Part shown: positions 1 to 64,000 of the stretch, piece by piece
Layout: each line of letters opens with the position of its first letter
Numbering within the stretch: position 1 is the first letter of the stretch
From: Ascidiella aspersa
Taxonomy: Eukaryota
Reading direction: 5' to 3'
NCBI GenBank assembly: GCA_963924565.1
Contig: OZ004607.1
Location: 30,442,001-30,506,000 of the forward strand
DNA length: 64,000 bases
The notes under the pieces: model-generated
What the model was told of the DNA's origin: nothing
Databases searched by the model: none
Seen by the model: only the letters and a program-made list of their open reading frames with translations
Translations under genes and position numbers: made by a program

Positions 1-9
1 AGTGCTTAC

Positions 10-333
10 GGTTGACGTAGCGATTTGGGGGCGGCGAGAGGCGGTCGGCCAGGGCACTGGCGCTTCGAACCCCGGGCGCGAAACTGTTAGGGTCGTAGTG
101 ATTGTAGTTGTGGCGCTGCGGCGACATGGAAGGGTGGAAGTCGTTGTAGGAGGAGTAGTCGCCGGCGTAGTGGTGCGGAGGAAGCTCCTGCTGTTCCGGA
201 TGCGGCGGGAGGTGGTGGTACGATCCCGGGTATCCAGACGCTCCGTTGCTTACCGAGGAACTCTTGGCAGGGGAGGCGGCGGATAGGGAGGACGCCTTGC
301 CTTGGTGGTCGGTGCGGTTCCACGAGTGAGCCT
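10..333 (-). CDS. Kirrel-like exon 13 (cytoplasmic, Tyr/Pro/His-rich); gene continues left of the window
   Basis: Acceptor gttggcag, donor C|gtaagc at 9-4. Open frame EAHSWNRT...YPGSYHHLPPHPE...YNHYDPNSFAPGVRSASALADRLSPPPNRYVN. Confidence 0.82.
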
Positions 334-3300
334 CTGCCAACGGACAAGCGATAAATTCAACGTTTGTTTGATTGGACAGAAGTAGAGTGGTTTAAGGGTA
401 TATTGAGATGTATAAAAAAATATCAAAAACACTATATAGGAGAGCAGACAGGGACGTTTTTTATTTAAGGCCACTGATTACAGGCCTAAGACCCGGCAAC
501 AAAATACAACAGACTAATCTGAAAACTATCCCTGAAGAACCATACAACGTATTTCAGCGTTTTATGTCCAATTTAGGCTCATAATCCCGTGTAATTAGGA
601 AAGTACCAAACGGTATACATTGCGAATTCGTTTCGGGGTAATAATTTCCCTTAAGATGAAGAAATTAGTCTCACAATAATAAGGCATACCATAGTGTTTC
701 AAGCTTTTAAAAGCATACAAAACAAAACCAGCAAGAAATCGAAAGTGCTTTGGTTGTAGCAGTCCCTAAAGAAGCATCGCAACTTTCATAAGCAGTAGAT
801 ACAAAGTAGTTAAAAGTCGGCTTACCTTCGGTGTGGTAGCCGTCGTCGTTGCCGGAAGTCGGCGTCGGATTTGTGTCGTCACTTCCGTCCACCGAGTCCT
901 CTCGCCCGCCCACTTGCGACGAGATGGAGGAGCGAGGTTGGTAGTCGCCGCTGGCGCTCTTCTGGTGCTCGTGGAAGATCGGTACGCTCTCGTCGCCGGC
1001 GAATTCGCGGAGGGCGGCGTCTTTGGCGTTCTGCGATTAAAGCAAATGCTTAGTTAACGTTTAGGTTGATAAAATAATGAAAATAATGCGCCAGTTTTGG
1101 GGAGTTTGTGAGAACTGTTATTTTTGCTTACCCAGTTGGAAGGTATTTATACTGTGGGAAGTTTTGTTAACAAGGCTAATGAAAAAATCGTTACCTTGTC
1201 CTACCAATTGCACCTATACATCATAATACATGGCCTTAAAACTCCGAAAAGTTATACCAAAACAATCTTATAGACTAAGATTTCTATAAAATTATGATAA
1301 AGGTAATATCAATTTAGGAAACAGGCATATTCAACACTAAAATCGTAAAAAATCCAGTAAATTCTAACAGAAATAAGAAAGCAAACTTTGCTTTGTAATG
1401 TTTATAAACTCATGAAGTTAGTCGTACCTTGTGAGCAGATTTCACGTTGGCCCTTTCCAGCTCGAAGTTTGTCGACTTGCGCTGGCGCCTGGCCTTTACG
1501 CAGTGGAGCATGACCACGATAATGATGACCAGAAGGACCACGCCCCCGAAGGCTGCGCCAATCGCGACTCCCAGCATTGCCGCGCCACCGGTTGCTATGG
1601 AATCTGAAAAAAAAAACAATATTTCTACTAACAGTAGTTCATTGTGTACGCGCCTAAACAAAAGCATTAGGCCAAAATGTGTTATGACGAGTCAACGGCG
1701 GCGATGGCTAAGCATAATTTCACAGATAAAAATTGAACAAGAGGAAAGTTTTGTTACTAGGAGAAATCGTGTCTTAAAAAAATGTATTTTCCAATAGTTT
1801 GTGCAAATTTAAAGAAAAGGCTATAAAACAAACAAGCTTATTGCCAATTTTATTTTTCAAAACACCGGTTTGGGTATCTTCAAATAACCTGTTCGCTGTG
1901 TCTTGTTCTAATGTCATGCACTTTCACGACATTTACACTATATTTAATTGTTTCTGCTGATAGAAAAGCGTAAAAAAACAAACAAACACTAAAATCAAGG
2001 CGACTGATCAATTAATATTCATTACATTTAAATACCTTCAGTCAATTCAATGCTTAGGCTGTTCGTTCCGTATCCATTGGCAACCGCGCAAGTGTACGAG
2101 TGCAGGTCGTCGCTGGAGGCGCCCTTTACCAACAGGCTCGCGAACCTGTCGCCGCTTTTAAATAGGCCCTGGTACTTGACGTCACCCGCCTCAGCTATGA
2201 CGTCACCGGATGACGTAAGAGTCTGGTTGCCGGTCAGCGTGAAAGCGCGGTCCTTGTGTTCCCAAGTCCAGGTCTGCAAGAAAATTGAAAATAGTTTAGA
2301 AACGCTTTTTCGTTTGAACGAGAGAAACCAAAGCGATTAACCAAGAAAAACAGATAATTAGTTATTTGTGTTTGATGTCTGACTATAAATAATAAAACAT
2401 TCCATATTGTCATTGCTCCCCAAAATACTTTGTAATCTTGTGTCCATGATAACGGGGGACCTTGTAGAATAAAATTTGACATAAATTAATAAAACACCAA
2501 ATGCAGTAACTGGTCAAAATGCTTTAAAACAGTGTGGCAATAAAATCAGGAGCTAATTCAAACAAAACAAACCGACAGTTGTTTCATTCAAGTCAAGGAG
2601 AAGTTTACCGACAGCCTTAAAACATTTAAATTTGAAAGCACCTTTCGTAAAACTGTAAAACTACGAAGTGCAATGGCAAATCTCAGCTCAGTAGTAATGC
2701 ACTCACCACAGAATCGATTCCCGGATCACTTTTCAGCTCGCAATTCACCAGCGCGTCTTCACCAACCGCCACGTGCTGTCGGGGGGCGCTAGAGAACAGG
2801 GGGGCGCCCCTCACGCGTAACTCGATGCGAGCGCTATTGCCTCCGACCTTAAAAAAGAAAAAAATACATTAAACTTAAAATCCGGAAAAAAGCGCTAGTG
2901 AGGTAAATTGGCAAAAGTTTCAAAGGCATAACAAGTGATTGCTTATTGGTTAAAGTGACGTCAATATTTGAATTTGCTATTTTTATTAACGTAAAAACAA
3001 TTCAAAACAACAGGTACAATCATCTTAAATATACCTTTCAAAATCGTTTTTTTTTATCGACCATTTCTTATAATTTGATAAGTTTGATACAAACTAATGC
3101 AAAAGTTAAATATCCTGCTAAGTTTGCAGTTCCAAGGCTATATTTTACAGCACATTGTCGCCAAAAAATATAGGTAACAATGTAAAATAAGCGGTAAAAC
3201 ATATGGTTAGAAGGTTTTATCTGTTGTTAAAACCAAAATAAATCAGTTAACGGTCAAGCAAATGCTGCAACTTACGTTTTTGGCTGTCGCTCGGCAAACG

Positions 3301-6300
3301 TAAATCGCCGCGTCATTCTGCGTCACGTTGTGCAGCGTCACGGTGCCGCCCGTGGCCAGGACCCGGGTCTCACCCTCACGGACCCAATCTACCGAGGCCC
3401 CGGGGTTCGAATCCCACTCGCAGCTCAGGTTCACGTTTTCGCCGATCTCAACAGTCTGCGGCGACGAGCCGTTGATGAAGCGAGGCGGGTCTGTGACGTC
3501 ACAAAGGAAAAGATTTAAAAAATGCAAATGCCTTGACACTGAATTCGAAGAGGTAAGAACGCCAGGCAACAGAATTTCAAGTATTTTGTTTATGGTTGAT
3601 GAACGACTTGGAATATTTACAGACAAAAACTTGAAGAGTTAAAAAAACATAAAATAGTTTAATTTTGAAAAATGGTTTGGCAGGAAGTCTGCTAAAGACA
3701 TTTTTGCTAGAGTATATCCAATCCCCTGCTTTTACAGTGTTAAGGCACTGCAATAACGGAACATGCTACTTATTTTTTGACTGCACATTTTCACAGTACA
3801 GTTTTTATGAATAAAAGAGGAAAAACTCACATTTGACGTTGATTGACAGCTGGCTTTTCTTCGAGTAACCTGCTTCGTTCCTCGCTTGGCAGGCGATGAT
3901 CACTTCGTGCCAAGTCTTGTCGATGTCCTTAACCACGAAACTGGACGAGCTTTCGTCACTCTGGTCCTGACCGTTCACGTACCATCTTGGGAAGTATGCC
4001 CGGGTTAATAAAATCACGGTGCATATCAAAATAGACCAGGGGTGAATTGACGTGGAGTAAAACGTTAAGCGGACGTGTTGCGTATACGTTAAATCGGTAA
4101 CAATAAAACTTAATAAAAGAATTGAAAGACATCATTAGGTAAAATCAAAATTTATTTTCGCATAAAAGAATCTTCTCAAAAAACAAAGGGTGAAAAACAA
4201 ACAATTCTGGGTGCACATTAGAGTGCTTAGGAAAAATTAGAATCCGTTCAGATTAGGATTTTAGATTTATCAATTCAGATTATTTTCAGCGTGTTTTGTA
4301 CTTAGTTTGATATTATCTTATCATTTGACAGAAGCATGAATTCAAAAAAATATAAGATATAAACTCAGGTGAAGTATTTTCGCGCCAGATTGTTGTCCAA
4401 AGTTTAAAAGAATTCTCACAAATTAAAAAAACATAATTTTGATCAAATTCAACTCATAAATATAAGAACCCCCTTAAAAACATTTAAGTTAGAACAAAGT
4501 TGTTACCTGTATTGCAAGACCGGTGGGTCAGCCATTGCTCTGCATTCCACCGTCACGTCATCGCCGGCCTGGATGGAGGGCGGTAGAGAGACGGAGACAA
4601 TCGGGGGTTCTGGAAACAAATTCAGTTTAACCTCAATTTGTTAAAATGCCAAGAAGAAATTTGGTAAAGTTTTCAGAGACATTATCAGACGGAATATTAG
4701 TGAAAGGATAATAGAAAATTATCTTTGTTCGGTTTATTCAGTTTGAATAAATCATAGTTTTGAAGAAGAAATTACTGTCCTTCGGCATATATAAAATGGT
4801 AAAAACAAACTTTGCCAAACAAAACGATTTTATTTAAAAAAAAATAGCTTTCCAAGAGATGCCATGAACAACAGTAACATGGTATTCGATTTTTGGCGTA
4901 CAGAAATTTAAATTATGGACGAGAAGCTGATAAAACGGAATTTCGTAAAGCTACTGTTGAAATACAACCAGGAAAAATAAAAACATCAAAAGAAATAAAA
5001 ACACAAAGAAATATACAAGTTTCTTCACTTACTCTGCACATTCAGTCGAACCATCTTGGACTGGACCTGGTCGAGTGCAACGCTCTTCATGACGCAAGCG
5101 TACGTAGCGTCTACGTCATCAAATCCGGGGGTGATGCGCAGGGTTGAGGTGGTGTTGAAAAGGCGAGCGGGGGTGGCGGGGGTACCGGTGACCACGCTGG
5201 TGACCCCTTCGACGATTTCGACCCCGTCTGTTAATAAAAGTATTGTTTAAACACCACATTTGTTTTGTATTGGAGTTCGGTTAAATTTGGTCGGATTATG
5301 ATTTACTTTATTTTTCAAGGTGAAAAATGTGAGAGAAAAAATGTTATTGCAGTACAAATCAGCAGAAATATCAGCAATAGTTAACATGTCCCTATTTTTT
5401 TATTATTTAGTTACTATACAATAAATAATCTTTAACTAAATGCACACGAACATCAAAAAAGTGTCCTACAGCTTAAACTTTCCGTGTTTATTTTTTAACT
5501 TTTATGCAGAGACAGCAAAAAGAATTTCATTTAGTGAGTGGAAATGTCCTTATTCTTCTGGATTATTTACTATTTATTTTTAACTTGTGGTGAACTCCAC
5601 TTATTAGTTAGGACCAGGAGCCTATTTCGCAGAAATTCCGAATAAAAAGGCAATTCGCGAATGTTTGCGTCCGTTTTGGGCGACGAAAGTGGCCAGGAAA
5701 TGAAATATCGTCGACACGGGAAATGAAAACATTGGGAGACAGGGCGGCTTTACGCTACGCTGCGTATCCGTCATGCTTCGCCGAGCGCGCTTGGCGGTAA
5801 GCACGACAATAAATCTCGGCGTTTTAAAGTTATGATTTTTTGGAGTGACATTCGGTCTTACCCCTGCATCACTTTAGCTGTTTTTGTGTCGATTAATCCC
5901 ACAAAAACTAAAAAAAATCTCGGAGAAAACCCTGCTTTTGATGCTAGAAATCACAAAAATCATGTTGTTCCTTGTTCAAGGTACTTCTATAGGTTAGTAA
6001 GCACGCTCAGTCACTCCAATCCACGCTAAATTACGGATAGATTTATGAGAAATACACTTCTGATGCGTGGATGTGAAGTTTTGCGCAAACCGTTTCGTCA
6101 AAAAAAACTTACTTCTGAACCAGGACAACTCGGCGGCTGGTTTGGCGCCGTGAGCGCGGCAGGTGATGGCGTTTTCTTCGTCGGCCACAGCGTTCACAGT
6201 GATGTCGTCCGACTGGATGTGGTCTATCGTCGGTCCAATGGGCGGAACTGAAACAGCGTAAAGGCGAAATTAGACAAACGGTATACAACAGATTTCGCAA

Positions 6301-9300
6301 AGAAAGATAACTATGATTGCCGAAACGTACACCGGAGATTTTAATTCTTTACCAAACGTTTCGGTAACCTATGCAAGCCGCCTTCGCCAGGGTGAATGGC
6401 GCCTGCATAGGTTGCCGAAACGTTGGTAAATAATTAAAATTACCAGAGGACCTGTTTTTTGATTTAATACTATGCGTGGTAGCAACAGTTTATATATGTA
6501 CATTGTACACTGGAGATTTTTCGGCCTCTTGTTTCATTACGAACGAGTAAATTAATGTGGGCTTGTATACTTAATTGAAACCAGCCGACGTCAATTTGTT
6601 TCGACAACCTATCACTCCTAACTGTCGTAAATATTTGTAGTCACCCCTCAATAATTTCAATTTTAGCATTTCTTGCAAAAACATAAGGCAAATATTAAGC
6701 GATCTCATAAGGTCAACATAACGTTCGACAAGCCCATAGTTAGCGCCGAGGCTGTACATTTGACCTCGGTCTATTTGCGCAACAAGGCGCCGAGTTTATT
6801 TTGGCCCCGCGACCGCCCAGAAATCCGGGCCCAGCTTTTAGTGCACGAGGTTAAGCGTTACGTACCGAAAGCGCAACAGCGGACTGACACGGGCGCGTAA
6901 TGCCTCAAGTCAGAAGATCAAAAGGTGTCAGTGTCATGTTTCAACCTGCCTCGCCTCCTAACTTGGATTACCCCACTACAAGTACATGGTCCTTAGGAGT
7001 GGGGCTCGGTGAGTTTACTCGGTGACTATAAAAGCAGAACCTTTCTGTATTTTTTGGATAAAAATGGTAGGAAACAGATAATTTGAAGGTTCAACAAAAT
7101 ACGAACCAAATAAGGACAAAATGTGAAAAGCTCGTTAAAAACGGAGCCTGTTAGTGTTACTATTAAAGGGTACCAATGGTAAAAAACAACAAAAAATTTA
7201 TTTAGTTACAATTACAGCAAAATAAAAATGACACAAAACAATCCAGGAAAAGGTGATTGCAGAGTGAACAAACTCATTCGGAAAATTCACATTCCTAAAG
7301 CATTAGTCGCATAATATAGCGCAGATTAAAATAAATCTTCCGTTAAAAAATATGCTGCTTTCTCTATTTGTACCTTGAACGGTGACCTTGGCCTTCCTCG
7401 ATCTGAGCACGTACATGGTGACCTGGCACTCGAATATATTGTCGTCTTCCACCACATTGGCGTTCTTAATCAGCAGGTTGTACTCGCCCCTGGCTGCGTT
7501 GCCCACCATGAAGTAGCGATCCCAGTCTGTCGATTGATAAAGTTGTCGGTTTAGTTAATGTTATACTAAATTTATAACCAAATTAATTATCGAAACCTTC
7601 AGAAAGCATATGACCAACGATGGCGGCATATTAACAACGATTTAGGGAGGTTGCAAGGGCTGATCAGAGAGTAGGCTACACATCGAAGGGAAATGCGATA
7701 ACTAATAACTGTTTGTGAAGGGTTTTAAATCGTTGCCACCACATTCGCGAATTCTTTAGCAATGATGGCGTGTTGCACTTATCACGAAAACAGTTGTCAA
7801 AAGCAACATTAGGACTTTTTTCCACGCGTGCCACAACAAATGACCGTTCAAAACCATGACCTTATTTTCATAAAAGTTAGACAAGTTTTCGGCGAACTGT
7901 CGCAAATTTATTCCCTGGCGAGAAAATGTCGGCAGGTCAATTACCGACCTAACAAACGTACAGCGTATACGTATAATACAATGCGGTAAGTGCGTCGTGT
8001 GGCGAACCACAGCGGCTGCAACACATGACCCGAGTCCTATGGCAGCTGCGAGGGTCACAAGCTGCGATTCGACACGCACCCAACTCCGCTGCCGCAACTC
8101 ACTACATACAAGCAGCAGCCTTAGTGAAGAGGCCAAATTGCAGCGCTGTTACCCGTCGTGGTACAGACGTGCTATGCTTAGCTAGCGCAGGGATATTATA
8201 TTTTAACCCATTTTTGCAATAGTGCGGGGTGGTGGTTTGATGGTTTGCTTACCCTATAAAGATTTTTTTTAAACCAAGCGATTTGTAGTTATGCGGTTGA
8301 TAAAATCCATTGGCGGTTTTGTGTAAAAAGTGTAAAGGACGCATAGTCCAAATATGGATAAAACAATTCTTGAAAACAAAGTTCAAATTTTAAACATTAT
8401 AAACTTATTTACATCGCCGGTTAGCCAAACCAAAACAGGTCAAGCATGTGAAAAGGGGTGATAATTCGCGCTTCAAATCAACTACAAAGCTGCTTCATTG
8501 CACTAAACCACAACAAAACAGGCGTGTTGGAATTCAAAAGAGAGCTTTCAAAGTGTTAAACAAGTCCATTATTTCAAAGTTATAGAAAATCGTGCACGAA
8601 CCGCGCCAACTTAAAAGACTTGTTTCACGCTCAGCCCTGAAATACAAGCAGAAAACAGGCCAATTTCCGCAGTAGCGCCGTAATTCCAATTTGGCGGCGA
8701 GCGGCGTCGCCGCCGTAGGAATTACGCCGTAATTTCGTCGTAATCGGGCCTACCCTTGAACCGCGATGACGCGAACACGCCACGGTGTGTTCCTTCAGGT
8801 GCGGATGCCGAGCTCCGTTGATTGACTTAATCGTCGTCCAATTAAAGCGACGATCGCGGTCTATGGTCACGATCGGTAAAATCGATTCGGCGCCACCTTG
8901 GAGCCAAGCCATTATTAACTTGGGCTATTTGCGACTCATTATGGGACTGTTTACACGGCAAACTTGAAAGTACAAGGCTCGCTGTTATTATGCAGTCTTA
9001 TAGGCTAAAGAAATAAAACGAATGGCTGCCGGTTTTTAGGCCACGCGAATTTACCGATTCATGTAAAAAAGTACCAAAACCGTGCTATAAATACTGGGGT
9101 ATACCAACTTTGAAGCCGTCCTTTTCTCCAGTTGAAAAACAGGCACTAAAGTGCAAGTTCGCAGCGCTTTGCGTCATTGGCAAGTGCAAAGCGCGAGCGG
9201 TTATTGACTCGGATTATTGACGAGTCTTTATGAGCAATTTCGCATACACCCGGCCGCTCTGGTCCCAAACGTCAGCTTAAGCGTCGAATTCCCGGGCGTT

Positions 9301-10706
9301 CGGCCGACTAATTAAGAGAACGTCGCAGTTATGCGCGCCGCTTCAAAGTCGCCCCCATCCTATATGCTTATTAATAAACCCGAGCGCAGCAAAAAACAAC
9401 TGGCGCTTTGCTGCCCGGGGAGGCGACGAAAACACCCGGTTGATCGCCTGGCACGCTAATGAGAAACCGCTTTGTCTGTCTGTTGGTTTGACGCCCACAT
9501 CACCAATATGTCATTCCACAGACAAAGTTAAGTTTAAGTGCGGCGTGCTCGGGGAATTCCGCCAGAGGCTCGAATTATAATTTAGTCAGAATTTCCTTTG
9601 TGACCAGTAACGAAGTGCGGCGAAGCAACATAAATTTGAAAACTTATACAGTTAATTCTACCATCAATAATAAAATCACGATATATCTGGAACAGTGCTT
9701 TTTTGTCATGTTAAAAATAAGTAAACGGTTATTCATAACGTTTAAAATATGCTACCTACTTCTGTATGGGTTTTGATATACTATCCATACGTCTGACTAA
9801 AACCTCTAGCCATTACGCTCGAAAGCTGGTTCTGAATTTTTACAACCCTACTTGTGCACAACTAGCGGCCAGCCAATGACAAAAAACTCAACTATTAATG
9901 ACCTATGTTAAGCAAAGACTTTAAGTATCAAACCCCATCAAAATTGGATCACGATTTGACTTTATTTTTGATTGGGTCGCTGACTGCAGCAGTTTACACG
10001 GTCAGATTAATTAAGTCGACCCAAGGTTTCTCCAAAACTCGCCGAGATTGTAATTCACAGCACAGAGAGGAAGCTCAAAAAAGTGGACGGCTTGTCACAT
10101 TTAACTCACTTGACATGTTACGATCGGATCCCATGCCGAAGTTTTCCCGCGTCCATTGGACCGGGTTCTCGTCCTCGCCGGGCAGGTGGTCGACCACGCA
10201 ACGGAGCGTGACGTCATCACCCTGACGTACGGTGACGTCATCCGGTTCTTCGACGATGACGGGATCGACGGCGAGGCAGCACGCTGCGGAAGGATACGGT
10301 TGTATGTAATAGGGGGAATTATGTTTGTTGGCGATAAAAGTTTGGCCGTTCATAAGTTTCCGGTTAAGATTTGATTTTAGGAAAACGACACAAACAAGTA
10401 CTTCCATTAACGGCACTTCAGCACATTTTATTTTATAAACCCTTAGAATTTGGTTGATGTAACCAACACGTTTGTATACTTAGTTACAATGTAGTCGACT
10501 ATTCCCGACCCTTCATCATTAAACAATTTCAATGACTTTATTCAAACAATTCAATTCCTTTTTAATTGCGTAAGCAGCACAAGCATAAGCAGCCTAAAGT
10601 TTAAACAGTGAGAAAACGCCCGACACCTGTAGTGATTCACCCACTGATAAAACAACATACCGATAAGTTGAAGACAGATCCAGGGTATCCACAGTTTTCG
10701 AAGCAT
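10..10706 (-). CDS. KIRREL: Kin-of-IRRE/Neph (Kirrel)-like Ig-superfamily transmembrane adhesion receptor; 13 coding exons in window, 3' end off the left edge
   Basis: Exons joined by hand at GT..AG sites with matching phases: 10661-10706, 10110-10283, 7374-7526, 6113-6247, 5033-5227, 4507-4609, 3831-3985, 3276-3490, 2707-2847, 2036-2273, 1428-1603, 826-1030, 10-333 (2260 nt, 753 codons + 1 nt, no stops). Architecture is SP + 5 Ig + TM + cytoplasmic tail. Ig1 (VQWTRENFGMG..WDRYFMVGNAARGEYNLLI..DDNIFECQV..LRSRKAKVTV) and Ig2 (ITCRAHGAKPAAELSWFR) resemble KIRREL/NEPH as I recall them. The family call is strong; paralog assignment is not possible. Confidence 0.88.
826..1030 (-). CDS. Kirrel-like exon 12 (cytoplasmic)
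   Basis: Acceptor aatcgcag, donor G|gtaag. Open in phase 0: NAKDAALREFAGDESVPIF...SGNDDGYHTE. Confidence 0.85.
1428..1603 (-). CDS. Kirrel-like exon 11 (transmembrane helix and basic stop-transfer segment)
   Basis: Acceptor tttttttcag, donor AAG|gtacga. Encodes MLGVAIGAAFGGVVLLVIIIVVMLHC followed by VKARRQRK. Confidence 0.92.
2036..2273 (-). CDS. Kirrel-like exon 10 (C-half of Ig5)
   Basis: Acceptor ttcttgcag, donor G|gtattt. Encodes TWTWEHKD...SLLVKGASSDDLHSYTCAVANGYGTNSLSIELTE. Confidence 0.92.
2707..2847 (-). CDS. Kirrel-like exon 9 (end of Ig4, N-half of Ig5)
   Basis: Acceptor ttttttaag (AAG), donor GTG|gtgag. Encodes VGGNSARIELRVRGAPLFSSAPRQHVAVGEDALVNCELKSDPGIDSV. Confidence 0.9.
3276..3490 (-). 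CDS. Kirrel-like exon 8 (Ig4)
   Basis: Acceptor gtcacag, donor AAC|gtaag. Encodes YPPRFINGSSPQTVEIGENVNLSCEWDSNPGASVDWVREGE...DAAIYVCRATAKN. Confidence 0.92.
3831..3985 (-). CDS. Kirrel-like exon 7 (C-half of Ig3)
   Basis: Acceptor cttcccaag (AAG), donor T|gtgag. Encodes WYVNGQDQ...IIACQARNEAGYSKKSQLSINVK. Confidence 0.88.
4507..4609 (-). CDS. Kirrel-like exon 6 (N-half of Ig3)
   Basis: Acceptor gtttccag, donor AG|gtaac (phase 2). Encodes KPPIVSVSLPPSIQAGDDVTVECRAMADPPVLQYR. Confidence 0.9.
5033..5227 (-). CDS. Kirrel-like exon 5 (C-half of Ig2)
   Basis: Acceptor ttaacag, donor A|gtaag. Encodes NGVEIVEG...FNTTSTLRITPGFDDVDATYACVMKSVAL...VRLNVQ. Absent from the ORF track. Confidence 0.9.
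6113..6247 (-). CDS. Kirrel-like exon 4 (N-half of Ig2)
   Basis: Acceptor tgtttcag, donor A|gtaag. Encodes VPPIGPTIDH...ENAITCRAHGAKPAAELSWFR. Confidence 0.92.
6338..6440. repeat. Intronic imperfect palindrome (~100 bp) with ACGTTTCGG/CCGAAACGT arms, Penelope-like remnant
   Basis: ATTTTAATTCTTTACCAAACGTTTCGGTAACCTATGCA mirrors TGCATAGGTTGCCGAAACGTTGGTAAATAATTAAAAT. An extra partial copy TTGCCGAAACGT lies at ~6317. Confidence 0.75.
7374..7526 (-). CDS. Kirrel-like exon 3 (C-half of Ig1)
   Basis: Acceptor cgacag, donor G|gtacaa. Encodes WDRYFMVGNAARGEYNLLIKNANVVEDDNIFECQVTMYVLRSRKAKVTVQ. Confidence 0.92.
10110..10283 (-). CDS. Kirrel-like exon 2 (end of signal peptide, N-half of Ig1)
   Basis: Acceptor ccttccgcag, donor A|gtgag. 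Encodes CCLAVDPVIVEEPDDVTVRQGDDVTLRCVV...VQWTRENFGMGSDRNMS. Confidence 0.9.
10661..10706 (-). CDS. Kirrel-like coding exon 1: start codon and signal peptide MLRKLWIPWICLQLI
   Basis: gaccATG context and donor G|gtatgt (phase 1). Joins the next exon to give MLRKLWIPWICLQLIACCLA|VDP, a typical cleavable signal peptide. Confidence 0.82.
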
Positions 10707-10957
10707 GGTCGCCTCAGTCGAGCCAATATCCGAGACAATGTTTGTTATTTCGGAGTTTACAACGTTGACTCTTTGCCTACGCACATACACGACTCCAGCC
10801 TACGCGACAGCCTTCACTGGAATGTATTGGAAGTCGAAATTCGCTTTGGTCTTTTGAAGTTTCCCTGTGTATTCTTTCTGTACTTACGAAGATCCGAAAA
10901 TGGTGTAACTTGCTTCAGAGGCAATTTTATATGATTGTTATTGTTATCTAAGCTTTC
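10707..10957 (-). other. Probable 5' UTR part of the ATG-bearing exon, starting at a strong splice acceptor
   Basis: Minus strand reads tttgtcttctacag|GAAAGC with the exon start at 10957. This implies an upstream non-coding exon or a trans-splice site. No transcript evidence. Confidence 0.45.
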
Positions 10958-11306
10958 CTGTAGAAGACAAAGGGGTACATATGTTCGTTATGCCGTTCGA
11001 GAAAGTTGTAAGCGAATACGAAACACGGGCCACACACAATAACATGTACAATGTGTATGAAACAAGCACAGGCCGCGTTTCATAACAGCACCTACGACTT
11101 ATCTTTCACTCTGCTCTTAAAAGAAGCTGCCTTCTCAACTTTATATCTTGTAACAAATTAATAACCTCAAATAAATACCTCTGCCTGGATTCGATGCGGT
11201 TTACTTTCACTGATAAAATCGAACTTATCAGAAACCAACATCAACAACATTAAAACGAAATACCTAATTTGGTATTAATGTTTAAGTTTATAAGTCCACA
11301 TAAAAC

Positions 11307-11391
11307 GGCTTCCTGGTTTATTCAAACCTAAAAATATTTATAAAATTAAAAAATTCTTATAAAAAGGCTTCCTGGTTTATTCATACCTAAA
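11307..11391. repeat. 26-bp direct repeat GGCTTCCTGGTTTATTCA(A/T)ACCTAAA, 59-bp period
   Basis: Copies at 11307-11332 and 11366-11391 with one mismatch. Confidence 0.85.
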
Positions 11392-14300
11392 CTCAACTGT
11401 GTGTTAAAAACACTAAATACATATCATTTTAACCTAAGCCCTAATCTAAACTTTCCAAATCCCCGGCACCCGTCGGCCCGTCACCAATTCGGCGAGAACC
11501 CTCCCGGCGACGATCAAGCCGCTCAACTAATCCCGATCGCGCGAACGGCTTTCACGGCGCGAGCGATTACAAATCCCCCATCCGCCCTTAAACAAGCCGC
11601 GGCTGTCCGAATGGCCGACCGACCCGGCAATCTAGCGTTAAGTCTCTTTGGCTATATTGACGCTAAAACAACTTTCCCGTAACCGCTCACGGCGCCTTGT
11701 ACAAGTGCTGATTAACCGCTGGGAAATTCGGCCGCGATGACGCGTCATCCTATGGGGGCTACGGGTGAGGGGCTTAGCCCCACCTTTTTACCCCGTTTGG
11801 TGGGACCGCTGTTGGTTCGAAGCAGACTGTATTTTAGACAGGCCGGTGTAGGTCCGTTGGGAGAATTAGGCTTTAGTACGTAATTGGTGCCGCTAACCGG
11901 ATTAGTACATACATCGTTATCCTTACCATTTTACATAATTGAAAAGAAAAATAAATTAAGGCCTTTTGTGATCAGTTCAAAAAAACGGTTTTGGCAACTT
12001 CCTTAAAACATTAGAAACGCGTTTCAGCTAGTAATTTTTATCGCCCTTTTGCCGAAATACGACGGCAAAGCGTTGACAATAGTGACAAAAACAAACCGCC
12101 GAATGATAACACTGAAACAACAACACAATTCTACAAAACAAAACAAAAACACAATTTTAAAAATACATTCATCGCATCGTTTTATTAAAAATTAGTTTTA
12201 AAAAATACGCTACCTTTACTGCTGTATCATATTCATAGGCATAGCTAACGCTTATGTACACGCATCATACGATGGCAACGTACACAGCAGCTTTCGCACT
12301 GTCTTATCGGCTAAACACAATCACCTGATCGCAGATATAGATAGCAGGAAGTCTAAAGGGAACCGAAGGATAAACGCAATCCTTCTTAGATCGCAATACC
12401 CGACAAAACTTGTAAAACGCCCGCCCACTTGCGAACGTACTGTTCGCTTCGACGAGTCTTTTCGAAATGCTCCGTCAAGCAGTCGCGTTTTATTTGCGCT
12501 CACCTGACAATAAAGGTGCGTTCGTTTTTCGAGGGCAAATAAAAAAAAACGCGGTTAAACATTAACCAGCGGGTCGTGGACCCTTTGTGTTGCGATCTCG
12601 CGTTGGCCCGCCCAGCAATAAATCGCCTTTTAATTTTACCCCGCTGTCCGTTTTCGAGACTGTCCGAACGAAACAAGGAATGGCGACGCTGATTTATGCG
12701 AAGGTCCGGTGTCCAAGAAGCTAAAAAGCGCCTTAACGGAATGACTGTACCCCAGCGACCGCGCCAATAGACAAACATGGCTTCCCACGCCAGCCTAAAA
12801 GCTGGGTTTCCTCGACGTGTGTAAGCTGGATCTTTTAGTTTTGTAATCACTCTGGGCCGCTTTCGCCAATGTACACATTACGCGCGAGCCGGGTACCGAA
12901 GACAAGAGCACGTATATAGGTTGCTGGCGTGTCGGCGGCGGTTGTGCTAAATTAACAGCTCGAACGACTTTACGATGATGATGGTGTGCGAGTCACCACT
13001 CCGGTGCTGACAGAGCCTCTTTGTTGAGTGAGGAGCGCAAGCCTTTTTTGTTAACTTGCATGGAACCAGTAAAGCGGATTACTCGGCTTTTTGTATGGAA
13101 CAGACGCCATGATAAAAGCAAACATGCCTTTCCATTGATGTATAATATATAAACTAGAATGGATTTGTCAATAATTGCCATTTAGTCAAAATTAAAAAAA
13201 ATTTGGAACATTTTTAACGGAAGATAATCCCATATTTCATTTAAAACGTCGAGAAATGTCTAAAAGTCGCCTTGAATGTTGTCTTCACTGTTGGTCAAAA
13301 ACACCAAATCCGCAAGGGTTTGAGCCGCGATGCAAGCAAAGTAACCCAGTCCCCGTAAATTACAACTTTCGGGCATCACTTAACGCTCTAGGCGCGATCT
13401 GGTAACACCGAACAGTCGCCACATCGGAACCAACACAGTGCGATAGGAACCTCTAGTATAGGCCGAGGCACGCTCGCATGGGCCAAGTTCGATTACAACG
13501 ACAGCGCCGGTTCTATTTCCCGTGACCGGATAACGTGTCTTTTGAAGCGCATTTGCTTCGTTCAGCCCAGGTGCCGACCCGCAATCCCCGTCGGATTTGT
13601 TCAAGGTTTCTCGAAGATTGGGCTGAGTGTTTTAAGTTCGCTGGATTTGTAAACTTAATTACTGTTCATAACAGAACAATTACAACGTATAACTGTAAAT
13701 CGCCAATGGTAAAATCAGCACTATATACGACCCCGATATAATATAAGGTAAGGTTAAAATCGAACGTTTCGTCACGCAGGTTTATTTGATGAGGCAAAAT
13801 GCACCTTAAACGAAAGTAGCGCTATGTAAATATTACCCAGAACCGTTCTAGTTTCAATTCTGGTAATTGCAAGAAAAAAACTAACGCTGAATCACATGAA
13901 ATCCAGTCAAAATATCTTTCACATCAATTCAAAACGTTTCATTTTCATCTGCTGTTATCATTAAACTAAAACTGCCTAATAGGTGTATTAATTTACACTT
14001 TTGCGACCTAATAGTGTTTACCAAGCTAAAGTAAACAGACAACAAGAGTATGGTTGGACTCTAGCACCAAGTTTTTGCAGTTAATATTTCACAAAGCAAC
14101 ATGTAACCAAGTGAACCTCGCTTACAGCAATGTCTTTATTTGTTTACGTTAAAAACCAATTGTTACATCACACAATTTTGTGATTGTTTTACCTGCTAAC
14201 AATGAGAAGGCAAAGTGGCAACTAACATCACGCCACTGAGAAATTAAAAAAAAAATCATGGATTTTCTAAATTATTTTAAGTGGTTAATGTCAAATTGAC

Positions 14301-17300
14301 TGGATTTATCATTTATTGTTTTGCTAAATACTAAATCATCGAAAAGGCTGCTATATAATAATCAAAGTAGACAAAATTAAAATTATACGAACGGTATTTT
14401 ATGCCTTTCCAATGCGGAATAGCAAAATGGCTCTTTTGGCCAAGAGCACGCATTTGTAATATCGATTCAGACACACATTTTTGTCAGTATATACATAGTT
14501 GCCCATTTTAAGGAGCAGCATTAAGCCTAATCAAAGATTCCTGCTGAGTAAAACAGCGAGCCCGCCAACTGGTCAGTTGCCTATAGTGGCAGGTGGCAGA
14601 AGTAGGAGCGAGATGTACCCCTTCGGTTAAGCCGCGCGAATCACTGGATTAGACGGTGGATCGCTTACAACACAAATAACCCTGATCTTAGTTAATCCAC
14701 GGCGCGTACGACTGGGATACACGAAACTGAATCGATTGCTTTGGAATGATACCAGATTTGGAATTCAAATGGAATCCGTTTAAGAGTATTTAACGTGTTC
14801 GGTTCGTTGTTAAATACATTTCGATATGGATTATAATCAAATAATGCTTGGCCAGCAAGTGAATCACAATGGTTAGGAAACAAAATATCCTGATGAAATT
14901 AGGGTCGGTTGCGTATAGCTGGTGTGCAATCATTTACTAACGCTGCCATTTTTGTTTGTTTTGCTTCTATATGTTTGTTTCAAAAGATAGACAATATTTC
15001 AGTGGTTTATATAGTTAGGATTTCTTTAAGTTTAAAAGCGATCTTAACAAAATTACTATTCCAGCAATCGTTATAGGCTAACAATCCGCGTTTTCTTTAA
15101 AAAAAACCTGGCCAGTTTTACCTTAGCGGTCAAATGCGGAAAGTGCGTGAGATCGGAAACAAGCCTGACTGGATTCGCGTACACTTCCCGTCTTCCCGCG
15201 TTTCCGATGATATTGCAGCAAAATTAGGAAGCGAATTGAGACGGGAATCGAGACGGTTGGCTGTTAATAGACAGCCACTTCAAATGCACCGGGCTGATGT
15301 GTTGCATATCTCTACCTCAGTTTGAAACAACCGAAATGTTAATGACGGCACCGCTTACTTCTCAACAAAATGTTATGTGATATGGACACTATGCTTTTGG
15401 TCATATAACTTGGTGAAGGCTCAGGAAAACCACAAAAGCGTGGCTAAAAAGTGTCCATGTACTAACTAGCCCAGCTTAGTAATCCAAGACGAGCTAAGCC
15501 GAAAAAAAGCGATTCAAGTGTTGCAAATTCATTCAATGGCCTTCCTAATTTGGTCTTACAATTACATCAGCTGAGAGAATAAACAGAAAACTCTATAAGC
15601 AAAATGACCATGAATCGAAAAAGCGTTTAAAACAGAAACCGTCGAAGCAAGGCGAGATAATCATAATCTTGTACTCCATTACATCCGGCGCGTTTTTAAA
15701 GGAACCGCAGTTCGTTTGGTTTTAAGTAACACCTCGCGCGACCCTTGGGTTTTAAGGGGTAACACCTGCTGGGGTCGAAAAGGGGTTGCACATATCCGGG
15801 TCATTAAAACACGGGTCCCCGGTCGCGCCCGGGCGGGTGTAGAAGTGGGTACAGGACCCAAGCAAGACAGTCCCCTTACCCATTGTCGCGGTGGGGTAAT
15901 TATCCGGGGCTACATAAGGGGTAAATACCTCGCCCCAAACGAAGCGGCGAGGTTCGCTCTGTGAAATACGATACTGCCCCAATTAAGTGGGTGCAGTGCG
16001 TCATCCTACTACGAGTTTAAGGGGGTTGATGACTATATGTACCCCTATCATAGGGTTATGCGCTTGGATGAAATTTCGTGCCTTTTCGTGTGTTTGTTCA
16101 ACGCTGATGCGATTAATGAATCGCCTGAGTTGTCTGAAGCGGTGAGAAAAGGGGCTTAATGTGACAACAGAGCTTTAAAAGGGAGTAAAGGGCCCATAGG
16201 GACCCAGTTACTGACAGGGTGAATCACTAGCTACCCGTCAGTGCCGTCAAGTCGACAGATTCGCGGATACAACTTAAAAGCCGCTGCTGCATATATTCAT
16301 AGAGCGGAATTCCCAAGTCTCGAAACCGGGCGACAACTGCGGAAATACTACTACAGTTACGTCACGACAAACGGGCGTTACGTAACTGCACGTGGCGCAC
16401 AATCGGAATAGACAATGCGCCTAATTGTAATTTAATCAAACCACTTGCAGCAGTGCAGTAAGTGCCTTTGGCCGTACGCGAGCCAACTGTAGTACAGATG
16501 GCGATTGCATACCGCAAGCGAGTGGTTCCTCGCTCGCCACACAAGCAGTACACTCCTGAAAGTGACAACCCAAGGGTCGGGTTCCCATCATTGCTCGTAT
16601 ACGTTGCAGACAACCGCGAAACACAACCGCGCAGACCGATTATTACGCACCTATCTATAGCTGATTTCGACGGTTGGAACATCGCTATATATACTTGGCA
16701 TTACGAAGCGACAAACCTGATGATTTTACAAAACTGTCTTTGGCAGCCAAAGCGGCGGCGACACACGTTTATAAATATGACACTAACTGGATAGCTTTCG
16801 AATTTCGTTTTACCACAAAAACAATGCCTGAGGAGTTCAAAACGACGAAAGTTTTTAAGTTGGTATTTTTATTAGGCTGGCCTGTAACTAAACATCAATA
16901 CTTTACATAATATATCTAACATATCCTTGAACACAGGTTTTCACTAAACTTGTTCTAAATCTAATCAAACCAAAAAAAAACAGTATGTTTTTCAGGCAGG
17001 TTGCGGTTTAATAATTTCCCCCGCCTTAGCCTTTTCCTGGCTGGGTCGAAATAATAAATTTACCCTGACGCTGTCTGTCGTCGCCAGGTGGAAAGACACG
17101 GACGCTTGACGCGGCCAATCGTACAGGAAGGGGCTCGTTTATCACAAAAGGAAAAGCAAGTCGATTTCGCGTCGTTAACTGACGGCCCGGCGTGAAAAAA
17201 TCATACCAAAGCGCAGTGCCGAAATTTAAGTTCATTTAGGTGGGAACATGGTTCCATTTTAAGCACGCAACATTTTCCGTATAATTTAGTTGCCATGGCC

Positions 17301-17633
17301 AATTTGTTCATTGTAAAATATTTTGGGCATTTTTGCAACGTAGAAAACAACAGCTGCTACTTCTAAGGTGGTCATTTAAAACGACTCAACACGGATTTTA
17401 AAGAATCCCTAAGATTCCTCATATCGCTTGCTACCTAAACTGTTGTTGGAACAGTTGATCTGCAATTTCCTGGACAGATTGCCTTTCAGATCTTGAAAGT
17501 ACCCAGCCAGCCGTGAACATCTCGAACGCTACAACAAATTTTCTTGAGCCACAAAATCACAAAGAGTAATTTATCGTGAGACGTATTTAACAAAACCTAC
17601 AACTTTGCGTAAATTCTAAAGCAAAATTATTTA

Positions 17634-17667
17634 TTTTCTGTTGTAGAAATTTTTCTGTTGTAGAAAT
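17634..17667. repeat. Perfect 17-bp tandem duplication TTTTCTGTTGTAGAAAT
   Basis: Copies at 17634-17650 and 17651-17667. Confidence 0.85.
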
Positions 17668-19388
17668 TCACTGAAAGCCAGATTATGGCGACAACTCCCT
17701 TCGTAAACCACGCTTTATACCTTTTCGAACTCTTGATAAAGTAAACTGCCAAAGCGAGCTACAGCATTTGCACTGCAAACAATGTCAGCGCACTTTCAAA
17801 CTCATGCGCCTTTTTCTCTGTTTTTCATATTCCTCGATACCAAGTACCGCACGTCTAACGGCCAAGACTGCGCACCAGCAGTTGGTCGCCGACCAAAAGA
17901 CCCTACTGGCTTTCAAAGAGAAGAAGGTAAGCGTAATTGCTCGCGTCGCAACGAGAGGACAGCAGAAACATGTCGGCTCGCCTTTCAATCCGGCACCAGG
18001 CACACTTCAGCCGCACTTGAATCCTAATTTATTTCGATCGAGTACGAGCGTGATCTTCCATTCGGCACTCAAATGTGACGACTTAAACTCGCCTATTTAC
18101 TAGTGTTGTGAATAGTCGCGATCCTAATATGGCCACTATGCGAATCCACTTGAACGATTAATTCTCCTTTATCCGAAAGACATTTCTTAAAATAATTAAT
18201 TTAAGGGCGGCTATATAAAAAGGCCTATAGGGTAAGAAGAAAAAAAACATACATTGTGCTTTTGTGTAATTATAGGACGGGTATCTTAATAAACAAAATT
18301 ATATATTTCTTACTTAATCCTATGTAAATTGCTACCACGATTAGATGGCGACTTAAAACGCTGAGCTATGTTGTGATTGACAAAAGAACCCAGGGGATGG
18401 TTGTAGTGCTTCCTTTGTAAATGTTTCAATAAAATGTAAAATAACATGGGCACGGATGCAGGCGTAACTAAACCCACGTTGTTGCCAAAACGACGAAAGT
18501 GGTTTGGGACGGGCAGGCGAGCGGAAAACAGCCGTGATTCGATTACCGGGACAGATAAGCTTTCTTCTACTTGAAACAAGTCGAAAAAAAAACGGTTGTC
18601 AATAGTTTGGAGTTGCATTAGAGCAATTAGGGCAAGGACGCAAGAAATCGGGGGCCTCGCATTTCTCCTGCCATAGATGCAATGATTAGAGCAGCCAAAC
18701 TTCTAAATGTTTGCACAGAAGGCGAGTTGACATCGAAAAGCGGATAATCCCTAATCCCAATCCGCTCCAAAATAATCGGATAGCATTTTAGGGGGGGGGG
18801 GACTGTTTAGCCGGGCGTTCAGGCAACCTGACCCCCATGGACTGGTTAACGCGGCGCGTTATCGCCCGTGCCACAAAGGCGCCCGATCGTGAGAAAGTGG
18901 CAACGGCAATAGGACGCTTCCTTGTACCAAGCAGCTCGCAAACCTAGCGCCTTGTGTCGGGTTAAGTGGCGTTCACAAAGCAGCGATTGTTAACCAGGGT
19001 TTACCGATCTATAGCGCTAGGCTCGGTTCCCGCCGCTACACAAAAGGCCCGTCGGGGGCTCGCGCGACTATTGGGTTGTGTGGTGCACGCGCGCACACAC
19101 ACGAATAGACACACAACAATCAAAAGTGAGATTTCGGCACCCCGTCCTACGTCGGCTGTACGGTTGGCAGCTTTAATTTTGCCAAGGCATCGCAGGCAAA
19201 TCTTGTGGGGTCTCGTAGGCTGGCTCTTTCACGGGCGGCGTGTTGAAATGAAAAGAGACGGGTGCTAACAACACATAGATATATGGTTATTTCAGCGCCC
19301 GACTCACAAGCTTTTGTTACATCGGGCCACGCACAATGCGAGATGTTTGTTTTGCTTTCCGGAGCGAAAAATCCGATCGCGCAATAAT

Positions 19389-20320
19389 TAGGGATGCTCA
19401 AAGTAGAATATCGAATCCTTGGATTCGAATCCAGATGGGATTCGGATCCAATTCTGCCGTTTATTTCGGGTAATTGGAACCGATATAATTCAATGTTTTA
19501 CCGCGGATTGTTGCGCCTAATTGTACAAACGCGTGTGGTAAGTTGCCCTGTCGCTGCGGCGACCAATTTACAGAGCTTGCTTTAAATGTAACCTGGTAGT
19601 GCAGTGTCAGCGTTTTTTCGGGCGACCAATTACCGCGTCTCGCGATAACGTTCGTCTAATAATTAAGTGTCAATCAAGCGTTATTGGGCGAGCGATCAAC
19701 GTGTAATGTCTGGTGTGGAGTGCGCAATTTCCCTAAAGCCGATAAGTTGCAAAAGTAATATTACGTTGTAAAACGTTCTGGCCGTCCACAAAATGCGCTA
19801 TAGGGTTACTTAAGGTCAACCTTAGGCCAATATTCAGCGAGGTTATGCAGTTATGCGCAGCGTAATTGTCAACAATTCGTTAAGTCAATAGTAACTTTGT
19901 ATTATTTGCAGTACATTATTTGACTGCATTACAGATCACGTTAGTTACAGATCATTGCTTAAGACTTCCGTGTGCAGTGTTGCATTGTACTCACTATTGG
20001 CAAAAATACAAGTTTTGGCAACAACCTGGACAGTTGACATATTACAGTTTACACAACTGCTTCAAATGACAGTTGTTAAGAATGTTAAACACATGGGAGA
20101 TTTTTTTTATTATATGTACACATGTTAGAAAATTGTTTGGGTGATTTATTGTTGTGATTTTAGGCCCTGTAGAGTAGATAAGATTAATCCCTTCCCCAAA
20201 CAAAATCGAGGATAAATAATTTAATAAAAATATACTAGGATTCGTTATTCTGGATTCGTTATTCTAGATTCGAAACCTATTATTCTAGAATACCTTGGGA
20301 TTCTACTTTGAACATCCCTA
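19389..20320. mobile_element. Non-autonomous hAT (Ac-like) element, 932 bp
   Basis: 21-bp TIRs TAGGGATG(C/T)TCAAAGTAGAAT, perfect 8-bp TSD GCAATAAT (19381-88 and 20321-28), and subterminal GGATTC/GAATCC repeats at both ends. Confidence 0.92.
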
Positions 20321-23300
20321 GCAATAATATTGAAACACCTTCAACAAAAGGTGCACTGCACTGCTTGACAATGCGAAAAAATAAACCCAAGAACCTTTTA
20401 AGCCGTACCTGTACAGCCTTCCATATGCTCCGTCGGCTGATATAATAACCCTAAACAAAATGTATTGTTTTTATAGAGTTTGTTGTTTGTTTTTTTGAAA
20501 ATTTCTTAAAAGAACGGCCGTGAACAACCATCCTGCTTTCTAGATGACATTGCAGGATAAAATCAACACTGCGCATATTTCAGGGCAATTTAGCATTTAG
20601 TGTGTAATGGAAAGCCCGACCAAAACCAACTTACTGGTGATTCGGGGATTTCGGTGTCGCCTCAATTAGTTAAAAACACGACCGCGAACCGCCGTTCATC
20701 GCCACTCCAAAGCTATTCACCTCAGTCGGAAAGGCGACGCTCTGCGCCATTTTCCAGGAAAAGAAAACACAGTCGACGAGCCCAGCTTAGTCCATTAGCT
20801 GCCTTGAAAGCAAAGAAGCACGCGTCTCGGAAGAAACTATACGTGTTTTTTTTTCTTATACCGGCTAATCGCAAAATTGCCCTTCAATTATCGTTCCACT
20901 TCGTCTCTAATATAACCCGACTTGTTTTCTGCATTAAAACGCGCGTGTAAGTCGCCACTGGGACAAAACGGCGACCGCATTAAAACCCGTGTCATCCGCC
21001 AACTTACCAAGTGCAGTAAAAACAACGAAATGTTATTGGAACGAGAGTGGTGTGTTTTAACGAATGGCACCTGCGATGTCGATCAGGGCACTTTAATTAA
21101 AACCTATGTTTTAAACGGTATAAATATGACCACTTTCCTAAAAAAGGGTGCTGCCTAAAATGCATAGTCATTCGCCAAAGTAATAATTAAAGTAAAAACA
21201 ACGAATGATAAAACGAGAAACATATTTTTAAATAATATGACCTATTATTTTAACCTAGATTCTTTAATTAGGGCACATGGTAATAAATATAGCTTAGCTT
21301 TCCGTTTTAAACTTAAGCTAGAATGTTAATATACGACCATACGCTTGTTTATAGGAGTAATGGCACACTTTTAATTTCGAGTCGAAATGATTAAAGCTAC
21401 AAGACAACCTAAAACGGATACCCCTATTAACGGTCGCCATAAAAAGTGAACCAGCTTCCTTAGGTGCATTTCGATCGATGTCGATGCATGACTGTACGTG
21501 AGGAAGCAGCAAACGCCCATACGCCCCCGCAAATATCGCTAGCCCTGTCGTCTTCCCAAATTAAGGCGATGAACAGTGGCGAAAACAACAGCTCATCTTT
21601 TCCGAGTGACCCGAGCGGATAAAGCATCCATCTTTGGACGGTTAAAGGCCCATCAGGAATCCCCAAGGCTTTCGACGAAGGCCAATCGATAGCGGCTTGT
21701 CGACTTAGCGCGGCGATTACGATCGTCCGCCATGCTAACTGTAGAGTGTGGTGGACGGAGCTACGAAGGCTTGCCTTCAGGTAAAGGTTCCGATCGCTAC
21801 GCTGATAACGCTTGCATTGATTGCGGTGACAGAATTTTAACAAAAATTAAAGATCGATATTTGAATAGATTCAAACCCTATAGAATCCCCGTTGCTGCGT
21901 TGTTTTTTAAATAAAAAACAGCCGGCGTTAATACTTAACCTGTTTGTTATTTTATAGTATTTTTGAAACGTTTCCGTGAGTGTTGATAGACACCAATGTT
22001 TAAAAAGATGACCTTTGAAATTCCGTTAAACTACGCTTTAAGCTTTAATACCGACAACATTTAAAACAGTTTCGTAAAAAAATTGTGTCCTGTATCTTCT
22101 GTTCAACGAGTCCCTTCAAAGCCCCGTGATTTCGTTCCCTGGGTACAGCACGTCTCAGCAGCAGGTTAATAACGACGCTTATGGCGCATTTCGTCGTGCA
22201 AAACGCAACAGGGAAAGACGAGAATCGATCGCGGTGATAAAGGGGAAGATTGATGTGGCGGGCAGCGCTTCATCTTGCTCGCTCGTCACGTTTTCTATGT
22301 GCGAATCACCACCTTCGGGGATTGGAATAAAGATCGGAATACCACCGGAGTATAGCTGACACGGTTTTGCCACGGTTAGATAATGGAGCAAAATTTGGTT
22401 TGTTTGGCCTATGCAAAAACTGATTTTGATTGATTTTACCGAAAAAGTGGTTGTATATATTTGACTCAACTGTCATATAATGGCGGCCGATTATAAATAC
22501 CACTTTTTTTAAAGCTTTTAAATAGTTTAAATTTAAAAAGGGTTAGGAGGCAAGTACCTAAAGAAAAAACGCACATTCTTCGTTAAACATTGGGTATGTT
22601 AGAAAAACAATAGTTAGGTCTTCTATGTTTGAGGTTCTGTGTAATCGGGCGAATAACTCATGGTCGACAGACAACAAAAACAAAAAATCGTCGGTCCAAA
22701 AAATTGACAAATAGCTTGTTTAAGAGGTGACTCATATACACACGACAATACACCCCTCTACGCGCCCCAAGGAAAATATAAACAAACAGGGATCCCGGAA
22801 AGCAAAAGGCTCCGATATCTCGAGTGCCTGTCAATTAGCCAAAGTGTAGGGTGTGAGCAAACCAAAATGAAACGCAGTCGCCTCCATCAAGCGGACTCGC
22901 TCCGTTGCCCGTTAATGCAGAAAGATATACGGGGACGCGGCGACTTTCACTCGGGCGCTTTGTTGTTGTGTCGCCCTGGCACCGGACGCAGCGGTGCCAA
23001 GGGGGCGGCCGACCCCGGGTAGGGCCACTTGCACCCTTGGCCAGTTTGGCCGGCCGCTCCGAAGCAGCCGGGCCCGTTTCTCGCGCTCTTTTACTTTAAG
23101 ATTAAAAATTAATGGCCCAAAAATTGAAAGCAAAAAAAAAAGTTCCTGATTTTCTTTAGAAACTACATATAAAATGCCGAGAGTTTGATAAAGCAAAGAT
23201 ATGAAAAGAAAGGGACCGAGCTTCGAACTTTTAACTATCTTACAAACTGGCCAATATAGGGCCGTCCTGTGTAGGGTCTGGAATGCGGCTTGGCAGAGAT

Positions 23301-24009
23301 CCCTTGGAAACGACCTATTAGCGACACACAGGCTGCCAACAACAACGACAAAGAAAGTGTCCGAGAGTGGGGTGGGTGGGGGCTAATAGGGGTGTGCGAA
23401 GAGGGGTCGTGTCGCGCTCACTTGGGTTTCTTTGCACTATAGTTGCCGGGGCCCCCTTTCGTGCGCACACTGCGTGAAGACGCGAAAAACCTTGTAAATC
23501 AAATTGATTGTGTCTTTGGAATTCAGCACTGTCGAGTTTTAATTTCGACCCTCTTCTTTTATTAGTTTGCGGCCGCGCCAGAAAAGAGTTTCAATTTCGG
23601 CAAAGACAGCGATGTCTGTAAAACATCTGTCGTGTTTATTACGAAACATCCAATTTTTTATGAAATTGTGGCTTGAGGTTGTTTTTAATTTTAAGGGCTT
23701 ATCGGCAAAATTAAACCTAACGCAACACATTTTATTTCCAAAATACAAAAACTCGTCTCAGTAAATTTACCGCTTCCTGTATTTAACCGAAAAAAAAATG
23801 CGCTAAGAAAAATACAGTAATTTCTCACAACCATGACCAAGTAAACAGCAGGCTGTAGCATTCTCATTGCACAGCACATATATAGCTGGTAAACGAAAAG
23901 GTGAAATCCTTTCGCCAGGCCGCCGCGAGACTACAGGGCTATTTGCGCGCATATACTGGAGACACGTCAAAAATGGGGGGTTGTTTGTTCTCGTAGAAAA
24001 CACTCCCAA

Positions 24010-24068
24010 GTCCTACTGCATACCTCCTCGTGGTGTCGGACGGAAACAGTTAGGCTGGCTAAATGCAG
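24010..24068 (+). ncRNA. Candidate HDV-like self-cleaving ribozyme in the LINE 5' UTR
   Basis: P2 (C)TGCAT/ATGCA(G); P3 ACC/GGT around L3 TCCTCGT; P1.1 CC/GG (24042-43); P4 CAG/CTG; J4/2 G-C24059-TAA; candidate P1 GTCCTAC/GTCGGAC (6 of 7 pairs). Confidence 0.65.
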
Positions 24069-24128
24069 GGGTCGGCAAGGAAAGGCAATGGCAAACCATC
24101 CTTGTAATTCTTTGCCTAGTCAACATGA

Positions 24129-27125
24129 ATGAACACTGATAGAAAAAAATTAAACGATAACAGCGTTAACGGTAACCAACTCCAGTCAGGAGCAGTTATC
24201 TCGCTCGGTAGGGATCATGATGTTCGTCAGGTCATACCCGATCGTCATTCAGCTACTCGTCGAAACCAATCAAAGTTAAAAAGGATTGCAACATGGAATG
24301 TACGAACCATGCATCAGAAAGGAAAAGTGGAAAATGTGATTTTGGAGATGAAGAGGTTAAAAATTGATATTCTTGGCATATCTGAAATGAGATGGACAGA
24401 CCAAGGCGAAATTACTAAACAAGGATTTAAAATCATATGGTCTGGAGGAAGCAAGCATGAGCGTGGCGTTGGTTTCATACTCGGAAATAAAACTGCTGAA
24501 AGTTTTATGGGATGCTTGGCTGTATCCGATAGAATCATTCTTCTTAAACTGAAAGGTCAGAGGACTAATCTCAACATTATACAGGTTTATGCTCCTACTG
24601 AAAAAGCCCCTGACGATGAGATTAGAACGTTCTACACACAACTGAATTTAGTTAAAAAGAAATGCAAACACGGTGAAATTATAATTGTGATGGGAGATTT
24701 CAATGCAAAGGTGGGAAGAGGAAGAGACGGAGATATTGTTGGGGGTCATGGACTTGGCGATCGCAATGATCGTGGAGATTTGTTCGTGGATTGGTGTCGT
24801 ATCAACGATCTCACTATAAGCAACACATGGTTTCAGAATCATCCACGCCGCATCTGGACATGGAAATCACCAGGAGACCAGACCAGAAATCAAATAGATT
24901 ACATCACAATTTCAAGGCGCTTCAGGAATAGTGTTTTAAATGCAAAGACTTATCCAAGTGCTGACTGCTCGAGCGACCATGTACCTGTTGTCGCAAATAT
25001 CTATACCAAACTAAAGATTTGTCGAAAACCGGTAAGAAAACTGCAATACAATGTTGCCGCCTGTCAAAATGCAAAAATAAAGGAAGTACTGAAACATGAA
25101 ATGGGTAATGCACTGAAAAACCTGCATGACAAAAAACAGAGTTGGCCAGAAGACATATTCCAGGAAATCAAAACGTCACTGAGAATATTAATGGAAAACA
25201 ACCTTCCGAAAGTCCAGAGAGAGAACTTGCAAAGCTGGATGACAGATGAAATAAGAGGTTTACTGGAAAAAAGGCGCAGAACCAAAAGAAATCTTAAGAA
25301 GTACAAGGAATTAGATAGGTGTATTAAATTAAAGTGCAACTCTGCTTATGAAGAATTTCTAAATAAAAAATGTCAAGAGGTAGATAAGCTTTTTAATATC
25401 AGCGCGAAAGAAGCTCACCAAAAAATTAATCAGCTCAATGGAAAGAAGGAAAACTGGATAAAATCGGGCTGCGTGAAGAGTAAAACCGGAAAGATCTTGT
25501 TTCAAAAAGAGGAAATTAAAAATCGTTGGCGAGAATACACCCAGGAACTGTACAGTGATCCAACAAGAAACGCCCCACCAATTATGTTTAAAGAACCACT
25601 AACTGGGCCAGAAGTAATGAAATGTGAGGTTGAGAAAGCCCTGGCTAGCATGAAAAATGGAAAGGCGGTTGGTCCTGATGAAATTCCAATAGAAGTGTTG
25701 AAGGCTTTGGATGACATTGGAATCAATTTACTTCTACTTCTTATAAATAGCATTTACAACACTGGTCAAATTCCTCAAGACATGCGGAAGTCGATTTTTG
25801 TCGCACTGCCAAAAAAAGCAGGAGCAATCGAGTGCAAAGATTATAGGACAATAAGCCTTATGAGCCATATTGTTAAATTACTGCTAAGAATATGTATGAA
25901 TCGAATGAAAAACAAAATTAATGCAGAAATTGCAGAAGAACAATATGGGTTTATGACTGACAAAGGGACACGAAATGCGATATACGTGATGAGAATACTC
26001 AGCGAAAGAGCAATCGAAATGCAACAAAAACTTTATGTTTGCTTTCTTGACTACAGGAAAGCTTTTGATCGGGTCAATCATGCGCAGATGCTACAGATGC
26101 TAAAAAACATCAACATTGATGACAAGGATCTAAGAATCATTCAAAACCTTTACTACAACCAACATGCAGTGGTGCGCGTGGGAGACTCCGAAACCGAAGT
26201 TATTACCATAGAAAAGGGTGTCCGACAGGGATGTGTGTTATCTCCAGACCTTTTTAATTTATATAGCGAAATCATCTTAAGAAGCATAGCTGACTTAGAA
26301 GGGATCAAAGTTGGTGGTGTAAACATCAACAATATTCGGTACGCTGATGATACGGTACTTATTGCAACATCCGAGAAGAAGCTTCAAAATATGGTAACAA
26401 CAGTGGAAGAAGAAAGTGTGAAAATGGGAATGGCTTTAAATGAAGATAAAACAGAATGTATGGTAATTGCCAAAGTAGCAGGTGTGAACAAATGTAATAT
26501 ACTAGTTTCAGATAAACCAATTAAACAAACCCGAAGATTTAGATACCTTGGTTGTATACTTACAGATGATGGTCGGTCCAAATCTGAAATTAAAGCCAGA
26601 ATTGCACAGGCAAAAAATTGCTTTATAAATCTCAAGTCAATTTTGACAAACAAAAAATTAAATGTAAATACCCGTGTGAGAGTTCTTAAAAGTTATGTGT
26701 GGCCTGTTCTTCTCTACGGGTGTGAAAGTTGGACTTTCACAAAGGAACTGATTGACAACCTGAGTGCCGCTGAGATGTGGTTCCTGAGGAAAATGCAGCG
26801 TATATCTTTTACGTCCCATAAAACCAATCAAGAGGTACTGATTCAGACCAATCAACAGAGATCACTGTTAAGCACTATAAAACTTAGACAACTCAAGTTT
26901 TTCGGCCATATAACCAGACACCAAAAACAAGAATTCATAATTTCGTGTGGCAAAATATGTGGAAATCGTGCACCTGGACGACAAAGAAAAATGCTTATAA
27001 ATCAACTGAGGGACTTTCTGAACATCAAAGCAGAGAATATTTTTGAATTAGCAAGAAATAGTAACATATGGAGAAAACAGTGTTTCATGGCAGCCGAAGC
27101 CTGGTTCAGGCATGGCACTGAATGA
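24129..27125 (+). CDS. RTE LINE ORF: APE endonuclease + reverse transcriptase, 998 aa, uninterrupted
   Basis: APE motifs ATWNVRT, LGISEMRW, IQVYAPT, MGDFNAKVG, NQIDYI, SDHVPV. RT motifs QYGF, FLDYRKAFDRV, GVRQGCVLSPDLFNLY, YADD, YLG. RTE-type C-terminus (LLYGCESW...GRQRK) with no Cys-His finger. Confidence 0.97.
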   Translation: MNTDRKKLNDNSVNGNQLQSGAVISLGRDHDVRQVIPDRHSATRRNQSKLKRIATWNVRTMHQKGKVENVILEMKRLKIDILGISEMRWTDQGEITKQGFKIIWSGGSKHERGVGFILGNKTAESFMGCLAVSDRIILLKLKGQRTNLNIIQVYAPTEKAPDDEIRTFYTQLNLVKKKCKHGEIIIVMGDFNAKVGRGRDGDIVGGHGLGDRNDRGDLFVDWCRINDLTISNTWFQNHPRRIWTWKSPGDQTRNQIDYITISRRFRNSVLNAKTYPSADCSSDHVPVVANIYTKLKICRKPVRKLQYNVAACQNAKIKEVLKHEMGNALKNLHDKKQSWPEDIFQEIKTSLRILMENNLPKVQRENLQSWMTDEIRGLLEKRRRTKRNLKKYKELDRCIKLKCNSAYEEFLNKKCQEVDKLFNISAKEAHQKINQLNGKKENWIKSGCVKSKTGKILFQKEEIKNRWREYTQELYSDPTRNAPPIMFKEPLTGPEVMKCEVEKALASMKNGKAVGPDEIPIEVLKALDDIGINLLLLLINSIYNTGQIPQDMRKSIFVALPKKAGAIECKDYRTISLMSHIVKLLLRICMNRMKNKINAEIAEEQYGFMTDKGTRNAIYVMRILSERAIEMQQKLYVCFLDYRKAFDRVNHAQMLQMLKNINIDDKDLRIIQNLYYNQHAVVRVGDSETEVITIEKGVRQGCVLSPDLFNLYSEIILRSIADLEGIKVGGVNINNIRYADDTVLIATSEKKLQNMVTTVEEESVKMGMALNEDKTECMVIAKVAGVNKCNILVSDKPIKQTRRFRYLGCILTDDGRSKSEIKARIAQAKNCFINLKSILTNKKLNVNTRVRVLKSYVWPVLLYGCESWTFTKELIDNLSAAEMWFLRKMQRISFTSHKTNQEVLIQTNQQRSLLSTIKLRQLKFFGHITRHQKQEFIISCGKICGNRAPGRQRKMLINQLRDFLNIKAENIFELARNSNIWRKQCFMAAEAWFRHGTE

Positions 27126-27924
27126 TGATGACTGGAGACAGTGGAACGTCGGGTCAGATAACATCACCCTAAGCAAGACGGTGCAGCTAATTAAGGACAG
27201 AAGGGCAGTGACGGTAGGCAAGAGCGAGATTAACGCGAAAGTCTGTGAGTTAAAATTCAGCTGAGTGGATATTTTTGTCATTTTGAATAGCCATTAAACT
27301 GTTGAAAGTTCTCGAATTTCACCGAATTGAAATAACATTCCACCAATGATTTTTAATTTCACTGACAAAACATCTCTGTGTGGTTAGATATCGCAACCTT
27401 AATCAGTTTTTCTTTGGCTGTAATAGGTATACAGAAACACGCACTAAACAACGGTCGATTTTTCTTTGAACGATCTCTGGCTGTGCAAGTTTTGATATTT
27501 CCACCCGATTATAAACCTGACCTTTTTGCGGGCTTGGTCATTGATTTTGCGATCGATGCAGGCGATTTTGCGATTACCCCGAAGTTTTGGGCGTCGGGCG
27601 CTTTTTTTCGAATCGGGCACCGACCCTTCGTCTTGCTCACGTGACCGCAATCGATGCGAACATTGATGGAAAGTCGGTTTAAGTTTGGGCGAAATGGTTG
27701 AGTTCGCAGCGGTGGTCATGCGGCCATTTTAGGTCAAGGAAGCGCAATGTAATGAAAACGGAAAGCGTGCATCGCAGGACAATTACCCGTTTACAAGCGT
27801 CAGAATTCCGACGTTTAAATTTCCGGTGCTTAATTTGGGAGTAACAATCTGGGATTATCCCTATGTCCACCCTAAACTATAGTGGGTTACCAAGTGGGAT
27901 AATAATAAAAAATATATATATATT

Positions 27925-28103
27925 CAGTGTTATTTTTAAGGTGTTTTGGGGGACCGAAACGGTCCTTTCTCCAGCGGTTTCCCAAAAAATAATAAATAAT
28001 TCGTTTAAGCAAATATGGCTATTTTTTGATATTTAAAAGAAACACTTGCGGTCTCTTAAAACTACTTAGCAAGCACCCAAACCAAACCTTAAAAAAAAAA
28101 CTG
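27925..28103. mobile_element. hAT-type MITE, family A copy 1
   Basis: Termini CAGTGTTATTTTTAAGG / CCTTAAAAAAAAAACTG, 8-bp TSD TATATATT, and high similarity to 33776-33939. Confidence 0.88.
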
Positions 28104-31100
28104 TATATATTACATAATATATATACATTGACAAATCAACTTCAATAAAAGTGCATTAAAACTTGCCGAACAAATAGGAATTTAAAAAGAAATGATACCT
28201 TATGGCACAACTGCTTACCAAAAATCAGGCATTTGCTTAAGTTAACGTGGGGCTCGAAGATTCAAAATGGAAAATCCGACAAATATGACGTTTAAACATG
28301 TAATGCTATTTCGGTTTAGCGCGTTACGCTCTCAAACGACTCACATTTCGAGCAAACGGAAATGCCAACAGGGCGCGGGGTGGGTCCCTAAATACCATAG
28401 GGGGTCCAGGGTATTTCCCGGAACCCCGGATGGCCCGGGACGACCCGTCAACAAGCGCCCGCGTGTCGAGGCCTACAGGGAAAGCGAGCGAGCCCTGATC
28501 GATTTCAGGTTGCATAAACTGCGCGATGTTCTGTCTTCAAGAAACAAGCCAAATGCAGTGGCGGGTGGAAGACTTTTTCTGAAACCTTGTAACGCAATCC
28601 ACGCTTTTAATGGAAAATCTATCAAATAAACAGAAATTCTAAACTCGATATAAAAATGCTCCTGAGGCTGCCAAAAAACTTGGTTTGATCAAAATCTGGA
28701 ACCCTTGCACTTTAAAACTTGCAAAAATGCAATAACTAATGTTTTAGCGATACACAACGTTATTCTAAGCTTTGGTGATTTTACATTTGCGTTCGAAGCT
28801 CAAATCAATCCCAGCAAATCAATTATTTCTTGCTTTTCACGGCGTTTCGGCTGAATGCAAACAAAAGCTAACCCTCTGACTCCATCCTGACAGAGACCTA
28901 ACCATTTACTAGCACATCGAGGGGCGGCTCGTCTACTAAACTAAATGCAAACAAAATCTGAGCCCTTCAAATCTGACCATCCTGATCCAGCTGTAAAACC
29001 CTGATGACTGATCTGACTTACTACGATGCCTCGATTTTTAGGCACACCGACGAGCGAATGGCGTCAACACACAGGCTGGATATCACGCCAGCAAGTCAAG
29101 TGCGACAACCGCTTTTTCTGCAGCGAAAGCGAGCAAAATCCGAGAGGCAAAAACGGGCGGAAGCAGCCCCGATAAGGAATCACTGGCGGCGAAGGGCGCT
29201 ATCAATGCTGCTACAAGCCCAAACCTGCCGTAAAGACCCAGGCCGAGGTGCGACCACGCCGATATCGATAAGACGGTCGCCGTAATCCGACGCGACGGTG
29301 GCGGCGCGTAGGCTGTCCAGTGTCCCGTGTGTGTCGTTCGTTGTTCGACACACGCGCCCGCGACGGCGGAAGAAAAAAAGGCACCGGATCCTCGAGTCTC
29401 GAGGTGCTTTTTTATCGCTCGCTTGACTCTGACAAGCTTTTTCGATGCTCCGTGCAAGTGGTGTCGAATAACGCGGTTTGTTCGGGAATTATTATAGGTC
29501 GCTCTATATTCGCTAGTAAGCGGCGCTGCCAGTGACAGAATGTTGTTTGTTGACATTTGACGAACAGCCTTTTACGATTTTTTTCCAAAATCTATCGCCA
29601 TCCATAAAAGCAAGATCGATTTCGGTAACTTCATATTTGTAAAATTTTCGTTCGCTAAGTTTGACTTCTGTTTAATTATTTTCGTACGAAATACTCTTAC
29701 GCGACTTTCATATAAATATGTCCATCAAAACATTTTCTAACTTTACAATACAAATACTGGGATCAGCAAATCATTACCGGTATCCTTTAAGAATTGGGCT
29801 CGCCACGGATTAGTTTAACTCCCAAACGATCATATAATACTATTTCGATCCGCGTGCATCGAATGCCATTCATATCTCGACTTGCACACTGTACTTAGTC
29901 TGCGCCGCAAATCAACTTATTAAATTTGCGCAGCGAAATGCTCTTATGGCCGACCGGTCGGTTCCAAAACGAAGAGATGCCAAGCGGGGAGCGCGCATGC
30001 TCGAGTGTCGCAGCTGTGGCGTGAACAAACTCGATCCAACTTTATGCCGTGGAGCGGCGCACTGGGACGAAAAGCGGAACGCCCCTGTTTCCGAGGGCAA
30101 ACGGACGGTTCAGTCGGTTGCCAAGCGTCCACACAAAAGCATAGGCCGTGCAAAATCGTCCTTATTAATGAAATACCTTGGGTGTTAACAGTGGTCATTT
30201 TGGCGAAAAGAAATAGTGGTAGGTTGGGCACAAGGCAGTTGTGCACTCTAGGTATAGTTGGGGGGACTTTTAAGTATAAGTTGTTTCCACTTTCTAGGGC
30301 TTACTGTAATTTTTAAAATTTTCGCGCCTCTCGAATACTGGCTAAAAGGTTTTGAATTTTACAATTAGGAAACCGGGCTGCGAAGCCTATAATAGGATGC
30401 CAATAGTTTACCCTATTTTGGCATTGGAAGATTAATTGGACGTTTTACGGTTGTCTTCGTTCACAATACAACGCAACTCTGCAAATACGACCGCAATTCG
30501 ATAACGGGTGTTTGTCGCATCAAACCGCACTGTTCCATTCACTGGGGTTGCTGTGCTAAGTGGCTGTCAGCAATCACAACATGCTACTGTTGCTGAACCG
30601 ACCGACAGCTTGCCTTGTGTCACTGGCATTTGACACAACGCAGCACGCTCGTATACTAGCAACTAGCGTTTATGGCACTCTGGGGTTTATGTGTGACACT
30701 CTAGTGGCAAAACATATATCGGCGTTATCTCTGGTATGCTGTCGTATATGCTGACATTCGCAAGTAAACTTTAAAGAGCTGTTTGCTTCTCTTACGGGGC
30801 TGGTTTTTACATCTCGATATTTGTCGATGTAGCAGTTTCTGTTTTTCTACTGAATGTATGTATACCCAATAAAAATTAAAAAAATTTAAAGATTTGTAAA
30901 TATTAAGATTGGGATATCTCCACAGTTTTTTTTAAGTTACTCGACTTAGTTTTTATTTTCCTTGATGCAAAAAGTCTGCTGCTCTTTAAAAGCGGATTTG
31001 CACATACTTACTTAAACAACTACTACTCGGCTAAACACTAATGCTTTTTTTGAGACGAGCGAAAAAAGCGCCGGCCGGCAATTGAGTTTTTGGCACGCAA

Positions 31101-33775
31101 CTTGTAAACAGCTAGTTGTGTCGAAGATGGCCGTCGGCATTGTGCGGCCCCTAACGGTAAGCGAGCGAAACAGAGCGCACAAAGATACGATAAACAACCC
31201 CCCGTAACCGGGCACCGCGCCACCAAACAAAGTAGTCGCAAATGGTCGTTTAAAAAGGGAAAAAAACACCGGCCGCTAACTCTCGCAATCAACCTCTTAT
31301 ATCGAGCTAGGGTTGTGTGAGGGCGAATTGAAAGAAACACATTTACAAGATAGGAATATTTCTTGAACGGCTAAATGGGGGATAATAGCGGCACAGAGGT
31401 TCACAATCCTATTTTTAACTGTCACAACCTAAAAAACAGACCTCTAACTGACAGCAAAATGCCTGCAATGGGGTGTTTGGGCGCGTGAGAAAGTGGTAGC
31501 CCCTGTTAAATGCGCCGCAGCACACAATAGCCTCAGCTTTCGCGTGTGTCAAAGCCCGGAAAAAAGATACACTGCCCTACTTGCCTAACGTTTTTTTTTC
31601 GAACGTCGGTGCCCATTCGACCCACCGGGTATTTGTGTACAAGCAAACAATACAACATAACTGATTAGGCACCGGAGCCTTTGATACAAAACAAGGATAC
31701 TGTGTGCTGGGATGCTATGTCGCCTAAAACACCCGCACTACGACTGAAGGTAGCTGATGTAAAAAAGTCCACTAACAGTTAAACTGAAATGGACACCACT
31801 TTGTAAGAAATTACATCACAATTCTCCAGTGCCAAACTCATGTATTTCCAACTAACTGTTAAATAAACAAGAACGGTGTATATGTTCACTTAGAGTTATC
31901 TTAATTTCAATAACAATTAATTTTTATATAGCAATTGCAGTCTGGTTGCTGTGTTTTGAAGCTCTAGTAAACACTTATTTTACTCTTAAGTCAGATAAAC
32001 TACAGTCGGCAAACAGACCTAAAGTGGCAAACTGTGCGACAATTCAGCATATTTTGTAGCTTAACTTTAGCACTGCAACAAATATGTCCGAATTAAAATT
32101 TTCCTGTGCTATTCTGGTGGCATTTGTGCGTGGTCTTTCTCTTTTAGTATACAGTTTGTGCAGCAATTTGCAGTCCCTAAACTAACTGAACCACCCAACT
32201 CTTAAAAACGACTGGCTCTTCAAACCTCAAGATCTTTGCCTTTAAGCATGCGCACAAAGCCAACTACACAGCAAGCATCGCACAAAACGGTCCCTCCTAG
32301 TTGTCGTTAGGCGGGTTATGCGATCGCTATCAGCCGTTATCCAATGCAACCGGCACGTGCCTCGTTAGCCGCTGCTCCTAATCCGACTACAATGCTTCTG
32401 AGCGCAAATGATGACTCGAATAAGCCGGACTGCAACGGGCATCGAGCGAGGGGCCACGGGTCAGAGTTTCGACGCCAGTCATTTGATGTCGCATTAGCCG
32501 ACCGATGTTGGTCGCATGTTCAAAGCGCGATCCCACACAAAGGCTGTCTCTTGGCTTGGCTCGGCGATTGAATAGAAGGAGGCGGCTGGCGCTATAGGCG
32601 AGGGGCGACTTGTTTTTGTAGATACACCTCGAAGACGAACCGTGTTCGTTAGGCATCAAAGCGACTACTTAACAGCGTCAATACCAACCAAAGGCGCGTT
32701 TCATAACGCTCACAATGCAACCTTCACGTCCGTTTACACAGGGGCTGATAACTAGAAGCTAAAATAAATTACTTCGGCAAAGATCAAGTTACGCGAATGC
32801 TGCCCTACGCCAGAAACAGCGATCTCACCTAAAAACAAGATACAATTTGGTAAGAATTGTAAAATTGTTCATCCAGCAATTATTTTTTATTTAATATTTT
32901 TTTTAATTTTTATTAGATTTTTTCCGAATAAAAAACATTTGCCGGAAGAACAATTTTAAATTGATACAATGCATGGCAGCAACAGTATATTCACTATATG
33001 GTACGTTTCGATGCCTTATCAATTCCCTAAACGAAATACGTAAATTGCAAAGACACCTTTTTATAAATTTTACCTGCTTTTTTTCCAGTAAGTGCGAGGT
33101 ACTCCGATATTTGCTTAAACGATTTAAAATCGCTTACTCGCCTTAACTAGTTTGCGATGGCGATTAGAGCGCAGCCACGTGCAACTGCGGCAAATTGCTT
33201 TCCCACAGGCGTTGAGCATTTTGTAATCGAGAGTGTATTTGCCTCCTATTGTTCCCAGGGAGATCTTTCGACATTAGCGGAGATAACAGTCGAAACCGCT
33301 GCACGGCGCGTGGAGAGGGTAATGCTTTGTTTGATTAAGGCTTGTTGGTGTTGTTGTAATTATCAATAGCCCTAATCGCGTTAATTGGAAAAGCAAATAG
33401 TCTTGATTCACCGAAAGCTAAGATAGGTTGTTTTCCACCAATGGTTCTTAAAGTGGGGTGTGCGCCCCGCCAGTTGGGCTTGGTATAACTTTGGTGGGGT
33501 ATTGGTGTGTTTGTACTCAAGGAAAAATATATTGTTTAGACAAATAATTCTGATGGGGCGACTAAGTGGTTGATAAACTCATTATCATATGCTCTTTATA
33601 AATTTATTTTTTCTATATATATGTATATAATATGACGATCTTTCGCGGTACTACAGTAACTAGACACATTCCTATAATGTTTTGCGAAAAGCAATGTTTA
33701 AAACATTTTTCGACTAAGTTAAGCGATTGACAAACTAATTATCATCAGATATTCATAAAACTGAATATATAGGAC

Positions 33776-33939
33776 CAGTGTTTTTTTTAAGGTGTTTTGG
33801 GGGACCAAAACGGTCCCCAAAATTTCCCCAGCGGTTTCCCAAATTTTGGACTTGCAACTCTTTGGTATTTGAATGAAACACTTGCGGTCTCTTAAAACTA
33901 CTTAGCGGTCACCCAAACCAAACCTTTAAAAAAAACATG
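33776..33939. mobile_element. hAT-type MITE, family A copy 2
   Basis: Termini CAGTGTTTTTTTTAAGG / CCTTTAAAAAAAACATG and 8-bp TSD TATAGGAC. Shares GGTGTTTTGGGGGACC and ACACTTGCGGTCTCTTAAAACTACTTAGC with copy 1. Confidence 0.88.
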
Positions 33940-34438
33940 TATAGGACTAGTGAAGATTTTGCGGAAGCTGAACAAAAATGTTTTGCGAAAAGCAATGTTT
34001 GAGAAAGTTTTGAATAAAGTTACGTCAAGGACCTACATTTGTTATAAATAATTTTACGTGCTGCAACAACATCCGGCCAGTTTGCTTCAAAAGCGTTCTA
34101 ACAACGTCACGACGTTTCAGGTGGCGATGGCCATTATACCACGAAATGACCGGTCGCCGTACGGTCGTGAGATTCCATTAGGCGAAACTTTGACCAACTC
34201 CAGTAATTAGGTTCGATTAGCGCGCAATGTTCGGAGTATTAACGCGTCGCCAAGGCCAGTCGCATTCCGGTGTTCGCGCAATTGCGGAAGGCCGGTAGAC
34301 CTCGTCATATCCCAAAGGTGGCGGTTAGGCCGAAAGCGACACGCGGCCATTAGTCGCATGTCGCCGACGCGTTTTTTTCGCGATTTGCCAACTGCCGAAA
34401 CCTATTAGCATTTCGGGGCAGTTATTTAGATGCGCAGG

Positions 34439-34840
34439 TCAGTTGTGGTTCACCTTTTCCGGGTGTGCGTTGCATTCCAACTTTAAAAACCTTAACGGCC
34501 AAACTTAACTTTTCAAACCTAAACGTTAATGAAACATGTAATTGGTTAAGATATGTTTGTTTGGAATTTTGTGGGCTTTAATGATCGCCATTTAAACGAC
34601 GGGGTAATTTGACGGATTGTGATAATAATCTTGTTTTAATGAATTGTACATCAGATGTGGTTCACCATTTTACCGGGGTTGCAACCGTCGCGCAATTTTT
34701 GTAAAATTTCTATGCATAGCCAAATTTTATTTTTCAAACCCAAACGTCTATAAAATATGCAATTGGTTAAAATACGTTGTTTGGAATTTCGGGGGCCTTA
34801 ACATCGCGGTAATTTGTGGGATTGTGGTAATGATCTTGTT
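34439..34840. repeat. Diverged tandem duplication, two ~200-bp units starting at 34439 and 34651
   Basis: TCAG(T/A)TGTGGTTCACC, TTTTCAAACC.AAACGT, AATTGGTTAA, TGTTTGGAATTT, GGTAATTTG and ATCTTGTTT occur in the same order in both units. Confidence 0.85.
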
Positions 34841-37800
34841 TGGATAAATTAGCGATAATTATAACTTCGTCTCGCGCGCATCCTATTGAACTGAATAACA
34901 TTAGTACCAACGACTAGAAGTTTTAGCCTTTCAGAAAACAGCTAGTTTTGGTCTGACAAAATTCATTCACAAATAAACCTTTACCTGTTTGTGCAGATCC
35001 CCTCCCAGATTCTACTTTAGAATAACTGTTAAAAGATGAACTACCAATACGCAAAGCCAACTTGTACTTAAAAATACATGCGTTGTACAAAGTTTGAAAC
35101 AGATACAGCCATTTACATGAACCTAATTTTGCCTGCATCCTAAAAATCAAACACAAATGTTAAAATGAGACTCTGTGATTAGCTTTCTCTTTAATTAGAG
35201 CAAAAATAATATTACAAAAATATATAGAATCTTTTTCAACCTAGATTTATCCCCACCTGTATTTTCGCCGATTTATGGATCAGTGTAAATTTTACTAATG
35301 AATTGGCCATATACCAAAGACATTGAACATTTCAAAGCCTCTTTTCATCTACTGTGAACTACATGATTCGAGCATGACATCATAAAGGCCGTCTGTGGCG
35401 CAATAATAACTCATCTCTCTTGACAATTAACGTTAAGCGGTCGATCTAAAATGAGCAAAGGGAATCGAGGCAATAAAGTTGAGGTATAGTCGGCGGTACC
35501 GTAGTTGTTTACGTTGGCATATTTTAGGACTAGTTGATTGCAATAATGGGCTTAGCTTGACCTTCGTCTATTCAGTGGTCTATTTTAAGCAAACGAATTA
35601 CTTTTTTCCACCCTGGTAAATGGTTATCGGCTGTTGGCCAATAGGCACGAAAACAGGAGTGGAAAATTGATTAAGTACAGCTTTTATTGACCATGTAAAC
35701 TAAACATTTTCCTCCCTTAGTTAGTTCACATGGTCAAATTATTTTACCTTTTTTTCTTAAAAAAATTGTTAAAAAAATAAAAGCCTGGCCTTTTCCGAAG
35801 TTTTTTCTAATAAACTGGCGTTAATTGTTTGAGTGTTGCTATATTGACAGTTGGAAAATCCATCATAGATTTAAAATTCATTTAAAACATGACAACTACT
35901 ACGTGTCACCGACACGTAAGTTGCAAAAACGAGTCAATAAACCGTTCGCGTATCGCCCGTAAATCGCAGCAATAAATTCTCCTGGCAAAAAGTCGCTGCG
36001 AAGAAACGCTTCGCACTGTTTATTGCAACTTTATAGAACGTTTCGCACCGGGAAACAATGTAGGTTAATCCACTTCAAGAGAAAAAAAGTCCCGCGGGCG
36101 GCAAGACTGTTTAGTATCCAGTAAGCAAACGATAACACTTTACAGCTAAATCTAGAGACCGCTTTTCGGTTTTAAAACCTCGACTTTTGTCAATTAGCAA
36201 AGCTGCCCAATTTAAGACATATACGTATTCAATCAGAGTTGAGTAAAATTGTGTATTCAGAACCAAATTTAGGAGTTTTATGTGGGGCATCCTGTATATT
36301 CAAAAGCAAAGTCTGGGAAAGGAACTAAAGGGCTAGTGCTAATCGCCGGATAAAAAATCGCGCTACGTTTAATGCACAGAAAATCGTTTAAGGCACCGTA
36401 AAAGAGCTTTCGAGTAAGCGACACAAACGTTTATTGCAAAAACCATCGCTTTCTTTCTTATTCGATTAAATACGTTAATCAGATTATAGTCGCGTCATCA
36501 ATTGCTAAAGGTTGAAAAACACTGCTGTCAATATATTGTATAGTTATTGAGTTTGCTAAACAAGCGCCGAAAATTTATTTCGTATTTGCATTTGAAGTTT
36601 TGTGTTTTAGCAACAAAAAATTACACTCCAAAGTAAAATACAAAAAAATTTAAACATTTTCCAATTAAAAAATAGTGGGATATTAGCAGCTTTTGAACCG
36701 TTTGCTGTTAATAAACCCACCCAGCTTTCATAATACAAATCAAATTAGTCGGGAACGTCATATGCCAACCGAGCAAGCGCCTATCAGGCAGGAATGCCGC
36801 CTGGGCAAAGCAGGGGTGTCAGAAATGGAAGATGACCAAGCAACCTTGGCGTATCGCAAAAGGCGACCTTGACTCCCCACGCGCGGCTTTCAGGAAACCG
36901 CAGAAGTGTTGCATCTAGGTCGCCAAGCTACTGCATGCCGCTGTTATAGGGTCGGCGGAGGTCCAGCCAAAGTGAGCGGTAATTATACCTTCGCAAATGG
37001 TCGTACGACTCAGCTACGCGCAGCCGCGTTTCTATAACCGAGCGAAGGGGACTTTTGCTACATTGGATGTTTCCAACGATATTCTCACATTTTGTGAAAC
37101 ACAGATTAATTCCATACATTTTCTACTCTCATTTTTGTATTTTCTGTTATCCTACCAATTTATTCTGTTTCTGTCCCCTACTGTGCAACCAGGCAAGCTG
37201 CAAAACTGTCATAATTTTTTTAAAACAAGTCTGTCACAATGCTAACTTACTTTTTTTTACTCGCTGCTTAGTCTAAATTATCCTGCACTGTACAACACCA
37301 AGATATAACATAATCTCAAAACACAGGCGGAAATGTGATTAAAGATGCAGGGTTTCTACTCAAGTAAAGGAACACGCACGACTAATCACGGCTCAGTGGA
37401 TAAATTAATGATAGAGCAAACAGCAAAAGTTGTCCGTGTTTTTTCAATAAATTTCTAATCAGATAGGCGCACAAACAAATCACGCTCAGCTTGGACAGGC
37501 ATTGCGCGCGCAACCCCCTTGTTACGTCACAGATGCCAGCAATCAAGCGGACATGGGTGGGAGGAATGACTGGAAAGAACACGCGGCCGTGATTATTTTC
37601 TGATCAGCCGCCTTGCATCAGCGTCAAATACATGTTCCTAGGCGCTCGCGGCGCGCCGGTAATCGAATAGGAGACCTTGCAAGATCCATTAATTTGGCTT
37701 AGCTGGATGCGGGGAAGGTTGGACGTACGGAAACCGCGAGGGACTTGCCGACAATTAGGATTCCGGTGCTCGTATATACGCCCCGCAGCCGCCCAGGCGA

Positions 37801-40800
37801 GCGATTGGATTCGAATCCTGTCAAACAGCAGCGGGCACAAATTGAGGTTGTTTATTCGGCCATGCAGTCGATAAGAGATCGATTAAAAGTAAGAAATGTT
37901 GTTGCTGCGCAAAAACTGGTTTCAATCTTTTATTTGATGAAAGAAAACAAATAAACCGCAGTTAAATAAAGGCAGTATAACGACATTCACGTTTTGTTTA
38001 GTATTGGTACACGAAATGTAAGCGCTCTTGTATTTTTAGAAAAGCTGCCACGTTTATGCAAATTAGAATGCTTTAATTAGTTGATCAGCTAGGCGGAATC
38101 TATTATGTTATCATTTTTATTAAAACATACTGCACCAAAGTTTAACAGAAAAATCAAATCTAAATATAGGCTAAAGGTTTTTCTGCCGCCATTCCATAGA
38201 TAAGGTATCCGGAAATCTACTTCCACTGAACGAAATATGTACAACGTATAAAATAATAACTAGAAAGGAAATTTCATCAAACAGAATTACCTAAGAAGGA
38301 AATTACAAACTACCAAGCAAAGGAATTCGTGTAACAGATTCCTAGACGGACCAGTGTCTTAACGGCACAAATTCCCTTTGCCTGTTTAGCGCATCCTTTA
38401 GCTGTAAAAGCGAACTGAGAAACAAAAAGCCACTTAGACGAGAAAGAAACCGTCGCTCATCTTTCCAATTATTCCCGCAGATCAAAGAGTCTGTGGAGGG
38501 TAACGCAGTTGGGTGCGGGGCAGGTTAAATTGGTATACACACACAATATACTGGGTGTCGGGTGACAGACAAGAAACTAAGACGCTCCCGTCACTTTTAG
38601 TTGCATTTCAGACGAATATCAAGCATAGTAATTTGGCATCTTAACGGATGGCCAGACACTTGTTATAAGTAATCGAATTTTCTAACTTTTACCTTTTCTG
38701 TAAACCATTCGCAAGTGCAGCAGGCTAACGATAAACTGAAAAAATGTTAAGCTAATATCAGCTAAGCCTTTTTACATTTTTAAGTGCGCCACACCATCCA
38801 GGAGCGATTTTCTAAAACAAGTAGATCGATTATCCCTAAATATACTTTGATGGCCTCAAAAAAACGTGGCCTAACTGTGGCTAATAAGACTCTTTTTCTG
38901 GCTGCCAGGAAACAAAACTATATTTCACATTATTCCCAGATTAAGTAATAGGCTATTTATATCGAACATTTGAATAAATATGTGCAAATAAATTCTGCAA
39001 AACTTATCTTAAAGTACGACTTGCAGAGCACTTACATTCCACAACAATGTTAGCAGTGCCTAACTTGCAGAAAAAAAATGAACAGCAAATGACCGTAAAT
39101 TGCAAAGCTATCAGAATGGTAAAACCGCAGACGATTTGTGGAAACTAAAACAATAAACCTTGGCTTGGATGGAATGCAAATCTCACGAGAACGTAACCTG
39201 ATACGATAAATCATTTCGAAGCCGCATTGGGGAAGTACAGTTTTTAGACATGCGCTTACAATAGACATTTAATATGTACGAAAGAAAACATGAAGAAATC
39301 ATTTAAATTGTGACAATTGCCTATTTCATGTAATGTTTACTATTTTTGCTCAAGTATCAAAAAAGAGAGGCTGATTAAACGACGATAACATTCAACTTGT
39401 GTAAGGTAATAATAGTACAGATTTCCTTTAATTGGTGGTGTGATATTCACATTTTAGCTTTGTATGCACAAACGTATGGCGATAGCTGTTCGAGATGTTA
39501 CAAGGATTTAAAACTTCCGTAGGCCCTCATGTTACGTCATAACCCACTCCAAAAGAGTGTTCACACCAAAGGTACTATAGGGTTTCCGTCAGCAGTATCA
39601 ACAAGAGGACGACTGGATTACTCAGAAACATCGATTTCGACAACCTCACCACGCACAAAGAGTGTTGCTTTAGTCCGACTTTTTAACGCCTGCTTTGACG
39701 CCGGCCTAAAAACACACGAACTGTTGTGTTGGAATAACAACTAGCCGGAACAACGCGGCCCGACTGCGATTCTGTTCAACCTCTTTTGTCCGAGAAGGGA
39801 TCTGACCTTTTACCTTAACGTAGGGAGTTGGCATGAGGGTAACGTCGATTTCCCTGGCGTTATTCCAGGATCTCATCTGATTCAAAAAGCGATGGTTTCA
39901 ACAAGCAATTCTTCAAATTTTTTGGCATAAAGTGTAAATTGCCACCGGCTTTGCAACCCGCTTAATACACCTTCTCTGGGCAATATTACCGAACCGAGGA
40001 AAGCACTTTGCAAACGAGGGTTACGCATAAAACGCAGTAACAAAAATATTGTTGATACTTTGCAATCAAATGTGTTGAAATCACAAAGCAACACTTTGTC
40101 TACACAGCAAACATTGTTTGGGCTGCCAAGTAGCTAAAACTGTTTAATACAAGGTAAACTAAAGCTTGCTGATTCTGCCCTTCAAGCGACTATAGTTTAT
40201 CCCTCGTCACGTATTGTGACATTTAACTGCCATTGGCCTAAAGTTAAATTTACAACGACCATATTACCCCCTACTCAGCTATTTAATTTCAATATGTATA
40301 CGTTAAAGTGCCGAAGTCCTTGCAAAAAACATCGTTCCTTAACTAAATTCATTTAACTAAGATCATAGTCAACAGAAACGCATCAGTGCTGCTTGTACCT
40401 ACCATTGCTTATCCTACTGCCCCTACTATTGGCCTAAAATAGAATAAGCTTCTCATTAACTATAACGCTAACTGTCGCAACGAAGAACTGCCTGGCAATG
40501 GACTGACGCGCCACTGTAGACGGGCAAAAGAAGGAATACAGGAGAAGGGGACTGTCCCCCGCTGCGCGCGCCGATCTCGCGACGCAAACCATCCGATCGC
40601 GGGGGTCGTCCGACGATTGACAAATCGAAACGATTTTTCGCCCGAGCGCTTCCATTGACAGGAAAGGGATAGCGCCCGCAAAAAAACGCTCGGCCAAAGC
40701 GAGCGCCTAAGAAGGCCGCCTCCTCGCCCGCAAAGGCCCCTTGTCCGTCGCCGGCGTTTTACGACGCCAATGTAGGTCCATTGCCCGCAAAGGAGCCCGA

Positions 40801-43800
40801 GCGAGAAAAAAACGGGTACTGGACGTTCTCACGCTTCGGTCAGCGGCGGCGTCGCTTTCAAATCTCGTTAGACGCGGGACAGTGGCTCTTGGCGCGGCCT
40901 AGGACTCCAATCAATGCAGTGCAAATTCGATCAACGCAGCGCGCGTATCTTGTTAGTGCGACTTGCCTAAGCTTTTGTGAGTAAAGGCGACCGCAATGGA
41001 CCCTGTGTTTTTGGCGCCTCGCCGTCCAAACTTGCGCCGGTCGAGTTACTCTTGCGATTTATCCTATTAGCGTTGGACGGTAGAAGCGACGCAGTGTCTT
41101 TTTTTACTGAGTCGATGTGTATTGTGTATTAGCCAATTGCTTGATTCCTATCCTCCATTTAAAGTAAACTGTCGTCGGTGCTTATGCGAAAAGCAAATCG
41201 CTAACCTGCACATAAATTTCGTCAACTTTAGACTTACAACAAGCATTCATTGTGGAAAATGTTTGATTACCTACCAGGAGAACTCCGGTGTGTTAAGCTC
41301 AAAACCGTAACGAGTTTAAGTAAAATTGCTGTTTATTTTAGTGTAATAATTTTTTAAATACAAAGTTGATTTTTGGAATAATATAAATTCGCTTTGTACT
41401 TTTAAGCGCATTGAAATGCGTGCTGGCGTGCTTACGCATCATGGAAACCTGGAAAAAAGAAATCACGCATCGGATTCCGTCGCTCAATACAAATGAAAGA
41501 GTTACAAAAAGCGCGGTTAATTTCATGCATTATTCACACAATAGTTGCCACGCGAAGCTAGCGACGTCGCAGCAATTTAAAAGACGTCGCCAGCTTTGCG
41601 TGGATAGATTAGTTTCTCCAAGCGGGGATGTGGTAAAGAAATGAAAACTGCTTCCTACTCCAAGGCGACTCAATAAAAAACGGTGCTTCTCTACCTTTTT
41701 TGCGTTACTGTTCGCTGTTACTGAATTTTCTGCTACGCGTGGTCGACTTATACCAAGCCTTTCAACAATATTATTTAAGGCCACCAATAATGCAGCAAAA
41801 TAATTATAAAAAGGTTAATTTCTTACACAATTCTTCTTCATGAGTTGTTCAACATGATTTGAACAATATAAGATGAACAAGTTAATATGCATGTTTTAAA
41901 AGATTCTATAGTTTGTATTTTCCCCAAACAAAATTAAAATATATAAGGCAAAGTGCGGCCCATCAAAAAGCGCTAATATAAATCATTCGTTTAAAGCTGT
42001 AACAATCTGGTCTGCCTATAGCCTGGTTTACGGAATTAAAATAGTGTAAAAATTTTTTGAGACGGTATCACTTCATGTCGCACTTTAAAGACGCATTAGC
42101 ACTGAACATAACTCACTCGCGCTGGTGACATATCGTCAACAAAAATCCTTGCCGCAAGTGCATTTGTCTTGGTTTTGGAGACAGTATCGAAGGGACGATC
42201 GCGACCGACACCAAGTACACAAGGGATGATCCATTTGCTTATCGGTAATCGCCCGAGATCGCCTGTGTCCGATTGCCCGAAAGCGATCCGACGACCTACA
42301 ACAAACAAAATCAGCCACTTGACCCGGGAAAGCCCTTTTACCGACAAGACGAAACAGAATAGCGATTGGAACTGGCGACCGCGACGGCGGCCAACCAGTC
42401 GAAATTGAAAACTAAAAATTGTACTAATTTCGGCACCAATCCTTCAATCTAAAACAAAGTTCTAGACTTGTTGCTTCTTTCCGGCTTTGCAGCCTAAAAT
42501 AGTTTTGCGTATGAACAAGAACATGGAGTGCTTGTTTCATAACCCTCGTGATTTGGTGAATATACTGGTTAATTGTATGTCTTTCCCCCATTTTTATGCC
42601 AAAGGAGAAATGCGCCATTAAGGTTTAACTAGAAATACTACGTACATTCGTACAAACAAGACGTTGCAATAATAATAAATATTGTTTAGTAAACCTGCAT
42701 TCACCCAACCTAAAGCTACACAACACTGAACCGCCAAAAATACATTGGAAATGCACTTTCAAAACGATTTCCACACGCCGAAGTAAACTTATTAAAAACG
42801 ACCTCGCAATAAAAGCGCAGTTATGCCAATGGAAAGAGGAATAAATATTTTAGTCAACCGTCGCCCTGAAAGCACTTACACGTCATGAGAAAAATAAAAG
42901 AAGAACAATTGCTCGATATTCGGGTCCAATCACCTAATCGAGATTTGGCTTTTAACTGTGCTACCGCCAAACAAGCTTCCACACTTAAGCCAAGAAAATC
43001 AACGCATTTCAAATCCGCTGCAATGCCAAGATGAATCAGCCAAAAATCCTGGTCCGTTGATCAAGATCAATTTCTTTTTCGCGCTGAGATAGGTCGCCCG
43101 CGGACCTGCTGACGCTAACCGGAGGCGACATGCGAACGCGACGCGCAACATGCGTAGGCGACTCGCGACAAGCGACGTCCCCACCGCGCATCACCCATCC
43201 TGTGTTTATCGATCCGGTAAAACCGCAGCACTGTGCTATACGCGCTATGCTTGAATGTTATGTGTAATGGGGCGGCTCGATATAAAACGCCAGCACGCGG
43301 ATATGAAGACTTGACCAGCGCATTTTAACAGATATTTACGAGCATGTATAAACATGATACATCGTTGATATTTTCGTAACTATGGGGAAGTTTGAAAATC
43401 CAAAAAGGATTGCAAGAGCGTCTCGGTAAATTAGGAAAAGGTTTGCACTGCAAGTCAAATGAAAAATGACGCTTTTTAAAGTACCACTGTAAAGAGCTAT
43501 ATCAATTCTTCAGAACATGATAACTTGCTTCTCTTTAAGCATTATAGTACAATAAGAGTTTATTGTGCCTGCAAAATCGTGATATTAAAACTTCATTTGT
43601 GTCAAAATGAATTAGGGTGATTAGAATTAGAAAACTTTTTCACCTTCCTGATTTCCACGAAAAGGTTTTATATCGTGATTTCTCTGATTATAACAGCACT
43701 GGGTCGAGTTGAAAACGCATTAAACACGTCTGCCTCTTTCCTGGTAAAAAAAAAACCTGCAGGCATAAATACAGCACATTTTATCTGTCTATATGTCGCG

Positions 43801-45356
43801 CTTAGAAGCGCCAGCAAAAAATATTTTTTGTCACCACAATCGCTAAAATCGCAGTTTGTTATCAATCCAATACAGAAGCCGTGGATCAATCGCCGATTTA
43901 GGCCATTAGTGCATTTCTTGGTGAGATATGTGTTCATTCTCGATTGACTTTGAGATTTTAACTTGGCGCCGGGGTACTTTGCAATCGATCGAATTCAGAA
44001 AAAAACTATTTCAACGCATATTTCGCATCAATATAGGCTCTGGTAACGTAATTTCGACAATTGTATTTTGTTATTTGCGACTGCGTCGTATCAGAAAAAC
44101 TAAAGGATAAGCACTAATGCAAAAAGCAAAAACGTCTGCATGAAAAAATTGGCACAATATATTTAAATTGCCGCTGTTTATGTCTGTAGTTTACACAAGA
44201 CAGCGGCAGTTAAGACAAATTAACGTAAAAATTGCTTACATCATGCAACACATATAAATTCGGCATGAGCGACGAATTTTTTAATTTAAATGAGTAAATA
44301 TATATATATATATATAGATATAAGTTATACGCTTTGCGAATGTATGTTACTTGAGGCAAATTGCGTTAATCTAATTTCGTTCAGTGGCAAAAGTCAATTC
44401 AAAGTTGCAAACATACACTAATAACAAAATTCTTCACAATGAAAACACGCATTCCTACATTGAATATTATTTAAACATTTTCGCATTTCAAATAATTGTT
44501 TTTATCCTAGCGTGCGCACCACACTTTTTTGAACCAGAGCTCAAAGTTTTAAAGAAAGCCGGTATTTTTTATGTAGAGTGGCCCACGTAATGACGGCTTA
44601 AAACTGTGTCTAAAGTAAACTCTAAAATTTGCATTACGGCCCGACCGAAAAACGTTGGCCCGGTCCTGGTCAAAATGGTTATGTAAACCGTCCTAAATCC
44701 GTAAAGCAACTTGGGTACCTCTATATAATAGAGCGCTCGATATATCGAAGACCTTAATCGAGTTAGGGACGGTTTTTGATCGACTCACGTAATGAGCTCC
44801 GCTGGTTAAAGCTACACTCCCTAGTTTGCAACACGCAGTGTCCCGGGTATATAACGCAATTATGCTCGTACAAGTGCCAACGGGCATTTCCAGGTTCGAT
44901 AAAAAATGGGTAAAGTTTAAAGCGGTTCAAAGCATGCCAGCTTATAAGAGAACTATGGCCTACTGAACGACATCAATGTACACAAATTGCGTTTTAACTT
45001 ATATAGTGCTTATTTAACTGTCGCACTGTAATATGAAACCAACGCTAATGATCCTAATAGGCAATTCTCTCTCAGTAATTTTTATAGACTTTAGACTGGT
45101 ATTGAGGATAACTGTCTCGAAAGTACTAATAGTAAAAGCATTAAGTTTGTCAAACACTGTGACAGCGCAATCTCCTTTAACATTATAGTGATGGCGACGT
45201 AAAATAAATAGTATATTATCACAAAATATTTGTAAAAGCTTTAATTTGGTCTTTAACTTGGTCACTCTTGTTCCCCAAGGTGTTTTTTTTTAATCTATCC
45301 TAACGATTGTTTTTTGAAAAACGTATTTAGTCGTGTCACTCTCTGTTTAACTACAG

Positions 45357-45892
45357 CAGTGATTCCCAAACTTTGTTTTCTCGCGTACCATTTTGAGCTT
45401 TTGTACAGTGTTGATGTACCACCTAAGTTACACCTTACTAGAATATCTCAAACTTTAAATATTTTAGCATATTATACAAAAGAAAATGAGCATGTTAGCA
45501 GAATTAAACTTTACCAAACGCCATACCAGGAAGACAAAGAAGCCATAAATCAAACAAAACCCAAGGTTCAATGCGATAGTTGTTTTTTTTTCACCAGCTG
45601 GTCAATACATACGACAATACTACACCTCTCACTATTGGTTTATTACTACATATATATTAAACCAGCTAATAATTAGCGTTTTATTATCTTGAACAAGATA
45701 AGTGTTACGTCATAAACGTTCGAAACCTCAAGTTAAAGGTAACTAAAACGCAGCACGGCAAATTACCCAATCTGAAAGTTTTAAAAGTTGAACGTTTTCG
45801 AAATTGATACGTATGCTGAAGTTAGTCGCGTACCACCTGAAAGACTCTCGCGTACCACCGGTGGTACGCGTACCACAGTTTGGGAACCACTG
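45357..45892. mobile_element. hAT-Charlie-like MITE, 536 bp
   Basis: TIRs CAGTGATTCCCAAAC / GTTTGGGAACCACTG, perfect 8-bp TSD AACTACAG, and repeated subterminal CGCGTACCA motifs that include the 22-bp palindrome CGCGTACCACCGGTGGTACGCG. Confidence 0.92.
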
Positions 45893-48800
45893 AACTACAG
45901 CAAGCTTAAGTGTTAGCTAGGATTTATTTCTCAAAGGAATAAATTCCAGTCAATATAAAATAAGGGACTTGCCTTCAAGGGCCGCTTATCGAACTGCACC
46001 TGAAAACTTTACCCACGCAGTGGCCTTTCATCTTTATCAGGTATTAAGTCAATTCCTTCTTACGAGCTCAATAAACATTTGAAACTTCCCACTAAAAAAT
46101 TTAAGTGTGATTGCACTGCCAAAATAAATAGAGTTAAAAATTGAAAAAAATGAATGGGGTTTGTAAATTGAAAAAAATCTTGTAACAGTCAATCTATCAG
46201 GTTGAAGCAACAAATATACAACGGTGGTGCGAAATCTTGTAAAACATGTAATTTGTCATTTCACATTGCCTCGAATTTACCGATATCAAATTAAAGGAAA
46301 AATAACGCCATCTAACGATTTTAAACTTTGACGCTGTCAACTTTTACCACAGAGGTAACTAAACTTTAAACTGCTAGGATGTTACAAAAATGATTTGCTC
46401 GCTATTTATTTAAAGTAAAAATTCCAATACTCTTTGCAAATTGACAGCGAAACGTCACCTGGTAACCAACCTAAATTTTCTAAGCTTATATCTCCAATGT
46501 TGATAAAATCGTAAATCTTTGTTAAACATACAACGGAAATGTAACAAGCCGTTTGCGCAATCCCACAGAAATAAGCCACTTGAAAATAAAACATAAGTCG
46601 CACATTATTAAGGGACTTCTGGTAGAACCTGTCAAAGTGGGTCGCACGCACTTAAAAAGCGAAGCACCCTTTGCCAGGGTGTAAGTAGGTCGGAGCTTTG
46701 TTCAAAAAATTCGAAATAGTGTATGTTCGCGATATGGCGGTTGTACGATATCTCCCACTCGACAACAAAGCATTCGGTAACTATCAGGAAACTAACGTAA
46801 GTTACTAGTAAACACCAGGCGTAAAGTTAAATCGTGCCCACCAACCTTTGTGCGCTTCGCTTGGAGTTCTCCCTGTACGCTTTCACAACTTTTGGATGGT
46901 TTAAGAAAATTTTCGCACTTGCAATTTTACACTTTGCATTTGCATGACTCGTTTATCTCTATCATAAGTGGAATACACAAATCGCATTATAAAAAAATTC
47001 TCGCATTGTGCATCTTGCATCCAAATTACAATAAACCTTCCTATAAAAACTATTAATGTGTGCTAACTTGGCCTTCTATATTAAAAGATAAATATTTAAA
47101 TTATTACAAAAATAGATAATTTTATTTTATAAATACAAGATTTGCAGCAACGTATAGTTTCCTTCAAACAATTGATACAACTGATATTCCCTGCTATAAT
47201 ATCTGTTCAGCTCTACGACAAGTTTCATTGCTTACAATTTCCGTCGATTCACTACAATATAGCATCAGCTTTTTAAGAAAACAAGTTTTTCTACACTCAC
47301 GGCTCCAAACCATAGAATGGTCATCGCTGGTAATTCAGCAAAAATAAAATTATTTCTTTTAAATACAGCCTTCGGATGTCACTCGGTGGTCACCCCTGCT
47401 CTACCATTGGTAATATAGCTTTATTAAAAAATGTTAACAATGTACGTTACTTGTTACATGATATCTACTAGCATGTCAAAATAGATTACGGCCGCTAACA
47501 AAATCGCGGTACTGCGTAACACGTAAATCGACCTCGACAATACAATAACCGTCACTTGGAAAACGACAATCTATCGGCGCTGTGAGAAACGCCAAACGTC
47601 ACTTTGAATTCGGCGCGCGAGAAAAGCGTCGTGCCTCGTAACAATCGACTTTCGATTTGTCACCGGCCGTAAAACTTGGCTCGGACAACGCGCGCGTCGC
47701 CGTCGCGCAATTTGTCGCGTCACAATACGAAAGCGGCCAGAGTGACCCGGTACTGCAGTTGGGCGGAAGAGCAATTACGGCGCCGGCCATAAAACGCGCC
47801 AGCATGAAGATTTGAGCGGTCGCTTCACAGCCTTGCGCCGATCCAACGTCGTCCTTTACGAGGGTATGAGACGCGTAAACAATTCGAGCGGGAATCGCTT
47901 CTAATCAGTACCGCGTCTATGGGGATGCACCGCAAAATGCAAACGCGCGCGAAAAAGCGACGGCGAAATTTCTCAAACTATATAAATCGTGATTTTAAAC
48001 CCTTTCTAGCCAAGTATCTCTTAGTTTTTTTTTAACACAGCCCCCTAACAAATAATTTTTGTACGCGTGAATCAAGGGCGGAATGAATATTTTTAAGGTC
48101 ATAAAACAAGACTCAGGAAATCTGCTAAATAAGTCGAACACAAGCGAAAATATTTAACTGTGTTTGTTTAAATTTATTTACTAAAATTTCCAATAGTTCT
48201 TCATTAGCTCCTAAGAAAACTACGGTTTGCGTACCCCCAAGAGGTACATATACATAGTATGGCAAAAAATATTCTAAAATATAGTCAAATGTTATTAAAA
48301 TTTGTTGCAATAAAACGAGCTTCCGATTCTAGCCACACATTTTATATTATAGGTCGATTTATTGTGGTAAGAGAGAATATCACCCGCGGCAGCCGAAATG
48401 ATATTACACTTGTGGCTATTTTTCTAAATTTTGTGTAAGACCTGAAAGCTGCTCCCTTACCGCCTCAATGTCCTTTGGATCATACCAAGAGTATTACGTC
48501 TGCAAAAGATTACGAATTATTGAGTGAAGTGGTGTCTAGATAACACATTAATTGTTAGTTTCTTAGGACGTTGCGATTTACACAATTTTGTACAACTGAG
48601 GGGCACTATACCTAGTGGTTGAATCTATTCATAACTTACAGTCTTATTGAAAAAAGCTCCTTAACTATTTTGTTATTTTTTCAGCAAGCTAAAAGCAATT
48701 CAAAGCCAAACTGAAGAAATTCCCAAACGCTAAACGGGCAAAATGTTTCGTTATTATCCACTACTTGCTAACGTTATGTGAATGTCTATCAGCCTCCTTC

Positions 48801-49627
48801 GCTTCTAAACAATTTCAGCACAACTACACTCACTAATAAATCTGATTAAGCTATCACGTTTTTTTAAATAGATTGCTCTATAAATGGCAGATCTGCAAAC
48901 GATGTTTCACACATAATCCCCAGAGTCACTATAAATTACTTTAAAGCTATGTATAAGTTTTGCTGACTTTTTCTGTAACATACCAAGCAGTCATAAATGA
49001 TTAAAAATGTGACATGTTTAAAATAATTTTTATTCTGAAAATTGCATTAGTCCACTTAAAACATGCTAGCAATCCTGCATTATCACACTAATAAGCGATA
49101 GCCTGAATTTAAACCTTACATTGCTGCAGTAAAATATAAACAACCTAAACCTTTACAAACCTAATCCAAAATTTGATGTCAAATTTTCTCAACTTCCCAT
49201 ATCAACACCTCTAAACCGCCATCGTTAACCGAGATTTATTCACTGAATCGATCGACCGGCCGAAATTATTCTCGAAAAAGAATAAAAGTCGCGCTGCAAA
49301 GCGACTGACTAATTGCAAAGTGATTAGATCTGTCATACAATGGACTGGCCCAGTGACGCCGGGGATTTGATTTTGACTGAATTGAGAGTACGACGGTTGG
49401 ACGCGACTCCATTTACTGGCGTGATACCATTGTGGGGCCAGCGGCGAACGCGGAGTAGGTGCGATCGCTTTCGCGGGAGTCAATTATTTCGCAAGGCAAT
49501 AAACCATATGGGATAAACGACTGCAAGCCGAACTTTGCAGGCTTTATCTTACCGCGGTGTTGAAGAAATGTAATGTGTGAAAATATTTATGAAGAAATTG
49601 ACCGTTTAAAGTTGTGGTTTCAAAACT

Positions 49628-49832
49628 GGGCGCTGGTCTAGAATCCTACCACAACGAAACACCATTTGGGTTAGGGTGCGGGTTAGCGTTTGGGATAAGG
49701 TGGGTCAAGTATTATTATTAAACAAAGACTATAATAATACTTGACCCACCCACACCCGAACGCTAACCCGCACCCTAAGTCAAATTTTGTGCGTTGATTT
49801 TAGAACTGTGGTAGGATTCTAGACCAGCGCCC
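49628..49832. mobile_element. Foldback MITE with long inverted arms
   Basis: Perfect 25-bp TIR GGGCGCTGGTCTAGAATCCTACCAC and an inner inverted pair TAGGGTGCGGGTTAGCGTT..GGTGGGTCAAGTATTATTAT. Flanked by direct repeat CAAAACT (7 bp, or 9 bp with one mismatch if the termini are GG/CC). Confidence 0.88.
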
Positions 49833-51016
49833 CAAAACTGTTTTACCTTGCGGCACAGTAAACAAGTCAAAAAATATTCGAGACAAACTTTATATAAAAC
49901 AACAATTTTATAACCATAATAGTCGCCCTTACACTTCAAGACAATACAATACAAAGTCAACTATAACTTACACTAAAATATAAATCTTTAAACCTAAGCA
50001 ACTTATAACAAACTATTCAAATAAATCTAAACTTGCTATGTATATCAATGGCCATTCTAGGTTAAACCTTAAAGATTTGCTACTTCGGTTACAGTATAAA
50101 ACTACGAGGTTAAATAATGTCATATTCATTCTTATATCACCTGACTTTTTTGCCGCGTTTTATACTATGCCGTCATAGTAGTAAAAAACAAAATACTTAA
50201 GAAATAAATATTTATATTTTTTTATTTAAAAACTGCTCAAGCGAGTGTGAGTTTAAAAATTACTGCAATAGCAAATTACACTACGTATATGTAGTGTTAA
50301 GCACTAAGCGCAAACGACTAACCCCAATTAACTCCATATTATATTGAGACTTCGCCTTGTTTGGCATTTTAGTTTAACTGATAAATATTAATCCAACAAA
50401 GTAACATACTTCGCATTAATACAGATTAGGTCTGTCATGGAAAAATTCTAGCAAACTAACCTGCAGAGTTCCTATACTGTTATGCATGCTGTGCCGTTTA
50501 TCTTATTTAACTAAGCCTATAGGACTAAATACCATACAAATAGGCTTACCATTTTGCACTGTTATTAATGTTCTGCTATTTTCTTCTCTAAAATTGAAAA
50601 TTGAAGCAGGTCGCTACCAGTAAAAGTAACACGGTCAATAAGTCTAATTTGTATTGCCATTTAACTCTCATATCATGCCTTGCATGACAAATGGATGCCA
50701 AGTATATGTAGCCGAATTTTCTATGTTAAGCAGAATTTTACAGTGTTGTTTTCAGCTTTTAATGATAGGAACAGCGATTGAATATGTAGCAACTAGTCAT
50801 TTTATTCTCAGCCGCCCAAATGCCATTTTTGTGTTTGTAGGATCCGCTATGAAATTGCTCAGCAGCCACAAACTTATGAAATACAAACTCCACGGAAATT
50901 ACTTCACAGCAGGTTTATATTAGAAGCCATGACCCTTGACATTCCCAAGCCGCTGAGCGAATCGACTTGCTTACAAATATTAGTGTGTCGCCAATTTTTT
51001 TATGAACCAAGTCAAC

Positions 51017-51412
51017 CAGGGACGGCGGAACGATTTCAGGGCAAGGGGGGTGACTTTTTTGTTACGGGCAACATAGACCGAAGGCGAGCGTATCGAGCCG
51101 AAATATAGGGGGGTCCGGGGGTACCCCCCGGAAAAATTTTTGCGGCCACGCCCTCTAGATTGGCTTAAAATGGTACCAAAAATGTTTTAACAAATGTCAA
51201 CCATGTCATTTTACGAATTTTTTTGCATTCCAAGTTTCTTATAAAAAATGCGTGTACAACACTGCTTTATGATTTCCGTCGCATAATATTTAACGTTATG
51301 AAAGCAATATATCATTTTTCATGAAAAGGGCACTTTTTCCCGCCCTTGCCCCCCTTAGCAAAGGGCAGGAGGTGCGCTTGCCCCCCGCGCCCCCCCCTCT
51401 CCGGCGTCCCCG
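51017..51412. mobile_element. hAT-type MITE, 396 bp
   Basis: TIRs CAGGGACGGCGGA / TCCGGCGTCCCCG, perfect 8-bp TSD AAGTCAAC, and G/C-run subterminal motifs (GGGGGTCCGGGGGTACCCCCGGAAAAATTTT). Confidence 0.9.
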
Positions 51413-53780
51413 AAGTCAACAATAAGTCACTTCTATTAGAACTTCTGCGTTGCCCAATCAAGAAATTAGCTTCACAAAATTAAAAAAAAAGTCATGTTTT
51501 TACAACTAAAAAACAACCAATAGCCTTCATCAAACATATGTCGTAAATTTTATGCACGCAATAGCGCACGAAATGCAGGCAAGCAATGTCCTTAAAAAGA
51601 TATATCAATTTGTCAGGTTAGAGGTTCTTAAACGTTTTAATTTTTCGCTGGTGCGTCGTTGATATTTTGAGGCCACCGTACAATTATTCTGTTTCGTACC
51701 TTAAACCTAATTGCGGCACAAGGCTAATACGGTATGCAAAGATTTAATTATCCCTTGGCCCTGACATGAATAGTCGAAATGATTGTTACAAAAATGAAGT
51801 ATATGATTATGATTACTGAAACAAAACAATAGAAAAAATTGACAAACCCTGCATTGGCTTGCACTAGGATTTATGGGCTATGCGCAATAAAACCCAGGTA
51901 AAAAATCAATATTTTCCAGAACACAAAGTTTAGTTTTAATGATACTTGCATTTGAAGCAAAACAACATATTAGCTTGATACTGTTTAGAGGGCCAAGATA
52001 ATTGACCGACCCAGCTCGCTAAACCAGTGAACTGTGTAGCTATTCTATATGTTCCATGTATTTTTTACTAAACTATGTCAAATGATAGTTAGAGAAATAG
52101 AAGCTAGCCTACATGTAATACAAAAATGTGCAATTTTACCCTTTGTCGAACACTATATACTTCATTGATAATTTTATATTAGTAAATGTTAAAACTGGCG
52201 TCACGAGTGAAAGGTTGGATTTTGTAAAAAGCAAAAAGATGCTGCAAAGCACCAATTTATTGTTACAGTATAATTTAGTAAATATCAAAAACAATATTTT
52301 TGCGACCCCCGCAAACCAGAAGCAATTGTAGTAAGGAGCATAATAGTGGTTTATTTTATAGGAACTTACGGCCTTTACAGCGAAGTCAGTCCCTCGAGAT
52401 AAAAGTGTCAAATTTCGCAGTGCTGCAGCGACACCTAGCATTAACATCTTTGCATGTAGCTTTAGAGACACTTGACGGAAATATATATGTGTTTGCCAAA
52501 TAGTTGTTAGATCATAGATATCAGTTATTCTGTAGAGAACAATAGTTTTCTAGCAAAGCCAAAAAAAAAAAAATTAATAATATTTGTAAAATGGACAGCC
52601 TAAAGGAAAGTGTGGGAGATATCCTTTTTAATTTTACCATTATTATTGAAGTATTACCATTTGTCGATTAAAAATACCAGCTACCGGTCCGATACCGCCA
52701 TATATGGCGATCCATACCACGTTGAAACATTTGTAGAAAATATTCCGACCAAAGCTAATTAAGTTTTCTAGTGCTAAAGCAGATTTTGGTCTAAGTTCTG
52801 TACGAAAATACGTTTAGGGTTTCATCGAAACTGTTTTTTAGACAATAGTATAAACTACGTCATATGGGATCAGATCCGACGGCCGTACGTTTTGCCAAAA
52901 ATATTGGTTATTTGATCAGTATCGAAACAAATACGAAGTATTGGATGTCCGTACCCATAAAGGTTTAAATTACAACACGGCGGTATAGTATGTCATTCAA
53001 GTGTTGCGGTTTTTTTTATAGCAATGTACATAACCGACCGACAAAAGTCTATTTATTTTGGATTGCGCTACAGCGCCATCTCACGGAACCTATTTTTGTC
53101 GCTCAAATGTGGTGAACTTTTTGTGATTTATTTTTGTATAGTACCGGTAAGTTGACCGCTGTATTAATTGATGTCAGCCTTAGAAACTGAACAACGACTC
53201 TTAGTGGAATGGCATTTTTTTGGCTTCTAGGATTTTTTTTTATGTTGTTTCCCGAGCAACACTTTTTTCAATAGGAAGCGTTTCCTATTTTTGTTTTACT
53301 TAACAATAATTTTGAGAAAACCAAATATGCGAAAGTAAAATGAGAACAAAAAAGTTTTCAACATTTCAGGAGTCGAGGCCCTCTTCCATGGGCTCTCAAC
53401 TTGTTGTGCATGGAATATTTAGAAATTACGTCCAAAGTATCGTTAAAACGTAACGTCACAAACCTATGCCTAAAATGACGTCACAAAATAAATATAAATT
53501 ATAAAACACTATACAGTCTGCTAAATTTTCGGTTAGTAAGGTGTTACCAACAGTTCATGATCCACTACAAAGATTTAAAGATGGTTTAGATTACCCGATT
53601 TGCTCTACCTTAATAAATTTAGAGAAAATTGCGAAGGTGTCACGGCGTTACAAAAAGTGGAGACCATATTTTCGGAAAAGCACAATAAAATTATAGTTTA
53701 TCTAGTATAAATTTGCAAAAAGTGTACTTAAAAAAATCCTTTTATTTTTTATTTCAGAAAGGCGCGCAGGCGGAAAAACG

Positions 53781-54100
53781 CAGTGTTTCTCAAATTTTGA
53801 GACGCGGCCCAAAATTGAGTCGTTCTTTCATTTGGTTGGGTTGCCGACTGCTATAGTTTTCATACTGGACTTATTAAAATTGGTCCTGAGCAAATTTTTT
53901 TCAAAACTTAGGCAAGTTTCAGGGTCAATATAAAGAACTGGCTCATATTATAATTGAGTTCGAATTATTTATGCTACTTTTATTTATGTTTTATTCGCCA
54001 ACAAAAAGTCTGTGAAGAGAATTGGATCATATAAGCTTTGCTTATATAGGCCTATACTTAAGCGCCGTGATTGGGTCGCTACGAAAGTTGAGAAACACTA
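53781..54100. mobile_element. hAT-Charlie-like MITE, older
   Basis: TIRs CAGTGTTTCTCAA / TTGAGAAACACTA with subterminal GCGGCCC and GGGTCGC. TSD not preserved. Confidence 0.65.
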
Positions 54101-54130
54101 GTTTAAGCTGCTCAAACTGTTGTTTTAGAG

Positions 54131-54421
54131 CAGTGGTTCTTAGACTTTTTGAGACACACCCCCTTTTACAATTTTAACAAAACTCGCGCCAAACCTTGTT
54201 TCAAAATAAAAAAACATAAGCAGAACAGCAATTTATTTTCTGGTAAGTTGCATTAATGATAGGGATGTAACTGTTTTTTGAATACTAAATGTTTAATTCG
54301 AGTATTAGTAGCAGGGAAATATAACTTTGCCTTAATGTTTAGTCAAAATTCATATAGAGTTTGTCAATTTCCCGCGCCCCCTTGTGAACCTTACCCCCCC
54401 CCACCAGTTTAAGAACCACTG
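54131..54421. mobile_element. hAT-Charlie-like MITE, 291 bp
   Basis: TIRs CAGTGGTTCTTA / TAAGAACCACTG and 8-bp TSD TTTTAGAG/TTTTATAG (7 of 8). Confidence 0.85.
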
Positions 54422-55190
54422 TTTTATAGGGTGCGATAAGACATAACACGTCTTTAGAACAGAATTTCGTAAAATGAGTTGGTACATACTGAAATGATAG
54501 TAAAGGTTCTCGCCAAGCGCTAATATTTATGCAGTTAAAATAGACAAAAAAATTGCTTGGAGGAAAGGGGAAACCCCTGGCTGGACCCTTTCGTGTTCCG
54601 GGATTATATTTATGGCTGTAATGTTTTAGGTATCATGGCTGAAAACAGTCACAGGTTCTATTAGTCTTATTTTAATTTTCTTCGCCTATAACAGTTAGGT
54701 TTGAATGTTTGTGAAGCACTTTTATCGTCGGTGGTAAGAAGCAAAACAATTGAGAATATTAACCATGATGACTGGTATCTGCTGCCGAAACGTCGGTTTA
54801 TACTTCGTTTACACCAGAAGAGCTATTTCTATATATTGATATGTTTCCTGGTGGAGCTAACTCTAGTCTTAAAACAATTGAGTGATTACCTACCGAATTT
54901 AAACAAGATTTGGCTGTATTGTATTTGGAGCATATAATGGTTGTAGATTGTAGTTTAGTTAAAGCGTACAGAATGTTCTATAATCTATAGCGTTATATGG
55001 GCTGTGATGTTCATTCTACATTTTGGTTGTTGCTTATATTGTTGGTAAAGCCGTCAGGTACTTTATTGTATCACAAATTGGACGTTTTTCTAAATGGCCG
55101 CGTAAGTTTAGCTCAAGGGAATTGAGCGATTTTAATACATCGACGCTAAAATACGCTTTGTCTTGGCAAAAAAGTTTCGTATTGAGACTG

Positions 55191-55470
55191 TGTTAAAAAA
55201 ATCAATAACTAGTACAGCTCATCGTGTTTAGCAGCGGATAGGTTTAGCCTTCCTCTGCCTAGTATACGTCATGCGTTAAAGTATAAATAGTCCAATGACC
55301 CGTCAATCACATTGAAGATATTTTAAACGATTAAATGGCTGGACTGACACAGCATAGGACGGTAATAGACGTGCGGTCTGCGGTGGCAACGGCCACTTGC
55401 TGGAAATAAACTGTTTCATGTATATTACAAGTAGTCACGAACTAGAAACTTACCACGTCGTTCATTAACA
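55191..55470 (+). mobile_element. Possible solo LTR, 280 bp
   Basis: TGTTAA...TTAACA termini, TATAAATA at 55282 and AATAAA at 55405, in LTR order. The flanks (AGACTG/TTACTG) are not a clean TSD. Confidence 0.35.
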
Positions 55471-55575
55471 TTACTGATATCTTTATTTAATGTATTGCTC
55501 TGATACTTTCGACGTTGCGGAATAAAATGTGGGGACAATTGTCGATAGGCGAAATGCTTAGTTTTAAACAGGTAT

Positions 55576-56126
55576 TTGAACCGGAACCGAACCGGAACTT
55601 TATGAACTGGTTTTGGGTCAATTTTTTCCGAACCGCAACCGAACCTGAACCGTTTTTTTAACGATTTCAAGGAGCCGAACCGGAACTGAACCGAATAATT
55701 TGAAAGAACATGAACCTTAACCGAACCCGAACCTGTTAACAAAAGCGGTCACTCCAGCATGACGTCACAACTTGTATTTTAAAGACTCAAGTTATGCCAT
55801 GTTTAAAATGTAATGAACAAATTTTTAGATATTTCAATAATGAGTTGCTGTTTTTTTAATGCGTCACGTAACTTTGATTGGATTCATTCAAGTCATGACT
55901 TACTATTCAAAGATTAGTCTCTACATTTGTTGACCCACAATTTTAGATTTAACGCAACTTATATTATATCCGAACCGGAACTTTATGAGTCGGTTTTGAA
56001 ATAACGATGGTCAAACCGGAGCTTTTAAATTGCTCCGAACCGAAACCGGAACTGAATCGGATTCCGAAAAAATCCTTGAGCCCGAACCGAACCTGAACCG
56101 GAAAAGTCAAACGGTTCGACTCCCTG
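55576..56126. repeat. Two same-orientation GAACCG-rich DNA-transposon end fragments (~55576-55757 and ~55969-56126)
   Basis: Both contain CCGAACCGGAACTTTATGA..GGTTTTG and CCGAACCTG. The second ends in GGTTCGACTCCCTG, a CAGGG-type hAT terminus read on the minus strand. Confidence 0.7.
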
Positions 56127-56809
56127 GTTTTAAATTTTGGTTGCCAGTTTATGCCGGCACGGATTACGGGCAAATTCCAGGCAGGTTCTTTGATTTTTTG
56201 CTTTTGAATACTCTTGAATCGCTGGTTTCCAGGCAAATAAAATTGGTGAAAAAACTAGGATGTTCTACCCATGATAATGAAAGTACCCTGTGAACTTACA
56301 GACGATAAGGCTGAAAAAAAAGGAAAGTTTTTTTTTGTAATTTATAAAAAATAATTAGGGACCGGCACAGATAGCCTACTAGAAAAGCTTGTCTCTTTTC
56401 ACGTCCCCTCATTTGCCTACAGTCCTGTCTCGCGGAGGTGAAATCTGGTGTGTAGCCTACGTGCTCATAAGTTGCTTCAATACCGACCAAGTCAAAGCCT
56501 TCACGCGTTAAAGCGACGCGTCAACGTATGAAACTGAAATAACTTCGGTCGTGTGATGTGTTCAATGTAAAGAAACAAACAGGGAGCAAGTCGATTTCGA
56601 GTAGCTAAATCGAGAATATTTGTTTGCATGCTCAGCATTGCGTTGTGCATTGTCGTAGCCTTTGCAGATCGCTCCTGCAGCGAGCCACAGTCTGTTGCAA
56701 TTGGGCTGCATCAGCTTCCGCTGTCTGTGGCTTTGCAGTGCCACAGCGCGCAGTAAGCAGCAGCCAGCGTTCTTGCTCGCATCGAGCTGTTGAGCTGCTG
56801 GCGTGAGGA

Positions 56810-56900
56810 TGAATGAGACCGGTCCGGCCAATCAGAGAGCTCGCGTCGCCCTATTGATCGCGCACAACGAATCAGAGCGGCGCTAGTACTTCATTGAGAG
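56810..56900. promoter_or_regulatory. CCAAT-box (NF-Y-type) promoter-like segment, possibly bidirectional
   Basis: GGCCAATCAGAG at 56826 and CGAATCAGAG 40 bp downstream, an inverted TCAAT at ~56853, and divergent TCATT initiator-like motifs (minus 56816-56811, plus 56891-56896) in a GC-rich context. Confidence 0.5.
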
Positions 56901-59900
56901 AGACAAAGCAGGAGTCCCATTCACTGGGCCGCCTGCCGCATTTTTGTGTGTGGGATTTTACTCGTAACGCCTCGCCGCTGTAACCTTTCTATTGAGTTTG
57001 GCCGGTTCGCAGTCGGGCCTGTTTTGTGCGCGTTGACGTGCCAGTTGGATTGCGCACTTTGCCCGGCAATGCCTCTCCCCGGGGACGTTTGACAGTCACT
57101 ATATTATTGCTTTTTTGAGTTTGAAGGCATGTTTGTTGTACTCTGACTACAGCGGCATTTCAGTGAAATACGTGTGTGAAAAACGTTTTTACCGCAGTAT
57201 ACTAGTTCGTTTGTTTGCTAGAATATGAAAGATATGCTTATCAGAACCATGCGAGCGAATACATTAGCGAGAGCTTAAAATAAATACACGTTTTATTGGC
57301 CAGTTTACCCTGAAGCTGCAGTGGTATATGCAGGCAAGTGTACTGTACATCTACAATCCACACACTAGGAAAAATAACCCAAAACAAATTAGTTTTGTAA
57401 TTGCCATCAAAAAAATATTTGTTTTATGAGAAGTTTAAAATAAAATTATAAAAATTGTTGTCTGTAGCATACCTTTTATAGCTATTTTTAGTACTATATT
57501 CTGAAGTGCTGATATTTGAGAAGCTGTTGCCCCAGTTAGCTGCACCATTGAAGTCAGTTTCCTGGATTTCATGAATGAAGTTGTAACTGCCATTGTGCAT
57601 TGTATCATAAAATAGTTTGATGTTGAACTTTGTACTTACATAAATTATTGTAGTTGTATCAGCGAGAAAACATGAGCTGTGGTGGTTATATTTGTAATAT
57701 TTAAAACTTAAATAAATGTTTTTGTTAATAATTTATCTAATTGCAAGAAATTATAAAATAATTTTTGTTGCTTTTTTGTTAGCTGAATAGACTTACTCTT
57801 TTTTTGTAAACCTAATTAGGTATTGTAAAGGAAAGTTAACTGGATTAATAACTTATCTTAATAAATTTGTAATAATATCTGTCACATGATTTAACCACTG
57901 TTTGGTGAATTGTTAACTATCTTTCCATTGTGGCACAAATCAACAATTTATTTGCCTATTGTAATTTTGACAGCCAGTTAACTTTGGAGTCTTGAACTGT
58001 CATTGGCTGTCTTTTCTAACCACTGTGTTGAGCTTTAAACGTTCAACTTGAAGTCTGCTAAAATTTTCAATAATCGGTGGCAAAGATCTGGTGCAAATTT
58101 GAAGGTTTGCATTTACCCAAATGTGTAATTCCAAGAAATGCCAATTCTTTTTTGGATAGCATTTGCATGCTTTGTGGTGGCAGCAAGTTCGCAGTAATTA
58201 GCGGCGCGCCTTCGAAATATGCTCGGGCAGTTTGCCGTCGGCACAGCAGCACTACTGGTAGCTTTCCACGCTCTTTTTGTACATTTTGAAGGCGCATCGA
58301 AGAGCCAAATGACGTTATTTCCTGCTTCTGCCTAAAGCTGGTGTTGCTTACTGTCACTGCGATTTGGCATCCATTGGAGAGTAACTTCCATTCGCATCCC
58401 GATCAGGGCCATTGTATAAAGTGGCCATTAGCTATTTGCAAGCGCCTTATTAGTTGCATTCAAAATGACTTATTCATAACTGGAATTGCCGTCGAACAAT
58501 GGTAGCGATGCGTGAAGCATTGGATACTAATTGTGAAGCAAGGCCTGACTACTATTTTGGTTTTCTTCTGGGGCATTTTGTACTATACCGAAAGTGTGAA
58601 AGCGATTGAGCCGCATGGTAATACTGGACGTTTTTAAAAACAATTTTCAATTCAGTTGATTTAAAGTGATCAAATTTTACGTCTTTGATACCCTATAAAA
58701 GTTTTTTATTAAACGCATTAGAATTTATTTTACAAAATATGTGGCAACCCTGCGTAAACTTGAGTTTATGCCAAAACCAAGTTCGGTTTTCGTTGTGTGT
58801 CTCCGAACGACACGAACGTAACTTCGCCGCAGTCAATCAATCACTATTTCATTTGCATTTACACTACAGAGGTTGTTTTCGCGCACTCACTGACAGTTTC
58901 AGTAAGGCTCAAAATCATAAGCTTGGTTGTTTTCCCGGCAGGTCCCTTGGCCCTTCTGACTTGCCGTTTGAGGGTATACTAGATTACCGATGACGTGTTT
59001 CGTGTTGCTGTGTAATAATTCAAGGTACATGTTTGTGTGTTAAGTACTTGAAGACCTCGTATGGGTGTTCATGTTTTGAAGACTTGTAGGCCGGAAATCA
59101 CATATGGTGTTTTCCATGGCAGGATGAAACCGCAACTTTTTGTGCTATGTTACTGTGATTCAACTATACCTGGGTCTGCTTTATATTGCCCTTTTTACTG
59201 CATTTTTCGCATTGTGGTGGGTAAACCGGGCTGAAGTGGCGAAAGGGGAGTAAAACGAGCTGTTTAGTATTCTGAATGGCACACATTGTACGTGGGACAT
59301 AGCTGCTGGAAGTAATTTGGCTCACCGCGCTTCCAAACATGATTTTATCGTTTTACGTTTTGTGACCTTGGGGAATTGCCCGGGCAAAAACAGTCCACTT
59401 CGCGGAAAGTAAGTTACGGGAGTCCGAATTAGTTGAGTCACTGAGGCAATGCAATGTTGACTCGGATCAATACGACGAAGCAGCGAGACGCTTTGTGTAA
59501 ATACCAAAGGTCTTCCAAGGACAGGCGATAGCAATGCCGCAGTTTGCTACGTTTTTGCCATGCTTGGTGTTCATATTGTGCAGACTAGGGATTTTAAGTT
59601 GGCTACTGGCCAATGATGGGTTCGTTCACGGGATAAAGTCTCGCTCTTTGAAGAGACCGGCATCTTACTCCTCGAGGCATGCTGCGTACAACGTATTTGG
59701 TTAACTGTCCTTTTCGTTTCTCGAAAAGAAAAACGCCACCCCTTTCGTAATTTAATCACGATTTACATTTTGCTGTTCTAATTGACCCCACAAGTTAACA
59801 ATCACTACTGCTTTCTATAACGTATACCCAGTGCCTGGTTTTTCACGATCCTTTTATTAAAAATACCACTTGCACAGTCAGGGCTCACAGTCGGAATTTT

Positions 59901-61419
59901 TGACTAGGTCTTTTAGAACGTTATTGCTGGGCAAACAATTTTTTTTTCGCTAGTCTTCAAAACGCGCTGAAATCAGTCAATGGCCGAGGTTTGTCTTGGT
60001 GTTGCGCGCGTTGCCACGCTTGCCCGTCGTAATAAGTACACCAACCCTAAGTATCCTAAAACACGTCGGCCCGTGCGCCGCGCTTGCCGGCCATTTACAG
60101 CGTTAATTATTGACGCACGAGACCGTCGCTTGTTCATTCTCTCTATCGTCGTTGTCGGTGTTTGCTTTACTTGGTATTCGCTGCTGGCGGCGGCTTTGCT
60201 CGCGTGTGTGTTCACATTGTAGGCCCTAAGCCGCTGTTTCCACATGCCCTTTCCTAGACGTTGTTGTACTAGGCCTAATCGCCAGCTACTTCCGCAGGGC
60301 TCGAAAGTTCGACTAACACGTTTCGTTGTGTGTGCATTTTTCTGGGTATGCAGACGAGAAATGGCGGCATGATAGTTTTGGTAAGCATGCAGTGCTTGCA
60401 TGTGTCGCAAAGACGAAAATCAGTGGGTGACATTCAATCGTTAGATTCAGCCATCAAATTCTACCAGCTGATTAATATTACATATGGATGAAACGAGTGG
60501 TTTTATTATAAAAAGTCAGTCCGTGGAAGCTGTGACAGTCGGTTGTTTTTAGCATTTGAGTGCAAATGTATATAAAAAAAGGTTTGGTTTGTATTTAGAA
60601 CTGAAAGTGATGTTGCAACTTGTGGTCTAGTAATCGCATTTGCGTTTGTAATGGCTTTTTAATTAAACTGATCTCTTACGATTATTGATGGTAAGACTAG
60701 CTTGTACATATAAGTTGTGACTGAAATTTTGTACTCCTTTATATAATTACACTGCTACCAAGTTCTTTTGAACTCGAACTTATGATTAAAAATGATGTTC
60801 TTCACCGAAAAATAGTAATCTTTTGCTGGAGATTTAGTCAAAATGAAGGAGGAATGGGACGAAAAATGCTTAAACATTGCAGTTTTGTAGTTTAAAGTTA
60901 TTGCTAATTATAGTATATACCTAAATCAACTAGTTGTTCATGACAACGCTATGCACTCGGGCCCAATGATAGATGTGTTGTTTAACTAATTACATTTGTT
61001 TTATATCCTAAGTTTTGCCGACTTGAATATAGTTGTTGTTTTCAGTTACTTGGAGTTATAAATAAATATGCTGTTGCTACCAGGCATAGTACATTTACAA
61101 TAGGTTTCTCTGGCATATATTTCTTTAACCAACTTTTCGGCTTACTATCCGGCAAGCCTTCGTCAGGGACTAACACACAAAGCCAACAGGAGTTATAAGT
61201 TGTCCAGGCGTACATCGAAGGAATTGCTGCGCACTTTGTCGTCGTGGTTCAGTAGCTGTAACATACCATATACTGTATCAACATCAGTCCAGTACTGATG
61301 CCGTGTAATACACATTATAGTTTTATATGAGCCGTTTAAAGTTGTTCGCGTTTTGTAAAGTAAGCTTACTTTTTTGTATACAAAATCCGACTGTGTGCGC
61401 TGTTGCCCTTTGGCTAGAT

Positions 61420-61687
61420 CTGTGGTTTCAAACCTTTTTGTTGTCGCGACCCCCTTGCCAGTTTGCAAGAACCTGTCCGACCCCATTTCTTTTCCATTGG
61501 TTGGAAACAAGAGTTAAGGTGACCCAAAAACCCAACTGGTTCACTAAAGCAAATGTCATTAAGATAATTGTTAGTCTGACACATTATTTTACTCTCTACA
61601 CTGGCAATTTGTTTCTATTGTTTTGTTTCTTGTCAATTTTTCGTTCGGCAAATAGTACATGGCGACCCCCCTGGTTGGAAACCGCTT
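61420..61687. mobile_element. Degenerate hAT-Charlie-like MITE
   Basis: Termini CTGTGGTTTCAAACC / GGTTGGAAACCGCTT, subterminal GCGACCCCC at both ends, and flanks GGCTAGAT/GGTTATAT (6 of 8). Confidence 0.7.
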
Positions 61688-64000
61688 GGTTATATGTTTA
61701 TTACCGGCTCGGTTTTTGTGTTTACCGATACCGCCAATGTGTTTACTGTCGCATTCGGCGGCACTTCTCGCGACGGGATTTTCCGCATATTATGTTGAAA
61801 TCTGGTCCCGAACTCGGCCATGCGTAACGCGAGCACGTGCTGTCGCCGATAAAACCTGTACGAAAAAGCAGAGCTAGCTTTTGTGTTTGATAGAGAAATA
61901 GGAAAGGAGCCGTGAGAGAGAGAGCTAAAGAGAGATAATTTGTTCAGCGAGATGCGGTCGACTGTGACGTCACAAGGACGAATTGTACCCCTCGATCGAT
62001 TTCTTTGTGAATTGGGGACTGCCCCGTCCATTGAAAGGCTTTCCGACCCCCTTAGCACCGTCATTAGGCCGGAATGCTGGCGGACGCTTTATCACAGAAG
62101 GGCCTCGCGTTGTGCCGTGTTTTGTTGGGTGTCTGATTGAGATATAGTGTTATGCTTGTGTAGGTTTCGCTTGTCACCGCTCCATGAATAGGCAGGCCGA
62201 TGTAAGTCAGTCCTGGCTGTGTCTGTGTGTTGTTCGGAGTTCTGCCACAGATTAGGACAAGGATGAAGATGTAAAGCTGCGAAAGTGTTTAGCAGGTTTT
62301 TCGTCAGATTTTTAAGGACTAACGTTATGTGTAAACATGCGACTTCGGTACATGTGCTGCACATTTTCAGTTCGTCGTCAAATTTACGGCACTGCACCCC
62401 TAAGTTGCTACAGCAGTTTTTGTCTCAACTTGAAGGAAAAAAAATTCTTGACAAAATATAACTTGCCGTTTTTTAGGATTTTAGATTTTTTTAGGTGCAG
62501 TCAACTGCTTAGCCACTGGCTTCATCTCGACCGCCAATATGCGTTGCATTAAAACAGGAAGAGACCTTAAGACTTAGTTGGACGAATGCGTTAGTTCTAC
62601 TCTTATTACTAGCGGTAATCCTAAATGCGTAGGAGTGACCACGGCTTGCAGTTTTTTCAGTAGGAATGTAAGGTCGAAAGTTCAACTGCCAGTCGCCGTG
62701 CCTCCTTGCAGGCACTGCATCGTGGAATAGCGCGTTTAGACCAGTTATATTTTCTCGTTTTTATGGCAATATGCGATACACAATCATGCAATGTCAGCGA
62801 GGCCTTAATACGTGCGTTTATTTCAAAAACGTGGTCATTGGTTATATAAATTATGTTTTGCTGCGATAATCACGTTTGGAAGATGATTTTATACTGTTTG
62901 AAACAAAAAGTCGCCAACATTCTTTTTCTGTTAATTTGGTTGATGCATGCTGTAGGCTGGATAGTAAAAATAGCAGTTGTTCCATAATAACGTATTATGC
63001 CATTAATAGAAAAATTAGGCGGGGTTTCTTAACCGTAATTTCAACGCTATATCTTGCAAAGCTTTCGAAAACGATTCTTAGTTTCGTTTCCACGTGCGAG
63101 CGAAACGTCAATATCGCCCAGTCACAGGACCAGCGACAGCGCTGTTGTATTTGTGCCTTCGTACTCTACCGCAAACGTCACATATCACGTCGTAGGCCCG
63201 TGTGCAGTTTGTGCTCGCTCTTATGCCGACCGGGAAAGGCGTCACGTGACTATGACGCAAAGCTCTGTTTGTCGAAACCCTTCTTTGATTTAAGCCGTGA
63301 CTGAAAATGACGCTAACTGACAACACCCTTTGCTTCCAATACTTTGAAACGCCAGTTTAAAAGCACATTCGCTACCACCTATTATAATAATTATTACCGT
63401 TTTCCTTTAATGTATAGGTATTACATGCGACAAATAACTTGTAAATTAACTTACTTTGCCGGTTAAAAGTTCCCAGAAAAGCAGAAAGGGGCGTATGGAC
63501 CGTATTGTTTCAAGTCTAAGAAGACACGTTAAGCAGTGTAAAAATTCATCAGGCCAGTAAAATAATCCTTCGACTCGTTTGCGATTTCCACTGAAAAGTG
63601 GTTTGGTTAAAATGACCCAGGTTGCTTTTGGTTTGGCAGTCTAAACTAGCCATGACAGCAAAGTGTGTTGTTGAAGCCAAGTAAAAACAGTTTAAAGGCA
63701 GAGCAAAAATCTTTAAACAGCAACCCGGCTCACAACACTAGGTAATTTACTCACAACTCCTAATTTAGTTATTGCATGGGACTGCAATCCAAAATCGCTT
63801 GAATGTGAAATAAATCGCTTGTAATTAAGAAAAAAAAAATTTTAACTTCACCACATTCGGATCTTTTACAAAACATATTACAGTTATAAACATTGTAACC
63901 CCTGTCTTTTCAATGACGTGTAATTTGGTGCGCCTGCGAGTGTCCAATCTGCTTGCATTGTCGTGATATATTTACCTCGACCAGTCTTTTCTAAGCGGTC

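What the first reader, a model, noticed from the sequence alone, without database searches (positions are those of the whole stretch)
23965..24068. HDV-like self-cleaving ribozyme fold at the 5' end of an intact RTE LINE
Seen: the HDV double-pseudoknot elements occur in the correct order. These are P2 CTGCAT(24016-21)/ATGCAG(24063-68), P3 ACC/GGT closing L3 TCCTCGT, a 7-nt strand GTCGGAC, GG able to form P1.1 with the L3 CC, a short P4 CAG-TTAGG-CTG, and G-C-TAA with C24059 at the catalytic position. Established: HDV-like ribozymes process the 5' ends of R2 and RTE retrotransposons. Inference and oddity: the best P1 5' strand (GTCCTAC, 24010-16) has one U/C mismatch and almost no J1/2 linker. 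In addition, 45 nt containing a hairpin (GGGGGTTGTTTGTTCT-cgt-AGAAAACACTCCC) lie between the TSD and the predicted cleavage site. This copy may therefore come from an uncleaved transcript, be an unusually compact variant, or have lost its true P1 strand with the hairpin acting as a J1/2 insert.
Basis: partly seen in the sequence, partly recalled or inferred. Interest (0 to 1): 0.8.

Follow-up and report, generated by a model that had tools for sequence, protein, structure and literature searches.

The report
HDV-like ribozyme heading an RTE retrotransposon
The first ~110 bases of this jumping gene encode a self-cutting RNA of an already known type that trims the element's own 5' end, but this copy lost the first three bases of the helix that holds the cut site.

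Summary
Three HDV-like Rfam families hit the same spot, all below their gathering scores. The same core lies upstream of the ORF in three distant RTE relatives, against 0.05 expected by chance.

In sibling copies the element begins with GTCCGTC, 48-49 nt further upstream. That 7-mer pairs 6 of 7 with the P1 3' strand at 24035-41. The hairpin at 23976-24007 is therefore a structured J1/2 insert (P1.2). This is the layout of the mosquito drz-Agam-2 ribozymes.

The window copy starts at 23965 and lacks the first 3 nt of P1, leaving 3 of 7 pairs. Its catalytic core is whole, but its own cut-site helix is broken.

An empty-site allele in another sample shows the insertion is recent. RNA reads said nothing about the 5' end.

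HDV-like ribozymes at RTE 5' ends are already published (PMC6765202, PMC3774820), so this is a new member of a known kind. Two earlier first-reader notes flagged the same ribozyme on other pieces of this genome.

The parts
23956..23964 (+). 5' target-site duplication CTGGAGACA
   Evidence: Repeated at 27132-40. A contig of run X1 joins 23964 directly to the sequence that follows 27140, which is an empty-site allele.
23965..27131 (+). RTE-type LINE copy, 3167 bp, 5'-truncated by 3 nt
   Evidence: The 5' limit comes from the TSD and the empty site. The 3' limit is shared by about 30 other 3' ends at query position 232.
23965..23968 (+). Remnant (CGTC) of the P1 5' strand. Siblings have GTCCGTC here, and the cleavage site would be 5' of the missing G
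   Evidence: Pairing of window 23962-68 with 24035-41 is xxx||x|, against |||||x| in sibling L006.
23969..23975 (+). J1/2 5' linker AAAAATG. The A-run has 4-6 A among copies
23976..24007 (+). P1.2 hairpin (structured J1/2 insert)
   Evidence: MFE -11 kcal/mol, 10 bp with one bulge. It aligns to the paired GGgguG/CaccCC hairpin of RF01788.
24008..24011 (+). J1/2 3' linker AAGU
24012..24021 (+). P2 5' strand CCU(A)CUGCAU, with A24015 bulged.
   Evidence: The pseudoknot-free MFE fold pairs it with 24063-71. The RF01787 outer helix aligns here. L077 and the RF01788 consensus have the same CC-A-[P2] layout.
24022..24034 (+). P3 (ACC/GGU) closing L3 UCCUCGU. C24026 and C24027 are the L3 partners of P1.1
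   Evidence: P3 is identical in L076, L077 and L083.
24035..24041 (+). P1 3' strand GUCGGAC
24042..24043 (+). GG of P1.1
   Evidence: Aligned to the paired Gg of RF01788
24044..24057 (+). Short P4: AAA then CAG-UUAGG-CUG (the MFE fold gives 4 bp)
   Evidence: -2.4 kcal/mol, z -2.72
24058..24062 (+). J4/2 GCUAA, with C24059 at the catalytic-C position
   Evidence: C-N-A-A is kept in L076, L077 and L083. Copy L008 has T here.
24063..24071 (+). P2 3' strand AUGCAGGGG
24085..24118 (+). Conserved RTE UTR block around AATGGCAAACCA, between the ribozyme and the ATG
   Evidence: The same block occurs in L076, L077, L078 and L084, and in L094 and L165, which I take to be BovB-like from recall.
24129..27125 (+). 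Single ORF of 998 aa: AP-endonuclease domain and reverse transcriptase
27122..27131 (+). 3' end ATGATGATGA (short tandem tail). Only 6 nt follow the stop codon
27132..27140 (+). 3' target-site duplication CTGGAGACA

Best explanation
The first ~110 nt of this young RTE family encode a large HDV-like self-cleaving ribozyme of the drz-Agam-2 type. The order of its parts is: P1 (GUCCGUC, the element's first 7 nt); an A-rich linker; the P1.2 hairpin in J1/2; AAGU; an extended P2 (CCU-A-CUGCAU); P3 and L3 (ACC-UCCUCGU-GGU); the P1 3' strand (GUCGGAC); GG of P1.1; a short P4; J4/2 (GCUAA, catalytic C); and the P2 3' strand (AUGCAGGGG).

Inferred mechanism, taken from published work on R2, L1Tc and RTE ribozymes. 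The element is transcribed as part of a longer read-through RNA. The ribozyme cuts just 5' of G1. This frees an RNA that starts exactly at the element's first base, so new full-length insertions start with GTCCGTC.

Shown here: the motifs, the position of the termini, and the complementarity. Not shown here: cleavage itself.

The window copy was inserted 3 nt short. Only CGUC of P1 remains, preceded by target DNA. Its catalytic core and ORF are intact, but its own P1 is reduced to 3 of 7 pairs and has no G at the cut site. This copy most likely cannot release itself at its 5' junction.
For: 1. Termini. Seven of 10 genomic copies carry GTCC[G/T]TC at the junction: L002, L004, L005, L006, L007, L008 and L010, the last with T at position 5. 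L005 and L007 are cleanly delimited by their TSDs at G1. L003 and L009 lack only G1. The window copy lacks 3 nt. A contig from a differently labelled organism (X4) shows another flank joined to GTCCGTCA.

2. P1 pairing. GUCCGUC pairs with GUCGGAC as |||||x|, five Watson-Crick pairs counted from G1. By my own estimate from a per-position pairing chance of 0.375, not from a call, a fixed 7-mer reaches 6 of 7 or better with p of about 0.013.

3. Rfam. RF01788 (drz-agam-2-2) aligns end to end across the hairpin. It scores 26.5 bits, E 3.3e-05, on 301 nt of intact sibling L006, and RF01787 scores 27.8 bits there. From the RF01788 consensus printed, I read the same order of parts: guucuGu, AuAug, a hairpin, uACU, cCu-A-uUcAAU, AcG-UcCuCGu-CGU, AcAGAAu, Gg, P4, gCuAA, AUUGAGaGG.

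4. Published architecture. Passages of PMC4908430 state that Agam-2 ribozymes have a structured J1/2-P1.2 domain plus an extended P2, and that the RNA cleaves at its 5' terminus.

5. Relatives at 35-44% protein identity (L076, L077, L083). They keep P3 ACC/GGU, L3 UYYNCGU and J4/2 C-N-A-A. Their P1, P2 and P4 differ in sequence but stay complementary: P1 scores 7/7, 6/7 and 7/7, and P2 has 7, 8 and 4 bp. That is 3 hits in 502,682 bases of 146 loci, against 0.05 per shuffled set, all on the + strand upstream of the ORF.

6. L077 has a 96-nt J1/2 that folds to -38.1 kcal/mol, z -4.4. It shows the same AAGUCC-A-[P2] ...

7. Literature passages. HDV-like ribozymes occur in RTEs (PMC6765202), and the RTE ribozyme cleavage site coincides with the element's 5' junction (PMC3774820).
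Against: - All Rfam scores are below gathering (27.8 vs 37, 26.5 vs 38, 25.9 vs 44). A whole-genome scan with RF01788 returned nothing at E<=10, with only 34 of 6693 candidates scored.
- Even in intact siblings the family P1 has a U-U mismatch at pair 6.
- Two other 7-mers in the first 60 nt also reach 6 of 7 against the P1 3' strand, so complementarity alone is weak evidence.
- Within the family the copies are 95-100% identical and give no covariation.
- Cross-species support rests on only 3 relatives. Their helices were assigned by my own script, because MAFFT could not align them outside the core.
- In the other 5' UTRs I looked at, my regex scans found no such core, for example in L072, L073 and L096. 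L088 gave a twister hit instead.
- RNA run X5 gave 6 reads, all inside the ORF and none near the 5' end. Neither cleavage nor a 5' end is seen at the RNA level.
- The P1 reading of the RF01788 consensus is my inference. Rfam's structure line does not mark P1.
Confidence: 0.78

Rival explanations
1. P1 is GUCCUAC 24010-16 paired with 24035-41, P2 is 24016/17-21 paired with 24063-68, and cleavage is 5' of G24010. The upstream 45 nt would be an uncleaved leader.
For: Complementarity is 6 of 7. The RF02682 model places its P1 there at 25.9 bits. Compact relatives L083 and L076 do have P1 only 18-23 nt upstream of P3, so the geometry is not absurd.
Against: - No copy starts at 24010. Nine siblings align from 23965-67 or carry bases upstream of that, and one truncated copy starts at 24113.
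- The mismatch is a central U/C.
[quoted passage not shown] In Agam-2-1 constructs there was no activity without a spacer and little with 1 nt (PMC4908430 passage).
- Using this P1 removes the CC/GG extension of P2 that the MFE fold predicts.
- In L077 the homologous AAAGUCCACC segment does not pair with that ribozyme's P1 3' strand.
- One 6-of-7 match somewhere in about 50 positions is expected by chance. GUUUGUU inside the hairpin also scores 6 of 7.
Confidence: 0.08
2. The fold is a relic or a non-cleaving structured 5' UTR, for example serving only translation or protein binding. The uniform 5' end would come from an internal promoter that starts transcription at G1.
For: No cleavage data exist. 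Rfam scores are below gathering. P1 has a U-U mismatch. The reviews report that HDV-like ribozymes were also proposed to act in translation initiation (PMC6765202 passage).
Against: - The catalytic-core letters match the Rfam consensus of the two A. gambiae families letter for letter in L3 (UCCUCGU) and J4/2 (gCUAA). Activity is documented in the passages I read for Agam-2-1.
- The exact terminal 7-mer is complementary to the strand that follows P3. A promoter model does not predict this.
- P1, P2 and P4 stay complementary in relatives despite unrelated sequences.
Confidence: 0.08
3. The window copy is not defective. The remaining CGUC plus flanking bases, or a P1 formed in trans or by another register, still supports cleavage at or near 23965.
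For: Three pairs remain: C-G, G-C and C-G. The rest of the ribozyme is identical to its siblings.
Against: The three pairs next to the scissile bond are lost and no G stands at +1. HDV-like ribozymes have a 6- or 7-bp P1 (PMC4908430 passage).
Confidence: 0.1

Closest known systems
drz-Agam-2 family (Rfam RF01788 drz-agam-2-2; Agam-2-1 studied in PMC4908430), large HDV-like ribozymes of Anopheles gambiae
   Same: It has the same order of parts, including a structured J1/2 (P1.2) hairpin and an extended P2 with a bulged A after CC(U). L3 UCCUCGU, J4/2 GCUAA and the GG of P1.1 are identical. It sits at the 5' terminus of the RNA (figure legend). That this mosquito family belongs to RTE elements is my recollection of Ruminski et al. 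2011, a paper that is not held.
   Different: P3 is ACC/GGU rather than ACG/CGU. P4 is tiny (14 nt, against about 70 in the model). P1.2 is shorter (32 nt, against about 47). P2 has about 9 bp plus a bulge, against the 12 bp reported. P1 has G1-C and a U-U mismatch. The score is below Rfam's gathering score. The host organism is different and unnamed here.
drz-Agam-1 (Rfam RF01787)
   Same: It is the best bit score, 27.8. The core ACCUCCUCGUGGUGUCGG-CGGA is almost letter-identical to the family consensus, and the 9-bp outer P2 aligns.
   Different: By its consensus, drz-Agam-1 is compact: P1 is followed by a short AAAAU linker and there is no J1/2 hairpin. Its P4 is longer. The score is below the gathering score of 37.
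HDV-like ribozymes of R2, R4 and L1Tc retrotransposons
   Same: They have the same proposed role: release of the element's 5' end from a co-transcript, with cleavage at or near the 5' junction (PMC3774820 and PMC6765202 passages).
   Different: They belong to different LINE clades and differ in peripheral domains. R2 is site-specific in 28S rDNA and often cleaves upstream of the junction. This element inserts at dispersed sites.
Twister variants at RTE 5' ends (PMC7761336 passage; PMC8501958 abstract)
   Same: They sit at the same position in RTE-superfamily elements and are presumed to do the same job. One relative here, L088, has a twister-P1 hit at its 5' end (38.5 bits).
   Different: Twister is a different ribozyme class. 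The window family has no twister hit.

Membership tests
HDV-like self-cleaving ribozyme (nested double pseudoknot) | P1 of 6-7 bp whose first nucleotide follows the scissile bond | tested here: inconclusive
   Sibling L006 pairs |||||x| from G1. The window copy pairs xxx||x|. The feature is met at family level and not met in this copy.
HDV-like self-cleaving ribozyme (nested double pseudoknot) | P3 of 3 bp closing a 7-nt L3, with P1.1 formed between L3 CC and GG after P1 | tested here: met
   ACC/GGU closing UCCUCGU, with C24026-27 and G24042-43. These align to the paired P1.1 columns of RF01788.
HDV-like self-cleaving ribozyme (nested double pseudoknot) | P2 crossing P1, with its 3' strand after J4/2 | tested here: met
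   24012-21 pairs with 24063-71: 9 bp plus the bulged A24015.
HDV-like self-cleaving ribozyme (nested double pseudoknot) | J4/2 with a catalytic C followed by N-A-A | tested here: met
   GCUAA 24058-62. C-N-A-A is kept in L076, L077 and L083.
HDV-like self-cleaving ribozyme (nested double pseudoknot) | Helices supported by compensatory change in relatives | tested here: met
   P1, P2 and P4 have unrelated sequences but stay complementary in L076, L077 and L083. Three hits against 0.05 expected. The sample is small and the helices were assigned by my script.
HDV-like self-cleaving ribozyme (nested double pseudoknot) | Score at or above an Rfam gathering threshold for an HDV-like family | tested here: not met
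   27.8 vs 37 (RF01787), 25.0-26.5 vs 38 (RF01788), 25.9 vs 44 (RF02682). No other ribozyme family appeared in the window region at E<=10. These models are built on narrow seeds.
HDV-like self-cleaving ribozyme (nested double pseudoknot) | Mg2+-dependent site-specific self-scission | not testable with these tools
   This needs a bench assay. The RNA reads were uninformative.
Large drz-Agam-2-type HDV-like ribozyme | Structured J1/2 (P1.2) domain between P1 and P2 | tested here: met
   The hairpin 23976-24007 folds to -11 kcal/mol and aligns to the RF01788 hairpin. The feature is described in PMC4908430.
Large drz-Agam-2-type HDV-like ribozyme | Extended P2 (12 bp in Agam-2) | tested here: inconclusive
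   Here there are 9 bp plus one bulge, possibly a tenth pair G24010-C24073. That is longer than the usual ~7 bp and shorter than 12 (PMC4908430 passage).
RTE-clade non-LTR retrotransposon | Single ORF with an N-terminal AP-endonuclease domain and a reverse transcriptase | tested here: met
   PF03372 at residues 54-284, PF14529, and PF00078 at residues 561-810, in one 998-aa ORF.
RTE-clade non-LTR retrotransposon | Very short 3' UTR ending in a short tandem repeat, with TSDs and frequent 5' truncation | tested here: met
   Six nt follow the stop codon and the tail is ATGATGATGA. TSDs are 8-11 bp. About 40 3' ends are listed against 10 full-length 5' ends. That these traits typify RTE is recalled, not taken from a call.
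RTE-clade non-LTR retrotransposon | Phylogenetic placement of the RT within the RTE clade | not tested
   No reference LINE set was available. The only hints are a UTR block shared with contigs I take to be BovB-like and homologues with the same domains.

The most novel reading that the evidence does not exclude
The second near-complementary strand, GUCCUAC at 24010-16, may not be chance. It could be a built-in alternative P1. It might act as a folding switch that competes with the extended P2 and with the terminal P1 to time cleavage. Or it might be a backup that lets 5'-truncated copies such as this one still self-cleave, giving an RNA 45 nt shorter. The evidence does not exclude this, but nothing requires it.
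Probability: 0.06. Interest if true: 0.55.

Novelty: new member of a known kind. Interest (0 to 1): 0.3.

Why it matters
This adds one more lineage to the known link between RTE retrotransposons and HDV-like ribozymes. It also shows the large architecture (P1.2 domain plus extended P2) outside the mosquito, and in at least one metagenomic relative (L077). The family is young: three copies have an intact ORF, and an empty-site allele exists for this very insertion. It offers natural variants for testing what P1 and the catalytic C contribute: copies with an intact P1, this copy 3 nt short, and a copy with a natural C-to-T at the catalytic position. For annotation, the point is practical. In large HDV-like ribozymes the cut site can lie far upstream of the core, so the cleavage site should be read from the element termini and not from the nearest complementary 7-mer.

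Tried and rejected
- Whole-genome Rfam scans. RF01788 gave nothing at E<=10 (34 of 6693 candidates scored). RF01787 gave the same 10 copies plus one weak 21.7-bit hit. Neither revealed other ribozyme-bearing families.
- A protein scan of the genome with the first 260 aa found only this RTE family and one 26%-identical match. No within-genome divergent relatives were available for covariation.
- The genome pattern scan gave 4 non-family matches, equal to the control. L227 has P1, P2 and P4-like pairings but no C in J4/2, so I rejected it.
- Viral contigs held no relatives. The GTDB contigs gave 66 loci, few reaching an N-terminus; I did not read their 5' regions by eye, and the scan found no core in them.
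- The MAFFT alignment of four ribozymes aligned only the core. I therefore ran neither count of structure pairs nor a covariance model. Helices were tabulated by coordinates instead.
- L121 and L114(-) have the bare core, but I could not assign a convincing P1 (L121) or P2 (L114-). They are left out of the count of 3.
- RNA evidence: 6 reads from about 6% of run X5, all inside the ORF. Nothing can be said about the 5' end.
- Overall MFE z-scores for the ribozyme region are not significant (+0.85 and +0.84), as can happen for a pseudoknotted RNA.
- The primary papers were not held: Ruminski 2011 and Webb 2009. I read no whole papers, only search listings, abstract starts and 'find' passages of PMC4908430, PMC6765202, PMC7761336 and PMC3774820. 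Supplements were not opened. Supplementary Table S1 of PMC4908430 lists constructs and may bear on linker lengths.
Full report
WHAT IS THERE.

The surrounding element runs from 23965 to 27131.
- It has one ORF of 998 aa (24129-27125), with Exo_endo_phos at residues 54-284 and RVT_1 at residues 561-810.
- Six nt follow the stop codon, and the element ends in ATGATGATGA.
- It is flanked by the 9-bp duplication CTGGAGACA at 23956-64 and 27132-40.
- A contig of sequencing run X1, same species label, runs from 23700-23964 straight into the sequence that follows 27140. An empty-site allele therefore exists, the boundaries are exact and the insertion is recent.

IS IT MORE THAN CHANCE? The bare statement that the HDV elements occur in the right order is not. 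A loose descriptor of my own gave 17 hits in 521,202 nt scanned from related loci, against 20.4 per shuffled set. Three other results give specificity.
- Three HDV-like Rfam families hit the same spot and no other ribozyme family does. The scores were RF01787 27.8 bits, RF01788 25.0 bits (E 0.0024 in an 8-kb scan) and RF02682 25.9 bits. On 301 nt of an intact sibling they were 27.8, 26.5 (E 3.3e-05) and 25.9 bits. All are below the gathering scores of 37, 38 and 44, so Rfam's own membership bar is not met.
- The pattern ACCTYYNCGTGGT-N7-GG occurs 14 times in the 308-Mb genome. Ten are this family, and the other 4 equal the backwards-pattern control.
- A strict descriptor (ACC-YYYNCGN-GGT, P1 at least 6 of 7, C-N-A-A, P2 at least 4 bp) hits 3 times in 146 related loci (502,682 bases), against 0.05 per shuffled set. 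All three hits are on the coding strand upstream of an RTE ORF.

WHERE THE CUT SITE IS. The genome holds 10 copies that reach the 5' region and about 40 3' ends. No copy starts at 24010.

With flanks added, 7 of 10 copies read GTCC[G/T]TC immediately upstream of the A-run: L002, L004, L005, L006, L007, L008 and L010.
- In L005 and L007 the TSD ends exactly before that G.
- In L002 and L008 one or two letters are shared with the TSD.
- In L006, 13 nt of filler precede it.
- L003 and L009 lack only the G.
- The window copy reads acaCGTC and lacks three letters.
- A contig from a differently labelled organism (X4) shows yet another flank joined to GTCCGTCA.

GUCCGUC pairs with the strand after P3 (GUCGGAC) as |||||x|. 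The window's 23962-68 pairs as xxx||x|. So the family's first seven nucleotides form the P1 5' strand, and the inferred cut is 5' of that G.

The hairpin at 23976-24007 (-11 kcal/mol) lies between P1 and P2. The pseudoknot-free MFE fold pairs 24012-21 (CCU-A-CUGCAU) with 24063-71 (AUGCAGGGG), with A24015 bulged.

The RF01788 consensus printed shows the same order of parts:
- a 7-mer (guucuGu) complementary to the 7-mer after P3 (AcAGAAu);
- AuAug;
- a paired hairpin;
- uACU;
- cCu-A-uUcAAU, which matches AUUGAGaGG at the end.
The pairing of P1 and P2 in that consensus is my own reading. Rfam marks only the hairpin, P1.1 and P4.

Passages of PMC4908430 state three things:
- mosquito Agam-2 ribozymes carry a structured J1/2-P1.2 domain and a P2 extended to 12 bp;
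- the RNA cleaves at its 5' terminus;
- constructs with no spacer between P1 and P2 were inactive.

A protein-pattern scan of metagenome contigs gave 80 loci. About 17 of them reach the N-terminus with some upstream DNA.

Three of these carry the full motif: L076, L077 and L083, at 35%, 36% and 44% protein identity. Their P3 is ACC/GGU, their L3 is UUUACGU, UUCUCGU and UCCACGU, and their J4/2 is C-C-A-A, C-G-A-A and C-U-A-A. P1 is CUCUCAU/AUGAGAG, GAGUCGC/GCGACCU and GGGGACU/AGUCCCU, so it differs in sequence but stays complementary. P2 and P4 behave in the same way.

L083 and L076 are compact, with J1/2 of 7 and 9 nt. L077 is large. Its 96-nt J1/2 folds to -38.1 kcal/mol, z -4.4, and it keeps the AAGUCC-A-[P2] ... 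[P2']-GG layout.

Results against generality:
- My regex scans found no such core in the other upstream regions I looked at.
- L073 and L096 share a different conserved block.
- L088 has a twister-P1 hit.
- L121 and L114(-) have the core, but I could not complete their folds.
- MAFFT aligned only the core, so no formal covariation statistic was run.

MECHANISM. Shown: the motifs, the termini and the complementarity. Inferred from published work on RTE, R2 and L1Tc ribozymes (PMC6765202 passages; PMC3774820 passage): the element is transcribed within a longer RNA, and the ribozyme cuts at the element's first nucleotide. The processed RNA is then the template for new copies, which explains the uniform GTCCGTC start.

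The window copy has an intact core and an intact ORF. It lost G1-U2-C3 when it inserted, so I expect it not to release its own 5' end. That is an inference with about two-thirds confidence.

Copy L008 has a natural C-to-T at the catalytic position. ORFs of 998 aa were found in 3 of the copies scored: the window, C6:15.06 Mb and C7:18.98 Mb.

RNA reads gave no evidence either way. There were 6 reads from about 6% of run X5, all inside the ORF.

COMPARISON AND NOVELTY. HDV-like ribozymes at RTE 5' ends are in print, so this is a new member of a known kind, closest to the drz-Agam-2 architecture. Differences from Agam-2 are P3 ACC/GGU, a very short P4, a shorter P1.2, P2 of about 9 bp and a U-U mismatch in P1. 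Two earlier first-reader notes of this scan flagged a 108-letter HDV-like ribozyme at the head of RTE copies on other pieces of the same genome. That length agrees with my boundaries. The notes are unchecked and do not count as independent support.

VERDICT. Interest is modest.

Noticed in passing
L114 minus strand, reverse-complement coordinates about 6460-6650: A hammerhead-like core (CUGAUGAG, a stem-loop, then GAAAC) lies about 130 nt upstream of a compact HDV-like core. That core has P1 GGGAAAC/GUUUCCU at 7 of 7, then ACC-UCCUCGU-GGU, GG and GCUAAC. It is on the strand opposite the RTE match of this metagenome contig. I could not find a P2.
   Followed up: partly
L088:1-59: An RTE relative at 31% identity has a twister-P1 Rfam hit upstream of its ORF (38.5 bits, E 7.6e-05, cut by the contig start). 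This fits the remark in PMC7761336 that twister variants sit at the 5' ends of RTE-superfamily elements.
   Followed up: partly
L073:300-420 and L096:300-400: Two closer RTE relatives (49% and 40% identity) lack the ACC-N7-GGT core. They share a different conserved 5' UTR block, roughly GACGCC..CCTCC..TAGTAAC..CCC-ATCAGGG. It could be another structured RNA or another ribozyme type.
   Followed up: no
window 24085-24118; L076:789, L077:319, L078:109, L084:462, L094:1844, L165:1247: A block around AATGG(C/T)AA(A/C)CCA, followed by ..TTGCC, is conserved between the ribozyme and the ATG here and in distant RTE relatives. In L094 it lies downstream of the RT match, not in the 5' UTR. I take L094 and L165 to be BovB-like from recall. 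Its function is unknown.
   Followed up: partly
window 23700-23964 and 27141 onward: Run X1, same species label, holds an empty-site allele of this insertion. Its flank differs by 3 substitutions and an 11-nt deletion at 23858. Runs labelled as two other organisms (X3, X4) hold element pieces at 99-100% identity, and X3 also holds the flank 23784-23934.
   Followed up: partly
L008 (G000:C5:1049750-1050085), at the position matching window 24059: This copy has T instead of the catalytic C in J4/2 (GGTTAAAT) and a stop in its ORF. It is a natural equivalent of the classic inactivating mutation.
   Followed up: no
L227 minus strand, about 1480-1590 (G000:C6:16170956-16170977): There is an isolated ACC-UUCACGU-GGU core with P1 at 6 of 7, a 6-bp P2 (GCAACU/AGUUGC) and a 6-bp P4, but no C between P4 and P2. 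It is probably chance, since non-family matches equal the control.
   Followed up: partly
window 23969-23973 and sibling copies: The A-run between P1 and the hairpin varies among copies. It has 4 A in L005 and L009, 5 in the window, L002, L008 and L010, and 6 in L003, L004, L006 and L007.
   Followed up: no
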